DNA from: a virus | Lineage: Duplodnaviria > Heunggongvirae > Uroviricota > Caudoviricetes | Strand: one strand, 5' to 3' | DNA length: 32,728 bases | Virus record (IMG/VR): IMGVR_UViG_2663762948_000007 | Coordinates: 1-32,728 of that record | Part shown: positions 1 to 32,728 of the stretch, piece by piece | Layout: every line of letters starts with the position of its first letter | How positions within the stretch are numbered: the first letter of the stretch is position 1 | Translations under genes and position numbers: made by a program | Notes under the pieces: generated by a model | Database searches by the model: none | The model's input: the letters and a program-made list of their open reading frames with translations, nothing else | What the model was told of the DNA's origin: nothing

Positions 1-480
1 TGCACGGTTATCTGCGCTTTGTTTACTGGCTATGCCTGATGGCTGCGGTGAAAGCAGCTGAATAACCCCACCGAGGACCAACGAGGCACCAGTGGCAGCA
101 GCAAACCCCGTCAATCCACCAGCAGCGAAAGCAGCGCCAATACCGCCAGAAACAAAGACTGCAGCAGTTATCAAAACTGCTCCTAATATCGTCTGAAAAA
201 GACCAGCGCGTTTACTACCGATAATTACAGGCATAATCCTTACTACATCGCCTTCAGAGGGAAAACCCATCTCATCTGCGGCAATATTTCTTTTCCCTTT
301 GAACACCGCGAAAGTTAATCCGCGACGTTTACTGCTGATCATGAAACTTTCGAAACCGGGCAATGTTTTACTTAAAGCAATAGCAGCTTCACCAGTTCGC
401 GCTATCAGTCGTTGATGGGTTCTACCGAATGTCTTTCCTAACACTCCGCCGAGCTGAATTGTTGTCATTACTTCTTTCAT
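1..480 (-). CDS. I: Tail assembly protein I (lambda gpI family), N-terminal 160 codons; C-terminus beyond window start
   Basis: Open minus-strand frame from ATG at 480 to base 1 with no stop; Gly/Ala-rich C-proximal segment typical of gpI; SD GGTGAG upstream. Confidence 0.8.
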   Translation of the reverse strand, partial: MKEVMTTIQLGGVLGKTFGRTHQRLIARTGEAAIALSKTLPGFESFMISSKRRGLTFAVFKGKRNIAADEMGFPSEGDVVRIMPVIIGSKRAGLFQTILGAVLITAAVFVSGGIGAAFAAGGLTGFAAATGASLVLGGVIQLLSPQPSGIASKQSADNRA

Positions 481-491
481 ATTCTCACCAT

Positions 492-515
492 AAAAAAACC
501 CGCCGAAGCGGGTTA
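492..515 (-). terminator. Intrinsic terminator-like hairpin after the lipoprotein gene
   Basis: Minus strand reads AACCCGC-TTCG-GCGGGTT followed by a run of 7 T, immediately 3' of the stop at 524. Confidence 0.5.
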
Positions 516-523
516 AGTCTTGG

Positions 524-865
524 TTAGATACAGCGTTCTATTACTTTAATCCGGCTGTTTATTCGATAAGCAAATAGCCCACCTTGATGACGGAATTCAA
601 TCTTGGTAATTCCGCCGTCCGATATTAAATCAGCCATCTCAAGTTGAGATTGTGTAAATACAGTTTTACCACCGTCATAAGGCTGAATAAAAACGCTTCC
701 ATATTTTTGGCTTTCTTCTTGCCAGCCAGAGAGTATGCATTCAGCTACTGCGTCAATTTGTTTCTTCGATTGAAAAGTATTTGACGCTGGTTCCTTCCGG
801 AGATCCTGCATACTCGAACAACCAGCCATGATTATCAAAGAAAGTGTCAATAATGTTTTTTTCAT
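524..865 (-). CDS. Outer-membrane lipoprotein (moron inserted between tail genes K and I)
   Basis: Start at MKKTLLTLSLIIMAGC with lipobox Cys and Ser at +2; SD AGGGGATAGGGAT; own hairpin+T-tract downstream; no counterpart between K and I in lambda. Confidence 0.6.
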   Translation of the reverse strand: MKKTLLTLSLIIMAGCSSMQDLRKEPASNTFQSKKQIDAVAECILSGWQEESQKYGSVFIQPYDGGKTVFTQSQLEMADLISDGGITKIEFRHQGGLFAYRINSRIKVIERCI

Positions 866-894
866 ATCCCTATCCCCTTTGGTTTTGCAAAAGG

Positions 895-1605
895 TTAGCA
901 CAGAGATTTGTAACGTAGAATCTTCATCGTCCTTTCCTGCCAGTAGCCACCATACGGCACGCGCTGGCTCAGATGTCCGTACAGGTGGTGCAGCAGCATG
1001 TTACCCTCCAGTAAAATCCCGGCATGATTCCACTTATCGGCCTGCACCTGCATGATGACGAGGTCCCCTTCCTGAGGCGGGCCGTCAAACTCCCTGAATC
1101 CGCATTCATACCAGCAATCCTGATAAAAATTGTCCGGATAGGCGTTTTCCCACCAGGGATAATCCACCCGGTAATCGTGGAGCTCGATACCATGCGTTTG
1201 CCGGAAATAGCTCATTACCAGCCCCCAGCAGTCGAAGTGTCCAAGCACAAACGGACGCTCCAGCAGTGGCAGTTCTCCGCGCGGCTGGATGGTGCGTAAA
1301 TCCCCCTCCGGCCAGCTCACAATATGCCAGGGTAAAAGCGTTGCGTCGCATTGCGCTTTATCCAGTTCGCTCGGCTGCGTTGTGGCGTCAGGGTGGCTGT
1401 GAACAATGGCTACCACCGTACCCCAGTCCTCAGCAGCTGCATAGTCTTCTGGCGACAGGTGAAAATGTTCTGTCGGCTCGGTAGCGAGGTTACTACATGG
1501 AAAATATTTCTCTACCCGGCTCTTTTGCGCCACCACGCCGCAACACTCACGAGGATATTCAGCTGCAGCATGCGCCATAATCGCATCGATGGTTTTCTGA
1601 CGCAT
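895..1605 (-). CDS. K: Tail assembly protein K (JAB/MPN metalloprotease + NlpC/P60 domains)
   Basis: HSHP...S..D JAMM motif, downstream Cys/His NlpC/P60 residues; SD AGGAG; sits between L and I. Confidence 0.85.
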   Translation of the reverse strand: MRQKTIDAIMAHAAAEYPRECCGVVAQKSRVEKYFPCSNLATEPTEHFHLSPEDYAAAEDWGTVVAIVHSHPDATTQPSELDKAQCDATLLPWHIVSWPEGDLRTIQPRGELPLLERPFVLGHFDCWGLVMSYFRQTHGIELHDYRVDYPWWENAYPDNFYQDCWYECGFREFDGPPQEGDLVIMQVQADKWNHAGILLEGNMLLHHLYGHLSQRVPYGGYWQERTMKILRYKSLC

Positions 1606-1606
1606 A

Positions 1607-2362
1607 TCAACTCCTGATCAGCGACGTACCCGGGAACCCACCAAACGAGAGTTCGTTGTTTTCACCGAACCGAAGTTTGCAGGCCGTCAGCGTTCCGTTG
1701 CATTCATCCAGTGACGGATCGCTTACCTGGTTGTTGTTTTTGTCGAAATAGCGCGTACCGGCATAGTCGCAGCCGTCGCCGGTTCGGTACTTGTTCCGGA
1801 TGCACCATGTGCACAGAGAATGAAGCTGGCGGGTAGGTATCATCAGCCCCTGCAGATCCATAGGGCTGGATAGTGTGAACTCAACAACTTCATTGGTTTC
1901 ACTGCTCTTTGCATCGATGTAGAAAACCTTCAGCTTCTCCTGGGTCGGATCGGCTGTCGGATTGCCTCCGGTGAAGTTTCTCGCATCGAGATACTTACCA
2001 AGGGTGTCATGTATCGTCACCTTCGCCTGCAGCATATCGTCGTAAGCCAGGCAAAGCGCGGTGATCGAACTGTCGAGGTTAGCAACCGAAAGTTTTGGCT
2101 GGGCACTACTTCCCGAGGTTGAAGCTTCGATCCCCTCAATCTGGCATGGCCACGCTTTATACTCCTCACCCTGCCACCAGATAGATTTTGCTGGCAGTTT
2201 ATTTTCATCACCGCCAGCAGCGATAATTTCGGCTTCAGAGTGCGCAAGACTGTAGCTGTGAAATCGCAGCACATCACCTGTACCAAATGCCGTGCCATCC
2301 ACTTCGAAAAGCCTGACCACATCGCCAGGTTCGAGCTTCTGAAAATCTGCGTTAAGACTCAT
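1607..2362 (-). CDS. L: Minor tail protein L
   Basis: Lambda gpL-like, including conserved Cys cluster CTWC...C..C; position between M and K. Confidence 0.9.
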   Translation of the reverse strand: MSLNADFQKLEPGDVVRLFEVDGTAFGTGDVLRFHSYSLAHSEAEIIAAGGDENKLPAKSIWWQGEEYKAWPCQIEGIEASTSGSSAQPKLSVANLDSSITALCLAYDDMLQAKVTIHDTLGKYLDARNFTGGNPTADPTQEKLKVFYIDAKSSETNEVVEFTLSSPMDLQGLMIPTRQLHSLCTWCIRNKYRTGDGCDYAGTRYFDKNNNQVSDPSLDECNGTLTACKLRFGENNELSFGGFPGTSLIRS

Positions 2363-2700
2363 GGTTTGTAGGCCTGTTCAAAAGTTGCAGAAAGATTAAA
2401 TAACCCGGCACCAAGTGGCGTTGGTGTGTAGGTGTCGCAGCGGTAAAGCCCGAGAGGCTCAAGCGGCGGGCGCCACTGAAACGCCGTCACGCCCGCATGG
2501 CGATCGAGAAAGTCTTTAATCGCCCCGATATACGTTTCGGTACCGGTAAACTGGAGAGTCCATTTCTGCGAGCGGGGATTAATCCCGTCGCCGGAAACCT
2601 GCTGATATCCGTCACCGAACTGCGCGGTGCGCCGTCGGAATGTCACTTCCTGCTCCGCGTTCGGGCGCGGACACCAGCTGAATGTTTCTATAGCCATCAC
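2359..2700 (-). CDS. M: Minor tail protein M
   Basis: About 110 aa gpM-like protein directly downstream of the tape measure gene. Confidence 0.85.
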   Translation of the reverse strand: MMAIETFSWCPRPNAEQEVTFRRRTAQFGDGYQQVSGDGINPRSQKWTLQFTGTETYIGAIKDFLDRHAGVTAFQWRPPLEPLGLYRCDTYTPTPLGAGLFNLSATFEQAYKP

Positions 2701-5117
2701 CGCCCTCCTTTTGCCAGATTCCAGACCGCGCCACCGGGTGAAAGGTCACGGCCTATCAACTCGCGGTATCGCCGATCAACAAAACTACCTACCTCCCGCC
2801 CGAATTGCTCATATCCACCGCTAGCCTGAGTCTGGGTATTCCCATTGCCATCAATCTGAATACTGACCTGAGGAGCACTACTACCACCCGGTGTTAAGCC
2901 TGAGATTCCCATAGCACGCACGCCCAGCGATCCGTCAGCGGCGCGGGTCAGTGGCATAATAGCCTCCGGCCCAGCCTCCCCCATCAATCCGGCCCCTTTG
3001 GCAAAGGCAAACAGTGTTGGAGAGCTGACGACAGAGTTACTGTACTGACTGAGATCGGCAGAAGAGTAAACGCCGCCTTTGGCGTTGAATTGCAGGCTCG
3101 CCCCGTAGGACTGAATCGCAGTACCGCTGCTGGCGGAAGACGATGCGGCACCACCGAACAATGAGCCTATCGAGCTGGCTGCATTGGCGATCATCATGTT
3201 AACCATCACCTGTTCGATGATTTTCAGAACACTGACACCCCAGTCTTTCCAGCTCGCTTTATTGCCGTTGAGCATGTCGACGATATTGCTGCTGATACCG
3301 GAAAGCGCGCTTTTCATAGCGTCCGCCGCCAGCGTCGCATAGTTAGTTGAATCATCTACCCAGTCAGCGAGACCGTCTCTGGCGCCAGTCACCCAGTCAG
3401 ACTGCAGCGCATCAATTTGACTGTAATAATCCTCCTGGATGCCCAGCCTCTCAGCTTGCGCATCCTTTAATGCCTGGGTTTCGCGGTCATAAACTGTCTG
3501 GCTGATATCTCCTGACTGATACTGCTTTTGCAGATCGCGCTGCTGATCGAGATAACTGCGCTCTATACTCAGCCTTTCCCTCAGCCTTTCACGCTGCTTG
3601 TCACCGAGTCCGGCCCCCTGAATATCCACGCCCAAATCTGCACGTGCATTCTCGTTCTGCTCCTGCAGATTTGCCACGAACGCCGCTACCTTCGCGTTTT
3701 CTTCATTAGCTTTTTTGACGGCATTAAGGCGATCAACTTCCTGAGCCAGAGACGCAAGTCGTTTCTTCTGGGTTTCGTTAAGCCCCTGCAACTTGCCGTC
3801 AGCTATATCGAACTGCAGTTTTTGCTGCTCGGTCACCACAGCAGTTTTTTTGCCGGTGGTATCGATCAGCTCAATCTGACGCATGTAACTGCGCTCAGCG
3901 CTTTTAAACGCTGAATCCAGTTTCTGACCAGAGGTATTTTTTTGCGGCTTACCGTTTGTTTCCCCGGCGCCAAGGGTATAGTTTGTTTTGACTGGCTCGG
4001 GCAGTTTTATTTCCGGTAGAGTAGATTGGGAGTTTCTCAAAAAGGCCAGTCGCCTCTGGAGCTCAGCCCTTTCGGCCTCCTTACCGGATACGTCCATACC
4101 TATTCTGTTGAAACTCGCCAGTATGCCTTTATCATCGAGATCTGCATTCAGGTTCTTGATGCGCCGTTCAATTTCTGGAATGGAGGCATTCAGGCCGACC
4201 GAACTCCCACCTTTGTACTGGTCTATCAGCTTTCCGGCCTCGGCTCCTACCCTTACCAGCCAGGTGGCAAGGTCCACTACCCCACCAACCAGATCAGTCA
4301 GACCCTGAATAACAGCCGGGTCTTTAAATACATCCCCCATATCTCCAATAGACTTCTGGAGCCCACTCAAATCTACGCTGGCGAGCCCTGCAGCAAGTTC
4401 AATTTTGACGCCGTTGACCTGCGTCTCCATATCCTCAAACAGGGCGTTGACTCTGACCAGCTTTTCAATATCTGCGTCATCGGGCGCCACACCAAACTTC
4501 TTCGCGGCATCCATATACTGACGCAGCTTTTCACTGCCATTGTCCAGGAGCGGCAGCATCTTTGACAGGTCATTACCCAGACTCTCCAGGATGGTAGTCT
4601 TCTCGGCGTTGGACTTAACTTTCTCCAGTGCGTCGCTGATAGCCAGGAGTTGCTTGTCGGGAGATTCTCCGGCCAGTTTCTTAGCCGACAAACCCAGAGC
4701 GTCCAGCGCACCGACCGCCTCACCAGATTTATTAAGAACGGCATCACCGATTTTGTCTCCGACATCTTTAAAGATATCGGCCATCTGATCGCCGGAAACA
4801 CCTGCTTTTTCTGCAGCATATTGCCAGGCTAACAGGGACTGCGTGGACATGTTAAGTGACTTTGCCCAGCGGTCTGATTCGGTAATCTGACGTGAAGTGG
4901 TTTTGAGCAGGTTATACCCCGCCACTCCGGCTCCGATGGCTGCAGCCCCGACTGCTGTTGCGAATCCGGTCATGGCAGCTGCAGCGGCAGCGGCATCCTC
5001 CTTTACCTGCTTACGCCATTTTTGTGAAGCTCGCTCAGCCTGCGAGAGGCCTGAGACAAAACCGCCCACTTTGGCAATCAGGTCGATCGTCAGCGTGCCC
5101 AGTGATTTGGAAGCCAT
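2697..5117 (-). CDS. H: Tail tape measure protein
   Basis: 806 aa, Ala/Gly-rich N-terminus, long coiled-coil middle; follows G-T. Confidence 0.9.
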   Translation of the reverse strand: MASKSLGTLTIDLIAKVGGFVSGLSQAERASQKWRKQVKEDAAAAAAAMTGFATAVGAAAIGAGVAGYNLLKTTSRQITESDRWAKSLNMSTQSLLAWQYAAEKAGVSGDQMADIFKDVGDKIGDAVLNKSGEAVGALDALGLSAKKLAGESPDKQLLAISDALEKVKSNAEKTTILESLGNDLSKMLPLLDNGSEKLRQYMDAAKKFGVAPDDADIEKLVRVNALFEDMETQVNGVKIELAAGLASVDLSGLQKSIGDMGDVFKDPAVIQGLTDLVGGVVDLATWLVRVGAEAGKLIDQYKGGSSVGLNASIPEIERRIKNLNADLDDKGILASFNRIGMDVSGKEAERAELQRRLAFLRNSQSTLPEIKLPEPVKTNYTLGAGETNGKPQKNTSGQKLDSAFKSAERSYMRQIELIDTTGKKTAVVTEQQKLQFDIADGKLQGLNETQKKRLASLAQEVDRLNAVKKANEENAKVAAFVANLQEQNENARADLGVDIQGAGLGDKQRERLRERLSIERSYLDQQRDLQKQYQSGDISQTVYDRETQALKDAQAERLGIQEDYYSQIDALQSDWVTGARDGLADWVDDSTNYATLAADAMKSALSGISSNIVDMLNGNKASWKDWGVSVLKIIEQVMVNMMIANAASSIGSLFGGAASSSASSGTAIQSYGASLQFNAKGGVYSSADLSQYSNSVVSSPTLFAFAKGAGLMGEAGPEAIMPLTRAADGSLGVRAMGISGLTPGGSSAPQVSIQIDGNGNTQTQASGGYEQFGREVGSFVDRRYRELIGRDLSPGGAVWNLAKGGR

Positions 5118-5136
5118 AAACTCTCCGTTGGCGGCA

Positions 5137-5798
5137 TTATGTCCAGCTGGCTCTGGCTTCCTCTAACGAGATTGGTCCATCAGCAGCTTTGACTTTGGTA
5201 AAGTGAAGTGTGAAATCGGTCGGGTTGAATGGTGGGCGCTTGGGGTCTCTGTTAACGTTGGCTATCATGCTGCTCACCAGCCCGGCACCCCACTCAACCC
5301 GCAACATAGGGTTCAGACTCCCGTATCGTTCCCGGTACTTTGCCCAGAGTTGGGACTCTTTGAATGAGAGGACTTCCCGCGCTTCGGCGATTGTTCTGCC
5401 TCCGATTCCGTTGAGGACGAGCTCGCACCAGAATTCGTCTTCGGCGCTGAGCTCGAAGTCTTTCCCAGATCGTTAACTTCCTGAATGGCCAGAAGCAGTG
5501 CTACCGTCAGGCCGCCATCCAGTGCACCACGTTCAGGATCTGCCTCACCAGTAATGTCAGCCGGGGTGAAGATGGGTTTACCATGTTCATCGCAGATGGA
5601 TGCGGCGATACGCCCTGCCACACCATCGACCTTACCACCAAAAGCCAGCACATCGGACGTTGCTGTGTGATAACCCATCGGGCGAACATACACGGTCGCG
5701 GTGATTTTTTTATCGCCTTGCGTCCAGGTGATTTCTTTCTCAACCGGGCGACCGGTAAACGCGCCGGACTCCTTGAGTGCATCAAGTGTTAATTTCAT
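5137..5798 (-). CDS. Tail assembly chaperone G-T fusion made by programmed -1 ribosomal frameshift
   Basis: Canonical G GGA AAG heptamer in G frame; -1 frame continues open for about 110 codons to TAA at 5137-5139, just before the H start. Confidence 0.7.
5313..5798 (-). CDS. G: Tail assembly chaperone G (zero-frame product)
   Basis: gpG-like sequence upstream of slippery site; zero frame continues 49 Ser-rich codons to stop at 5313. Confidence 0.7.
   Translation of the reverse strand: MKLTLDALKESGAFTGRPVEKEITWTQGDKKITATVYVRPMGYHTATSDVLAFGGKVDGVAGRIAASICDEHGKPIFTPADITGEADPERGALDGGLTVALLLAIQEVNDLGKTSSSAPKTNSGASSSSTESEAEQSPKRGKSSHSKSPNSGQSTGNDTGV
5460..5466 (-). other. Slippery heptamer GGGAAAG (programmed -1 frameshift site)
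   Basis: Plus strand CTTTCCC = minus GGGAAAG in X XXY YYZ register with the G frame (codons GGA AAG). Confidence 0.7.
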
Positions 5799-5836
5799 TA
5801 TTAATCCTGATTAATAAGGGCGTTGCCGCCCTGATT

Positions 5837-6337
5837 TTATGGGGTCACGACTTTTGGCACCCATACAGCAGAGCCGGAGCGCTGGATAGATGCAGAAGTA
5901 GAAACAACCGTGTTTGCTGCAAAATCAAACGGGAAGTCGGACACATAGCCTTTGAATACGAACCATGTGCGGCTATCAGGTAGCACCAGGCCATCGACTG
6001 CACCGGATGCACCATTTTCAGCCGCAGTTGGCGATGCGGTTCCGTCTGACCATCCAATCGCGAAGGTCAGGTCCTGATCCTCTTCGTCGTCCGAAATGGA
6101 CAGGTTGTAGAGCATGATGTGGCTGGTATTTTTAGGATCAGCGTTAAGCGTCAGTGATGCTGTGCCAGGCGTTCGAAGACCACGCTTATAGCTGCGATCA
6201 AAGCGTTCAGAAAGACAGGTGTCTTCAATCTGGTCAGCCGGATTGCTGCCGGGTGAAAATGCAGTGATACATTCAACTTCGCTCACCTCGCCTTTTACGA
6301 GCACAAAGAGCTGCGTACCTTGCGTCAATACAGACAT
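5837..6337 (-). CDS. Major tail protein (gpV-like, short form)
   Basis: 166 aa, position directly upstream of G/G-T; SD GGAGA. Confidence 0.7.
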
Positions 6338-6353
6338 TGTTATCTCCGGTCAT

Positions 6354-6375
6354 AAAAAAACCGGCTCAAGGCCGG
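6354..6375 (-). terminator. Hairpin plus U7 (intrinsic-terminator-like) just upstream of the major tail gene
   Basis: Minus strand CCGGC-CTTGA-GCCGG followed by TTTTTTT. Confidence 0.4.
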
Positions 6376-6391
6376 TGGTTGAATAATACGT

Positions 6392-6757
6392 TTATCGAGT
6401 GACTATCCAGTCAACATCGAATGAGTAGCGATAGCGCTTTGTTTCGGGGTCTCTTTCCTGTCCGCCCCAGCGCGTGATATGCGCGTGCGGCTCAATGGCA
6501 TCCCGCAGCGCAGTAGCCACGGCAATCACTTCATCCACGGTGTCGGCATATGCATCCACCTGCAGCGTGAAAAAGTCTGCGTCAGGGCGCTGGGCAATGT
6601 AGTTCTCTGGAGAACCGGTGATGTTCTGCCAGACCACATAGGGATAGACCACGTTGTCGTCCTGAATTCCGAAAGGATAAATTCTTACCGGATTGCTTCC
6701 GAGTAAGTCAGTGACTTCAGGACTCGACGCGCAAACAGAAAAAATAGGGGCAATCAT
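6392..6757 (-). CDS. Tail completion / tail terminator candidate (DUF3168-like)
   Basis: 121 aa ORF between neck genes and major tail gene; family assignment from memory. Confidence 0.45.
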   Translation of the reverse strand: MIAPIFSVCASSPEVTDLLGSNPVRIYPFGIQDDNVVYPYVVWQNITGSPENYIAQRPDADFFTLQVDAYADTVDEVIAVATALRDAIEPHAHITRWGGQERDPETKRYRYSFDVDWIVTR

Positions 6758-7296
6758 GCAGTGGTTCCTTTCTTCGTGGCCAGCCTGATAGCGCGATCAA
6801 TAGCCTTTCCCATTTCCGTAGAAAAAACATTAATCACGTCATTATCTACGCCGTTCATTGCAGGTCGGAGGATAGGCCGCGCTGATGTGTGCTCAGTACC
6901 AAACTCAAGAAAACGCCAGTACCAGGTATCTCCTCCTGGATTGCCTTTATCTCCTGAGGTTTTGTATGTTTTACCCGCTCTGCCTTTTCTGACGTTTGCC
7001 TTTGTATTTGCATACTGCCTGGCACCGCCCATTACCCCGACACGGAATGCCAGATCACCTGTCCTGCGGAATTGCTTGCTGCTGAAGCTGGCGACGATAT
7101 TTTTGTGGATTGCTTCTTTAGTCAGAGGATCATCAACTCGTGACGCGTTGCTTCTGGCCCGATCCCTTATAATGTTTGCCGCCTTACGCAATGCAAACCG
7201 ACCGGCTTTATTACGGGTGACTTCTGATACGGCCTCCATTTTCCCAAGAAGTGATTCAAGCCCGGTAAGACTTACCTCAACACTATCAGCCATCAT
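6754..7296 (-). CDS. HK97 gp10-family head-tail joining (neck) protein
   Basis: Position and recalled family signature; start with SD GAGGGTG at ATG 7296 (ORF track gives GTG at 7302). Confidence 0.55.
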   Translation of the reverse strand: MMADSVEVSLTGLESLLGKMEAVSEVTRNKAGRFALRKAANIIRDRARSNASRVDDPLTKEAIHKNIVASFSSKQFRRTGDLAFRVGVMGGARQYANTKANVRKGRAGKTYKTSGDKGNPGGDTWYWRFLEFGTEHTSARPILRPAMNGVDNDVINVFSTEMGKAIDRAIRLATKKGTTA

Positions 7297-7618
7297 TAAC
7301 ACCCTCAGAACAGGGAAGCGTCAGGTATTCACGTCCGCTTTTTGGATCGGGCAGAACACCATGGATGTTATACACAGCACCACGAAACAAGATGCGATGT
7401 TTTCTGGTAACTCCGGCACGGTAGCGAATAACAATACGGGTGGTTATTTCACCCTGAGAAGCCTGCGCAGCAATAAATTCACGTGCTGACAATGGTGAAA
7501 CTTCGGCCCAGACAGTCGCAACATCTCGCCAGGTATTAATTACGGCTCCCGTTGTCGGGTTCTGCACTTTTACTGGCTCCTGCAGAGTAATCCTGTGGCG
7601 CAATTTCCCGGCCTGCAT
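7286..7618 (-). CDS. Head-tail adaptor / head closure protein
   Basis: N-terminus MQAGKLRHRITLQ typical of phage head-tail joining family. Confidence 0.65.
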   Translation of the reverse strand: MQAGKLRHRITLQEPVKVQNPTTGAVINTWRDVATVWAEVSPLSAREFIAAQASQGEITTRIVIRYRAGVTRKHRILFRGAVYNIHGVLPDPKSGREYLTLPCSEGVNDG

Positions 7619-7619
7619 G

Positions 7620-7817
7620 TTACCCCCTGGGTTTACCGCTCAGATAGGTTTGTTGCTCTGCAGTTTCATCTAGTTCACCAGCCAGCGACTGGATAATGAT
7701 ATCGCAAAGCGCCATATTTGATTCAGCCAGACGGCTTATCGCTTCCGTCTGCTCCCTCTGCGCTGTGATTTGTTCCCGTATCACTGCTATCAGTTCGTTT
7801 ACCAGTTGCTCGTTCAT
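7620..7817 (-). CDS. Hypothetical small neck-module protein
   Basis: 65 aa ORF tightly packed between neck genes. Confidence 0.4.
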   Translation of the reverse strand: MNEQLVNELIAVIREQITAQREQTEAISRLAESNMALCDIIIQSLAGELDETAEQQTYLSGKPRG

Positions 7818-7880
7818 AAGCTATTTTTGCCCACTTTTTTATCCACTCGCGCCGTTGCGCGCATCCAGAACAAGACATAA

Positions 7881-8207
7881 TTACACCCCGTAAATTCGAT
7901 ACGGCTGCAGCAACGCTTCAACTGCAAACGGGACCTCTGCAACGGTCTGACCGACGGCAACTGATTCTCTGTTGGCATACCAGTGACCTATCAGCAATAA
8001 CATGGCCGCTTTAACATCATCATTCAGTAGAATCGGGTCCGGGTCGTCTGCGTAGCCAGGGGAGTTTTGGTTTTCATAGAGCGTTCGCCTTGTCCATGTC
8101 TGGACGTAACGCTCCGCCGCGCCGGTGTATAAAGTCAGCATGGCATCGTCTCCGGAAAAATCGGTATCAATGCGGCAGTGCTGTTTCACCACATCAAGAT
8201 CGACCAT
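7881..8207 (-). CDS. Head-tail connector protein (gp6-like)
   Basis: N-terminus DLDVVKQHCRID typical of gp6-like connector family. Confidence 0.65.
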   Translation of the reverse strand: MVDLDVVKQHCRIDTDFSGDDAMLTLYTGAAERYVQTWTRRTLYENQNSPGYADDPDPILLNDDVKAAMLLLIGHWYANRESVAVGQTVAEVPFAVEALLQPYRIYGV

Positions 8208-8407
8208 TATTTTTTCGCCTTATTTTCCGCTTTTAATTCCGGCTGTTTCTGCTGGTGTTCCTGCGTTGCAGGATTTTCTGATTCATCGAGCATCGCATAG
8301 CCTTTTTTGATGAGCTCGCGACCATGCTGTTCCAGCGTTTCGAACTCAGTACCTTCAGTAAGCACGTTGCCTTCAAAGTAGATGGGCTTGATAGCAATCA
8401 GCTTCAT
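8207..8407 (-). CDS. Hypothetical small protein after major capsid gene
   Basis: 66 aa ORF with strong SD AAGGAGAAA; acidic/lysine-rich. Confidence 0.45.
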   Translation of the reverse strand: MKLIAIKPIYFEGNVLTEGTEFETLEQHGRELIKKGYAMLDESENPATQEHQQKQPELKAENKAKK

Positions 8408-8421
8408 GACTTTCTCCTTAA

Positions 8422-8451
8422 AGAAAAAAAGAAAAGCGGCCCGCAGGCCGC
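8422..8451 (-). terminator. Intrinsic terminator-like hairpin after the major capsid gene
   Basis: Minus strand GCGGCC-TGCG-GGCCGC followed by TTTTCTTTTTTTCTTT. Confidence 0.5.
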
Positions 8452-8460
8452 CGTTAAGGA

Positions 8461-9681
8461 TTACGCGCCGCCACCTGCTGAAGGCGCAGTGAAGGAGCCG
8501 TAGATGAACGCCTCAGGGCGTTTCACCGCCAGGGCCAGACGCTCTTCGCAGCGAATCGAGATCATGTTTTTCTCAAAGTCGTCGGCGTTCTCAGTGGAGA
8601 TCACCACGTTGGCGTCTTCACGGTCAAACAGCTGTGCCGCAGCGTTGAATGCACCGGTCAGGAACTTGCCCTGGAATGCTGCGGCTTCGGTTGCTACCAC
8701 CGGCAGGCCCCAAAGGGTAGGGCCAGTCAGGGCCGCTGGGTTCGCCAGGATATAGCGGCCCAGCGTGTCTTTGGTGAGTTCAATCTTCGCCCAGTCGATG
8801 AAGTGCAGGACGTGGCCGGAAGCCGGGAAGCGTGCCAGCTGAGCCTGCAGCATTGCGAGGCGCAGATCGTCGATGCCGTTCTGTTGTTCTACGGCGAACG
8901 CAGCATCGTATGCCGAGGCCTGCGGAACGATGCCTTTCAGGTGCGCACCGGTACCGTCGCCAAAGAGAATTTCCTGTTCTTCCACATACTTCAGTCCGTA
9001 ACGCATCTCGGCGTCGATAGTGGACTGCAGCTGCGCGAAGTCATCCAGAATCTGTTTGGACGCCTTGAACATGTGCGCGATGGTGGTGACCGGCGTGATC
9101 TGCGTGGCGAACTGGATATCGCTGTACGGCTTGGCGGTGCCTTCCGGCACAACTTTCGCCGCATTGGTGAAGCCGGTTTGCTGCACCCAGAAGATGGCCG
9201 GTGCTGAGGTGCGGCCAGGCGCGATCAGATCGCGGATGAAAAGGCGCTGTTTCGGTGCGGTGTCGATACCCGGCAGACGCTGCGGTTCAACCACGCCGGT
9301 GACGACATCCGTGGAAATAAGCGCTGCGTTCACCGGTACGCTGACGCGCTTACCGCCTTCCACGCTTGCCGCGAATGCTTTCAGTGCTTCGCTGCTGATG
9401 ACGGTCTGGCCAACGGTCTCGATCACATTTGCAGCGTTGGCCAGCGGCATCTGGGCAACATGTTGCTCCAGTTCGCCCATTGCGGCCTTCAGGGTTTTTT
9501 CAGCTTCACGCAGCGCATTTAACTCAGAAGCCATTTTATCAACGGCAGCTTTTGTTTCTTCTGACAGCCTGCCTGACTTCTGCGCCTCTTTGAGTGCGTC
9601 TTCTGCTTTCGCGTTGAATTTTCCGGTCGCCTCTTCAATGCTGGCGCTGACTTTTTTCAGGATCTCATTTACATCAGACAT
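8461..9681 (-). CDS. Major capsid protein, HK97 fold, with N-terminal coiled-coil delta domain
   Basis: 406 aa; position after protease; coiled-coil-like N-terminal 100 aa. Confidence 0.9.
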   Translation of the reverse strand: MSDVNEILKKVSASIEEATGKFNAKAEDALKEAQKSGRLSEETKAAVDKMASELNALREAEKTLKAAMGELEQHVAQMPLANAANVIETVGQTVISSEALKAFAASVEGGKRVSVPVNAALISTDVVTGVVEPQRLPGIDTAPKQRLFIRDLIAPGRTSAPAIFWVQQTGFTNAAKVVPEGTAKPYSDIQFATQITPVTTIAHMFKASKQILDDFAQLQSTIDAEMRYGLKYVEEQEILFGDGTGAHLKGIVPQASAYDAAFAVEQQNGIDDLRLAMLQAQLARFPASGHVLHFIDWAKIELTKDTLGRYILANPAALTGPTLWGLPVVATEAAAFQGKFLTGAFNAAAQLFDREDANVVISTENADDFEKNMISIRCEERLALAVKRPEAFIYGSFTAPSAGGGA

Positions 9682-9693
9682 AATATCTCCGTT

Positions 9694-10548
9694 TTACTGG
9701 GCAGCCGCTTTCAGGCCGCTGAGTGCGGCTTCCAGTCGGTCAATGGTTTCGTTTTCGATGGTGGCAGCGCTCGGCGTGCCTTTTTGGTCAGAAGCAGCGC
9801 CTGGCTTGCTCCCGGATAAGGCTTTAATGAGTTTTCTGCGCTCAGAGCGCGGGGTGTTGGTTTTAGCCAGCAGCGCATCAAGTTTGCGAATCGCGGCCGC
9901 AGGTGATTCATCGCCATCACTGACTGCATCAGCAGAAAGCAGGCTGTCTGCCAGTCCCTTCGCCACAGCGTCACTGCCACCGATATAACTCTCGGCGTCC
10001 ATCAGTTTCTGAACGGCTGCCATATCAAGGCCGGAACGCGCCGCGTAGATGTCTGCCATAGCGGTATCGAACGGCTCAAGAGACTGTGCCAGTTCCGCAA
10101 AGTCATGGCGGTTACCCATCGCGTAGACCCAGCAGTTGTGGATCATCAGGAAGGCACCACGGCCGATCTGAATTTCATCCCCGGCCATCGCAATGACCGA
10201 GGCGGCGCTGGCGGCAATACCGAGCACCTTCACAGTCACACGGCCTTCGTATTCACGCAGAAGGTTGTAGATGGCCAGGCCTTCGAACATGTCCCCGCCA
10301 GGGGAGTTAATATTGACCGTGACGTCGGCGCCATTCATCGCCCGAAGCGCACCGGCGATACGTTTGGCTGTTACGCCTTCACCCCAGTAGTCCTGCCCGA
10401 TCACATCAAAAACAGAAATACTGTTGTCGTCGGTGGCCGCAGCTTTGATCCCGCCGTCCCAGCGGTCCAGTGCGGACGGTAATGGTTCACAGGTAACGCG
10501 CGCGCAGGGGCGACCCGCCGGTGCTACCGGAAGTTGTTTTTTGCTCAT
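9694..10548 (-). CDS. Head maturation protease, ClpP/S49 fold, with C-terminal scaffold-like extension
   Basis: INSPGG signature and ClpP-like core; Ala/Ser-rich C-terminal tail. Confidence 0.85.
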   Translation of the reverse strand: MSKKQLPVAPAGRPCARVTCEPLPSALDRWDGGIKAAATDDNSISVFDVIGQDYWGEGVTAKRIAGALRAMNGADVTVNINSPGGDMFEGLAIYNLLREYEGRVTVKVLGIAASAASVIAMAGDEIQIGRGAFLMIHNCWVYAMGNRHDFAELAQSLEPFDTAMADIYAARSGLDMAAVQKLMDAESYIGGSDAVAKGLADSLLSADAVSDGDESPAAAIRKLDALLAKTNTPRSERRKLIKALSGSKPGAASDQKGTPSAATIENETIDRLEAALSGLKAAAQ

Positions 10549-10561
10549 CAGGAAAGTGCTC

Positions 10562-11866
10562 CTAAGCGGCCTGTTTCATCGGAGATTGTTCAAAGGAAAT
10601 ATCGGGGAATACGTGGTTATGCAGTTCTCTCAGGGCCAGAGCCTGAACAGCAGGATTGCTGCTTTCGAGATTTTTCAGTTGCGTCAGGTTGAGCTGAACG
10701 GTGTAAATGTCACCCCCTTCAATCGGTGGCATATTCTCAAGACGGCGCACGTCATTGCGGGACATCCACCCATTCTGGAGCGCACTGGTATAGTACGCAG
10801 CACGGCCCGCGCTGTCGGCGCGCAGCAGTCCTTCTACAGAGAACTCCGCGAAAACCTCATCATCGCTGTCCAGCAGGCACCGTCCTATTTCCTGCTCTAT
10901 GTTCACCAGCAGGGGGCGCAGGGTGTGCGTCAGGAACTGGAGGTTCATACCCTCAAGACTCGATGCCCAGCTGCTCTGTTTCGATGTGTGGCCGACCATA
11001 AATGGCGGTACGCGGAACCATCTGCAGATTTCCTCGATGCTGAACGACCGCGACTCAAGCATCTGCGCTGCTTCCGGGTTCATAGTGACGTTCTGATATT
11101 TCAGCCCGCCCTCAAGAACCATAATTTTTCCGGCGTTTTTAGAACCGGTAAAGGCCTGCATATAGCCCCGAAGTCGCTCTCTTTGATCCTTATCAAGCGC
11201 CACGTCAGCTGAAAGAAACCCGGAGCTTTGCAGGCCATTTTCGAAAATCTTTGCAGCGGATTCTTCGACGGCCATCGCCGCGCCGATCACGTCACGACCT
11301 GTCATCATTGGCATCATGCCGCAGACACCATCAAGGCCAAATCCCCGGATGTGCATCAGGTTCTTTTCGGGAATAACTCGTTTTTTGCCGTCCTCGGTGT
11401 AGGTGTATTCCAGCCTCCCGGTATCCAGCCGCTTTACTACCATGTTCTGGGGCATCAATGGCACCAGAGAAACCAGCTTATTGCCGATAAACAGCTTCTC
11501 GACAAAGGCATTACCGCGTAGGCAAATACTGGCGACCACCATCAACATAAAGCGTGATGGTGTCATTTCTGAATTGGGTCGGCGGCACAGTATCGAATAA
11601 GCCGGATGATCTGTTGCCGCTTTACGCGAACCGTCAGGCTGTCGAACGTATATTTTCAGCGGAAGGGTTGAAATAGACTCGCTTAACAGCCTTACGCATG
11701 CCCATACAGCCGATAGCTGGATGGCTTTATCGGCCGTGACCACCTTTCCGCTGCTGCTGGTACCAAACCATTCCTCCCAGAACGTGCCGGTAGTCAGGCT
11801 GATAGGCACACCAAGCCAGTTAAGCAGAGCGCTTTTCACCCTGCCTGGCTGTTTGTTTTTTTTCAT
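10562..11866 (-). CDS. Portal protein
   Basis: 434 aa, position between terminase and protease. Confidence 0.9.
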   Translation of the reverse strand: MKKNKQPGRVKSALLNWLGVPISLTTGTFWEEWFGTSSSGKVVTADKAIQLSAVWACVRLLSESISTLPLKIYVRQPDGSRKAATDHPAYSILCRRPNSEMTPSRFMLMVVASICLRGNAFVEKLFIGNKLVSLVPLMPQNMVVKRLDTGRLEYTYTEDGKKRVIPEKNLMHIRGFGLDGVCGMMPMMTGRDVIGAAMAVEESAAKIFENGLQSSGFLSADVALDKDQRERLRGYMQAFTGSKNAGKIMVLEGGLKYQNVTMNPEAAQMLESRSFSIEEICRWFRVPPFMVGHTSKQSSWASSLEGMNLQFLTHTLRPLLVNIEQEIGRCLLDSDDEVFAEFSVEGLLRADSAGRAAYYTSALQNGWMSRNDVRRLENMPPIEGGDIYTVQLNLTQLKNLESSNPAVQALALRELHNHVFPDISFEQSPMKQAA

Positions 11867-13602
11867 CAGAAACCTACCATGATGGGATTATTGAAGAATC
11901 CGGAGAGATCCTGCTGGTCGTTGCCACCGTTAACCAGAACGCGGCTCATTGCTGTGAACAAGGCCGCAGGGCCATCAATTTTGGCCTCTGGTGTGGACTT
12001 ATTCGGGAAAATGTTCTCGTTCCGGTCAGGTTTGACGGTTACGTTGGACATCATCCAGTTCATCACCGGGTGATCGCTGTGATGGAAGCGGCCACCGTAT
12101 ACCAGCGCTTCGACCTCTTTCATCGCCTCAGAGAAATTGCGAACCGTCTGCGGCACTTCCACCAGCGGCAACCCTTCTTCTGCCAGCGCAAGGCTGAACT
12201 GCGTCGCACTCCACGGGTCGAAGCCAATTTCTTTCAGGCTCTCGCCAGCAACCCACAGCTGTAGCTCTTCCTTAATCTGAGCATGGTCGATTACATCACC
12301 GTCGGTAAGGATCAGCTTGTCCATCCCGGCCCACTTACGATAGAGCTCTGCCATCTGGCGTGAACATTTCTCAAGGCGTCCTTCCGGTAGCCAGAATTTG
12401 AAATCCGCATGAACGTGGCCATCTGGCGCCCGCCAGACTTTAGCGGCCGCACAGATATCAATTTTGTTTGACAGGTCAACGCCCACCCAGGAGGGATAGG
12501 TTTTAAGTTCGTGCTGCGGGGCGATAAACTCGCATTTCTCCCATTTCATCATGTCCATCCAGGCTGACTCAGCGGTAACCCAGATATTCATGTGCTTGGT
12601 GAAAAAGTTAATTCTGGCCGAAACTTGCTCTTTCGCCTTTTTAGCCAGGCGGCGCAGGTCATCCCAGCGCTTACAGATACCCAGCCCCGGATTCGCCTTC
12701 TGCCAGACTTTTTCATCAAAGGGATCGTCACCTTCATCTAAGGTGTAGATAATGGCAAAAAACGTATCGTCTTTTACCAGCCCACGCAGCACCTTGATGG
12801 CGTAATCACGCAATTCGTAGCAGATGCCTTCTTTGTTGAAACCGGCGGTGGTGATACCGAAAAGCAGCGATTGCAGACGCGCACCGGTTGCCGTCTCCAG
12901 AACGTCCCAGACGTCACGGGTTTTGTGAGCATGCAGCTCGTCTACGATAGCGCAGTGGATGTTCAGACCATCGAGGTTGTTCGCATCTGATGATAATGGC
13001 TCGAACTTGGAGGCCGTTTGCTCCTGGTAGATAGCGAGCTTGTTGAATTCGAAGATCCGCCCAAGCGTGGCTTTCGCCTTTTTGACCATATTCTTCGCGT
13101 CTTCAAAAACAATTCGAGCCTGGTCACGGGTGGTTGCAGCGGAATAAACCTCAGCACCGCCCTCGCCGTCGGCGCCAGCCATATAAAGCCCCACGCCGGA
13201 GCAAAGCGTTGATTTGGCATTTTTACGGGCTACCTCAACATCTGCTGTACGAAAGCGCCTAACCATTACTGGACGACCGCTGCCGTCATTACGCAGGACG
13301 GTTTCTCCCGTTTCTTCGTTAACCAGCGGGATAACGAAACCAAAAATATTAATCAGGATGAAAACGTGCCAGTCCATCAGCTCAATAGGCTGTCCTGCCA
13401 GCGCGCCTTTTACGTGAGGCACAAAATTATAGAAATTCAGAATGTGCTGTGCGCGCGGCTCACTGAAGAAAATACCGCGCTCTTCGCCGTGTGCCAGATC
13501 GTCAAGGAAACGCTGACAGGCAAGGCGCACATACTCACAGGCAATAATTTCCCCCGCCACCACCCTCTCGGCGTAGCGGATGCCTTCTGCAACCTTAGCC
13601 AT
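11866..13602 (-). CDS. Terminase large subunit
   Basis: 578 aa, ATPase N-terminus and nuclease C-terminus pattern. Confidence 0.9.
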   Translation of the reverse strand: MAKVAEGIRYAERVVAGEIIACEYVRLACQRFLDDLAHGEERGIFFSEPRAQHILNFYNFVPHVKGALAGQPIELMDWHVFILINIFGFVIPLVNEETGETVLRNDGSGRPVMVRRFRTADVEVARKNAKSTLCSGVGLYMAGADGEGGAEVYSAATTRDQARIVFEDAKNMVKKAKATLGRIFEFNKLAIYQEQTASKFEPLSSDANNLDGLNIHCAIVDELHAHKTRDVWDVLETATGARLQSLLFGITTAGFNKEGICYELRDYAIKVLRGLVKDDTFFAIIYTLDEGDDPFDEKVWQKANPGLGICKRWDDLRRLAKKAKEQVSARINFFTKHMNIWVTAESAWMDMMKWEKCEFIAPQHELKTYPSWVGVDLSNKIDICAAAKVWRAPDGHVHADFKFWLPEGRLEKCSRQMAELYRKWAGMDKLILTDGDVIDHAQIKEELQLWVAGESLKEIGFDPWSATQFSLALAEEGLPLVEVPQTVRNFSEAMKEVEALVYGGRFHHSDHPVMNWMMSNVTVKPDRNENIFPNKSTPEAKIDGPAALFTAMSRVLVNGGNDQQDLSGFFNNPIMVGF

Positions 13603-14075
13603 TAATCCCTCGCTTTCATAAACTCGGCCAGCGGGTCAACCGCATCAGGGCCTTTTGCATTCACTTTCGAGCGACTGGCTGGCGTCATGCCGAACTCACC
13701 AAGCATGGCGCGCAGACGTTTCCAGGCATCAGCTTTCATGATGGCGGCGGGATGAGCCTTGATCAGCACATCCCCGCTCTGCGTTTCGGTCCGGTAGGTG
13801 TAGCCCTCAACTTCAAGCGTGTCGCAGTGATGCCGGTATTCGGTATAAGCCTCAACCAGCAGCTCAAGGGCTCTGGCGTCCAGCTGAGACATCACACCGA
13901 TAGCATCAAGCTCGTCGGCCATCCGTTTAAACCAGTATTTCCCCTGCTTGTCGAAATGCTTCGGCGTTGTGGGTACCCCTGAAGGGGGTTTTGGTTCGTT
14001 CTCATTGATTGGGCGCTTTGATGGGTTACCCCTCACCAAACGTAGATGGGTCGGGGTTTTCGGTGGTCCAGACAT
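13602..14075 (-). CDS. Terminase small subunit (P27 family)
   Basis: 157 aa, directly upstream of and overlapping TerL start; HNH partner adjacent. Confidence 0.8.
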   Translation of the reverse strand: MSGPPKTPTHLRLVRGNPSKRPINENEPKPPSGVPTTPKHFDKQGKYWFKRMADELDAIGVMSQLDARALELLVEAYTEYRHHCDTLEVEGYTYRTETQSGDVLIKAHPAAIMKADAWKRLRAMLGEFGMTPASRSKVNAKGPDAVDPLAEFMKARD

Positions 14076-14272
14076 AATCGAAAACTCCTATTAATCATCG
14101 AATGGGGGACCCCATAAAAAAGTTTTCTAACCTGCGGCGATGTGAAAAGAGGTTAGGCGGCGGTCCTTAGCAGCATGGGGTCTGAACTTTTGACCCGCCC
14201 CCCAGCAAATGATAATCGTTTTCATTAAATATGAAATGATTGCATTTGAAATCAAATATTTGATATTGATTC
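14076..14272. other. Putative cos (cohesive end) region between HNH and small terminase genes
   Basis: Nested inverted repeats GACCCCAT...ATGGGGTC and CTAACCT...AGGTTAG, then AT-rich palindromic tract; position as in HK97-type packaging modules. Confidence 0.4.
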
Positions 14273-14623
14273 TCATTTGAACCGTTCGCGGCCAGTCTTC
14301 GACCTATGACAGGGCCAGCAAAGAGATTCGAGGTTGCTCATGTCGTCCGTGCCACCATTGGCCTTAGCGATGATGTGGTCAACGGTCTTTGCGGGAGAGA
14401 TCAGATTGTTGCGCTTGCAGTTCTGGCACAAATGTTTGTCCCGAGTAAGCACGGTGGCTCTTAGAACATCCCATTTGCTACCATATCCCCGTTGCTGTCG
14501 GCTCTGACCTCGTTGATGCTGTTGCCAGCCTTCATTGCGGTGTTTATCACAATAGCCTGAGCGGTCAGTGGTTGTGCCAGGGCAGCCACGCTTGCGGCAT
14601 GCTCTCGGTATTAACGCAGGCAT
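14273..14623 (-). CDS. HNH endonuclease (terminase-associated)
   Basis: Cys-rich HNH motifs; SD GGAGG 8 nt before ATG at 14623 (ORF track start 14638 is GTG). Confidence 0.85.
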   Translation of the reverse strand: MPALIPRACRKRGCPGTTTDRSGYCDKHRNEGWQQHQRGQSRQQRGYGSKWDVLRATVLTRDKHLCQNCKRNNLISPAKTVDHIIAKANGGTDDMSNLESLCWPCHRSKTGRERFK

Positions 14624-14627
14624 CAGG

Positions 14628-14723
14628 CTAACCTCCACGCCCGACGGCGTTCTGGTTCATGACCAGCTTGTAAATCTCTAACTGGAATTTCTGTTCTTCA
14701 GTCATGGGAATAATCTCTGCCAT
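14628..14723 (-). CDS. Possible 31-aa small protein (MAEIIPMTEEQKFQLEIYKLVMNQNAVGRGG)
   Basis: ATG with SD GGAG at 8 nt; stop 2 nt before the HNH start, suggesting translational coupling; below ORF-track threshold. Confidence 0.3.
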   Translation of the reverse strand: MAEIIPMTEEQKFQLEIYKLVMNQNAVGRGG

Positions 14724-15025
14724 TGTTGGCTCCGTTTATCCGTTAAAAGGGATATCAGTTAAGTTATCCCGTGTAGGGTATAAGCCATTGTCGAGACCAC
14801 TCATTGAATGGTCTCTGCAATAACCGATGTCTTTCCATCAGTCCGCCACCACAAAGAATCTTTTTTGCCATAAGGCAGGAGGTTCATCTTTCAGTGGCTG
14901 CCAGTGTTATTTCCCCACTTACTGGCTTGGGTTGCTTCGTGGTACTGCCGTAACTGGTTGCCAAGAATAAATTCCGGTTTCATTATCAAGCCCACCCGTA
15001 GATGGGCTTTGTAATGCCTACATGG

Positions 15026-15496
15026 TTAAATGATTTGCCAGTCTTCGGACAGAACATCAGTCTGACTAGCCAGCCACGGTACTAATTTATCGTCCGCTGT
15101 CTTCATGCAAATGCATGGCAGCGTCACAAGGCCATTAACTCCGTCCAGGTCACACTCAAACCCCCAAGCATTCTGCTGGATAATGAACAGATACATCCCC
15201 TTACCATTCCAGCCAGCACGGGCAACTTTATTCCCCAACTTGAGCGCTTCAATGGCAAGGCCGAAACTTAGCCCTGATACCGGACGATAAGCCTTTTCGA
15301 ATACTTCTTTTGGACTCCAGCTAACGTAGCCATCAAAGCGATCGGTGTTAGGTTTTCCGCCATCAAGATATTCAACCAGATAGCCTTCATCCTCGCCGTT
15401 TTCTCCGGCAGGAAGCTGCCAGCCACGAAAATCGTTATATGCCTGTCTCGTCATCAGAAAGGCGTTAATCAGTTTTACGCCAATATGCTGGGTCAT
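15026..15496 (-). CDS. DUF2829 (Tad2-like) domain protein with about 75-aa N-terminal extension
   Basis: C-terminal half carries recalled DUF2829 hallmarks (ALKxGxKVARxGWNGKGMYL ... LVPWLASQTDVLSEDW); sits in post-Rz moron slot. Confidence 0.55.
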   Translation of the reverse strand: MTQHIGVKLINAFLMTRQAYNDFRGWQLPAGENGEDEGYLVEYLDGGKPNTDRFDGYVSWSPKEVFEKAYRPVSGLSFGLAIEALKLGNKVARAGWNGKGMYLFIIQQNAWGFECDLDGVNGLVTLPCICMKTADDKLVPWLASQTDVLSEDWQII

Positions 15497-15518
15497 AAAA
15501 TTACCTATAGAGTTGGGA

Positions 15519-15542
15519 ATAAAAAGCCCCGCATCGCGAGGC
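15519..15542 (-). terminator. Intrinsic terminator-like hairpin between Rz and the DUF2829 gene
   Basis: Minus strand GCCTCGC-GAT-GCGGGGC followed by TTTTTATT. Confidence 0.45.
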
Positions 15543-15574
15543 TCATTAAATGGACTTTGTGATTTGCAAAAAAA

Positions 15575-16012
15575 TTATTTCAGGCATTGCGTCCTGATGT
15601 ACTCCTGCAGGTAGTTAACCTGCGCGGTTATCCTGTCGATTCCACTTCGGAGACGGTAATAATTGAGTTCAGCATCTGCTGTAAGTCTTGGGCTTTCTCC
15701 ATCGCCCATGCTGCTGGCTCCGGTCGTTGACTTTGTACAGGTGGCGGCGACTTGCAGGCGCTTACGACCAGCAGAAACATCAGCACGGAGACTTTCGATA
15801 GTCGCGTTAGCATCAGCAAGCTCCTTTGTGTATCTGGCGTCAAGTTCTGCTACATCACGTTGACGCTTCTGCATGTCAGCGATTGTGGATGTGGCTTTAT
15901 CGCGCTGCTCTTTGTAGGTAATGGCGTTATCACGGTAATGATTAACAGCCCATGACAGGCAGACGATGATGCAGATAACCAGAGCGGAGATAATCGCGGT
16001 TACTCTGCTCAT
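15575..16012 (-). CDS. Rz: Spanin inner-membrane subunit Rz
   Basis: N-terminal TM then coiled-coil periplasmic domain; follows R. Confidence 0.85.
15628..15813 (-). CDS. Rz1: Spanin outer-membrane lipoprotein Rz1, embedded in the +1 frame of Rz
   Basis: Signal peptide with lipobox VSAC, Pro-rich mature part; SD AAGGAG; fully nested in Rz. Confidence 0.75.
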
Positions 16013-16485
16013 GCATGACTCTCTCTGACCGTTCCGCCTGCTTCTTTGAATTTTGCAATCAGGCTGTCAGCCTTATGCTCGAACTGACCATAACCAGCCC
16101 CCGGAAGTGAAGCCCAGATATTACTGCAACGGTCGATAGCCTGACGAATATCACCGCGATCAATCATCGGCAAAGCGCCACGCTCCTTAATCTGCTGCAG
16201 CGCAACAGCATCCTGGCTTTTCGGAGAGAAGTCTTTCAGTCCAAGTTGCTTACGGTAAGCATCCCACCAACGGGAAAGAAGCTGGTAGCGCCCGGCTGCT
16301 GTTGATTTGAGTTTTGGGTTTAGCGTGACAAGTTTGCGAGGGTGATCGGAGTAATCAGTAAATAGCTCTCCGCCTACAATGACGTCATAACCATGATTTC
16401 TGGTTTTCTGCCGTCCGTTATCAGTTCCCTCTGACCACGCCAGCATATCGAGGAACGCCTTACGTTGATTATTGATTTCCACCAT
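16009..16485 (-). CDS. R: Endolysin, lambda R-type lytic transglycosylase
   Basis: Matches lambda R almost residue-for-residue from memory ([35 protein letters not shown]...). Confidence 0.95.
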
Positions 16486-16792
16486 CTTCTACTCCGGCTT
16501 TTTTAGCAGCGAAGCGTTTGATAAGCGAACCAATCGAGTCAGTACCGATGTAGCCGATAAACACGCTCGTTATATAAGCGAGATTGCTACTTAGTCCGGC
16601 GAAGTCGAGAAGGTCACGAATGAACCAGGCGATAATGGCGCACATCGTTGCGTCGATTACTGTTTTTGTAAACGCACCGCCATTATATCTGCCGCGAAGG
16701 TACGCCATTGCAAACGCAAGGATTGCCCCGATGCCTTGTTCCTTTGCCGCGAGAATGGCGGCTAACAGGTCATGTTTTTCTGGCATCTTCAT
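16469..16792 (-). CDS. S: Holin/antiholin S (dual-start MKM motif)
   Basis: Matches lambda S from memory; Met1-Lys2-Met3 gives S107 and S105 starts at 16792 and 16786. Confidence 0.95.
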
Positions 16793-17692
16793 GTCTTACC
16801 CCCAATAAGGGGATTTGCTCTATTTAATTAGGAATAAGGTCGATTACTGATAGAACAAATCCAGGCTACTGTGTTTAGTAATCAGATTTGTTCGTGACCG
16901 ATATGCACGGGCAAAACGGCAGGAGGTTGTTAGCGCAGCCTCCTGCCACCCGCTTTCACGAAGATCATGTGTAGAAGGCCGCAGCGTAACTATCACTGAT
17001 GAATTCAGGATAGCCAGTGGCTACGGCTCAGTTTGGGTTGTGGCGGTCGGTGCTGAACTCCGACTTAATGACGATAGGCGTGTACCGACGCCTCGTTTTA
17101 CTTCCTCCGCTTTCACGGCTTCACCCTAGACCAGCTTTACGAAATCCTCGTAAACCTAACCGCGGCAGATATGACCGGCACGGTGTGCCATATCACGGAC
17201 CGGCGGGTGTCTCGTTCACCTGATTAACGCATCAGCCTGCGTATTCACCACAACGATAAGAGCACTTGCGGAGTCGAACCGCCTTGGCTTCTAGAACTTT
17301 CGCATATAGCTAATCGCTAGTCTCCGTCACCAGTAATGCTCTTTCCGTTGTGTGCCCATTATTAATCACACCGGGCCAGTGCGCCAGATTCGTTGATGAG
17401 GAACTGGAATACCTCACTGGTGTTTAGCGGTTAAGCTACGGCCAGATACATTTCTTCGTTTGCATTTATCTTTGTGATCAGTTTCTAAAAAACCGCAAAG
17501 TCGCTTACGAAAACCATCGGAAAGAACACATCTGTCTGCCGGGTCTCTGAATGTTCTTCCAATCCAGCCCTATCAGTGCGTCGATATGCTCTTACCTGAT
17601 AGCCTTCAATCTGGCTCAGGACTCTCGCGTATGAGTGTCAACGTGTCGTGCAGCACGCATTAACTCGAAGGTCCTGACCGGATTGCAGAAAT

Positions 17693-17722
17693 GAAAAAGC
17701 CCCGAGCTATTAACTCAGGGCT
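17693..17722 (-). terminator. tR'-like intrinsic terminator about 45 nt downstream of pR'
   Basis: Minus strand AGCCCTGAG-TTAATAG-CTCGGGGCT followed by TTTTTCATTT. Confidence 0.6.
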
Positions 17723-17766
17723 TTATTTAACGAGTGCATTTATCCATTGTTGGGTCAAATTTACCC

Positions 17767-17795
17767 AACTTTATTCAAAAAGTCAATATCATGCC
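17767..17795 (-). promoter_or_regulatory. Late promoter pR' (with Q-utilisation region)
   Basis: Minus strand TTGACT-17 nt-TAAATT immediately downstream of Q, as in lambda. Confidence 0.6.
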
Positions 17796-17828
17796 GTTAA
17801 TATGTTGCCATCCGTGGCAATCATGCTG

Positions 17829-18452
17829 CTAACGTGTGACCGCATTCAAGATATTGTCTGCGATTGACTCTTCCTTGTGGCATTGCATCACCAGAGCGTC
17901 ATACAGCGGCTTAACAGTGCGTGACCAGGTGGGTTGGGTAATGTTTGGGATTAGCATCTTCACAGCGCGATATGCTGCGCTTGCTGGCATCCTTGAATAG
18001 CCGACGCCTTTGCATCTTCCGCACTCTTTCTCGACAACTCTCCCCCACTGCTCTGTTTTTGCTATATCAACCGCACGGCCTGTACCGTGGCAATCTCTGC
18101 ATCTTGCTCCCGGCGTCGCAGCGCTACGGCAATAATCCGCATAAGCGAATGTTGCGAGCACTTGCAGTACCTTTGCCTTAGTATTTCCTTCGAGCTTTGC
18201 CACACCACGGTATTTCCCCGATACCTTGTGTGCAAATTGCATCAGATAGTTGATAGCCTTTTGTTTGTCGTTCTGGCTGAGTTCGTGCTTACCACAGAAT
18301 GCAGCCATTCCGAATCCGGCTTGTGATTGCGCCATCCCCATAGCAGCCATCACATCAGTACCGGAAAGAGAGTCAGAAGCCGTGGCCCGTGGTGAGTCGC
18401 TCATCATCGGGCTTTTTGGCGAATGAAATTTAGCTACACTTTCGAGTCTCAT
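17829..18452 (-). CDS. Q: Late antiterminator Q
   Basis: 207 aa, matches lambda Q from memory. Confidence 0.95.
   Translation of the reverse strand: MRLESVAKFHSPKSPMMSDSPRATASDSLSGTDVMAAMGMAQSQAGFGMAAFCGKHELSQNDKQKAINYLMQFAHKVSGKYRGVAKLEGNTKAKVLQVLATFAYADYCRSAATPGARCRDCHGTGRAVDIAKTEQWGRVVEKECGRCKGVGYSRMPASAAYRAVKMLIPNITQPTWSRTVKPLYDALVMQCHKEESIADNILNAVTR
18152..18185 (+). promoter_or_regulatory. Candidate cII-dependent antisense promoter paQ inside Q
   Basis: TTGC-N6-TTGC (TTGCGAGCACTTGC) on strand opposite to Q. Confidence 0.4.
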
Positions 18453-18637
18453 GGTCTTCCCCTCTTGCCCTGTTTGACCATCAGGACGCCGTTAACTATT
18501 ACGTGACGCTCGCCTTTGCTGTCTCGGTTGCACTTGAGCACTGTTCCTCTTGCGCAGGAAAGCATCCTCGCCACTTCGGTCTGATTGCCTCGTGTCTGGA
18601 TAAGAAGCTCTGGTATCGTTTGAATTGTGGCGTTCAT
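18449..18637 (-). CDS. ninH: NinH-like small DNA-binding protein
   Basis: 62 aa, GNQTEVAR...RGTV motif like lambda NinH. Confidence 0.7.
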   Translation of the reverse strand: MNATIQTIPELLIQTRGNQTEVARMLSCARGTVLKCNRDSKGERHVIVNGVLMVKQGKRGRP

Positions 18638-18996
18638 ACGTTCTCCAGTTCAGTGATTTTTATTCCAAGCCGTCCGCCTGGTACTTTCACACCACGAATT
18701 ACGCGAATGTCATCGAATTGCTCGTCGTCTTCCGCAAATCCGGCGTGGATAAGGGAGTCGAGTAAACCCTTCAGGATGTTATCGAGGTCGCGGCGGCGGG
18801 AGTCTGGAACGTCTGCGATGACTTTGATGCGGAGTCTTGATTTGGTGAAAATGTCTAACTTGAGTTGGCGGATGATTTGCTGAACGTCTTTTCGGTATTT
18901 CTGGCCTTTATCGCTGATGTAGTATTGGCTTCCCCGTCTTCGCCAGTAGGTGTTCAGCGACGGTGGGTATGGAAGTACAAACTGATATTCGTTCAT
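18634..18996 (-). CDS. rusA: Holliday junction resolvase RusA
   Basis: 120 aa; LPYPPSLNTYWRR and DSRRRDLDN motifs. Confidence 0.85.
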   Translation of the reverse strand: MNEYQFVLPYPPSLNTYWRRRGSQYYISDKGQKYRKDVQQIIRQLKLDIFTKSRLRIKVIADVPDSRRRDLDNILKGLLDSLIHAGFAEDDEQFDDIRVIRGVKVPGGRLGIKITELENV

Positions 18997-19283
18997 GGCT
19001 TAATCTTCCCCTCCTTCAGCAGTATCGCCTGCGTCCTGATCACGCCTTCGAGGTGGTAAAGTCTGGCGTCTTTGTTGTCGAGATTATGGGTGCGTCGGTC
19101 GATTTCATCGTGACACGCGCTACAAGCCCATGCGCCGATCAGGTCGTCAGGCTTCATTCCCGTTCCGCAAATTCCAGCCATCCGGTAATGTGCCAGAACT
19201 GTAGTTTCAGGATTGCCATTGCATACGCCGTAAATACGTACCTGGCATTCTCTGCCGCGTGCTTCTTTGCGTAGATTAGCCAT
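18993..19283 (-). CDS. YbcO-like (DUF1364) Cys-rich protein
   Basis: 96 aa; RGRECQVR and CSACHDEIDRR motifs; nin-region position. Confidence 0.6.
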   Translation of the reverse strand: MANLRKEARGRECQVRIYGVCNGNPETTVLAHYRMAGICGTGMKPDDLIGAWACSACHDEIDRRTHNLDNKDARLYHLEGVIRTQAILLKEGKIKP

Positions 19284-20005
19284 TAAGCAGCCTCCCCTGT
19301 TACTTTCAGCATTCCGTTATCGAGCAGCTTTCTGGTCAGCCACTGTTGACCACGCCCGGTGATTTTTGTGGTGAACGATATCTGTATTCCGTGATTTGTG
19401 TTGACCGCTGTTTCTTTCACTGTGAAATAGCCGCGCTCCATATATTCCTGCATTGGCACATTGCGCCGGGAACCTGAAGCAATAAGGATTTTGTGATCGC
19501 GCATCCACGCAAACAGTTTGTTTGGACCAATTCCAACAACCTTTGCAAAGTTTCCAATCAAAATTCCGCTGGCCTCGCCAACGCGATCGGCAAACTCAAC
19601 TTTAGGTGCGGCAATTGCGAGCTGGTTTTCCAGTTGCATTTTCTGCTCAGCAAGATCAGCAGCAAGGCGCAACGCTTCTGGTAGCGTTTTGGGGATATTA
19701 ACCGCAGATTCTTCAAGCTCTCGCCAGCGGTCAACAAGGCGAGCGGTGAACTCTGGCGACAACTGGGCAACAACAACAATACTATCTCGCTTACCTTGTT
19801 CGCCTTCGAAGACGTAATGCTCGTACTGAACATTGAACCCTAAGTTATTGATTCTTTCGGAAACCTCAATTTGAGGAAGCCGGATAACACCATTTTTAGC
19901 CAGCGTTTCGATGGTACGTTTCACATTGTCATGACGCTTACCCACCAACTCAGCGATTTCAATGCTTGTCATTTTGATGGCATTGCCATTTATTAACTCA
20001 TTCAT
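19283..20005 (-). CDS. Rha-family regulatory protein with KilA-C/ANT antirepressor-type C-terminal domain
   Basis: N-terminal MTSIEIAELVGKRHDNVKRTIE (Rha signature); about 120-aa C-terminal ANT-like domain. Confidence 0.7.
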   Translation of the reverse strand: MNELINGNAIKMTSIEIAELVGKRHDNVKRTIETLAKNGVIRLPQIEVSERINNLGFNVQYEHYVFEGEQGKRDSIVVVAQLSPEFTARLVDRWRELEESAVNIPKTLPEALRLAADLAEQKMQLENQLAIAAPKVEFADRVGEASGILIGNFAKVVGIGPNKLFAWMRDHKILIASGSRRNVPMQEYMERGYFTVKETAVNTNHGIQISFTTKITGRGQQWLTRKLLDNGMLKVTGEAA

Positions 20006-20174
20006 CGTCTTCTTCCTCGTACATTGAGCTATTCGGATCGCTCATCAGTTCTGCGCAGCAGTGCTCACACACGTGAACTTCCAGCACATGCAGCTTCTGA
20101 CCGCAGTTAGCGCACGTTAAAGCCCGCTCGACGCTTTCTTTCTGGTATTGGAGGGATTGGGATGGGCTAAGCAT
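19998..20174 (-). CDS. ninF: NinF
   Basis: 58 aa, [40 protein letters not shown]..., matches lambda NinF from memory; below ORF-track threshold. Confidence 0.75.
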   Translation of the reverse strand: MLSPSQSLQYQKESVERALTCANCGQKLHVLEVHVCEHCCAELMSDPNSSMYEEEDDE

Positions 20175-20526
20175 TATTGGCGTCCTGCATCATGAGAAAG
20201 ACAATCATGGCGGCGCGGAGGGAATTTTCATGTATAGCTCGCTTAGATTTACAGTCGGCCACACCACGTGCACCCCACTCGTCTTCATCGAGATTGATAA
20301 TGCTAATCCTGTACTTCTCAATAATCGGCCATGAGGCGCTAGGATCATTGCAGTAGTCAGGTAAAGGGTTTAATGGCTCAAAAGTTGTATCAGCATTTCC
20401 GTAATACCATTTGTTGGTGTTATTCCCTGATGTTTCCGGTTTACATGCCCAAAGGCCTTTAAAAATTATGTCTCCTACCATTCTATTAATTTCAAAATCA
20501 CTTAACTGTGAATAATCCATTGTCAT
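20167..20526 (-). CDS. nin-region hypothetical protein (NinX/YbcN-like?)
   Basis: 119 aa from [16 protein letters not shown]; SD GAGGAA; ATGA overlap with ninD stop. Confidence 0.5.
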
Positions 20527-20699
20527 TTCCTCGCACGATGTCTTAGCCACCGGATATCCCACAGGTGAGCCGTGTAGTTGAAGGTTTTTACGTCAGATTC
20601 TTTCGGGATTGGCTTGCGTTTATTTCTGGAGCGTTTCGTTGGAAGGTATTTGCAGTTTTCGCAGATGATGTCGGTGAAACTTCGTCGCTGTCGCCTCAT
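20523..20699 (-). CDS. ninD: NinD
   Basis: 58 aa [19 protein letters not shown]..., matches lambda NinD; start overlaps methyltransferase stop (ATGA). Confidence 0.75.
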
Positions 20700-21223
20700 G
20701 CCGCCCTCCTGACGCCCTGCCCGATCGCCATCAATGCCGCTTTGGATACGGTAGTAAACATCCGTCGAGGACTGATGAACGGTCGCCAAATCAGCAGCAT
20801 GGAGCCTTTGCTGTTTCCCTTCTTCTCCAGCCCTGTCGATGGTTCGATAAAATTAATCCGTCCATCAGTGATAATGCGAACTTCGTCGACACTCTCCAGA
20901 GCCTTGCTGAACCATCCGACTGACATATCCTCTGGCACAAGCATAACTACCGTCTGTCGCTGTTGTATGCACTGCTCAGCGGCTTTTTCCACCCACGGCC
21001 TGATATTGCTGTACGGTGGGTTATTCCAGATTGCACCGTGGCTTACCCACTCAGAATTGAGCGCGTCGTCGGCCTCAGTTAGCCAGTGAGCACACAGAGC
21101 ATTTTTGTCGCTCGCTGCCGAATCCAGCCAGAATCCAAACTCAATATCCAGTGCATCAAAAAGCCAAAGCGGCGTTTGCCAGCAGTCCTTGTCGTGTGCT
21201 GGCGTATTTGATTTGATAGTCAT
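20696..21223 (-). CDS. Phage DNA N6-adenine methyltransferase (Dam-like)
   Basis: CWQTPLWLF and NPPY motifs; occupies the slot after ninB. Confidence 0.8.
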
Positions 21224-21660
21224 GCAGCCCGATCTCCCCATCTCGCTTTCCACTCCAGAGCCAGTCTCGCTTCGTCTGACCACTTAACGCCACGCTCTGT
21301 ACCGAATGCCTGTATAAGCTCTAATAGCTCCGCAAATTCGCCTACACGCATCCTGCTGGTTGACTGGCCTATTACCACAAAGCCATTCCCGGCAAGGTTA
21401 GGAACAACATCCTGCTGCTTTAATGCTGCGGTAAACACACACTTCCAGCTTTCTGCATCCAGCCAGCGACCATGCCATTCAACCTGACGAGAGACGTCAC
21501 CTAAGCAGGCCCATAGCTTCCTGTTTTGGTCTAAGCTGCGGTTGCGTTCCTGAATGGTTACTACGATTGGTTTGGTTGGGTCTGGAAGGATTTGCTGTAC
21601 TGCGTGAATAGCGTTTTGCTGATGTGCTGGAGATCGAATTTCAAAGGTTAGTTTTTTCAT
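21220..21660 (-). CDS. ninB: NinB / Orf recombination mediator
   Basis: Starts MKKLTFEIRSPAHQQNAIHAV, matches lambda NinB. Confidence 0.9.
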   Translation of the reverse strand: MKKLTFEIRSPAHQQNAIHAVQQILPDPTKPIVVTIQERNRSLDQNRKLWACLGDVSRQVEWHGRWLDAESWKCVFTAALKQQDVVPNLAGNGFVVIGQSTSRMRVGEFAELLELIQAFGTERGVKWSDEARLALEWKARWGDRAA

Positions 21661-21679
21661 GACTTCCCTCTCCCCCAAA

Positions 21680-21708
21680 TAAAAAGGCCTGCGATTACCA
21701 GCAGGCCT
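21680..21708 (-). terminator. tR2 intrinsic terminator between ren and ninB
   Basis: Minus strand AGGCCTGC-TGGTAATC-GCAGGCCT followed by TTTTTATTT. Confidence 0.7.
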
Positions 21709-21733
21709 GTTATTAGCTCAGTAATGTAGATGG

Positions 21734-22024
21734 TCATCTTTTAACTCCATATACCGCCAATACCCGTTTCATCGCGGCACTCTGGCGACACTCCTTAAAA
21801 ACCAGGTTCGTGCTCATCTTTCCTTCCCGTTCTTCCCTGGTAGCAAACCGGTAATACACCGTTCGCCAGACCTTACCTTCGATAACCAGAAGACCTGCCC
21901 GTGCCATTTTAGCCGCGGCCTGATTTATGCTGGTTACTGTTGCGCCTGTTAGCGCGGCAACGTCCGGCGCACAGAAGCTATTATGCGTCCCCAGGTAATG
22001 AATAATTGCCTCTTTGCCCGTCAT
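21734..22024 (-). CDS. ren: Ren
   Basis: 96 aa, matches lambda Ren from memory. Confidence 0.9.
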   Translation of the reverse strand: MTGKEAIIHYLGTHNSFCAPDVAALTGATVTSINQAAAKMARAGLLVIEGKVWRTVYYRFATREEREGKMSTNLVFKECRQSAAMKRVLAVYGVKR

Positions 22025-22722
22025 ACACTTGCTCCTTTCAGTCCGAACTTAGCTTTGATTTCTGCGATCTTCGCCAGAGCCTGTGCACGATTTAGAGGTC
22101 TACCGCCCATGACAGGAAGTTGTTTTACTGGTTCAGGGATCGCCTCACCACGGTTAATTCTCGCAGTCATATGGACAAGCTCATCTGCGGCCTTACGGCG
22201 TAATTCCGCATCAGTAAGCGCATTGGCCCGCATGTTCTGATACAGGTTGGTAACCAGCCAGTAGTGCGCGTTTGATTTCCACGGATAAGACTCCGCATCC
22301 GGATACAGGCCTCGCTTCCGGCAATACTCGTAAACCATATCAACCAGCTCGCTGACGTTTGGCAGTCCGGCGATAACGGATGCTTCTTCCCGGCACCATG
22401 CAACAAACTGCCCGGGTGATGGCAGAAATGGTCGATTCTGCCGACGGGCTACGCGCATTCCTGCGTTAACCTGTTCCATTGTGGTGATCCCGTTTTCCCG
22501 GAAAGCCAGAACCCACTGGCGGCGGATTTCGTTCAGTTCGTTCTGGTCACGGTTAGCCAGACTCGCCGGGAAAGTTGCCAGTAACTGGCTGAACACACCG
22601 TTGATGATCTGCGCTACCTGCTGTACCTGTGGCTTTTCGTCGTACTGTTCCGGCATGTTGTTGGCGATCCGACGCATCTGCTCACGGTCAAAGTTAACCA
22701 TCTGTGCGGCGATGTTTTTCAT
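22021..22722 (-). CDS. P: Replication protein P (DnaB helicase loader)
   Basis: 233 aa, matches lambda P. Confidence 0.95.
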   Translation of the reverse strand: MKNIAAQMVNFDREQMRRIANNMPEQYDEKPQVQQVAQIINGVFSQLLATFPASLANRDQNELNEIRRQWVLAFRENGITTMEQVNAGMRVARRQNRPFLPSPGQFVAWCREEASVIAGLPNVSELVDMVYEYCRKRGLYPDAESYPWKSNAHYWLVTNLYQNMRANALTDAELRRKAADELVHMTARINRGEAIPEPVKQLPVMGGRPLNRAQALAKIAEIKAKFGLKGASV

Positions 22723-23618
22723 AGATCCACCCCGTAAATCCAGTCTGTGTTTGTCAGGTCGAGTTTTGATTTGCTGGCTGTCACGACTGCCTGTTGCTTG
22801 TTACGGTTGATTTCGAGCTGGGTCCACTTGTCGCGGAGTTTGGCCGGGCTAAGCACGTTACCGGACCAGAAGTTGTCCTGGCATGCCCAGCGGAACAGTA
22901 CACACATGTCGCGATGGTTACGTCCGTCACGTTCACGCATCAGGCGGATATCGTTAGCCCACCCAGCAAAATTCGGTTTTCTGGCTGATGGTGCGATAGT
23001 CTTCACCATGTCAAACATCCACTCTGCGGCGGTCAGGTCTTCTGCTGTCCCCCACTTGCTGCCGCTCTGAATTGCAGCATCCGGTTTAACCACAGAAAGA
23101 TCGTTTTCTGGCTGGTCAGAGGATTCGCCAGAATTCTCGGACGAATAATCTTTTCTTTTTTCTTTTGTAATAGTGTCTTTTGTGTCCCCCTGTTTTGAGG
23201 GATAGCAATCCCCCAATTTGAGGGATGTTTTATCCCTCGTTTTAGGGGATTTTCCCTCGTTTTGAGGGATGCACCATTCTGAGATGTTTTTATTTGGTCC
23301 AAACATGCCGCCTTGCTGCTTGATAATATTCATTCTGACGAGTTCTAACTTGGCTTCATTGCACCGTTTGACGGGTAACTTTGTAATCTCGCTAAGTTGA
23401 GAATCGGTGATTCTGTCCATTGGTTTATTCCACCCATAGGTTTTACGCAGAATGGCAAGCAGCACTTTAAACTGTCGCTTGGTCAGATCTGCGCCCGAAT
23501 AAGCCTCAAGCAGCATATTTGATAGTCTGGCGTAACCATCATCGAGATCTGCCACATTACGCTCCTGTCCGGCAAAGTTACCTCTGCCGAAGTTGAGTAT
23601 TTTTGCTGTATTTGTCAT
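22719..23618 (-). CDS. O: Replication initiator O
   Basis: 299 aa, matches lambda O; contains ori iterons. Confidence 0.95.
   Translation of the reverse strand: MTNTAKILNFGRGNFAGQERNVADLDDGYARLSNMLLEAYSGADLTKRQFKVLLAILRKTYGWNKPMDRITDSQLSEITKLPVKRCNEAKLELVRMNIIKQQGGMFGPNKNISEWCIPQNEGKSPKTRDKTSLKLGDCYPSKQGDTKDTITKEKRKDYSSENSGESSDQPENDLSVVKPDAAIQSGSKWGTAEDLTAAEWMFDMVKTIAPSARKPNFAGWANDIRLMRERDGRNHRDMCVLFRWACQDNFWSGNVLSPAKLRDKWTQLEINRNKQQAVVTASKSKLDLTNTDWIYGVDL
23140..23275. repeat. ori-lambda: four approx. 19-bp iterons plus AT-rich tract inside O
   Basis: Iterons at 23185-23203, 23208-23226, 23231-23250, 23252-23270 (TCCCCCTGTTTTGAGGGAT-type); adjacent T/A-rich 23140-23180. Confidence 0.85.
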
Positions 23619-23627
23619 AATGACTCC

Positions 23628-23704
23628 TGTTGATAGATCCAGTAATGACCTCAGAACTCCATCTGGATTTGTTCAGAACGCTCGGTTGCCGCCGGGCGTT
23701 TTTT
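23628..23704 (+). ncRNA. oop: OOP antisense RNA (overlaps cII 3' end)
   Basis: Promoter TTGAGT-17-CATAAT at 23591-23619; terminator CGCTCGG-TTGC-CGCCGGGCG + T6 at 23678-23706; matches lambda OOP. Confidence 0.8.
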
Positions 23705-23944
23705 ATTGGTGAGAATCGCAGCAACTTGTCGCGCCAATCGAGCCATGTCGTCGTCAACGACCCCCCATTCAAGAACAGCAAGCAGCATTGAGAACTTTGG
23801 AATCCAGTCCCTCTTCCACCTGCTGATCTGCGACTTATCAACGCCCACAGCTTCCGCTGTCTTCTCAGTTCCAAGCATTGCGATTTTGTTAAGCAACGCA
23901 CTCTCGATTCGTAGAGCCTCGTTGCGTTTGTTTGCACGAACCAT
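23651..23944 (-). CDS. cII: Transcriptional activator cII
   Basis: 97 aa from MVRANKRNEALRIESALLNK, matches lambda cII. Confidence 0.95.
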   Translation of the reverse strand: MVRANKRNEALRIESALLNKIAMLGTEKTAEAVGVDKSQISRWKRDWIPKFSMLLAVLEWGVVDDDMARLARQVAAILTNKKRPAATERSEQIQMEF

Positions 23945-23960
23945 ATGTAAGTATTTCCTT
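23918..23960 (+). promoter_or_regulatory. cII-dependent promoter PRE
   Basis: TTGCGTTTGTTTGC (TTGC-N6-TTGC) at 23922-23935, opposite strand to cII start. Confidence 0.6.
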
Positions 23961-24022
23961 AGATAACAATTGATTGAATGTATGCAAATAAATGCATACA
24001 CCATAGGTGTGGCTTAATTTGA

Positions 24023-24055
24023 TGCCCTTTTTCAGGGCTGGGATGTGTAAGAGCG
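24023..24055 (-). promoter_or_regulatory. nutR (boxA + boxB)
   Basis: Minus strand CGCTCTTACACAT ... AGCCCTGAAAAAGGGCA between cro and cII. Confidence 0.85.
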
Positions 24056-24063
24056 GGAATGTC

Positions 24064-24279
24064 TTAAGCGGCTTTGTGTTCCGGCGGGAACACGTCATCA
24101 AGACTGACTTTTGCGCCCAACTTGTTTAGGCACTCAACAAGAGCACGGCATGTTTTAAGGTCTGGGAAGCGACGACCAGATTCCCAATGTCCGATAGCTC
24201 CCTGTGTGCATCCAACTGCCTTAGCAAGTGTTGTTTGAGAGATATTCAGTGACTCTCGATATTTTCGTAGGTTGCTCAT
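24064..24279 (-). CDS. cro: Cro-like repressor (HTH XRE type, non-lambda)
   Basis: 71 aa from MSNLRKYRESLNISQTTLAKAVG; SD GGAGGG; divergent from cI. Confidence 0.8.
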   Translation of the reverse strand: MSNLRKYRESLNISQTTLAKAVGCTQGAIGHWESGRRFPDLKTCRALVECLNKLGAKVSLDDVFPPEHKAA

Positions 24280-24390
24280 ATGCCCTCCATAGTAACCATG
24301 AAACAATAATACGATATGTACTTTTAGAATGCAAACAAAAAATACATCTTGTGCATGGATGGTTTTAGTACAGAGCGTAATAATAAGGGT
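24280..24390. promoter_or_regulatory. Right operator region with PR (minus: TTGCAT-17-TATTAT) and cI promoter; two copies of an 11-mer operator-like motif
   Basis: TACGATATGTA at 24310-24320 (overlaps PR spacer/-10) and TACAGAGCGTA at 24369-24379. Confidence 0.55.
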
Positions 24391-25050
24391 ATGAAAATGA
24401 AATGGTATGAACTGGCTAGATCCAGAATGAAAGAGCTCGGCATAACTCAAGAGAAGTTAGCTGAAGAGCTTGGTATGACGCAGGGTGGAATTGGTCACTG
24501 GTTGCGCGGATCTCGTCATCCATCTCTTGACGAGATTGGTGTGGTGTTTAAATACCTTGGTATTGATAACGTCTCATTCAACCACGACGGTACATTTTCA
24601 CCTGTTGGCGAATACTCATCTGCCCCCGTTAAAAAACAATATGAGTACCCTGTTTTTTCTCATGTTCAGGCCGGGATGTTCTCGCCTGAGCTTAGAACCT
24701 TTACCAAAGGTGATGCGGAGAGATGGGTCAGCACAACCAAAAAAGCCAGTGATTGTGCGTTCTGGCTTGAAGTTGAAGGTAATTCCATGACCGCGCCAAC
24801 AGGATCCAAGCCAAGCTTTCCTGACGGGATGTTAATTCTCGTTGACCCTGAGCAGGCTGTTGAGCCAGGTGATTTCTGCATAGCCAGACTTGGTGGTGAC
24901 GAGTTTACCTTCAAGAAACTGATCAGGGATAGCGGTCAGGTGTTCCTACAGCCACTAAACCCGCAATATCCAATGATTCCATGCAATGATAGCTGTTCCG
25001 TAGTAGGGAAAGTTATCGCCAGCCAGTGGCCTGAAGAGACATTTAGTTAA
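24391..25050 (+). CDS. cI: CI repressor: non-lambda HTH N-domain fused to lambda-type S24/LexA-like C-domain
   Basis: C-terminal 135 aa match lambda cI from memory ([22 protein letters not shown]...ASQWPEETF); N-terminal 90 aa differ; start at MKMKWY with SD AAGGG (ORF track gives longer 24349 start). Confidence 0.85.
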
Positions 25051-25081
25051 CAGCCTCACAACTCTAAAACACACAACAATA

Positions 25082-25109
25082 ACCCGACCTTAGCGTCGGG
25101 TTTTCTTTT
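25082..25109 (+). terminator. Intrinsic terminator after cI
   Basis: CCCGAC-CTTAGC-GTCGGG followed by TTTTCTTTTT. Confidence 0.7.
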
Positions 25110-25127
25110 TCCAAAATATAAACCCAT

Positions 25128-25204
25128 TAAATACAAAGCGTTATAAAAAACTAATTATATTTAGAACATTTTGTATTGACTCGATAAAGTACAAATCGTA
25201 CTAT
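25128..25204 (+). promoter_or_regulatory. Left operator region and pL (TTGACT-17-TACTAT) with two operator-like 11-mers
   Basis: -35 at 25176-25181, -10 at 25199-25204; TACAAATCGTA at 25190-25200 and TACAAAGCGTT at 25131-25141. Confidence 0.55.
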
Positions 25205-25243
25205 TTAGCCATCAGCAGGACGCACTGACCACCATGAAGGTGA

Positions 25244-25274
25244 GGCTCTTAAAAATTAAGCCCTGAAGAAGGGC
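25244..25274 (+). promoter_or_regulatory. nutL (boxA GGCTCTTA + boxB GCCCTGAAGAAGGGC)
   Basis: Matches lambda nutL boxB exactly; boxA one mismatch; upstream of N. Confidence 0.85.
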
Positions 25275-25542
25275 AGCATTCAAAGCAGAAGGCTTTGGGG
25301 TGTGGTGAAGCCAGCTAGTCACTGGCAAGTGCTTACCTACTGTTGAGCGGTGAAGCGCTCCCAACGCTAGCAATAGCGTGGACGAGATGGGGAGCCGCGG
25401 GCGATAAGGCCGCCATAACGCGCACGTTGTCGCATGGAAAAATCGCTGGGGTGCCGGTTATACCCCTCCGAATGAGACTCAACAAGCTGGAGCTAGACTA
25501 CCAGCCACCACACCACCAAAGCTAACTGACAGGAGAATCCAG

Positions 25543-25869
25543 ATGGATGCACAAACACGCCGCCGCGAACGTCGCGCAGAGAAACAGGCTCAATGGAAAG
25601 CAGCAAATCCCCTGTTGGTTGGGGTAAGCGCAAAACCAGTTAACCGCCCTATTCTCTCGCTGAATCGCAAACCGAAATCACGAGTAGAAAGCGCACTGAA
25701 TCCGATAGACCTTACGGTACTGGCTGAATACCACGAACAGATTGAAAGCAACCTGCAACGTATTGAGCGCAAGAATCAGCGCACATGGTACAGCAAGCCA
25801 CGCAGTGAAATGGGTGTGACTTGTTCAGGCCGCCAGAAAATGAAATTAGGCAGCAAACCACTTATTTGA
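25543..25869 (+). CDS. N: Antitermination protein N
   Basis: MDAQTRRRERRAEKQAQWKAAN arginine-rich motif; matches lambda N; SD AGGAG. Confidence 0.95.
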   Translation: MDAQTRRRERRAEKQAQWKAANPLLVGVSAKPVNRPILSLNRKPKSRVESALNPIDLTVLAEYHEQIESNLQRIERKNQRTWYSKPRSEMGVTCSGRQKMKLGSKPLI

Positions 25870-25880
25870 GAGGAATTAAT

Positions 25881-26504
25881 ATGTCATCAATCCGCTTAAC
25901 TACGAGAATGAAAGAGGAAATCGCTCGTAACGCTTTAATTAAGTCTGGGGTTTTCACTGAACTTGAAGAAGTAACAAAGTTAAAGAACCAGCTTGCACTT
26001 GACGCCAGAGTTATTGCGTTTGGCGGTAAAAAGAAAACTGAGGAAGTGGATCAGTTATCATCCAAGTTGGTAGCTATAAGTGAAGAACTTGAAAAGATGG
26101 GATGTTCATTTTACTCATGCGATGTTCGTTCTACTTCGATTTATCTGACTGTATCTGGAAGAAGGGTTGGCTGGCATTCATACGGAAAAGACGGCAACGG
26201 TGAAGATATATTGCTCCCCACCCCAGAAAAAGATAAATGCATGTTTGACGCAGAACACGAAATAACAAAAAGGTTTGATGAAATCTGCGCATTGCAACAA
26301 AACCTTGAAGCCTTGAAAAAGGATATCGAATCAAATGTATGGGCTGCTTTGAACTCAGTCACAACAGTTAAGCGACTTATTGAAGTTTGGCCTGAAAGCA
26401 AAGAGTTACTACCAAAAGAAGCAGATAAAGCAAGTACAGCACTTCCTGCTTTACGGGTAGAAGATTTGAATAAGATGATTGGACTTCCTTCCGAGGCCGC
26501 ATAG
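25881..26504 (+). CDS. Hypothetical 207-aa protein (accessory gene downstream of N)
   Basis: ATG with SD GAGGAA 12 nt after N stop; charged, coiled-coil-like N-terminus; no lambda counterpart recognised. Confidence 0.65.
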   Translation: MSSIRLTTRMKEEIARNALIKSGVFTELEEVTKLKNQLALDARVIAFGGKKKTEEVDQLSSKLVAISEELEKMGCSFYSCDVRSTSIYLTVSGRRVGWHSYGKDGNGEDILLPTPEKDKCMFDAEHEITKRFDEICALQQNLEALKKDIESNVWAALNSVTTVKRLIEVWPESKELLPKEADKASTALPALRVEDLNKMIGLPSEAA

Positions 26505-26519
26505 TCGGCCTTTATTTTT
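26494..26519 (+). terminator. Intrinsic terminator at the stop of the 207-aa gene
   Basis: GGCCG-CATAGT-CGGCC followed by TTTATTTTT. Confidence 0.6.
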
Positions 26520-26548
26520 GGCATAAACAACAGAATAAACACTGCACT

Positions 26549-26576
26549 GTGTATTCATTCCAACGAGTGAATACAC
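26549..26576. repeat. Perfect 9-bp inverted repeat with 10-bp spacer
   Basis: GTGTATTCA-ttccaacgag-TGAATACAC. Confidence 0.7.
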
Positions 26577-26638
26577 GGAGCAATGTCGCTCGTAACTAAA
26601 CAGGAGCCGACTTGTTCTGATTGTTGGAAATCTTCTTT

Positions 26639-26666
26639 GCCCTCCAATGTGAGGGCGATTTTTTAT
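26639..26666 (+). terminator. Second intrinsic terminator before the 122-aa gene
   Basis: GCCCTC-CAATGT-GAGGGC followed by GATTTTTTAT. Confidence 0.6.
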
Positions 26667-26684
26667 CTATGAGGATATGAATAG

Positions 26685-27053
26685 ATGTCAAACATCAAAA
26701 AATACATCATTGATTACGACTGGAAAGCGTCAATAGAAATTGAAATCGACCATAACGTAATGACAGAGGAAAAACTTCACCAGATTAATAATTTCTGGTC
26801 AGACTCTGAATACCGACTCAATAAACACGGCTCTGTATTAAATGCTGTATTAATCATGCTGGCGCAACATGCTCTGCTTATAGCAATTTCAAGCGACTTA
26901 AATGCATATGGTGTTGTGTGTGAGTTCGACTGGAATGATGGAAATGGTCAGGAAGGATGGCCTCCAATGGATGGTAGCGAAGGAATAAGAATTACCGATA
27001 TCGATACATCAGGAATATTTGATTCAGATGATATGACTATCAAAGCCGCCTGA
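26685..27053 (+). CDS. Hypothetical acidic 122-aa protein
   Basis: ATG with SD GAGGA; Asp/Glu-rich; no lambda counterpart recognised. Confidence 0.65.
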   Translation: MSNIKKYIIDYDWKASIEIEIDHNVMTEEKLHQINNFWSDSEYRLNKHGSVLNAVLIMLAQHALLIAISSDLNAYGVVCEFDWNDGNGQEGWPPMDGSEGIRITDIDTSGIFDSDDMTIKAA

Positions 27054-27125
27054 GCGCGGCGTTACCGCATACCAATAACGCTTCACTCGAGGCGTTTTTC
27101 GTTATGTATAAATAAGGAGCACACC

Positions 27126-27290
27126 ATGCAATATGCCATTGCAGGGTGGCCTGTTGCTGGCTGCCCTTCCGAATCTTTACTTGAACGAATCACCCGTAAA
27201 TTACGTGACGGATGGAAACGCCTTATCGACATACTTAATCAGCCAGGAGTCCCAAAAAATGGATCAAACACTTATGGCTATCCAGACTAA
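27126..27290 (+). CDS. cIII: cIII (FtsH inhibitor)
   Basis: 54 aa MQYAIAGWPVAGCPSESLLERITRKLRDGWKRLIDILNQ..., matches lambda cIII; SD AAGGAG; below ORF-track threshold. Confidence 0.9.
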   Translation: MQYAIAGWPVAGCPSESLLERITRKLRDGWKRLIDILNQPGVPKNGSNTYGYPD

Positions 27291-27402
27291 ATTCACTATC
27301 GCCACTTTTATTGGCGATGAAAAGATGTTTCGTGAGGCCGTCGACGCTTATAAAAAATGGATATTAATACTGAAACTGAGATCAAGCAGAAGCATTCACT
27401 AA
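27259..27402 (+). CDS. kil: Kil (host division inhibitor)
   Basis: 47 aa [24 protein letters not shown]..., matches lambda Kil; start overlaps cIII 3' end. Confidence 0.85.
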
Positions 27403-27773
27403 CCCCCTTTCCTGTTTTCCTAATCAGCCCGGCATTTCGCGGGCGATATTTTCACAGCTATTTCAGGAGTTCAGCCATGAACGCTTATTACATTCAGGAT
27501 CGTCTTGAGGCTCAGAGCTGGACGCGTCACTACCAGCAGATCGCCCGTGAAGAGAAAGAGGCAGAACTGGCAGACGACATGGAAAAAGGTCTGCCCCAGC
27601 ACCTGTTTGAATCACTCTGCATCGATCATTTACAACGCCACGGGGCCAGCAAAAAAGCCATTACCCGTGCGTTTGATGACGATGTTGAGTTTCAGGAGCG
27701 CATGGCAGAACACATCCGGTACATGGTTGAAACCATTGCTCACCACCAGGTTGATATTGATTCAGAGGTATAA
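27357..27773 (+). CDS. gam: Gam (RecBCD inhibitor), with internal GamS start
   Basis: 138 aa matching lambda Gam; internal [10 protein letters not shown] start. Confidence 0.95.
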
Positions 27774-27778
27774 AACGG

Positions 27779-28564
27779 ATGAGTACAGCACTCGCAACGC
27801 TGGCTGGGAAGCTGGCTGAACGTGTCGGCATGGATTCTGTCGACCCACAGGAACTGATCACCACTCTTCGCCAGACGGCATTTAAAGGTGATGCCAGCGA
27901 TGCGCAGTTCATCGCATTACTGATCGTTGCCAACCAGTACGGCCTTAATCCATGGACGAAAGAAATTTACGCCTTTCCTGATAAGCAGAATGGCATCGTT
28001 CCGGTGGTGGGCGTTGATGGCTGGTCCCGCATCATCAATGAAAACCAGCAGTTTGATGGTATGGACTTTGAGCAGGACAATGAATCCTGCACATGCCGGA
28101 TTTACCGCAAGGACCGCAATCATCCGATCTGCGTTACCGAGTGGATGGATGAATGCCGCCGCGAACCATTCAAAACCCGCGAAGGCAGAGAAATCACCGG
28201 ACCGTGGCAGTCGCATCCCAAACGGATGTTACGTCATAAAGCCATGATTCAGTGTGCCCGTCTGGCCTTCGGATTTGCTGGTATCTATGACAAGGATGAA
28301 GCCGAGCGCATTGTCGAAAATACCGCATACACTGCAGAACGTCAGCCGGAACGCGACATCACTCCGGTTAACGATGAAACCATGCAGGAGATTAACACTC
28401 TGCTGATCGCCCTGGATAAAACATGGGATGACGACTTATTGCCGCTCTGTTCCCAGATATTTCGCCGCGACATTCGCGCATCGTCAGAACTGACACAGGC
28501 CGAAGCAGTGAAAGCTCTTGGATTCCTGAAACAGAAAGCCACTGAGCAGAAGGTGGCAGCATGA
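27779..28564 (+). CDS. bet: Bet (Red-beta single-strand annealing protein)
   Basis: 261 aa matching lambda Bet. Confidence 0.95.
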
Positions 28565-29241
28565 CACCGGACATTATCCTGCAGCGTACCGGGATCGACG
28601 TGAGAGCTGTCGAACAGGGGGATGATGCATGGCACAAATTACGGCTCGGCGTCATCACCGCTTCAGAAGTTCACAACGTGATAGCAAAGCCCCGCTCAGG
28701 AAAGAAGTGGCCTGACATGAAAATGTCCTACTTCCACACCCTGCTGGCTGAGGTTTGCACCGGTGTGGCTCCGGAAGTTAATGCTAAGGCGCTGGCCTGG
28801 GGAAAACAGTACGAGAACGACGCCAGAGCCCTGTTTGAGTTTACTTCCGGCGTGAATGTTACTGAATCCCCGATCATCTATCGCGACGAAAGTATGCGCA
28901 CCGCCTGCTCTCCCGATGGTTTATGCAGTGACGGCAACGGCCTTGAACTGAAATGCCCGTTTACCTCCCGGGATTTCATGAAATTCCGGCTCGGTGGTTT
29001 CGAGGCCATAAAGTCGGCTTACATGGCCCAGGTGCAGTACAGCATGTGGGTGACGCGAAAAGATGCCTGGTACTTTGCCAACTATGACCCACGAATGAAG
29101 CGTGAAGGCCTGCATTATGTCGTGGTTGAGCGGGATGAAAATTACATGGCGAGTTTTGACGAGATGGTGCCGGAGTTCATCGAAAAAATGGACGAGGCAC
29201 TGGCTGAAATTGGTTTTGTATTTGGGGAGCAATGGCGATGA
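28561..29241 (+). CDS. exo: Exo (Red-alpha 5'-3' exonuclease)
   Basis: 226 aa matching lambda Exo. Confidence 0.95.
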
Positions 29242-29420
29242 CGCATCCTCACGATAATATCCGGGTAGGCGCGATCACTTTCGTCTACTCCATTACAAAG
29301 CGAGGCTGGGTATTTCCCGGCCTTTCTGTTATCCGAAATCCCCTGAAAGCACAGCGGCTGGCTGAGGAGATAAATAATAAACGGGGAGCTGTATGCACAA
29401 AGCATCTCCCGTTGAGTTAA
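29238..29420 (+). CDS. Small conserved lambdoid protein (lambda orf60a-like)
   Basis: Starts [18 protein letters not shown]; ATGA overlap with exo stop. Confidence 0.6.
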
Positions 29421-29584
29421 GAACGAGTATCGAGATGGCACATAGCCTCGCTCAAATTGGAGTCAGGTTTGTGCCAATACCAGTAGAAACAGACGAAGAA
29501 TTTCATACGTTAGCCGCATCCCTTTCACAAAAGCTGGAAATGATGGTGGCGAAAGCAGAAGCAGATGAGAGAGACCAGGTATGA
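29393..29584 (+). CDS. Small conserved lambdoid protein (lambda orf63-like)
   Basis: 63 aa, SD GGGGAG. Confidence 0.6.
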   Translation: MHKASPVELRTSIEMAHSLAQIGVRFVPIPVETDEEFHTLAASLSQKLEMMVAKAEADERDQV

Positions 29585-29664
29585 CAACCACGGAATGCAT
29601 TTTTCTGGCAGCGGGCTTCATATTCTGTGTGCTTATGCTTGCCGACATGGGACTTGTTCAATGA
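29581..29664 (+). CDS. Possible 27-aa hydrophobic peptide (MTTTECIFLAAGFIFCVLMLADMGLVQ)
   Basis: ATG overlaps orf63 stop and its TGA overlaps the next ATG; single predicted TM helix. Confidence 0.3.
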   Translation: MTTTECIFLAAGFIFCVLMLADMGLVQ

Positions 29665-29876
29665 CACCTCAGCAGGAAAACGCCCTTCGCAGCATTGCCC
29701 GTCAGGCTAATTCTGAAATCAAAAAAGCCAGACAGCAGTTTCCGGATAAAAACGTCGATGACATTTGCCGTAGCGTACTGAAGAAGCACCGCGAAACGGT
29801 AACGCTGATGGGATTCACACCGACTCATTTAAGCCTGGCAATCGGCATGTTAAACGGCGTCTTTAAGGAACGATGA
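29661..29876 (+). CDS. Small conserved lambdoid protein (lambda orf61-like)
   Basis: 71 aa from MTPQQENALRSIARQ (ORF track shows longer 29565 start). Confidence 0.6.
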   Translation: MTPQQENALRSIARQANSEIKKARQQFPDKNVDDICRSVLKKHRETVTLMGFTPTHLSLAIGMLNGVFKER

Positions 29877-29902
29877 ACATGAAAAGCAAAATCATCAGGG
29901 AG

Positions 29903-29930
29903 CTACAGGCTCCTTTTTTATTATTCGCAT
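29903..29930 (+). terminator. Intrinsic terminator-like hairpin between orf61-like and TraR-like genes
   Basis: GGAGC-TACAG-GCTCC followed by TTTTTTATT. Confidence 0.5.
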
Positions 29931-29974
29931 TCACCCTCAAGCGTATTAACCAACAATTCAGGGATTAATGGAAG

Positions 29975-30196
29975 ATGGCAGACATCATTGATTCAGCATC
30001 AGAAATTGAAGAATTACAGCGCAACACAGCAATAAAAATGCGCCGCCTGAACCACCAGGCTATATCTGCCACTCATTGTTGTGAGTGTGGCGATCCGATA
30101 GATGAACGAAGACGCCTGGTCGTTCAGGGTTGTCGGACTTGTGCAAGTTGCCAGGAGGATCTGGAGCTTATCAGTAAACAGAGAGGTTCGAAGTGA
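29975..30196 (+). CDS. DksA/TraR-family C4 zinc-finger protein
   Basis: 73 aa; CxxC...CxxC pairs (CCECGDPI ... CRTCASC). Confidence 0.75.
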   Translation: MADIIDSASEIEELQRNTAIKMRRLNHQAISATHCCECGDPIDERRRLVVQGCRTCASCQEDLELISKQRGSK

Positions 30197-30338
30197 GCGA
30201 AATTAACTAGAAGCCAAAGATAAAATCATCGCTGAGCAGGAGAAAATCGCTAACGGAGAAAAGACAGTAAGTCAGTATATGAAAACCGCATGATATCATC
30301 AGATAAAAATCGGTCGTAAAGCGAAATATTAATACCAG

Positions 30339-30362
30339 AACAAACGAGTCGAGGTAAATTAT
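30339..30362 (-). terminator. 8-bp stem hairpin between convergent genes, probable terminator for the membrane-protein gene
   Basis: TCGAGGTA-aattatat-TACCTCGA; U-rich on minus-strand 3' side. Confidence 0.4.
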
Positions 30363-30406
30363 ATTACCTCGATAAATTAACTAAAACTTGCCCGCTATAT
30401 ACTATA

Positions 30407-31009
30407 TCATTCAGTATCATCACGCGCGGTCTGTGCATATGTCACTACCGCACCTAATATATTAATTTTCTTTTCAACATAGATAATATTATCGTACTCA
30501 TAATTGCCATACGGATAGCAAATGCGAATATTCTCATGTAGATCGGGGTCATCCACCTCAGCTCCAGAACAACTTTTTGAACTACCGGAAGTATACCGAT
30601 ACGGTGCAACATAAGACGATGTCTCTCCAGGCAAAAAATAAGTTAGTGTCGTAAGGGGTATAATCAGAAAAAATCCAGCAAATATGCACATCCCTGCATA
30701 AACCTTAAGGTATGCTGACAGACTCTTCCAGCCTCTTTGTTTTACTATCCCCTTCTTAACCCAAAACAGAGATAACAGAAAAGCTATTCCCATGCTAAAC
30801 AGAATGTAATAGTGGGATATACTCTGATTAAGAAACGTGACCCTGTAGATATCTGCCCGCCACCAGAAGAAAAGGAAAATAAAGATCAGCCCTGAAACTG
30901 TCATGCAAATCAAATAAGGATACGAATCTTTTTTCATGTTTAGCGCCCATAAAATTTTTCCTGACCCGGACAAATTTACCATCCATTTTTTGCGCAGAAA
31001 ATAGCTCAT
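30407..31009 (-). CDS. Polytopic membrane protein (about 4 TM helices + Tyr-rich C-terminal domain) in AT-rich island
   Basis: 200-aa ORF opposite to flanking genes; hydrophobic segments; region visibly AT-rich vs neighbours; start codon uncertain (31009, 30982 or 30937), no strong SD. Confidence 0.6.
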   Translation of the reverse strand: MSYFLRKKWMVNLSGSGKILWALNMKKDSYPYLICMTVSGLIFIFLFFWWRADIYRVTFLNQSISHYYILFSMGIAFLLSLFWVKKGIVKQRGWKSLSAYLKVYAGMCIFAGFFLIIPLTTLTYFLPGETSSYVAPYRYTSGSSKSCSGAEVDDPDLHENIRICYPYGNYEYDNIIYVEKKINILGAVVTYAQTARDDTE

Positions 31010-31251
31010 TACTTACTGCACAATAATACACAAAATTGCGTAAATTTTTTGCATGGATTTTAGCTCTTTCAGCCGAAATTTAAGGGGTAAATAGCATTTC
31101 CTAAAAGCAACTGCACCAACCCAACAGAATGGGCTACCGCTTACGTTGAGAGCAAAAAAGTGTATAGCAGCAATGAACAGCATCCTCGCACTGACGAGGA
31201 TTTCTTTTATCTGAACTCGCTACGGCGGGTTTTGTTTTATGGAGATGATAA

Positions 31252-31419
31252 ATGCACTTCCGAGTCACAGGTGAATGGAATGGAGAACCATTCAACAGAG
31301 TTATCGAAGCCGAGAACATCAGCGACTGCTATGACCACTGGATGCTGTGGGCGCAGATAGCACATGCAGACGTAACCAATATTCGAATTGAAGAACTGAA
31401 AGAACACCAAGCCGCCTGA
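31252..31419 (+). CDS. Small 55-aa protein upstream of xis
   Basis: SD GGAGA 6 nt before ATG; stop lies in the loop of a strong terminator. Confidence 0.5.
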   Translation: MHFRVTGEWNGEPFNRVIEAENISDCYDHWMLWAQIAHADVTNIRIEELKEHQAA

Positions 31420-31434
31420 TGGCGGTTTTTTCTT
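31409..31434 (+). terminator. Intrinsic terminator upstream of xis
   Basis: GCCGCC-TGAT-GGCGG followed by TTTTTTCTT. Confidence 0.7.
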
Positions 31435-31470
31435 GCGTGTAATTGCGGAGACTTTGCGATGTACTTGACA
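31433..31470 (+). promoter_or_regulatory. cII-dependent promoter pI
   Basis: TTGCGTGTAATTGC (TTGC-N6-TTGC) at 31433-31446, overlapping xis start as in lambda. Confidence 0.65.
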
Positions 31471-31677
31471 CTTCAGGAGTGGAACGCACGCCAGCGACGC
31501 CCAAGAAGCCTTGAAACAGTTCGTCGATGGGTACGCGAGTGCAGGATATTCCCTCCTCCGGTTAAGGATGGAAGAGAGTATCTGTTCCACGAATCAGCGG
31601 TAAAGGTTGACTTAAATCGACCAGTAACAGGTAGCCTTTTGAAGAGGATCAGAAATGGGAAGAAGGCGAAGTCATGA
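31459..31677 (+). CDS. xis: Excisionase Xis
   Basis: 72 aa MYLTLQEWNARQRRPRSLETVRRWVRE..., matches lambda Xis. Confidence 0.95.
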   Translation: MYLTLQEWNARQRRPRSLETVRRWVRECRIFPPPVKDGREYLFHESAVKVDLNRPVTGSLLKRIRNGKKAKS

Positions 31678-32728
31678 GCGCCGGGATTTACCCCCTAACC
31701 TTTATATAAGAAACAATGGATATTACTGCTACAGGGACCCAAGGACGGGTAAAGAGTTTGGATTAGGCCGAGACAGGCGAATCGCAATCACTGAAGCTAT
31801 ACAGGCCAACATTGAGTTGCTATCCGGGAACAGGCGTGAGTCACTGATAGACAGAATTAAAGGCGCTGACGCAATCACTCTTCATGCGTGGCTTGACCGA
31901 TATGAAACAATCCTCAGCGAGAGGGGTATCAGGCCGAAAACTCTACTCGACTACGCCAGCAAAATCAGAGCAATCCGAAGAAAATTGCCGGACAAACCGC
32001 TCGCTGACATATCAACGAAAGAGGTGGCAGCAATGCTAAACACCTACGTAGCAGAAGGCAAATCGGCTTCCGCAAAATTAATCAGGTCAACCCTTGTTGA
32101 CGTTTTTCGTGAGGCAATAGCCGAGGGGCATGTGGCTACGAATCCGGTAACAGCAACCCGCACAGCAAAATCAGAAGTAAGGCGTTCAAGACTGACAGCT
32201 AATGAATATGTCGCGATATACCATGCAGCCGAACCGCTCCCAATCTGGCTGAGACTGGCAATGGATTTGGCTGTCGTTACAGGGCAGAGAGTAGGCGATT
32301 TGTGCAGAATGAAATGGTCAGACATAAACGACAACCATCTTCACATTGAACAGAGTAAAACAGGGGCTAAACTCGCCATTCCACTAACGCTAACGATTGA
32401 CGCGCTCAATATCTCATTGGCTGATACACTACAGCAATGCAGGGAGGCCAGCAGCAGTGAAACTATAATCGCATCAAAGCATCACGATCCGCTTTCCCCG
32501 AAAACAGTATCAAAGTATTTTACAAAGGCGAGAAATGCATCTGGACTCTCATTTGATGGAAACCCGCCAACATTCCATGAACTGCGTAGCCTGTCAGCGA
32601 GGCTATACCGGAACCAGATTGGCGATAAGTTTGCTCAACGTCTTCTCGGGCATAAATCAGATTCAATGGCGGCGCGGTATAGGGACAGCCGTGGACGGGA
32701 ATGGGACAAAATTGAAATCGACAAATGA
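31655..32728 (+). CDS. int: Tyrosine integrase, lambda Int family
   Basis: 357 aa; N-terminus matches lambda Int, middle diverged; catalytic R...HELR...Y pattern (FHELRSLSARLY, RY near C-terminus); overlaps xis 3' end. Confidence 0.95.
   Translation: MGRRRSHERRDLPPNLYIRNNGYYCYRDPRTGKEFGLGRDRRIAITEAIQANIELLSGNRRESLIDRIKGADAITLHAWLDRYETILSERGIRPKTLLDYASKIRAIRRKLPDKPLADISTKEVAAMLNTYVAEGKSASAKLIRSTLVDVFREAIAEGHVATNPVTATRTAKSEVRRSRLTANEYVAIYHAAEPLPIWLRLAMDLAVVTGQRVGDLCRMKWSDINDNHLHIEQSKTGAKLAIPLTLTIDALNISLADTLQQCREASSSETIIASKHHDPLSPKTVSKYFTKARNASGLSFDGNPPTFHELRSLSARLYRNQIGDKFAQRLLGHKSDSMAARYRDSRGREWDKIEIDK

Follow-up and report, generated by a model that had tools for sequence, protein, structure and literature searches.

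The 197-bp intergenic gap at 14272-14076 of the window, the whole 32,728-nucleotide stretch of DNA that was analysed, is most likely the cos site of an mEp235-like lambdoid phage with an HK97-type packaging module (probability about 0.85). This identification follows from the gene content around the gap, from direct DNA homology to the HK97 cos site, and from the records of related phages that end inside the gap. The same three lines of evidence back the proposal of an earlier, sequence-only reading that the HNH-cos-TerS-TerL arrangement is the packaging module of HK97-like phages. That reading had also taken nested inverted repeats as the hallmark of the site, a view that did not hold: shuffled sequences and comparison with relatives show that other determinants are conserved. 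What relatives keep is a G-tract/TCAAA box, the ACCGCCGCC core at a constant spacing from this box, and, on the TerS side, a block whose end is a T-run. The site is very likely an ordinary member of the known and widespread HK97-type cos family, which is HNH-assisted and has 3' cohesive ends.

Packaging genes around the gap

All genes around the gap lie on the - strand. Their order, established from the ORFs and their Pfam matches, is lysis cassette, Tad2-like ORF, HNH, gap, TerS, TerL and portal, so that the gap is located between the HNH gene and terS and upstream of terL and portal, as in HK97-type cos sites. The sequence-only reading had named an HNH gene and a P27-type small terminase gene as the flanking genes, and profile matches confirm both. 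The HNH endonuclease gene (14273..14638, - strand) encodes 121 aa with a match to PF01844 at 2.2e-15, and the small terminase gene (13602..14075, - strand) encodes a 157-aa P27-family protein matching PF05119 (Terminase_4) at 9e-25. The ribosome-binding site of TerS, AGGAG, is found at 14089-14085 on the - strand. The large terminase gene (11866..13602, - strand, 578 aa) is of the HK97 family, the type found with HK97-type cos sites; it carries PF03354 and PF20441 (TerL_ATPase and TerL_nuclease), the same Pfam pair as HK97 gp2, to which it is 28% identical over 465 aa (E 4e-39). It is followed by the portal protein gene (10562..11866, - strand; PF04860 at 3.6e-104).

The HNH protein begins with an N-terminal zinc ribbon (CRKRGC...YCDKH), after which comes the HNH domain. 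It aligns over its full length with the HNH nickase of phage GVE2 (5h0m, E 7.8e-15), in an alignment where CxxxxC...CxxH and CxxC...CxxH motifs are visible, and it is 33% identical to HK97 gp74 over 69 aa. The zinc ribbon, the HNH domain, a length within the ~120-130 aa range and the position adjoining terS are those of the zinc-ribbon HNH nickases of the N.phiGamma/GVE2 type, and the protein is best described as a putative accessory nuclease of packaging. For TerS, a Foldseek search of the structural model against the PDB gave no match, and a sequence search against the PDB gave chance-level matches only.

In two IMG/VR loci an extra gene is present between the HNH gene and cos. One of them, L049, has a 210-aa ORF (517-1149) that by eye resembles a second homing-type endonuclease, and the other, L081, has a 66-aa cysteine-rich ORF (807-1007). 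Zinc-ribbon proteins adjoining packaging HNH genes were described by Xu and Gupta (PMC3592412).

The closest phage is mEp235, with 98.6% identity over the region. Because the head and packaging genes are mEp235-like and the window from ~15.9 kb onward is ~95% identical to the lambda early region, the window is a mosaic lambdoid phage or prophage. A lambda CIII thermoregulator RNA element (RF01804, 88.5 bits) is located at 27113-27171 on the + strand. Between the lysis cassette and the HNH gene, a 156-aa ORF (15026-15496, - strand) contains a Thoeris anti-defence Tad2-like domain in residues 77-156 (PF11195, E 2.8e-26) and is a possible anti-defence moron. The whole region was found in none of the complete E. 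coli RefSeq genomes; the best match agrees exactly with the window as far as 14168 and departs from it beyond that point, a sign of mosaicism.

A cleavage half conserved across genera

Read on the - strand, the window has the form GGGGGGCGGGTCAAA-N24-ACCGCCGCCTAA|CCTCT..., and HK97, read in the packaging direction, has the form GGGGGGGGGATCAAA-N24-ACCGCCGCCAAA|GTTTG..., where the bar marks a nick. The common plan is therefore GGGGGGCGGGTCAAA-N24-ACCGCCGCC in the window and GGGGGGGGGATCAAA-N24-ACCGCCGCC in HK97. Alignment with cos regions of HK97-like phages had been suggested as a check on the cos assignment, and its outcome is favourable: the gap aligns with the HK97 cos site, and 27 non-redundant cos regions anchored on the core fall into one ungapped register, from about -54 to +37 (signed positions are counted in the packaging direction from the predicted top-strand nick). 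The set comprises phages and prophages of E. coli, Klebsiella, Morganella, Proteus, Xenorhabdus, Edwardsiella and Pantoea, together with HK97 and HK75.

Within this register, positions -54 to -37 hold a conserved box made up of a G-tract and [T/A]NAAA. It is followed by a variable stretch at -36 to -17 and then by a nearly invariant AAAGGACCGCCGCC, after which the P27-TerS clade has CCTYTTTTCACAYCGCCGCAGGTTAGAAAACTTTTTT. The hexamer ACCGCC is invariant in all 27 representatives. In the window, the upstream element consists of the G-tract GGGGGGCGGG and then TCAAA (14189..14203, - strand, -51 to -37 from the top-strand nick). It is in register with the 27 cos regions, HK97 included, and is also present in Bacillus phage Gamma; 24 variable bases separate it (14203-14189) from the invariant ACCGCCGCC core. 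Core and upstream element together are homologous to those of HK97, HK75, Gamma, Pm34 and AH07.

A scan of IMG/VR for GGGTCRAA-N(21-27)-ACCGCCGCC returned at least 120 stretches. The spacing was exactly 24 nt in 82 of the 120 matches listed, with 1-10 matches for each other length. Since 24 nt dominates among the listed matches, the distance from G-tract to core appears to be under selection, and the site family appears to be widespread.

Predicted nicks and the ends of related records

The sequence-only reading held that nick positions cannot be read from sequence alone. This was too pessimistic: homologous phages whose ends are known allow a prediction, and the positions given here were transferred from them. 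The cleavage core, placed by homology to these ends, is GGAC|CGCCGCCTAA| at 14153..14166 on the - strand. Cleavage is predicted to leave a 10-nt 3' overhang, 5'-CGCCGCCTAA-3', running from 14162 down to 14153. The + strand would be nicked at 14162|14163, reading GGCG|GTCC (that is, CG|GT), and the - strand at 14153|14152, reading TAA|CCT. One predicted terminus is then 14152, where the - strand sequence begins CCTCTTTT, and the other is 14163, where the + strand sequence begins GTCCTTAG; the right-end strand is predicted to finish ...GCCGCCTAA. The string GACCGCCGCC occurs as one exact copy in the whole window.

In HK97, cleavage takes place where the two ends of the record join, and leaves a 3' overhang of 10 nt; PMC9410871 gives the overhang as 10 nt in a figure legend and as 12 nt in its Discussion. 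Among related records, whose termini depend on the methods of the depositors (verified for AH07 only), those of HK97, HK022 and HK75 end at -1, and the last 10 nt of the HK75 record, CGCCGCCAAA, are annotated as the cos site. For HK633 and Aeromonas phage AsXd-1 the last base of the record is -11, and the ends of the Proteus phage Pm34 record (TerS 70% identical) join as GGAC|CGCCCCCTTA, at -11/-10. The ends of Pantoea phage AH07 (MZ501270.1; TerS 43% identical) were determined from Illumina reads by PAUSE and PhageTerm. Its record ends ...CCTGAC (-11) and starts CCTTTTT... (+1), and is 10 nt short relative to prophage ST13phi12.2, a loss that would be expected if a 3' overhang had been removed during library end repair. 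The Fraca record (LR597645.1) has a chimeric start, in which a misassembled terL fragment is fused at CCTC, equivalent to +1 to +4. In the record of Bacillus phage Gamma, GTAC stands before a terminal repeat of 9 nt, CGCCGCCCC, and this cohesive end has been experimentally confirmed for Wbeta-group phages (PMC8878798).

Two records were tried and set aside as uninformative on ends, that of mEp235, which starts at the terS ATG, and that of GVE2, which starts inside the HNH gene. A full-text literature search for the overhang strings returned only primers in unrelated papers.

The nearest relative, IMG/VR locus IMGVR_UViG_3300045988_078236, is the only locus with the upstream cos half of the window. 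Its differences from the window are at -2 of the predicted overhang (CGCCGCCTAG versus TAA) and at a single base of the AT-rich tract. Across the family, the last three overhang bases vary, with TAA, TAG, CAA, TGA, TTA, AAA and AGT all represented.

Proposed assignment of the two nicks

HNH enzymes of this kind, encoded next to cos and terminase genes, are nickases, as reported by Xu and Gupta (PMC3592412); in the same work, the N.phiGamma and GVE2 enzymes nick CG|GT (AC^CG), and the phi105 enzyme nicks YG|GTY. The only ACCG/CGGT in the gap is located exactly at the inferred + strand nick. Because CG|GT is the published nick site of homologous HNH nickases, the HNH protein probably cuts the + strand at this position, and TerL the other strand. 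In phage Gamma, the cohesive-end boundary AC|CG coincides with the nick site of its own HNH enzyme. In phi105, whose annotated cos is GGAGACC|GCGCTCC|CCTC, a YG|GTY site lies 1 nt off the annotated boundary.

A broader proposal can be put forward tentatively, at a little under even odds. The ACCG at the bottom-strand nick may be the recognition and nick site of the HNH enzyme itself, and the composite of G-tract-TCRAA, 24 nt and AC|CGCCGCC may represent one ancient cos family, common to the Bacillus Wbeta/Gamma phages and the enterobacterial HK97-like phages, whose TerS half is swapped according to TerS type. If true, this would settle strand assignment in HK97-type cos cleavage, with HNH on the CG|GT strand and TerL on the other, 9-10 nt away. 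A cos family common to Gamma and HK97-like phages was not found stated in the searchable literature.

With ACCG/CGGT occurring at 8.7 per kb in the window, the match could instead be a coincidence of a GC-rich core: the gap would still be a cos site, with TerL making both nicks and the HNH protein only activating TerL. According to reviews of HK97, gp74 stimulates the cleavage carried out by terminase and is not needed in vitro when the concentration of terminase is high, and a 2024 model includes the alternative that TerL cuts, translocates 10 nt and cuts a second time. Coincidence is harder to reconcile with a motif that is placed precisely on the nick, does not vary in any relative, and forms the cohesive-end boundary in Gamma, whose own HNH enzyme nicks AC^CG. 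The two nick contexts, TAA|CCT and GCG|GTC, also have no common symmetry, which fits two different nucleases. Cleavage of both strands by TerL is thus a serious alternative, although a doubtful one.

The preferred assignment, HNH on the + strand and TerL on the other, is nevertheless kept conditional because of three points. HK97 gp74 has no zinc ribbon and is described as non-specific (PMC3592412); it is known only to stimulate cos cleavage in vitro, and whether it cuts one strand is left open in the HK97 literature; and one report (PMC8878798) gives the CGCCGCCCC end of the Wbeta/Gamma group as a 5' overhang. The last point conflicts with the 3' polarity expected both from homology to HK97 and from the strand nicked by the HNH enzyme, and would reverse the CG|GT strand logic for the Wbeta group.

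The TerS side of the site

On the other side of the cut, TerS probably binds CGCCGCAGGTTAGAAAACTTTTTT (14116..14139, - strand), which spans +14 to +37. The site is placed here by analogy, because the HK97 TerS site covers +15 to +29 and ends in an A-tract; HK97 TerS contacts the bases at positions 16 and 21, and the A-tract at 24-29, which is essential, passes through the ring of TerS. The block in the window contains the second GCGGCG copy, the arm complementary to AGGTTAG, and an A/T tract. It is nearly invariant across relatives with TerS identity of at least 70%, and is the best-conserved non-coding DNA in the TerS clade. The clade with 41-43% TerS identity has a different block, CACAACCGCGAAATGAAAAGTTTTTT, and HK97 has CTAACCCGATTTTTTT; all three finish with a T-run, whose distance from the cut is similar in each. 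As the cleavage half is common to unrelated TerS types, its conservation fits recognition by TerL and/or HNH. The ATG of TerS is at +78 from the predicted nick.

Beyond the putative TerS block lies a local palindrome, ATGGGGTCCCCCAT (14102..14115, - strand, +38 to +51). In ATGGGGTCCCCCAT, the GGGG-NN-CCCC core is kept and the centre is variable. Other lineages have different palindromes at +38 to +51 (TTGGGGAACCCCAA, CCGGGATACCCGG and GGGGATCCCC), and the 716R1/phi467 clade has none. A structure at this position was considered and is not claimed, as covariation and pair count are weakly above controls.

Alternative explanations for the gap

Headful (pac) packaging, or a cos site elsewhere with the gap serving as an intergenic or regulatory spacer of the late operon, is very unlikely. 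In its favour, several database records of relatives start arbitrarily, as mEp235 (JQ182731) does at the terS ATG. Multiple independent records nonetheless end inside the gap, and the relatives have defined ends. The TerL belongs to the HK97 cos family, and the non-coding DNA is better conserved across genera than the neighbouring coding DNA. Scans of the gap for promoters, terminators and Rfam families gave no match, which argues against a regulatory spacer.

The inverted repeats named in the sequence-only reading are all present, as a check of their + strand coordinates established. The outer arms are GACCCCAT (14108-14115) and ATGGGGTC (14175-14182); nested within them are the inner arms CTAACCT (14127-14133) and AGGTTAG (14150-14156), and the GCGGCG copies are at 14134-14139 and 14157-14162. 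The outer arm at 14108-14115 is half of the local palindrome ATGGGGTCCCCCAT (14115-14102), whose left half is the arm ATGGGGTC.

If the nested repeats were themselves the functional signal, terminase would recognise a cruciform or a single-stranded hairpin. The predicted single-strand fold does use both pairs, but its stability, at -11.8 kcal/mol, is unremarkable (z = -1.1). When 14076-14272 was shuffled 2000 times with dinucleotides preserved, a 7-mer pair nested in an 8-mer pair arose in only 4% of cases, yet a perfect inverted repeat of at least 8 bp arose in 34.5%, and the repeats are not clearly beyond chance expectation. Taken over 23 diverse cos regions of relatives, 44.9% of cells are complementary for the outer pair, and shuffling gives 42.9%. 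Of 80 IMG/VR loci whose TerS is 96-100% identical, 78 could be anchored by their cos core, and the upstream outer arm is present in 1 of these 78 and missing in the other 77. For the inner pair, 94% of cells are complementary, but a change in one arm is never matched by a change in the other, and the inner arms are therefore conserved as sequence and not as structure. The HK97 cos site has neither repeat. A hairpin or cruciform role was rejected on these shuffles and comparisons, and we give it slightly less weight even than headful packaging.

The AT-rich palindromic tract that had been pointed out is real. It extends over 14208..14281 (- strand) and contains two AATGA-N11-TCATT boxes, at ~14278-14258 and 14226-14208, the distal of which contains the HNH stop codon. 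The sequence AAATATTT (14254-14261) lies within a perfect 14-nt palindrome, ATCAAATATTTGAT (14251-14264), both in + strand coordinates. Most relatives have a single AATGA-N11-TCATT box, overlapping the HNH stop codon; HK97, ST13phi12.2 and L081 also have an AT-rich expansion. The palindrome ATCAAATATTTGAT matches the IHF consensus on both strands, and two of the four IHF pattern matches in the window (1.3 expected) fall in the AT-rich tract. The AATGA boxes and the IHF-like palindrome are candidate accessory sites.

Least credible of all is that coding constraint explains the conservation through a 49-aa ORF spanning cos (14127-14276, - strand): similar ORFs are annotated as hypothetical proteins in some related records, but this one has no Pfam match, its upstream part is wholly different in sequence and length among relatives, its conserved part is kept at the nucleotide level with third positions included, and its frame is not kept in other lineages, so that it was rejected as a gene and is probably spurious.

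The cos core as a mosaic joint and anomalous records

Many relatives cease to be homologous to the window at the borders of the cos core (14149-14168). The Klebsiella phages and E. coli QL57EC part from it at 14168, CharmingMan and Fraca at ~14150-14152. In IMG/VR loci, one and the same TerS-side half occurs with three or more different upstream halves. The cos core acts as a mosaic joint.

Several records are anomalous at this position. CharmingMan (PP925830.1, locus L014, ~750-790) has an inverted cos core, ...GACGCGCC TTAGGCGGCGGTCCTTTGGCGC TTTTCAC..., with one inversion boundary at -1/+1 and CCTC missing. This is probably an assembly artefact at physical ends, with a real inversion as the alternative. 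In PSTRCR_117lys (MW358929.1), ~39 nt are missing across cos. The terL fragment at the start of the Fraca record is 124 nt long, and the cos region is repeated at the other end. HK633 (JQ086377.1), which ends at -11, has an unexplained ACT before +1 at its start.

Proposed mechanism and implications

A packaging mechanism can be proposed from what was observed, namely the gene module, the homology of the DNA to cos sites whose ends are known, and the way in which the elements are conserved and spaced. In the packaging direction, along the - strand, terminase moving on a concatemer would meet the G-tract/TCAAA box and then, 24 bp further, the ACCGCCGCC core. TerS would be bound to CGCCGCAGGTTAGAAAACTTTTTT, ~14-37 bp past the cut, and, as in HK97, the motor would stall and the nucleases would be positioned. 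The zinc-ribbon HNH nickase would cut the bottom strand (the + strand of the window) at CG|GT, 14162|14163, and the TerL nuclease would cut the top strand 10 nt downstream, at 14153|14152. The result would be 10-nt 3' cohesive ends, 5'-CGCCGCCTAA-3', and the next genome would be packaged into terS, terL and portal. The exact nicks, the assignment of enzymes to strands, the TerS site, and any roles of the G-tract, the AT-rich boxes and the local palindrome are the predicted parts of this scheme.

In practical terms, the genome ends, and hence the natural start of the map, can be placed at 14152/14163, and the 49-aa ORF can be dropped from the annotation. For prophages and metagenomic phage contigs that belong to the HK97-type cos family, the fixed motif could serve to locate cos sites and genome ends. 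The site would be a two-part one, with a cleavage half conserved from Bacillus phage Gamma to coliphages and a TerS half that varies with TerS type. The cross-phylum G-tract-to-core architecture, the modularity of the site and the HNH nick motif exactly at one predicted nick go somewhat beyond the literature that was found, and the conserved ACCG bears on the open question in HK97 of which nuclease makes which nick.

Comparison with known systems

The lambda cos site (cosQ-cosN-cosB) follows a similar logic: its nick site lies between an element at ~-40 on the upstream side and a region on the downstream side to which TerS binds, and there is a possible IHF site. It differs in its 12-nt 5' overhang, its cosN, its gpA-family TerL, its winged-helix Nu1 with repeated R sites, and the absence of an HNH protein. 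The gap does not contain GGGCGGCGACCT, the cosN with the 12-nt 5' overhang, and the TerL of the window matches PF03354, PF20441 and HK97 gp2, which places the site outside the lambda type.

AH07 and Pm34 have the same architecture as the window and the same nick positions relative to the core. Pm34, with TerS 70% identical, also has the TerS-side block; in AH07, with TerS 43% identical, that block differs, and the record omits the overhang.

HK97 has the same gene order and a TerL of the same family (28% identity). Its upstream half is built as in the window, with a G-tract and TCAAA, 24 nt and ACCGCCGCC, and its cohesive end, CGCCGCCAAA, differs from the predicted CGCCGCCTAA in the last three bases only. 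Both sites have a T-run ~25-37 nt past the cut, where HK97 TerS binds. The differences are concentrated on the TerS side: the TerS of the window is of the P27 family (PF05119) and has no sequence similarity to HK97 gp1, and the TerS-side DNA is unrelated to that of HK97 and longer, with the ATG at +78 versus +50. The HNH protein of the window has an N-terminal zinc ribbon, whereas HK97 gp74 has none, and the HK97 ends are known by experiment, whereas those of the window are predicted from relatives.

Gamma and Wbeta share with the window a P27-family TerS (TIGR01558) and a zinc-ribbon HNH adjoining cos. Gamma has a G-tract-TCGAA box, 24 nt, AC|CGCCGCC and T at -41, as in the window. It differs in its Firmicute host, its 9-nt end CGCCGCCCC and its TerS-side sequence, and its overhang polarity is reported inconsistently (5' in PMC8878798). 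At the DNA level, the closest described relatives of this site therefore appear to be HK97 and, unexpectedly, Bacillus phage Gamma.

Follow-up and report, generated by a model that had tools for sequence, protein, structure and literature searches.

The late operon of the lambdoid prophage studied here includes a stretch of 302 nt to which no gene can credibly be assigned. In the window, i.e., the whole stretch of 32,728 nt analyzed, this gap (15025-14724) belongs to a minus-strand operon, and all the genes flanking it are carried by the same strand. Upstream of the gap are the genes encoding the holin (16792-16469), the lysozyme (16485-16009), Rz (16012-15575), and a DUF2829 protein which is Tad2-like according to Pfam (15496-15026). 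Downstream of it are a 31-codon ORF (14723-14628), an HNH gene (about 14623-14273), and the genes encoding a P27-type small terminase (14075-13602) and the large terminase (13602-11866). The preliminary description of the locus mentioned only very short ORFs, and the ORF list bears this out, since it contains only frames of 21-49 codons in the gap on either strand, none of which is credible as a gene. The gap was also said to extend as far as the HNH gene, which is not the case: the 31-codon ORF, a stump of a DUF2560 gene, stands between them.

The minus strand of the 302 nt is predicted to fold with an energy of -100.4 kcal/mol versus -74.7 +/- 4.7 kcal/mol in the case of shuffled sequences (z = -5.4; none of 100 shuffles was as good), and the fold of the plus strand gave a z value of -3.6. 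This excess stems from two hairpins, the z value of the 136 nt between them being -1.4. The existence of these hairpins had been correctly noticed, but each was placed a few bases off and described as shorter than it is. On the plus strand, their arms are GAGACCA (14793-14799) and TGGTCTC (14809-14815) in one case and AAGCCCA (14988-14994) and TGGGCTT (15003-15009) in the other. When the minus strand is read, the hairpin H1 (15016-14981) begins 9 nt past the DUF2829 stop codon and has the sequence CAUUA-CA-AAGCCCAUC-UACG-GGUGGGCUU-GA-UAAUG, including a cUACGg tetraloop, while H2 (14822-14786) has the sequence UAUUG-CA-GAGACCAUUC-AAU-GAGUGGUCUC-GA-CAAUG. H1 and H2 are copies of one element about 37 nt in length with a common lower stem, internal loop, and flanks: the lower stem consists of 5 bp (YAUUR/YAAUG) and is followed by a 2x2 CA/GA internal loop and an upper stem of 9-10 bp. 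The covariance model R1, which was built from copies of this element, gives 58.5 bits for H1 (E = 3e-13) and 58.4 bits for H2, and these are the only two matches in the 32.7-kb window, the next best hit reaching 11 bits. The same model gave 154 matches when applied to 98 related loci, 165 matches in another 923 kb, and none in 760 kb of unrelated phage DNA plus the Qin prophage of Escherichia coli K-12. The element is absent from Qin, and the YnfO protein of this prophage, which was considered as a possible DUF2560 protein, was ruled out, as it belongs to DUF3950.

The upper stem takes various forms in the relatives, all of them paired. A second H2 allele, UAUUACA-AAAGCCAUUC..GAGUGGCUUU-GAUAAUG, has four pairs altered on both sides, and the paired upper stems present in the relatives include AAAGCCAYUC/GAGUGGCUUU, GGAGCUCUUC/GAGGGGCUUC, GCAGCCCUUC/GAGGGGCUGC, and, at a Citrobacter locus, AAGCGUCUC/GGGGCGCUU. 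At H1, the C>U variants occurring at 15004 and 15005 lead to G.U pairs, which can still form on the minus strand. At least six different upper stems were found to exist, and judging from the alignments, the fact that all of them pair is hard to explain without selection acting on the fold. Among 25 distinct copies, 97.6% of the cells are in standard pairs and eight of the 15 pairs have changed on both sides; the covariation amounts to 0.482, versus 0.265 after shuffling (none of 500 shuffles reached the former value), bearing in mind that the copies come from close relatives and have spread by recombination, so that these shuffle-based statistics are inflated and the independence of the copies is overstated. 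When the partner columns were slid as a control, the pairing in these 25 copies dropped to 36-50%. One of the pairs is a conserved U.G in 22 of them. In a set of 45 distinct copies, the pairing amounts to 96.9% on the sense strand versus 82.7% on the other strand, and the G.U pairs fit the transcribed strand only; since G.T pairs are also tolerated in single-stranded DNA, this strand bias is no proof of an RNA. The 187 loci bearing the sequence located between the hairpins (the core, see below) contain 315 hairpins on the strand of the core and none on the opposite strand, and 181 of these loci have a hairpin on the 3' side of the core. As far as sequence comparisons go, these data show that selection maintains the structure of this stem-loop family on the transcribed strand.

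The sequence is widely conserved, as the comparison with related prophages proposed in the preliminary description makes clear: about half of the complete E. coli genomes have kept it, and over 200 phage records also contain it. Of the 5426 complete E. coli genomes searched with a query of 501 bases having the gap at its center, 2557 gave a match, mostly at 90-99% identity, and the gap alone matched 217 phage records at 80-99% identity; since the conserved block carries a truncated gene stump, part of this conservation may be due to hitch-hiking. The phages carrying the gap sequence include HK97, HK022, HK620, Sf6, P22, ST64T, epsilon34, and mEp235, along with Stx phages, which carry it in part. 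In the annotated relatives, the stretch corresponds to an unannotated interval just 5' of an 80-aa DUF2560 gene, which is intact in HK620 (hkbM), P22 (orf80), and Sf6 (gene 67), and some records give "hypothetical proteins" of 30-35 codons inside the stretch. A scan of genome contigs with the DUF2560 protein yielded only seven loci, one of which was useful (a Citrobacter locus, L014). No description of the element was found in the searchable literature on DUF2560, Proteo-phage-1, boundary sequences, and the BTP1 ncRNAs.

The position of the hairpins is closely connected with gene ends. Out of 141 distinct hairpin contexts, 59 start no more than 15 nt past the stop codon of a frame that is open over 50 codons or more (in 35 of these cases, the distance is 1 nt), 46 are directly 3' of the core, and the other 36 mostly occur past the intrinsic terminator of an inserted cassette. 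The homology with relatives starts exactly at the first base of H1 (15016), and insertions of 270-400 bp carrying extra genes are found in relatives just 5' of H2, each bringing its own H2 allele. Two loci (L040 and L074) have a single hybrid hairpin, the body of which comes from H1 and the 3' flank from H2; these loci have no core. In another locus (L202), two copies of the family occur in a different accessory interval, between Q and the holin gene: one is 3' of an 89-codon ORF and the other is 3' of an HNH/NUMOD-like ORF. The family, which is found 3' of accessory-gene stop codons in enterobacterial lambdoid phages, is confined to these two accessory-gene intervals of the late operon. Based on the gene-end contexts and the breakpoints, the hairpins mark the 3' ends of accessory units of the late operon and coincide with mosaic joints.

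Between H1 and H2, two segments can be distinguished. The first one (14980-14951, minus strand) is a remnant of the 3' end of a rha-type gene, which has two alleles and shows more variation than any other part of the pile-up; allele B (..TCTGGTCACTAATTAACGGCAG) corresponds to the sequence with which intact Rha-like genes terminate (..CCGGACTCACCAATTAACGGCAG, stop codon TAA) at two loci (L023 and L064). The second one is the core (14950-14826, minus strand), about 125 nt of nearly invariant, non-coding sequence, the upstream context of which differs between phages: it may be a Rha-like gene, a KilA/Ant-like gene, or H1 plus the remnant. Among 77 distinct rows, almost only singleton variants were observed at 14915-14826, and the core, being nearly invariant, offers no covariation of its own. 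Its fold taken alone is no better than those of shuffled sequences (z = -1.4) and is unexceptional on either strand. It nevertheless contains two recognizable modules on the minus strand. Module 1 (14931-14896) consists of a CCC/GGG stem enclosing the loop AAGCCAGUAAGU, followed by AAAUAACA-CUGGC-AGCC, the sequence in the window being CCC-AAGCCAGUAAGU-GGG ... AACACUGGCAGCC; the GCCAG of the loop (14926-14922) is predicted to be able to pair with CUGGC (14904-14900), which would give a pseudoknot. Module 2 (14852-14823) consists of GUGGUGGCGGAC followed by the hairpin ACUGAUG-GAAAGA-CAUCGGU. A closing helix may form between GGUGGC (14850-14845) and GCCACU (14898-14893), and the order of the elements in the core is module 1, the GCCACU/GGUGGC helix, GGCGGAC, and the ACUGAUG-GAAAGA-CAUCGGU hairpin.

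On the 3' side of H2, the gap ends with the leader of the DUF2560 gene (14785-14724, minus strand), which contains a weak terminator-like hairpin and a Shine-Dalgarno sequence (GGAG, 14733-14730). In the MFE fold, the former consists of GGGAUA (14770-14765), a loop, and UAUCCC (14754-14749) followed by UUUU (14748-14745), and this small hairpin (14770-14749) is the only one in the gap with UUUU directly after it. About 37 nt including the leader hairpin are absent in L014, L019, and ST64T, while the leader segment (positions 224-291 of the gap query) is present alone in several phages. The ORF which follows (14723-14628) matches Pfam PF10834 (E = 2e-9) only at profile positions 1-23 of 72 and phrog_23132 with E = 1e-18, and its homology with the intact genes stops at position 14647. 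Since there is no full-length match with PF10834 and the intact genes encode 80 aa, this ORF is a truncated N-terminal remnant, which is labeled as a truncated DUF2560 gene in RefSeq (NZ_CP172108). Here and in HK97-type phages, the DUF2560 gene has been severed after about 28 codons by the HNH module. Although the stump lies outside 15025-14724, it is part of the same conserved block.

Scans for transcription signals gave counts near those of shuffled sequences (three promoter-like sites versus 3.1 expected and seven terminator-like sites versus 3.0 +/- 1.8), and no promoter-like site or hairpin-associated terminator was detected on the minus strand in the gap. A promoter-like site (14958-14986) and a terminator-like site (14861-14882) on the plus strand were discarded, as they are not supported by the pattern of variation: a T/A variant at 14877 breaks the stem on both strands. 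H1 and H2 are not intrinsic terminators of the usual kind, since the U-tract is missing: H1 is followed by AAACCGG and H2 by GCUUAUA, and neither is reported by the minus-strand terminator scan. An RNase III site is a double-stranded RNA about two turns long, in which an internal loop is often present; with the equivalent of 16-20 bp, the H1 and H2 helices are short for this enzyme, and the hairpins matched none of the known processing signals.

The core shows a resemblance to Proteo-phage-1 (RF03044), which is a candidate sRNA present in Proteobacteria as well as in their phages. The covariance search in Rfam proposed in the preliminary description detected no family in the gap at the curated thresholds of Rfam 15 and yielded only a sub-threshold match with this family: in a permissive scan, RF03044 aligned with 14967-14896 on the minus strand with 17.1 bits versus a threshold of 42 (E = 1-2), and the alignment contains AAGCCAGUAAGUG and GAAAUAACACUGGCAGCC. 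The weak matches with RT-17, IS009, and Yar_1 obtained in the same permissive scan were treated as noise. Using the consensus pattern of Proteo-phage-1, we collected 83 viral loci, and six of those tested were confirmed by Rfam (72-86 bits). At the true loci, the Rfam motif corresponds to the 5' third of a unit of about 235 nt. The 5' part of this unit includes a hairpin P1, a hairpin P2 with the loop AUAAGCCGGnnAGUG, and a tail CCGGCAGCC pairing with this loop; in the middle, a GCC/GGC helix closes a central two-hairpin domain; and the 3' part consists of UCUUUGGCGGACAG, a GAAAGA-loop hairpin with a covarying stem, and an intrinsic terminator. The true units are located 3' of tRNAs or of a phrog_3373 ORF, which weakly resembles Q-like antiterminators, and 5' of holin, spanin, and terminase genes. 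In shorter variants (L180, L181, L109, and L122), nothing but the P2/pseudoknot part has been kept, and RF03044 does not call them.

Several features of these units recur in the core. The P2 hairpin with its conserved loop AAGCCGGnnAGUG and its complementary 3' tail AACaCCGGCAGCC is present: a short stem encloses the loop AAGCCrGnnAGUG, and this loop is complementary to the downstream AACAC-yGGC-AGCC. The central domain is likewise closed by a GCC/GGC helix, GGCGGAC is followed by a GAAAGA-loop hairpin, and the whole is located in the late operon, 5' of the terminase genes and on the same strand as the late genes. The same architecture was found in the RNAalifold structure of the true Proteo-phage-1 copies. 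A sequence-only profile of module 1, based on 20 non-enterobacterial copies, matched the window only at 14929-14896 on the minus strand (E = 0.0017, the next best match having an E value of 2.4). The profile of module 2 gave a match at 14848-14830 on the minus strand which ranks third in the window and is not significant alone (E = 3.3), but it is collinear with that of module 1, i.e., on the same strand and no more than 150 nt 3' of it, for which the estimated chance probability is about 0.008. With a full-length nhmmer profile of the true units, the matches were not significant (E = 1.7 and 4.6), both being located in the gap in the right order. In the pseudoknot pair, the true copies have GCCGG/CCGGC, and the window has A/U as the result of a change on both sides.

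The differences are no less clear. The P2 stem of the core has 3 bp instead of 5, the hairpin P1 (GCCAGG..CCUGG type) and the unit's own intrinsic terminator are missing, and a single, shorter hairpin replaces the central two-hairpin domain. The P1 pairs were flagged as non-standard by cmscan, and the equivalent DNA in the relatives is a gene end or a remnant. The loop/tail pair is A-U in most copies of the core rather than G-C, and it is mismatched in 12 enterobacterial copies, where GCCAG faces CCGGC and the proposed pseudoknot would include an A.C mismatch. The genomic context, a criterion derived in this analysis and not part of the Rfam model, also differs: the core is 3' of Rz and DUF2829 genes and 5' of the DUF2560 stump, the HNH gene, and the terminase genes, and is not followed by a strong terminator. 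The core is not a member of RF03044 as this family is defined. In view of the ordered modules and the profile matches, it can be regarded as a miniature relative of the Proteo-phage-1 class.

The explanation which fits these observations best, and to which we would give a probability of about one in two, is that the gap corresponds to a structured module of the late mRNA, conserved and without any coding role, in which the stem-loops and the core are functional at the RNA level. The minus strand would be read as part of a late polycistronic transcript running from the lysis genes to the packaging genes, in which the two paralogous stem-loops H1 and H2 would bracket the short rha-type remnant and the core. 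RNA rather than single-stranded DNA would be the acting molecule, and the stem-loops might serve in it as intercistronic 3'-end, processing, or stability elements; being short conserved sequences, they might incidentally provide joints at which accessory cassettes are swapped by homologous recombination. The core, with its putative hairpin-loop pseudoknot, closing helix, and GAAAGA-loop hairpin, would be a functional RNA, which may either act in cis or be released as the segment of the long transcript lying between the hairpins. Of the interpretations initially put forward, a small RNA or a processing site is the better-supported one on these sequence data, since the compensatory changes in the hairpins and the likeness of the core to a candidate sRNA family both back a structured RNA, whereas the idea of a decayed moron holds only for the ~30 nt of the rha-type 3' end (14980-14951) and the neighboring DUF2560 stump.

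Stable hairpins are known to exist on the sense strand between cistrons in long phage transcripts, as in the case of the C(UUCG)G hairpins of T4, the RNase III sites of T7, and lambda sib. H1 resembles these stem-loops in having a UNCG-type tetraloop (cUACGg), and the succession of an upper stem, an internal loop, and a lower stem is similar to the layout of the T7 RNase III signals; there is no relation in terms of the sequence, however, and the family described here is characterized by the conserved flanks YAUURCA .. GAYAAUG. Like the boundary or linker sequences of lambdoid phages (Clark et al., 2001, on HK620; "bsq" in the Sf6 record), the hairpins are short, conserved, located at breakpoints, and potentially able to mediate homologous exchange, but unlike them, they are structured and strand-specific and show compensatory changes. 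A bsq7 feature is annotated near the hairpins in the Sf6 record, and neither the HK620 nor the Sf6 record has a bsq feature on the hairpins themselves. The interval itself is the same as the moron hot spot of P22-like phages, which is located between the lysis and terminase genes and hosts rha, pid, and orf80; here it contains the Tad2-like (DUF2829) and HNH genes. In P22, an opposite-strand gene, which we take to be pid, is located between H2 and the DUF2560 gene orf80. To our knowledge, the literature on this hot spot deals with protein genes.

The association with mosaic joints might also mean that the hairpins are junctions at the DNA level, where cassettes are exchanged via single-stranded DNA or short homology, and that the RNA plays no role. 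This seems unlikely to us, although the layout is comparable to that of integron attC sites or IS200/IS605 end hairpins and several observations would be in line with it: the hairpins flank inserted cassettes at mosaic breakpoints, an HNH/NUMOD-like gene lies between the two copies of the family in L202, hybrid H1/H2 hairpins are found at loci without the core, every copy is on one strand, the flanks are conserved and the stems variable, and DNA hairpins tolerate G.T pairs. In the annotated relatives, however, no integrase, recombinase, or transposase adjoins the copies, and the flanks (YATTRCA / GAYAATG) differ from the attC core sites (RYYYAAC / GTTRRRY). Homologous recombination in the conserved flanks is sufficient to fully explain the alternative alleles, the orientation always follows late transcription, and a U.G pair conserved in 22 of the 25 distinct copies is more typical of RNA.

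Another possibility, judged improbable, is that the core and the weak leader hairpin constitute a cis-acting regulatory RNA, an attenuator or antitermination site controlling how much transcription passes from the lysis and accessory genes to the packaging genes. The analogy on which it is based is that the true Proteo-phage-1 copies follow tRNAs or a weakly Q-like ORF and end in an intrinsic terminator before holin, spanin, and terminase genes, and that some variants (L109, L122, and L136) are directly 5' of terminase genes; the order in the window, i.e., the core, H2, the weak hairpin with UUUU (14770-14745), the HNH gene, and the terminase genes, would fit this scheme. On the other hand, the terminator-like hairpin is weak and is missing in L014, L019, and ST64T, and many relatives have entire genes inserted 3' of the core, separating it from the downstream genes. 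In addition, Q-modified polymerase already reads through the terminators in lambdoid late operons, as in the case of lambda Q.

It is more doubtful still that the stretch has no function at all and is leftover DNA from lost accessory genes, carried along between selected genes and spread by recombination. The rha-type remnant of ~30 nt and the adjoining DUF2560 stump are indeed debris of this kind, the core has neither a thermodynamic signal nor internal covariation, and the high identity could stem from a recent spread. This would not account for the four to eight hairpin pairs which have changed on both sides while the fold was kept, nor for the pairing of all of the at least six different upper stems; in addition, the core has motifs in common with RNAs of distant Pseudomonas-type phages and persists beside at least three different upstream genes.

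As regards the short frames, the variation shows no codon periodicity in the stretch, and no Pfam match was obtained with them; at the level of the alignments, coding constraint is absent. ORF a (14983-14891, 30 aa) was rejected because only 9 or 21 of its codons are left in 12 of the 38 distinct uninterrupted relatives, the cause being either a frameshift or the presence of the other allele in its 5' part, and because replacements occur freely, scattered along the ORF; single-base insertions are present within it in L019 and P22. ORF b is broken in several relatives and was likewise discarded. ORF c (14871-14764, 35 aa) lacks a Shine-Dalgarno sequence and is interrupted in all the insertion alleles, and where it crosses H2, the changes restore RNA pairs and are not synonymous. 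The ST64T orf-118, which might have seemed to support ORF c, is an over-extended call of an 80-aa DUF2560 homologue with the usual ribosome-binding site. A hydrophobic peptide on the plus strand, considered as a possible type I toxin, was also rejected: its frame is 49 codons long here but 81 codons long in L023, where the residues also differ (C>S and V>A), and its GTG start is found 12 nt away from the AGGAGG at 14876-14881. A micro-protein encoded by ORF a, ORF c, or the plus-strand frame 3' of AGGAGG is therefore very improbable, even though ORFs a and c are called in some phage records (Dewey and Louie), ORF c is intact in most uninterrupted copies, and AGGAGG is a strong Shine-Dalgarno-like sequence, given the truncations and free amino acid changes in ORF a, the lack of a Shine-Dalgarno sequence, the pairing-compensating H2 changes and the insertions in ORF c, and the variable length and residues of a plus-strand frame with no match in Pfam.

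If the gap is indeed a structured module of the late mRNA, a broader picture can be tentatively drawn, with much less assurance. The core and the flanking stem-loops might form a functional RNA system of lambdoid phages. The class to which the core belongs would be a broad one, with members in Pseudomonas-type phages as well as in P22 and HK97, and the core would represent it in enterobacterial phages; the Rfam model would span only the first third of an RNA of about 235 nt. The core might then either be excised at the hairpins and act as a small RNA or affect how transcription proceeds into the packaging genes, and the stem-loops would mark accessory and anti-defence cassettes and help in their exchange.

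The stretch in question is unannotated in about half of the complete E. coli genomes and in model phages such as P22, HK97, HK022, HK620, and Sf6, and what looks like an "empty" interval is under structural constraint. A stem-loop located 3' of a stop codon can be used as a marker for locating the hot spots where late operons carry accessory and anti-defence genes, as illustrated here by H1 and the Tad2-like gene preceding it. The Proteo-phage-1 RNA seems to be longer than its Rfam model, which would span only part of it, and to end in a terminator, and the link with the core, which is below the family threshold, would make this candidate RNA class approachable in phages that are genetically easy to handle.

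Two phages are informative on the interval between H2, the downstream copy of the two related stem-loops H1 and H2 in the conserved non-coding stretch, and the gene of the DUF2560 family. In ST64T, the 'orf-118' annotated at L095 1352-1708 appears to be an over-extended gene call: inside it, 3' of the H2 hairpin, an 80-aa DUF2560 homolog starts at the usual CCGGAGCCAACA..ATG site. In P22 (L096), an unannotated ORF on the opposite strand, equipped with a bidirectional terminator, lies between H2 and orf80 at about 1440-1950, which shows that this interval is an insertion hot spot. We take this ORF to be the pid moron, reportedly described by Cenens et al. in 2013.

Hairpins of this kind also occur in related contigs. 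In the viral contig L047, an int-alpA RNA (RF02996; 1556-1618 (+), 45.1 bits versus a threshold of 35.8) heads a cassette inserted between H2 and the core, a nearly invariant segment of about 125 nt located between the two stem-loops. An intrinsic terminator closes this cassette, and a hairpin of the H2 type comes directly after it. In the Q-holin interval of the related contig L202, an HNH/NUMOD-like endonuclease ORF (5093-5611) is bracketed by hairpins of the H1/H2 family at 5007-5042 and 5628-5663.

In the window, the junction cutting the DUF2560 gene is located at 14621-14650 (-), and homology to the intact genes stops at 14647. The last codons of the DUF2560 stump include a GGAGG 8 nt ahead of ATG 14623, and this ATG is more likely to be the start of HNH than the GTG 14638 given in the ORF-tool listing. 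HNH and the P27-type small terminase are separated by a non-coding gap of about 197 bp (14076-14272), which presumably corresponds to the location of cos in HK97-type phages. On the other side of the stretch, the DUF2829 gene (15026-15496 (-)) matches the Tad2-like (Thoeris anti-defence 2-like) domain (Pfam PF11195, E = 3e-26), and its homologs are labeled 'anti-CRISPR protein' in some phage records. Upstream of this gene, at 15544-15524 (-), there is a site resembling an intrinsic terminator.

A conserved unit of about 235 nt (L100-L182, e.g., L135 717-1000) is represented in the Proteo-phage-1 Rfam model (82 positions) by its 5' third alone. Beyond this third, the unit has a domain of two hairpins at its center, a hairpin with a GAAAGA loop and an intrinsic terminator. 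Directly 5' of this unit, L172 and L158 carry tRNA genes. The sole match to a curated Rfam RNA family in the window is at 27113-27171 (+), where the thermoregulator element of lambda cIII (Lambda_thermo, RF01804) scores 88.5 bits versus a threshold of 50; this match confirms that the early region is lambda-like.

Follow-up and report, generated by a model that had tools for sequence, protein, structure and literature searches.

Sponge proteins are a major means by which phages disarm nucleotide-signalling immunity of the Thoeris, CBASS and Pycsar types. The founding Thoeris anti-defence 2 sponge, Tad2 of the Bacillus phage SPO1 (Gp34.65; PDB 8SME, 8SMF and 8SMG), is a single-domain protein of 89 aa that contacts 1''-3' gcADPR through W25, N26, I63, T65, D67, H71, W73, S76, T78 and D79, the contact of H71 being water-mediated. 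Members of the Tad2 family inhibit Thoeris I, II, IV, CBASS or Pycsar in differing combinations, and type I Thoeris is not inhibited by some of the homologues. In HgmTad2 (AcrIIA7; PDB 8KBI-8KBM) and in SptTad2 an insertion of 35-41 aa between strands β2 and β5 builds a cyclic-dinucleotide pocket, in HgmTad2 a second pocket next to that for gcADPR. ModTad2 (8V3E, 9EIB) binds His-ADPR and cUMP, not gcADPR.

Sponge domains also occur joined in one chain. According to Tal et al. 2025, such fusion is a route to multi-signal inhibition, and fusion to a known sponge predicts a new one; recent new sponge families came from asking what is fused to known sponges. Published multi-sponge fusions are Acb4-Tad2 (Pasteurella phage Pm86), Tad2-Sequestin and Acb4-Sequestin (phage Ab09). 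A further two-domain sponge, RyR Tad (gp68 of Pectobacterium phage vB_PatP_CB1), was described in a preprint of June 2026. Its C-terminal RyR-repeat domain sponges gcADPR, and its N-domain is given there as an 'unknown fold' of function not known that is often a single ORF. In the crystal this N-domain forms a strand-swapped dimer, in which β1 of the partner protomer completes a five-stranded sheet, and the isolated gp68_N (aa 1-86) showed no anti-type I Thoeris activity.

The gene described here lies in a window of 32,728 nucleotides (the whole of the analysed stretch of virus record IMGVR_UViG_2663762948_000007), a mosaic lambdoid prophage and close kin of E. coli prophages. On the minus strand the order of genes is a Q-like gene, holin, lysozyme, Rz/Rz1, the two-domain ORF, a gap of ~390 nt, HNH endonuclease, TerS and TerL. 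The counterpart of Rz in the matching E. coli prophages is annotated as 'lysis protein'. A tRNA scan of the window found none. The locus comprises the following features:

15026..15496, minus strand: two-domain ORF of 156 aa with ATG start (17.5 kDa, pI 4.7), from the ORF list
15026-15028, minus strand: stop codon of the two-domain ORF
15272..15496, minus strand: N-terminal module, aa 1-75, an SH3-like small alpha/beta barrel without a family name
15029..15271, minus strand: C-terminal Tad2-like domain (DUF2829, PF11195), aa 76-156
15504..15506, minus strand: putative Shine-Dalgarno-like AGG, 7 nt before the ATG, a weak match read from the sequence
15514..15544, minus strand: terminator-like hairpin with TTTATT tail (stem-loop 15544..15524), between the Rz stop and the ORF start, from a consensus scan
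15575..16012, minus strand: Rz spanin gene, from the ORF list, the upstream neighbour that defines the post-lysis slot
15628-15843, minus strand: Rz1, embedded in Rz
16009-16485, minus strand: lysozyme gene
16469-16792, minus strand: holin gene

The initial annotation had assigned the interval 15026-15542 to a two-domain DUF2829 protein. The ORF was located within it, at 15026..15496 of the minus strand, while the upper 46 nt belong to the spacer between Rz and the ORF. Both motifs quoted as DUF2829 hallmarks are present verbatim in the product, GWNGKGMYL at aa 95-103 and LVPWLASQTDVLSEDW at aa 138-153. The ORF is a genuine gene rather than a product of chance, because E. coli ET245 carries an annotated gene with 100% identity (WP_057696179, 'DUF2829 domain-containing protein') and full-length homologues of the two-domain protein number in the thousands. 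The product matches phrog_872 over its full length (E=9e-67), a large family with the same two-domain architecture to which YP_950527 of phage N4 also belongs; the architecture thus extends beyond this prophage. Both halves of the protein are acidic, the Tad2 domain included, and net charge was dropped as an argument on nucleotide binding.

The proposal that the C-terminal ~80 aa belong to DUF2829 was substantiated by a match of aa 77-156 to the Pfam family PF11195, 'Tad2-like', with 92.3 bits (cutoff 25; E=2.8e-26), spanning profile positions 2-73 of 73. A sequence search against the PDB recovers every solved Tad2, namely SPO1 Gp34.65 (1e-16), ModTad2 (1e-15), AcrIIA7/HgmTad2 (2.6e-14) and SptTad2 (1.8e-13). 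Comparison of a structure prediction with Tad2, as suggested in the initial annotation, also points to this family: the full-length AF2 model (mean pLDDT 88.9) is predicted to adopt the Tad2 fold with an N-terminal helix, an antiparallel sheet and helices in the loops. Similar to SPO1 Tad2, which aligns with aa 75-156 at E=1e-16 and belongs to the same Pfam family, the domain has a short β2-β5 insertion; in contrast to the single-domain SPO1 protein, it is preceded by a 75-aa N-terminal module.

The binding site was compared residue by residue. In the order of the SPO1 contacts listed above, the aligned residues are W96, N97, M131, T133, D135, V139, W141, S144, T146 and D147. Eight of the ten are identical, the replacement of I63 by M131 is conservative, and V139 differs from H71. 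By motif, the gcADPR residues W21/N22/G23 and W87/L88/S90/T92/D93 of HgmTad2 correspond to W96/N97/G98 and W141/L142/S144/T146/D147, so that G95-W96-N97-G98 and W141-x-x-S144-x-T146-D147 are the predicted ligand-contact motifs. On profile, fold and pocket residues the C-terminal domain is a bona fide Tad2, which adds one more member to a known family, and it very probably acts as a signal sponge. Since Tad2 homologues are functionally diverse, its ligand is not predictable from sequence.

In the AF2 model the β2-β5 insertion is short, with ~21 aa between the strands at residues 102-106 and 128-132. The window allele thus differs from HgmTad2 in length of the insertion, and the feature that goes along with dual binding of gcADPR and a cyclic dinucleotide, a long β2-β5 insertion, was not found. 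This argues against an extra cyclic-dinucleotide pocket of the HgmTad2 type.

The extra N-terminal domain of 75 aa noted in the initial annotation was confirmed. Neither aa 1-75 nor aa 1-76 gave a match in Pfam, NCBIfam or PADLOC, and searches of the PDB by sequence with aa 1-75, both as single sequence and as profile, gave no match either. Modelled alone, aa 1-75 are predicted with very high confidence (pLDDT 95.2, pTM 0.80). The predicted elements are strands at residues 2-5, 9-16, 37-43 and 58-62 and helices at 17-24 and 63-69, with a further strand at 71-73 in the full-length model, five strands in all. Irrespective of the partner domain, 27 of the 75 positions are conserved to at least 90%. 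Among these, R17, Y20, N21 and R24 occupy one face of the first helix with a spacing of i, i+3, i+4, i+7, and two loops are conserved, G-W26-x-x-P29-x-x-E32 and D45-G-G-x-x-N50. The near-invariant residues are mostly polar or aromatic and are kept on either side of the partner.

Known families were considered as a home for this domain and rejected. DUF1653 (PF07866) is a structural neighbour only, with an hhalign probability of 0.06%. Lockin forms hexameric beta cogs and was reported absent from INPHARED phages, whereas the N-domain occurs in 133 phage records. Sequestin (PF21825) is all-helical and stands as a separate domain in the same proteins; Acb4 (PF13876) is likewise a separate domain.

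An exhaustive phmmer search with aa 1-75 returned at least 1408 cluster representatives; for 766 of these the match had E<=1e-10. The domain is found in N-terminal, internal or C-terminal position in proteins of 72-354 aa. A Pfam scan of the best 150 of the 1408 representatives returned Tad2-like in 55, PF21825/crAss001_48 (the Sequestin sponge) in 37 and PF13876/Phage_gp49_66 (the Acb4 sponge) in 18, with almost no other families; rounded, the partner totals among these 150 amount to ~60 for Tad2, ~40 for Sequestin and ~20 for Acb4. The architectures of the same best 150 of 1408 were counted with local HMMs, with the following result:

Ndom-Tad2: 52, plus 3 with a split Tad2 match
Ndom-Sequestin: 25
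Acb4-Ndom-Sequestin: 8
Ndom-Acb4: 6
Acb4-Ndom: 4
Ndom-Tad2-Sequestin: 2
Ndom-Sequestin-Tad2: 2
Ndom-Sequestin-Acb4: 1
Ndom-RyR: 1
Tad2-Ndom: 1
no recognised partner: 45

The 45 proteins of the last line are a mix of true stand-alone domains, frameshifted fragments and proteins with unknown C-terminal extensions. Stand-alone genes of 73 aa occur in Aeromonas phage Avpx2 and in Pseudomonas phage HHBS14_1, where the gene directly follows an Rz-like spanin and lies two genes upstream of an Acb2/Tad1-hairpin protein. Acinetobacter phage nACB2 carries an N-domain-Sequestin fusion, and in a crAssphage the domain is fused to Acb4. Published homologue lists contain the domain as well: in Table S1 of Tal et al. 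(Sequestin homologues) the 'SWSP' motif is matched 148 times, many of the proteins being N-domain-Sequestin fusions, and Table S4 (Lockin homologues) holds two fusions of a short form with Lockin. N-domain motifs were found neither in the table of tested candidates from the structure-guided sponge screen (Table S2) of the same study nor among the tested sponge candidates in the supplement of Hadary et al.

Altogether, the N-domain is a separate, mobile and very conserved SH3-like module that is joined again and again, whatever the order of the domains, to members of five unrelated sponge families (Tad2, Sequestin, Acb4, RyR-Tad and Lockin). Like the published multi-sponge fusions, the window protein consists of small, independently folding modules in one chain, each of which is also found alone. 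The N-domain shows what is expected of a module in such a fusion, as it folds independently and occurs alone or with other sponges, and it holds the place of a sponge module in these chains, for example in Acb4-Ndom-Sequestin. Every module of the published fusions, in contrast, is a proven sponge, whereas the N-domain is a candidate module without a Pfam model. Because such a model does not exist, the domain is invisible to a Pfam-based fusion search of the kind that led to Sequestin. In the literature searched, no paper names or characterises it beyond a passing remark in the RyR Tad preprint, and as a general sponge-associated module it is undescribed there.

That remark concerns a relative of the same domain. 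BLASTP aligns the window N-domain to gp68 with 33% identity over 67 aa (E=8e-5), hhalign gives a probability of 96.5% (E=7e-10), and the local N-domain HMM detects gp68 at E=8.6e-8. Foldseek matches the window N-domain with the related RyR protein of Yersinia phage TG1 (E=2.4e-4), and a close homologue of the N-domain (P0137) itself carries a RyR domain. At the level of sequence, homology between the window N-domain and the N-domain of RyR Tad (CB1 gp68 aa 1-70) is well supported. In both proteins the domain stands N-terminal to the sponge domain, which is a RyR-repeat sponge in RyR Tad and Tad2 in the window protein. However, in gp68_N, a short and divergent form of the domain, the conserved helix face (R17/Y20/N21/R24) is missing, as are the GW-LP-ENG and DGGKPN loops.

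The relationship to RyR Tad bears on an alternative in which the N-domain is purely architectural, a strand-swapped dimeriser that stabilises or cross-links the sponge oligomer, creating avidity or lattices, so that the protein would be a Tad2 sponge of single specificity. The well-supported homology lends it weight, as the related domain crystallised as a domain-swapped dimer and was inactive against Thoeris I in isolation, and SH3-like folds are typical of interaction modules. On the other hand, Tad2, Acb4 and Sequestin each oligomerise without the N-domain, the domain exists as a stand-alone gene of 73 aa, and it is more conserved than the sponge half that accompanies it. Some 27 residues that are near-invariant whatever the partner and whichever the side are not expected of a mere linker or dimeriser. 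The stand-alone gene, the conservation independent of partner and position and the self-sufficient oligomerisation of the partners lead us to favour a function of its own over a mere scaffold. The negative result with gp68_N and a fold that is not sponge-like keep the scaffold alive as an alternative, which we regard as rather unlikely.

The N-domain could also inhibit by binding a protein. Its target might be a TIR sensor or an effector, as for Tad3-Tad8, which block Thoeris through protein binding, or another conserved host protein such as RNA polymerase; the pathway would then be blocked at two levels. We consider this improbable. The reading followed here is tentative as well: the N-domain might have a ligand or target of its own that is kept constant across its partners.

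Alleles of the gene show how the two halves vary with respect to each other. Few complete E. coli genomes carry the gene (45/5426), and most genome matches are restricted to the half that codes for the N-domain, at ~98% DNA identity. The alleles of phage Kapi1 and of the E. coli ETEC4085 prophage share 74 of 75 residues (~99%) of the N-domain with the window protein, in comparison to 57% (Kapi1) and 38% (ETEC4085) identity in the Tad2 half. With 39 aa the β2-β5 insertion of the Kapi1 allele is 18 aa longer than that of the window protein. In these E. coli alleles the Tad2 half, as judged from the alignments, varies like an exchangeable cassette, with the N-domain in front of it kept constant. 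The post-lysis slot of the ETEC4085 prophage contains two genes ahead of the terminase genes, first the two-domain gene and then a Gp49/Acb4 gene.

A comparable neighbourhood is found in phage N4. Its protein YP_950527 (locus tag gp49, 160 aa) is encoded between an Acb4 homologue, which directly precedes it, and the gene for the virion RNA polymerase, a position inside the anti-signalling hotspot reported for N4-like phages. Similar to the window protein, YP_950527 and its homologues in G7C-like and N4-like phages have two domains; those of N4 are 49% (N-domain) and 38% (Tad2) identical to the window's. N4 is, however, a lytic podovirus, and the window gene stands after a lysis cassette instead. 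No functional study of YP_950527 was found in the literature searched.

In other relatives the gene bears a different label. The near-identical genes of phages Louie (98.7% identity) and Huey are annotated as 'anti-CRISPR protein', and the C-terminal domain is homologous to AcrIIA7, which would be consistent with an AcrIIA7-like anti-CRISPR protein. To our knowledge, type II-A CRISPR-Cas is absent from E. coli. AcrIIA7 is identical with HgmTad2, a sponge for gcADPR and cGG, and in a published re-test its anti-Cas9 activity was reproduced neither in vitro nor in vivo. The annotation of the Louie and Huey genes was most likely propagated by homology, and we judge an anti-CRISPR function to be extremely unlikely.

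The position of the gene had led to its description as a moron in the slot of lambda bor. Lambda bor follows Rz towards the end of the right (late) arm and is a lipoprotein gene with its own promoter in opposite orientation. The comparison holds for the position after Rz, but the resemblance goes no further: in contrast to bor, the window gene points the same way as the lysis genes, no promoter of its own was detected, and its product has no signal peptide. The terminator-like hairpin that was said to separate Rz from the gene is present (stem-loop 15544..15524, minus strand) and consists of 9 pairs, 6 of them G-C, with a loop of 3, followed by TTTATT. Folding of the 78-nt spacer as RNA places the hairpin in both the MFE and the centroid structure at ~-15 kcal/mol, with a z-score of only -1.2. 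A second hairpin downstream of the stop of the ORF (14988-15009) has no T-run. No sigma-70-like promoter was found on the minus strand between 14200 and 16200. With no promoter of its own on its strand, an orientation shared with the late lysis operon and the hairpin upstream instead of downstream, the term moron could not be upheld. Late expression by Q-dependent read-through, as in lambdoid late transcription, would be the simplest reading. With a terminator-like hairpin in front of the gene and no promoter detected, expression would depend on this assumed Q-mediated read-through.

These data also bear on the possibility that the gene serves lysogenic conversion like lambda bor, being expressed from the prophage and altering host physiology, for instance by titrating c-di-GMP or another housekeeping nucleotide, with no counter-defence in lytic growth. 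The post-Rz position with the preceding terminator-like hairpin and the published picomolar affinity of HgmTad2 for c-di-GMP are compatible with it. The lack of a sigma-70-like promoter between Rz and the ATG and the late-operon orientation speak against it, as do the missing long β2-β5 insertion that forms the dinucleotide pocket and the occurrence of the gene family in strictly lytic phages (N4, G7C-like). We therefore consider lysogenic conversion very unlikely.

With moderate confidence we propose instead that this gene of a lambdoid prophage is read as part of the late lysis transcript and encodes a bipartite counter-defence, that is anti-signalling, protein. Its C-terminal domain, a Tad2 in which the gcADPR-contact residues of the inter-protomer pocket are computed to be kept, would assemble into a homotetramer by analogy to the solved Tad2 proteins. 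It would sequester a TIR-derived signal of the ADP-ribose type, 3'cADPR, His-ADPR or N7-cADPR, which one not being predictable, and a Thoeris-type effector would then stay off; a dinucleotide site of the HgmTad2 type is probably lacking. The N-domain, an autonomous module tied to five unrelated sponge families, may dimerise by strand swapping, as seen for RyR Tad in the crystal, and could add a second, invariant binding activity towards a conserved small molecule or target. More speculatively, it could represent an unrecognised counter-defence domain family, either a new sponge or an accessory with a conserved target, and the window protein and N4 YP_950527 would then be inhibitors with dual activity. 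Such a family, overlooked for want of a Pfam model, would be found fused to Tad2, Sequestin and Acb4 more often than any other partner.

By the reasoning that fusion to known sponges points to new ones, the N-domain passes the test more strongly than Sequestin, with at least 1408 clusters, five sponge families and triple fusions. If it binds a signal, one more sponge family would be added, and its carriage by model phages such as N4 would be explained; if it only dimerises, it would show how phages build multi-sponge particles from modules. The E. coli alleles, with a constant N-domain and swapped Tad2 halves, provide a natural experiment on the diversification of sponge specificity, and the post-lysis slot of lambdoid and P22-like prophages is a place where anti-signalling genes may be sought.

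Within E. coli, the N-domain of the gene is 99% identical among alleles. Behind it, three differing Tad2 cassettes were found (window 15026-15271 vs L002:2501-3022 of phage Kapi1 and L007:2283-2762 of the ETEC4085 prophage), with identities to that of the window of 57% (L002) and 38% (L007), and the breakpoint of recombination between the alleles lies near aa 85. One E. coli allele, that of Kapi1, has an insertion 18 aa longer than that of the window allele; in HgmTad2, the corresponding region builds the dinucleotide pocket. Codon 14 (window 15455-15457) encodes Leu in the window allele and in E. coli ET245; in the consensus of the family, as in the remaining E. coli alleles, this position is Pro and belongs to an A-x-P-M-T-R motif.

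Near-identical genes in Escherichia phages Louie (PQ850616, 36932-37399) and Huey (PQ850609) are annotated as 'anti-CRISPR protein'. This label was presumably propagated from AcrIIA7, for which the anti-Cas9 activity was not reproduced, and is probably misleading.

Among the N-domain homologues, P0164 (354 aa, N-domain plus Tad2) exhibits an in-frame interruption of the Tad2 domain by an HNH_3 + AP2 module of ~125 aa, which sits within the b2-b5 insertion and resembles a homing endonuclease. Further homologues (P0150/P0208, P0268/P0203, P0259 and P0244) carry C-terminal extensions of 50-140 aa without a known sponge domain, examples being a common 'DPDYAWGWHCNIAMAAFDAGCPH' region, a WDGH domain and a YceI-like domain. 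As fusion partners of a sponge-associated N-domain, these extensions are candidate anti-signalling modules of kinds not yet recognised.

The N-domain/Tad2 gene is adjoined by a gene for the Acb4 sponge (Gp49/PF13876) both in the related P22-like prophage of E. coli ETEC4085 (L007:1678-2762) and in phage N4 (L003:2609-3462). An anti-signalling hotspot similar to that described for N4-like phages thus seems to occupy the slot between the lysis cassette and the terminase genes in prophages of the lambdoid and P22-like types. In the crAss-like phage C0521BW15 (L006:2001-2450), Acb4 is fused to a short-form N-domain. This fusion gene is adjoined by an RNAP subunit gene, and a DUF1653 gene is located three genes upstream. 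The fold nearest to that of the N-domain is likewise that of DUF1653; no sequence relation between the two was found.

Downstream of the window gene, no convincing ORF was found in the ~390-nt gap to the HNH endonuclease gene (window 14639-15025), in which two features were noted:

14988-15009, hairpin of 7 bp without a T-run
start at 14722, minus strand, possible ORF of 31 aa

The gap may be where an HK97-type packaging module has its cos region.

What the first reader, a model, noticed from the sequence alone, without database searches (positions are those of the whole stretch)
24280..25204. Heteroimmune immunity region: chimeric cI and a repeated 11-mer operator motif
cI has a lambda-identical C-terminal dimerisation/cleavage domain but a different N-terminal HTH domain, and Cro is an XRE-type protein unlike lambda Cro. 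Four copies of TACA-N-A-N-CGT(A/T) occur, two in each operator region with the same 59-bp spacing (24310-24320 and 24369-24379; 25131-25141 and 25190-25200). In both PR and pL one copy overlaps the spacer/-10 in the same register. This suggests the operator half-site of this immunity type; the motif is not an obvious dyad, so binding geometry is unclear.
Basis: seen in the sequence. Interest (0 to 1): 0.5.

Follow-up and report, generated by a model that had tools for sequence, protein, structure and literature searches.

The report
Known VT2-Sakai-type phage immunity operators
The repeated 11-mer is the core of four of the six 17-bp repressor-binding sites of a lambdoid prophage carrying the VT2-Sakai (Sp5) type of immunity region; these sites have been annotated in GenBank as putative operators in VT2-Sakai and a related Stx1 phage, so the finding is real but ordinary.

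Summary
The four TACANANCGTW copies are real. They are the only exact matches in 32.7 kb, against 0.30 expected by chance. One coordinate is off by one base, so the two spacings are 59 and 58 bp, not 59 and 59.

The copies are not half-sites, and they are dyads.

All six sites are orthologues of the six "putative operators" annotated in VT2-Sakai (AP000422), three of which are also annotated in the Stx1 phage AP005153. They differ from those by 1-2 bases each. PR, PRM and pL fall where those records place them.

cro, OR and the cI N-domain (24058-24639), plus OL (25109-25209), are the only non-lambda DNA in this part of an otherwise lambda-like early region. The cI C-domain is 133/136 identical to lambda's.

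cI and Cro are both HTH_3 proteins with almost the same recognition helix (TQGGIGHW / TQGAIGHW).

In 90 related loci the 3+3 layout is kept. Operator cores are conserved and spacers are not.

Binding by the cognate repressor is inferred, not shown. Novelty: already known. Interest: low.

The parts
24064..24279 (-). cro: a 71-aa HTH_3 (XRE-type) lytic repressor
   Evidence: ORF. Pfam HTH_3, E 1.4e-12. 98.6% identical to the Cro of Stx1 phage AP005153. Annotated as cro in AP000422, AJ413274 and ON470605.
24306..24334 (-). PR promoter: -35 TTGCAT (24334-24329), 17-bp spacer, -10 TATTAT (24311-24306)
   Evidence: Read from the sequence. The consensus scan found it one base offset, as TTTGCA-18-TATTAT. 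It maps to the 'putative major rightward promoter' of AP000422 and AP005153.
24307..24323 (.). OR1: TAATACGATATGTACTT. Overlaps the PR spacer and -10.
   Evidence: 2 mismatches from VT2-Sa OR1. PWM rank 2 of 32,712. Matches TACRNNNYGT on both strands.
24340..24356 (.). OR2: AAATACATCTTGTGCAT. Lies 5 bp upstream of the PR -35 and abuts the PRM -35.
   Evidence: 2 mismatches from VT2-Sa OR2, both in the central triplet. Leave-one-out PWM rank 10. Passes the scan threshold in all the E. coli-type loci and in L088; in Erwinia L089 it is seen only by eye in the alignment.
24356..24384 (+). PRM, the maintenance promoter for cI: weak -35 TGGATG (24356-24361) and -10 AATAAT (24379-24384). The predicted start is near 24391.
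   Evidence: Maps exactly to the 'putative maintenance promoter for cI' of AP000422. The -10 block is invariant in 34 distinct relatives. The transcription start is inferred.
24366..24382 (.). OR3: TAGTACAGAGCGTAATA. Overlaps the PRM spacer and -10.
   Evidence: 1 mismatch from VT2-Sa OR3. Matches on both strands.
24397..25050 (+). cI repressor, 217 aa (or 219 aa if it starts at ATG 24391). HTH_3 N-domain, Ala-Gly cleavage site, and a Peptidase_S24 C-domain of lambda type.
   Evidence: Pfam HTH_3 plus Peptidase_S24. Residues 82-216 match lambda CI structures at E 1e-89. 133/136 identical to lambda from YEYP onward. 97% identical to the CI of AP005153.
24058..24639 (.). Immunity-specific DNA block 1 (cro, OR, cI N-domain). 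No lambda DNA homology; flanked by lambda-homologous DNA.
   Evidence: blastn against lambda.
25081..25102 (+). Intrinsic terminator after cI
   Evidence: Terminator scan. 25073-25108 resembles lambda 35834-35799. A 'putative rho independent terminator for pRM transcript' is annotated in AP000422 just before OL, downstream of two extra ORFs; its equivalence to this one is by position, not by alignment.
25129..25145 (.). OL3: AAATACAAAGCGTTATA.
   Evidence: 1 mismatch from VT2-Sa OL3. PWM top 6.
25162..25178 (.). OL2: TAGAACATTTTGTATTG. Overlaps the pL -35 by 3 bp.
   Evidence: 2 mismatches from VT2-Sa OL2, both central. It is the one-mismatch hit. PWM rank 3.
25176..25204 (+). pL promoter: TTGACT-17-TACTAT
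   Evidence: Promoter scan. The equivalent 'putative major leftward promoter' is annotated in AP000422. Lambda homology to the pL transcript begins at 25210.
25187..25203 (.). OL1: AAGTACAAATCGTACTA. Overlaps the pL spacer and -10.
   Evidence: 1 mismatch from VT2-Sa OL1. PWM rank 1. Matches on both strands.
25109..25209 (.). Immunity-specific DNA block 2 (OL/pL). It ends where lambda homology (pL transcript and nutL) begins at 25210.
   Evidence: blastn against lambda. The OL block has the same three sites in the 73 of 83 relatives whose fetched DNA reaches it, whatever its distance from cI.

Best explanation
The region is the immunity module of a lambdoid prophage of the VT2-Sakai (Sp5) immunity type, set in an otherwise lambda-like early region.

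Six 17-bp imperfect palindromes (half-site W-A-R-T-A-C-R-W) form two tripartite operators: OR1-3 between cro and cI, and OL3-1 downstream of cI.

Proposed mechanism:
- Dimers of CI bind the sites through the HTH_3 N-domain.
- CI at OR1 and OL1 covers the spacer and -10 of PR and pL and shuts off lytic transcription.
- CI at OR2, centred about -43 from the predicted PRM start, is placed to activate PRM.
- CI at OR3 covers the PRM spacer and -10 and would autorepress.
- Cro carries almost the same recognition helix, binds the same sites, and turns PRM off during lytic growth.
- The lambda-type C-domain supplies dimerisation, probably cooperativity and OL-OR looping, and RecA-stimulated self-cleavage at the conserved Ala-Gly.

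Shown here: the sites, their dyad symmetry, their positions relative to the promoters, their orthology to annotated operators, and their conservation. Inferred: actual binding, the order of occupancy, cooperativity and PRM activation.
For: - Motif statistics: 4 exact hits against 0.30 expected, all in OR or OL.
- Symmetrised PWM: the six sites are the top six of 32,712 positions, with leave-one-out ranks 1, 2, 6, 6, 7 and 10.
- Half-site table: A5 and C6 in 12/12 half-sites, A2 in 11/12.
- OR1, OR3 and OL1 match TACRNNNYGT on both strands. The 8 hits outside OR/OL equal the background.
- Orthology: each site is within 1-2 mismatches of the VT2-Sa operators listed in PMC10742460 Table S1.
- The coordinates coincide with the 'putative operator', PR, PRM and pL features of AP000422 and AP005153.
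- The region is 93% identical to the Stx1 phage, Stx2 II, Nil2, 2851 and PA phages, and at least 99% identical to 720R6, 683R2, Louie and Dewey.
- Comparative data from 90 loci: 73 of the 83 close relatives show the full 3+3 layout, and the rest are cut short before OL. The OR-OL distance varies from about 760 to 2,260 bp.
- Operator core columns are variable in 7/36 cases, against 26/35 for spacers (Fisher p = 4e-6) and 8/9 for the central triplets.
- An Erwinia homologue has a CI only 45% identical, with a non-lambda C-domain. It still keeps the helix TQGAIGHW and TAC(A/G)-N3-(C/T)GTA sites.
- Proteins: cI is HTH_3 plus Peptidase_S24, and Cro is HTH_3. The cI N-domain and Cro are 35% identical, with near-identical recognition helices. 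The C-domain is 133/136 identical to lambda's, with the Ala-Gly site, Ser (EGNSM) and Lys (FKKLI) conserved.
Against: - I found no held paper reporting a footprint or EMSA with the cognate CI or Cro. The GenBank features are labelled 'putative'. The only EMSAs found used lambda CI on VT2-Sa sites, with micromolar apparent Kd.
- OR2 is the weakest match (leave-one-out rank 10) and does not overlap the PR -35.
- The O1-O2 spacing at OR (33 bp) differs from that at OL (25 bp) and from lambda (24 bp). Lambda-style OR1-OR2 cooperativity is therefore not assured.
Confidence: 0.9

Rival explanations
1. One reading: the 11-mer is an asymmetric operator half-site, present twice per operator region, with an unusual non-dyad binding geometry.
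For: Four exact copies. Three read in the same orientation on the + strand, and all four share C at position 8, which breaks perfect symmetry.
Against: - Each 11-mer is itself a dyad, TAC(A/G)-N3-(C/T)GTA. Three of the four match on both strands.
- The flanks extend the symmetry to 17 bp.
- In VT2-Sa, OR1 has T at that position, giving the perfect palindrome TACATATTGTA.
- A third site exists in each array.
- An 11-bp element is too short to be half of a helix-turn-helix dimer site that would then be 22 bp or longer, and no partner copy lies at such a distance.
Confidence: 0.03
2. The sites are CI/Cro operators, but the switch logic differs from lambda. The strictly spaced pairs (OR2-OR3 at 26 bp, OL1-OL2 at 25 bp) are the cooperative pairs. 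OR1 then acts alone or through OL-OR looping.
For: - On the + strand both arrays read 33 bp and then 25/26 bp. The pattern is translational, not mirrored as in lambda.
- Among 90 relatives OR2-OR3 is always 26 bp and OL2-OL1 is 25 bp (26 in one). OR1-OR2 ranges over 32-35 bp through a T-run polymorphism, and OL3-OL2 is 33-34 bp.
- OR2 does not overlap the PR -35.
Against: - The fixed OR2-OR3 distance is equally explained by PRM geometry: OR2 at about -43 for activation and OR3 over the -10.
- 33 bp is close to three helical turns, so same-face cooperativity between OR1 and OR2 is possible.
- The C-domain is 98% lambda, whose flexible linker tolerates spacing changes (own knowledge).
- There are no binding data either way.
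Confidence: 0.15
3. The repeats are a by-product of two similar AT-rich sigma-70 promoters, or of a recent duplication of OR to make OL, and are not protein-binding sites.
For: The OR1 and OL1 copies sit in the same register in promoters of similar sequence. The region is about 70% A+T.
Against: - Outside the 17-mers, the OR and OL arrays are only 13/55 identical at the matching offset, which is chance level. There is therefore no duplication-level homology.
- OR3 and OL3 are not in PR or pL.
- Cores are conserved while spacers diverge, out to Erwinia.
- Shuffles preserve dinucleotide content and still give 0.30 expected.
Confidence: 0.02

Closest known systems
Immunity region of Stx2 phage VT2-Sakai (Sp5; AP000422, AP000363, NC_000902) and its close relatives: the Stx1 converting phage and Stx2 II (AP005153/4), Nil2, 2851 and the PA (PST1) phages
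   Same: cro, OR, cI and OL are homologous. Identity is 93% at the nucleotide level over cro-cI, 98.6% for Cro and 97% for CI, and the recognition helices are identical. All six 17-bp operators are orthologous within 1-2 mismatches. PR, PRM and pL sit in the same places.
   Different: - In the window OL lies directly after cI and its terminator. In the Stx phages 1-1.5 kb of extra ORFs separate them.
- The flanking genes here are lambda's (N, nutL, cII, O, P) rather than 933W/HK022-like.
- Small differences in the operator centres and edges. OR1 has C where VT2-Sa has T, and the window's OR1 is closer to VT2-Sa OL1.
- No stx genes were looked for in the window.
Phages with a 99-100% identical immunity region: vB_EcoP-720R6, vB_EcoP-683R2, Louie, Dewey and phi458. 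Prophages with this region occur in 205 of 5,426 complete E. coli genomes.
   Same: The same cro-OR-cI-OL block with adjacent OL and a lambda-type pL leader.
   Different: The backbones differ. For example, 720R6 is filed under Lederbergvirus, while the head genes of the window resemble mEp235. Those records carry no operator annotation.
Bacteriophage lambda OR/OL-CI-Cro switch
   Same: - Tripartite OR and OL made of 17-bp dyads.
- O1 lies over the lytic promoter.
- OR2 lies next to a weak PRM -35, and OR3 lies over PRM.
- The CI C-domain is 133/136 identical, including the cleavage site and the Ser/Lys dyad.
- The half-sites share A2, A5 and C6 with the lambda consensus TATCACCG.
   Different: - The operator sequence, the CI N-domain (about 20 residues shorter at the N-terminus) and the Cro fold (HTH_3 rather than lambda Cro) all differ.
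- Centre-to-centre spacings are 33/26 (OR) and 25/33 (OL), against 24/23 and 24/20 in lambda.
- The spacing pattern is translational, not mirrored.
- OR2 does not overlap the PR -35.
- There is no rexAB.
434 and P22 immunity systems, in which the repressor N-domain and Cro are both HTH_3 paralogues
   Same: CI N-domain and Cro are homologous (35% identity) and share a recognition helix, so both read the same operators. Cro has weak sequence matches to the P22 C2 and 434 repressor N-domains.
   Different: The operator sequence and length differ (14 bp ACAA-N6-TTGT in 434 and 18 bp in P22; own knowledge). The C-domain here is lambda-type.

Membership tests
VT2-Sakai (Sp5)-type lambdoid immunity region | cro, OR and cI homologous to VT2-Sakai and its relatives, with the same recognition helices | tested here: met
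   93% nucleotide identity over 24064-25050. Cro 98.6% and CI 97% identical to AP005153, with helix-3 sequences identical.
VT2-Sakai (Sp5)-type lambdoid immunity region | Six operators orthologous to VT2-Sa OR1-3 and OL1-3 | tested here: met
   Each is within 1-2 mismatches of the published or annotated 17-mers, in the same order and with the same relation to the promoters.
VT2-Sakai (Sp5)-type lambdoid immunity region | Homoimmunity: a VT2-Sakai lysogen is immune to this phage and vice versa | not testable with these tools
   This needs plating tests. It is predicted from the identical recognition helices and the conserved operator cores.
Lambda-like tripartite operator switch | Three dyad sites at each of OR and OL, overlapping divergent PR/PRM and pL | tested here: met
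Lambda-like tripartite operator switch | Repressor and Cro bind these sites, and adjacent dimers bind cooperatively | not testable with these tools
   No cognate binding data were found in the held literature. The spacings differ from lambda's.
LexA/S24 self-cleaving phage repressors | Peptidase_S24 domain with the Ala-Gly cleavage site and the Ser/Lys catalytic dyad | tested here: met
   Pfam PF00717, E 8.7e-29. The alignment to lambda CI shows VQAGMF, EGNSM and FKKLI all conserved.
Lambda immunity (imm-lambda) | Operators of consensus TATCACCGC with the lambda CI N-domain and lambda Cro | tested here: not met
   There is no lambda DNA homology in 24058-24639 or in 25109-25209. Cro is HTH_3, not the lambda Cro family.
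HTH_3 (XRE / Cro-C1) DNA-binding domain | A Pfam HTH_3 match above the gathering score in both CI and Cro | tested here: met
   CI scores 42.2 bits and Cro 47.8 bits, against a cut-off of 23.

The most novel reading that the evidence does not exclude
The operator arrays share a translational spacing pattern (33 bp, then 25/26 bp, read on the same strand) rather than lambda's mirror pattern. Among 90 relatives only the 25/26-bp pairs (OR2-OR3 and OL1-OL2) are fixed, while OR1-OR2 drifts over 32-35 bp. With a 98% lambda C-domain, the cooperative pair at OR could then be OR2-OR3, or OR1 could rely on OL-OR looping. That would give a lambda-CTD repressor a switch logic different from lambda's.
Probability: 0.12. 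Interest if true: 0.4.

Novelty: already known. Interest (0 to 1): 0.1.

Why it matters
It matters little as a discovery. This immunity type, its chimeric CI and its six operators are already annotated as putative features in the VT2-Sakai and Stx1-phage GenBank records (AP000422, AP005153). Citing papers attribute the description of VT2-Sa CI (lambda-like C-domain, different N-domain) to Fattah et al. 2000, which I could not read. The module is common: 205 of 5,426 complete E. coli genomes hold at least 80% of the region.

It is useful for annotation. The close relatives that carry this module (720R6, Louie, Dewey, phi458 and many prophages) have no operator or promoter features, and the coordinates given here can be transferred to them.

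It has modest biological relevance. The same repressor and operators control induction of the Sakai-type Stx2a phage, yet I found no cognate CI/Cro binding study. The spacing observations therefore define simple experiments on how a lambda-type C-domain works on differently spaced sites.

Tried and rejected
- Duplication origin of OL from OR. The identity outside the 17-mers at the matching offset is 13/55, which is chance level. Rejected.
- A fourth or alternative site, such as an OR2 closer to OR1 or extra sites elsewhere. The PWM scan finds nothing above the six. The next best hit (26836-26852, score 12.1) lacks the invariant C in one half and lies inside an ORF.
- Structured RNA in 23900-25900. 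There were no Rfam hits at E up to 1.
- mEp235, the best whole-window relative, as a source of the immunity type. It has a different cro/cI.
- Operator table of PMC4587872 (Additional file 6). It is not present in the supplement text held.
- Fattah et al. 2000 (PMID 11245215) and Serra-Moreno et al. 2008 (PMC2446792). Neither is held, so their content is known only through citing papers.
- Searches for cognate CI footprints or EMSAs of the Sakai type. Nothing was found.
- The large protein-database searches and structure prediction were not run. The answer was settled by DNA-level orthology, and they would not have changed it.

Full report
**Anatomy**

The window reads opposite to the conventional lambda map. 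The features in order are:
- O and P on the minus strand (22021-23618)
- cII (23651-23944, minus; Pfam Phage_CII)
- a 71-aa cro (24064-24279, minus)
- a 117-bp intergenic OR region
- cI (24397-25050, plus)
- an intrinsic terminator (25081-25102)
- an AT-rich OL/pL region (25128-25204)
- a lambda-type N (25543-25869)

**Check of the observation**

TACANANCGTW occurs exactly four times in 32,728 bp, all in OR or OL. The expected number is 0.30, and no shuffle out of 100 reached four. The spacings are therefore 59 bp and 58 bp. The first copy matches on the minus strand.

PR is TTGCAT-17-TATTAT (24334 to 24306, minus strand). pL is TTGACT-17-TACTAT (25176-25204). Each carries a copy in the same register, with the site centre 4 bp upstream of the -10.

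**What the motif is**

Each 11-mer is the middle of a 17-bp imperfect palindrome.

| Site | Coordinates |
|---|---|
| OR1 | 24307-24323 |
| OR2 | 24340-24356 |
| OR3 | 24366-24382 |
| OL3 | 25129-25145 |
| OL2 | 25162-25178 |
| OL1 | 25187-25203 |

The twelve half-sites give W-A-R-T-A-C-R-W. A5 and C6 are invariant, and A2 is present in 11/12.

A symmetrised PWM ranks the six sites first to sixth among 32,712 positions. Leave-one-out ranks are 1, 2, 6, 6, 7 and 10.

The relaxed dyad TACRNNNYGT hits all six sites, and hits OR1, OR3 and OL1 on both strands. The eight hits elsewhere equal the background.

The motif is therefore a dyad, and it is a whole-site core rather than a half-site.

**Identity with a known immunity type**

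The cro-cI block is 93% identical to the Stx1 converting phage AP005153, Stx2 II, Nil2, 2851 and the Sakai-type PA phages. It is at least 99% identical to vB_EcoP-720R6, vB_EcoP-683R2, Louie and Dewey.

AP005153 and the VT2-Sakai record AP000422 annotate three 'putative operators' in OR, together with PR and a 'putative maintenance promoter for cI'. AP000422 also annotates three operators at OL with pL. These features map base-for-base onto the sites above, and they put PRM at window 24356-24384.

The VT2-Sa operator sequences in Table S1 of PMC10742460 differ from the window's by one or two bases each, mostly in the central triplet or at the edges.

According to that paper, Fattah et al. 2000 had already noted the lambda-like C-domain and the divergent N-domain of VT2-Sa CI. 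PMC4587872 likewise refers to OR1-3 and OL1-3 in Sakai-type phages.

The module is common. 205 of 5,426 complete E. coli genomes hold at least 80% of the 1.3-kb query.

**Mosaic structure**

Compared with lambda:
- 23400-24057 is lambda at 99.7%. It covers O, cII and nutR and ends a few bases after the lambda cro stop.
- 24058-24639 (cro, OR, cI N-domain) has no lambda homology.
- 24640-25044 is the cI C-domain at 93.8% nucleotide identity.
- 25073-25108 resembles the lambda terminator downstream of rexB. rexAB is absent.
- 25109-25209 (OL/pL) is specific to this immunity type.
- 25210-25304 is the lambda pL transcript start through nutL, at 98.9%.

Specificity therefore resides in two short blocks, as in the classical imm434 and imm21 hybrids.

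**Proteins**

- CI is HTH_3 plus Peptidase_S24, and Cro is HTH_3.
- From YEYP onward CI is 133/136 identical to lambda CI. The Ala-Gly site and the Ser and Lys catalytic residues are conserved.
- The CI N-domain and Cro are 35% identical. Their recognition helices are almost identical, TQGGIGHW and TQGAIGHW. This is the 434/P22 arrangement, in which both proteins read the same operators.

**Comparative evidence**

I fetched ninety loci that encode a Cro relative.

All of them keep the three OR sites. 73 of the 83 close relatives also show the full three-site OL array, and in the rest the fetched DNA ends before OL. The OR-to-OL distance ranges from about 760 to 2,260 bp.

In an alignment of 34 distinct OR sequences:
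- operator core columns vary in 7 of 36 cases
- spacer columns vary in 26 of 35 cases (Fisher p = 4e-6)
- central-triplet columns vary in 8 of 9 cases

An Erwinia prophage is informative. Its CI is only 45% identical and has a non-lambda C-domain. It still retains the helix TQGAIGHW, a 77%-identical Cro, and TAC(A/G)-N3-(C/T)GTA sites.

The N-domain, Cro and the operators are thus one co-inherited specificity module, and the C-domain is exchangeable. This supports the 'chimeric cI' reading.

**Mechanism (inferred from the lambda, 434 and P22 paradigms)**

- CI dimers at OR1 and OL1 occlude PR and pL.
- OR2 is centred about -43 from the predicted PRM start (about 24391) and abuts the weak -35 TGGATG. 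It is placed to activate PRM.
- OR3 overlaps the PRM spacer and -10 and would autorepress.
- Cro uses the same sites.
- RecA-stimulated cleavage at Ala-Gly induces the prophage.

None of the binding steps has been shown for the cognate proteins in the literature I could search. The only EMSAs found used lambda CI on VT2-Sa sites, with micromolar apparent Kd.

**What is unusual**

Centre-to-centre spacings are 33 and 26 bp in OR (OR1-OR2, OR2-OR3), and 33 and 25 bp in OL (OL3-OL2, OL2-OL1). Read on one strand the two arrays have the same pattern. Lambda instead has a mirror pattern of 24/23 and 24/20.

Outside the sites the two arrays are unrelated, with 13/55 identities.

Among relatives the 25/26-bp distances are fixed. 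OR1-OR2 varies from 32 to 35 bp through a T-run polymorphism.

This may only reflect PRM geometry. It does leave open that cooperativity pairs differently from lambda.

**Verdict**

It is wrong in detail: the motif is a dyad core, not a half-site, and there are six sites, not four. The immunity type and its operators are already annotated and published. Interest is low.

Noticed in passing
window 25305-25495: The middle of the N leader is a non-lambda module flanked by lambda sequence. It is 100% identical in HK633, HK544, HK446, mEp213, mEp043, Sf6 and Sf101. It is closed by a long-range pairing GGGGUGUGGUG/CCACCACACC (MFE z-score -2.4) and has no Rfam match.
   Followed up: partly
window 24335-24340 (T-run on the minus strand, between OR2 and the PR -35): The length of this run is polymorphic among related loci, so OR1-OR2 is 32-35 bp. 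OR2-OR3 (26 bp) and OL2-OL1 (25 bp) are fixed.
   Followed up: partly
window 24391-24399: There are two in-frame ATGs for cI. GenBank relatives start at 24397 (MKWYEL). The predicted PRM -10 (AATAAT, 24379-24384) would start transcription at about 24391, giving a lambda-like leaderless mRNA from the first ATG (MKMKWYEL). The Erwinia homologue has only the ATG that aligns with 24391.
   Followed up: partly
window 25051-25128: There is no rexA/rexB between cI and OL. 25073-25108 resembles the lambda terminator downstream of rexB. In Stx-phage relatives 1-1.5 kb of other ORFs occupy this position.
   Followed up: partly
window 26836-26852: An operator-like 17-mer, TATTAAATGCTGTATTA (PWM score 12.1), lies inside the phrog_646 ORF (26685-27053). 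It recurs in L023 and L047 but lacks the invariant C in one half, so it is probably chance.
   Followed up: partly
L085 and L087 (genome contigs): Contigs encoding a Cro 99-100% identical to the window's, with OR sites of the same type, are filed under MAGs named Bacillota bacterium and Segatella copri. Binning contamination by E. coli phage DNA is likely.
   Followed up: no
window 25881-26504 and 26685-27053: Two non-lambda genes of unknown function (phrog_1965 and phrog_646) follow N where lambda has its own early-left genes.
   Followed up: no
PDB entry 28tn (chain A, 82 aa, 'lambda repressor-like protein'): This is a solved structure homologous to the window's Cro over its full length (E 2.4e-16). 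It could serve as a template for modelling the Cro-operator complex.
   Followed up: no

Follow-up and report, generated by a model that had tools for sequence, protein, structure and literature searches.

The interval between the genes N and cIII of a lambda-like phage raises the question of whether the two open reading frames residing there, encoding proteins of 207 and 122 aa, are new genes which replaced the ral, sieB and ea10 genes of lambda, as a sequence-only reading had proposed. The window, that is, the whole stretch of 32,728 nucleotides analysed, spans almost all of a phage, with matches to lambda and mEp235. Both reading frames lie, as had been described, on the plus strand between N (25543-25869) and cIII (27126-27290), but the replacement is smaller than supposed: sieB, orf28 and ral are gone, a single gene has been swapped in, and ea10 has been kept. 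The phage is a mosaic lambdoid, and the locus is its early leftward (pL) operon, which is of lambda type and has had one recombination module exchanged. This is ordinary lambdoid mosaicism, a textbook module swap. The features of the region are the following.

25543..25869, plus strand: antiterminator gene N; 25543-25799 is lambda-type, the 3' end belongs to the swapped module.
25800..26506, plus strand: mosaic replacement module, 707 bp, GC 40.7%, defined by lambda alignment, segment identities and lambda annotation.
25881..26504, plus strand: ORF207, Nmad5-family protein of 207 aa (Pfam PF18757, phrog_1965).
26493..26520, plus strand: hairpin (26493-26512) and T-tract overlapping the ORF207 stop codon (terminator scan, lambda alignment).
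26546..26577, plus strand: inverted repeat with a 9-bp perfect core (26549-26557 / 26568-26576).
26579..26666, plus strand: PreS (LPR1), Hfq-dependent sRNA of about 88 nt; the 5' end is estimated, the 3' end is tL2a.
26685..27053, plus strand: ea10, encoding lambda Ea10 (DUF2528), 122 aa (lambda identity, Pfam PF10800, phrog_646).
27077..27101, plus strand: terminator-like hairpin (27077-96) 3' of ea10, lambda's own sequence (about 33,494 in lambda).
27113-27171, plus strand: cIII thermoregulator RNA element (Rfam RF01804, 88.5 bits, E 1e-21).
27126-27290, plus strand: cIII gene, 99.4% identical to lambda cIII.

The edges of the module were set by alignment to lambda. N is 98.4% identical to lambda 35360-35104 at positions 25543-25799, and its 3'-terminal 70 bp (23 codons) diverge, being part of the swapped module. 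The lambda segment 35103-34083, which includes the N 3' end, sieB, orf28 and ral, has been exchanged for positions 25800-26506, which are the only foreign sequence and host ORF207 as the single gene. From 26507 on, the sequence is that of lambda, at 97-99% identity, through the PreS/tL2a region, ea10, the terminator and the cIII thermosensor; 26507-26684, palindrome and second terminator included, is 97.2% identical. Alignment and annotation of lambda thus bear out the notion that the slot is a variable, accessory part of the pL operon, with another gene at the place of sieB, orf28 and ral.

Terminator-like hairpins at 26493-26512 and 26637-26658, and a perfect 9-bp palindrome, are indeed present, but had been mistaken for the boundaries of a cassette. 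They belong to lambda's own PreS/tL2a region, and an intrinsic-terminator-like site was sought and not found in the 11 bp separating N from ORF207, so that terminators do not bound ORF207 upstream. The hairpin at 26493-26520 has the left arm in module sequence, and the right arm and the T-tract in lambda sequence, and therefore forms at the mosaic junction. It is stronger than its lambda counterpart, and might change the extent to which transcription runs on into PreS. Among 80 lambdoid loci, most combine the variant N 3' end with nmad5, and the junction hairpin is present in most nmad5-bearing loci; junction statistics are based on a first related-locus scan, which gave only close E. coli relatives. 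Four terminator-like sites were found versus 2.2 +/- 1.6 in shuffles, a number not above chance; the intergenic region between ORF207 and ea10 as a whole has an RNA folding z of -6.2. At the RNA level the inverted repeat extends to a stem of 14 bp. Lambda has it unchanged, and by size arithmetic it lies directly 5' of the ~88-nt form of PreS, the other form being of about 68 nt. The hairpin at 27077-27101 is presumably tL2b of the lambda tL2 cluster. Rfam 15 contains no model for PreS, and the element was placed by its likeness to lambda 34010-33923 (86/88 identical, 97.7%), with the tL2a hairpin (26637-26658) and the following U-tract, TTTTTTAT, making its 3' end. LPR1/PreS sits between ral and ea10, and ends at tL2a (bioRxiv 10.1101/2024.10.31.621285). 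Expression of both genes had been thought to depend on N antitermination. The idea fits ea10, but does not follow for ORF207, because this gene, 11 bp after N, precedes the first terminator-like hairpin.

The 207-aa protein, earlier regarded as unrecognisable, is shown by its profile matches to be an intact member of Nmad5, a large family of stand-alone proteins. Residues 4-203 cover positions 1-206 of the 206 of the PF18757 profile, i.e. a full-length match (E 2.5e-70, 237.2 bits, cut-off 27), the match to phrog_1965 has an E of 4.8e-83, and NCBI already lists the identical protein under the PGAP name 'Nmad5 family putative nucleotide modification protein'. The gene starts with ATG at 25881, with GAGAGGAA upstream. 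A start at TTG 25821, which would give 227 aa and an overlap with N, was dropped since all homologues start with MSS(I/V)RLT and GAGAGGAA precedes the ATG, and an antisense frame at 26141-26542 (133 aa) was set aside as spurious, the conserved family being on the sense strand. The protein contains 34 D+E and 30 K+R residues, and has a pI of 5.46. A pN/pS of 0.205 among 58 alleles argues for a real gene under purifying selection. Of 5426 complete E. coli genomes, 211 carry the gene, as do mEp235, HK244 and Stx1a phages; in Stx2a phage EH1965 it is split by an IS3-family element, and the same split match occurs in 47 other Stx2a records. The Nmad5 profile retrieved 2264 clusters at 50% identity, and the best 150 of these are mostly stand-alone proteins of ~200 aa. 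Over phages infecting many different proteobacteria, family members are 25-40% identical.

The AF2 model of ORF207 (pLDDT 84) features three long helices, a small beta insert and short C-terminal helices, and predicts a soluble, mostly helical bundle; the sequence has no TM segment (max KD19 0.61). Structure-based and anti-defence-profile checks, which the sequence-only reading had proposed, gave no clue: the model has no informative structural match and resembles no known enzyme fold, and ORF207 has no match in PADLOC-DB. A PDB sequence-profile search found no relatives of the Nmad5 and Ea10 families, and an NCBIfam scan of ORF207 and Ea10 gave nothing usable. The literature found describes no biochemical activity for Nmad5. 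A novel enzyme fold may be hidden in the model. Conservation was judged over 140 Nmad5 representatives, at 25-42% identity. The conserved positions are largely occupied by G, P, L or W, with R5, K21, R43, E172, E175 and N197 in addition. ORF207 carries the family-wide R5, G48-G49, G93, T162, L166, W170-P171-E172, E175-L176, P178, L196-N197 and G201-L202-P203, several of which fall in a C-terminal segment of strong conservation, T-x-K-[KR]-L-x-x-W-P-E...E-L-x-P...L-P...L-N-x-x-I-G-L-P. The 140 representatives share neither a cluster of Cys, His or Asp residues nor a catalytic pattern. The CSFYSC and KDKCMFD motifs noted earlier are there, but do not make metal-binding pairs: no Cys reaches 50% conservation across the family, C94 and C99 vary even between enterobacterial homologues, and C120 is lost in P0071. 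ORF207 as a zinc- or metal-binding Cys-pair protein was accordingly discarded.

A second related-locus scan, with a distant member as query, gave diverse gene contexts. Nmad5 relatives reside in early or DNA-replication gene clusters in many phages. As an example, the homologue of Yuavirus SN1 lies within a cluster of thymidine-hypermodification and replication genes, flanked by an aGPT-pyrophosphorylase and a thymidylate-synthase-like hydroxymethylase; that of the N4-like SP154 has ThyX on one side and a primase on the other; in an Oceanospirillum phage the gene is found between a helicase and a deoxyribosyltransferase, with methylases nearby. In a Providencia prophage the homologue directly follows the repressor and is succeeded by DUF2800, Enc34-SSB and PolA, and the latter three are at most four genes away in 8-10 of 25 diverged IMG/VR clusters.

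Our best guess, made with low confidence, is that ORF207 works by binding and not by catalysis, can be dispensed with, and acts on the DNA metabolism of the phage or interferes with the host. It would be made early, probably on a transcript shared with N, because it starts 11 bp after N and no terminator-like site lies in between. The protein is most likely dispensable, as suggested by the IS-split copies in Stx2a phages and by the viability of a Dhillonvirus phage from which nmad5 was deleted (PMC11846954), and non-catalytic, working by binding, as suggested by the helical AF2 model and the lack of a conserved Cys/His/Asp cluster. The conserved C-terminal segment would be the interaction surface. 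The SN1, SP154, Oceanospirillum, Providencia and IMG/VR contexts suggest that the likely target belongs to the machinery, of phage or host, for DNA replication, recombination or nucleotide metabolism. As a side effect, host defence systems may perceive the infection differently, a link for which the Dhillonvirus change escaping Tmn, described below, speaks. Gene context and missing catalytic signatures speak for this mechanism, though weakly. To the explanation as a whole, a mosaic pL operon with ORF207 as an early, non-catalytic binding protein in DNA metabolism, we lean with moderate confidence.

Nmad5 contexts are heterogeneous. The Dhillonvirus nmad5 gene stands by itself amid head and lysis genes, on the other strand, an arrangement which counts against a mechanism based on DNA metabolism. 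Lambda-type phages use host replication proteins, and are devoid of PolA, DUF2800 and Enc34-SSB genes; hence, the association with these genes may not transfer to them.

According to another view, possible but rather doubtful, ORF207 is an anti-defence protein replacing the functions of Ral and SieB, i.e. an early inhibitor which binds a host immune or restriction component. The gene fills the exact ral plus sieB slot, is early, and resides in an accessory hotspot varying among prophages, ST131 prophages carrying extra ORFs here; a homologue is first after the repressor in other temperate phages. Yet, ORF207 has no homology to Ral or SieB, and even a remote relatedness of Nmad5 to either was rejected (hhalign probability 0.1% versus Ral and 0.3% versus SieB); the lack of PADLOC matches also tells against the hypothesis. 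Data on Dhillonvirus cut both ways. A K-to-E change in nmad5 escapes Tmn immunity and deletion of the gene does not, as would fit an inhibitor with a new specificity, but the wild-type protein gives no protection against Tmn (PMC11846954). With KarlBarth gp07 numbering, the substitution maps to the T-x-K-K-L-x-x-WPE motif, at R165 of ORF207, presuming that the PhiSMA8 protein is as long as KarlBarth gp07. Dhillonvirus nmad5 is toxic to clone in E. coli, which also speaks for this view. In turn, identities of 25-40% over phages of many proteobacterial hosts, and residence inside core replication modules, are unusual for fast-evolving, host-specific anti-defence genes. The 'NMAD' domain found among validated or predicted defence systems by DefensePredictor (Science 2026) is Nmad2, not Nmad5.

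It is clearly improbable that ORF207 serves a pathway modifying the bases of DNA or nucleotides, whether as an enzyme or as an essential subunit. Nmad5 has been named for its association with modification genes, and the position of the SN1 homologue inside a thymidine hypermodification cluster, of the Oceanospirillum homologue beside a deoxyribosyltransferase and methylases, and of the SP154 homologue beside ThyX are all in line with such a role. However, modification genes are absent among the gene products annotated under the lambda and mEp235 matches of the window, so that this phage, on these annotations, shows no evident modification pathway; likewise, the KarlBarth homologue has no modification partners within 5 kb. 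The lack of a conserved catalytic residue pattern, and of likeness to known enzyme folds, argues in the same direction. The 'nucleotide modification' name reflects gene neighbourhood in some phages only.

A superinfection-exclusion protein expressed by the prophage in place of SieB could be imagined, given the position of ORF207 at sieB and the frequency of the gene in prophages, but is very unlikely. Lambda SieB is an inner-membrane protein; ORF207 has no TM segment, and no homology to SieB. No promoter-like site is found upstream on the ORF207 strand, and the gene would thus be silenced in the prophage by the repressor at pL. Moreover, homologues occur in the virulent Dhillonvirus, Yuavirus and N4-like phages.

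The 122-aa protein had been said, as the 207-aa one, to resemble no lambda protein. It is strongly acidic, as reported (pI 4.34, net charge about -13), but 121 of its 122 residues (99.2%), and 366/369 nucleotides, are identical to lambda Ea10, and the match to PF10800 scores 157.7 bits (cut-off 22). Homology to Ea10, which the sequence-only reading itself had listed among the outcomes telling against its proposal, is what was found, and the sequence match refutes ORF122 as a novel gene. A novel DNA mimic or nuclease inhibitor arriving with the cassette is hardly credible, for all the acidity of the protein and although Ea10 may have an inhibitor role, because the gene is neither new nor imported, has lambda flanks, and is non-essential in lambda by CRISPRi (PMC10695390). 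The predicted structure of Ea10 does not resemble known DNA mimics of the Ocr, ArdA or Gam type, and a chance-level CARF_HEPN match (E 0.017, 12 bits) is its only one in PADLOC-DB. In some records Ea10 is labelled 'ssb', for single-stranded DNA-binding protein; the predicted fold, which lacks an OB-fold match, gives this label no support. Ea10 has, besides, a weak resemblance to SPFH.

The finding is of small weight, a lambdoid module swap in which one 'novel' gene is lambda's own Ea10. Still, the correction warns against two unsupported labels, 'nucleotide modification' enzyme for ORF207 and SSB for Ea10. Nmad5 is a very widespread phage family without structural homologue, and the one published hint leads to Tmn defence. 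The lambda-like copy after N, near PreS, ea10 and the Red genes, makes lambda genetics applicable to Nmad5. A broader view, which we regard as unlikely, is that Nmad5 is a large class of small non-enzymatic early proteins whose C-terminal motif docks on a conserved component of host DNA metabolism or immunity. A speculative candidate for docking is the sliding clamp, on two grounds: after a linker modelled with low confidence, the invariant N-x-x-I-G-L-P tail bears a loose likeness to the hexapeptides that bind the clamp, and PreS, the sRNA next to the gene, increases the level of DnaN. If the docking reading were true, the Dhillonvirus substitution escaping Tmn would alter the docking interface, and the lambdoid copy would be the member genetically most tractable for target finding.

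Close known systems include loci of the mEp235/HK244 type. Proteins from mEp235 (gp37, AFM76255), HK244 (ORF01) and Stx1a phages are 95-97% identical to ORF207, are encoded at the same place, after N (or Nun) and before cIII, and differ from it in nothing of substance. In mEp235, Nun is upstream of nmad5, ea10 is missing, and the recombinase is of the Erf/Rad52 type, whereas N, PreS, ea10 and the Red genes are all lambda-type around ORF207. The Dhillonvirus proteins compared (PhiSMS22 CDS6, PhiSMA8 CDS7 and KarlBarth gp07) belong to the same Pfam family, and share with ORF207 the C-terminal T-x-K-[KR]-L-x-x-WPE ... LN..IG.P motifs. Yet, overall identity is ~27%, with blast-level similarity in the C-terminal half only, and they are longer, at least 254 aa versus 207. 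Moreover, Dhillonvirus phages are virulent, and their nmad5 has structural and lysis genes as neighbours and is encoded on the opposite strand. Ral and SieB of lambda occupy the same pL slot without sequence or profile similarity to ORF207, a soluble protein roughly three times as large as Ral. Downstream, the locus is that of lambda. Ea10 differs by one residue, N24 here and D in lambda, and is syntenic, downstream of tL2a/PreS and upstream of cIII, with matching flanks. The PreS/tL2 cluster corresponds to that of lambda, the intergenic region being 97% identical, tL2a hairpin and U-tract included. Upstream of PreS, nmad5 stands where lambda has ral.

The order cI-like/N/.../cIII/kil/gam/bet/exo equates the plus strand of the window with the lambda leftward pL operon. 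The features are:

24349-25050, plus strand, cI-like repressor gene
25543-25869, plus strand, N
25881-26504, plus strand, ORF207, 207 codons
between ORF207 and ORF122, plus strand, intergenic region, 180 bp
26685-27053, plus strand, ORF122, 122 codons
27126-27290, plus strand, cIII, followed by kil, gam, bet and exo

Mosaic boundaries were set by aligning the window to lambda, and identity was then computed per segment:

25543-25799, first 86 codons of N, 98.4% to lambda 35360-35104
25800-26506, foreign segment, no lambda identity, standing in for lambda 35103-34083
26507-26684, intergenic region, 97.2% to lambda 34082-33905
ea10, 99.2% to lambda 33904-33536
ea10-cIII spacer, 97.1% to lambda 33533-33464
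cIII gene, 99.4% to lambda 33463-33299

ORF122 is lambda Ea10. In tblastn searches of phage genomes it is 99.2% identical (121/122) to the lambda reading frame, and equally to ea10 from many Stx phages and from 434 and DE3; its DNA is identical to lambda 33904-33536 at 366 of 369 positions, and its Pfam match is DUF2528, the family of lambda ea10. The sequence-only reading had seen no likeness to lambda in either protein between N and cIII, and had taken ea10 to be replaced; both statements are wrong. Nor have two genes been swapped in, since the segment identities put ea10 in lambda sequence. The foreign module (707 bp, GC 40.7%) brings only ORF207, at the expense of 1,021 bp of lambda DNA comprising the N 3' end, sieB, orf28 and ral. 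The anatomy of the N-cIII locus can be considered settled. The reading frames, Cys-containing strings, charge, hairpins and 9-bp inverted repeat described earlier are all present in the window; overall, the observation is confirmed in part, and the interpretation is supported in part.

The last 23 N codons (25800-25869) are unlike lambda, and co-travel with nmad5, the ORF207 gene, in most of 80 lambdoid IMG/VR loci, where this variant N 3' end usually flanks nmad5. In the Stx2a phage EH1965 (L173, 352-777), the identical C-terminal tail (...PRSEMGVTC.GRQKMKLGSKPLI) follows an unrelated N-terminal segment of N, which places the recombination junction inside the N coding sequence. The phage is a mosaic (window 1-32728): structural genes are ~98% identical to mEp235 (Hendrixvirinae), and identity to lambda is ~95% in the early, replication and recombination regions.

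Terminators and palindrome do not mark out a new cassette, as had been proposed, because the second hairpin (26637-26658, with its T-run) and the inverted repeat (26549-57/26568-76) lie inside the lambda-identical intergenic region and are lambda's own sequence. In lambda, this ral-ea10 region gives rise to an Hfq-dependent sRNA of ~88 nt, PreS (formerly LPR1), processed to ~68 nt, whose 3' end is the terminator tL2a; PreS is made in the lytic cycle and raises dnaN translation (bioRxiv 10.1101/2024.10.31.621285). In the window, the 88 nt that end at the U-tract are identical to lambda at 86 positions. PreS has no Rfam model. By size arithmetic, the PreS 5' end being estimated, the inverted repeat is located just 5' of the RNA. 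As RNA, it forms a 14-bp stem (26546-26577), identical in lambda, and the RNA of the complete intergenic region (166 nt) is far better folded than its shuffles (z = -6.2). This hairpin may serve in the processing or the stability of PreS. Among the 80 lambdoid loci, the PreS region usually lies 3-6 bp directly after nmad5, and ea10 follows nmad5 in only ~14. The hairpin after ea10 (27077-96), which we take to be tL2b of the lambda map, is lambda sequence too, and the cIII thermoregulator (Rfam Lambda_thermo) is intact at 27113-27171 (88.5 bits). The only new hairpin, 26493-26512, is formed by the last ORF207 codons (left arm) and by lambda sequence (right arm and T-tract), and is present in most nmad5-bearing loci. 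An additional terminator-like hairpin, which may be part of the tL2 cluster, occurs at 27427-27444 (lambda ~33,160), in the long gam ORF towards its 5' end.

Only 11 bp separate the N stop codon from the ORF207 start, and no terminator-like site was found between them by the intrinsic-terminator scan, Rho-dependent termination being outside its reach. ORF207 thus precedes all the predicted intrinsic terminators. The earlier argument, by which terminators put expression under N control, applies to ea10, just as it does in lambda, and fails for ORF207.

Over its full length ORF207 matches Pfam Nmad5 (PF18757; 237 bits, cut-off 27); it also matches PHROG 1965, a family labelled function unknown. 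Its Nmad5 membership is already known: an identical protein is found in NCBI as 'Nmad5 family putative nucleotide modification protein', and the gene, present in 211/5,426 complete E. coli genomes, bears this annotation every time. Its identity to the genes of mEp235, HK244, PhiR12_2_star and Stx1a phages is 96-97%. A pN/pS of 0.205 (58 alleles, lambdoid loci) indicates a real gene under purifying selection. In EH1965 (L173, 938-2151), an IS3-family element (OrfA 108 aa, OrfB 296 aa), presumably IS629-like, splits nmad5 near codon 34; the same split match recurs in 47 further Stx2a-converting phage records, hence those phages can do without nmad5. ST131-type prophages, such as that of E. coli ST131 strain ZH063 (L007), carry two extra ORFs in this same slot, of 156 aa between nmad5 and ea10 (3526-3996) and 322 aa between ea10 and cIII (4550-5518), as well as one of 301 aa between cI and N, none with a Pfam match.

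Searching 1.84 billion representatives with a profile (E <= 0.001) yielded 2,264 Nmad5 clusters; the best 150 of the 2,264 matches are mostly stand-alone proteins of ~200 aa. Scored against 140 members at 25-42% identity, conserved residues are R5, L6, I14, A18, K21, G23, R43 and G48-G49 at the N-terminus and, more strongly, T162, L166, W170-P171-E172, E175-L176, P178, L188-P189, L196-N197 and G201-L202-P203 at the C-terminus. No cysteine is conserved among these members, and the Cys pairs singled out earlier are incidental. The AlphaFold model (pLDDT 84) features three long helices, consistent with the coiled-coil-like N-terminus already noticed, a small beta insert (86-100), short C-terminal helices and a tail of low confidence.

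The sole experimental hint on Nmad5 function comes from Dhillonvirus. Mutants that escape Tmn have K216E or K296E in nmad5, reversion brings Tmn sensitivity back, deletion gives no escape, and the gene, termed 'DNA modification enzyme' by the authors on the family name only, is too toxic to clone (PMC11846954). The second lysine of TDKKLIKAWPE in KarlBarth gp07 (254 aa) is K216, and aligns with R165 of TVKRLIEVWPE in ORF207, within the most conserved motif, presuming that the mutant protein and gp07 are equal in length. That ORF207 is a dedicated anti-defence inhibitor is a possibility suggested by Tmn escape, but a doubtful one when set beside the contexts of distant relatives.

A true modification factor is improbable. 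The Nmad5 homologue of Yuavirus SN1 does reside within a thymidine-hypermodification and replication cluster, and that of an Oceanospirillum phage between helicase and deoxyribosyltransferase, with methylases nearby. No modification genes were found among the products annotated under the lambda/mEp235 matches of the window, the window being most of the phage. In N4-like SP154 nmad5 lies between ThyX and primase, just 3' of DNA polymerase; in a Vibrio phage, close to RecE and a replication initiator; in Dhillonvirus, by itself on the opposite strand, with spanin and head genes to either side. It comes first or early behind a cI-like repressor in a Providencia prophage and in a metagenomic lambdoid, and is followed either by DUF2800, Enc34-type SSB and PolA or by a cytosine methylase. 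Among 25 diverged IMG/VR clusters, DUF2800 nuclease, Enc34-type SSB and PolA occur <=4 genes from nmad5 in 8-10, and an S24 repressor just upstream in 4. What these contexts share is early expression beside genes of DNA metabolism, rather than base modification in itself. Eight loci (L094, L095, L111, L128, L132, L134, L143, L153) encode immediately 5' of DUF2800 a conserved protein of ~250-310 aa, with no Pfam match, two genes upstream of Enc34-type SSB in the DUF2800, Enc34-SSB, Nmad5, PolA replication module.

Superinfection exclusion, the slot being that of sieB and ral in lambda, is very unlikely for a protein in which sequence analysis found no transmembrane segment and direct comparison no similarity to Ral or SieB.

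We favor, with low confidence, the view that ORF207 is made early, is dispensable and non-catalytic, and would act by binding, via its conserved C-terminal segment, a component, of phage or host, that belongs to DNA replication, recombination or nucleotide metabolism; it may also alter the response of defences such as Tmn. As a phage family Nmad5 is large and uncharacterised, and could be studied in this lambda-like background. The locus itself is an ordinary lambdoid module swap importing an already catalogued family member; in mEp235, nmad5 is located between Nun and cIII.
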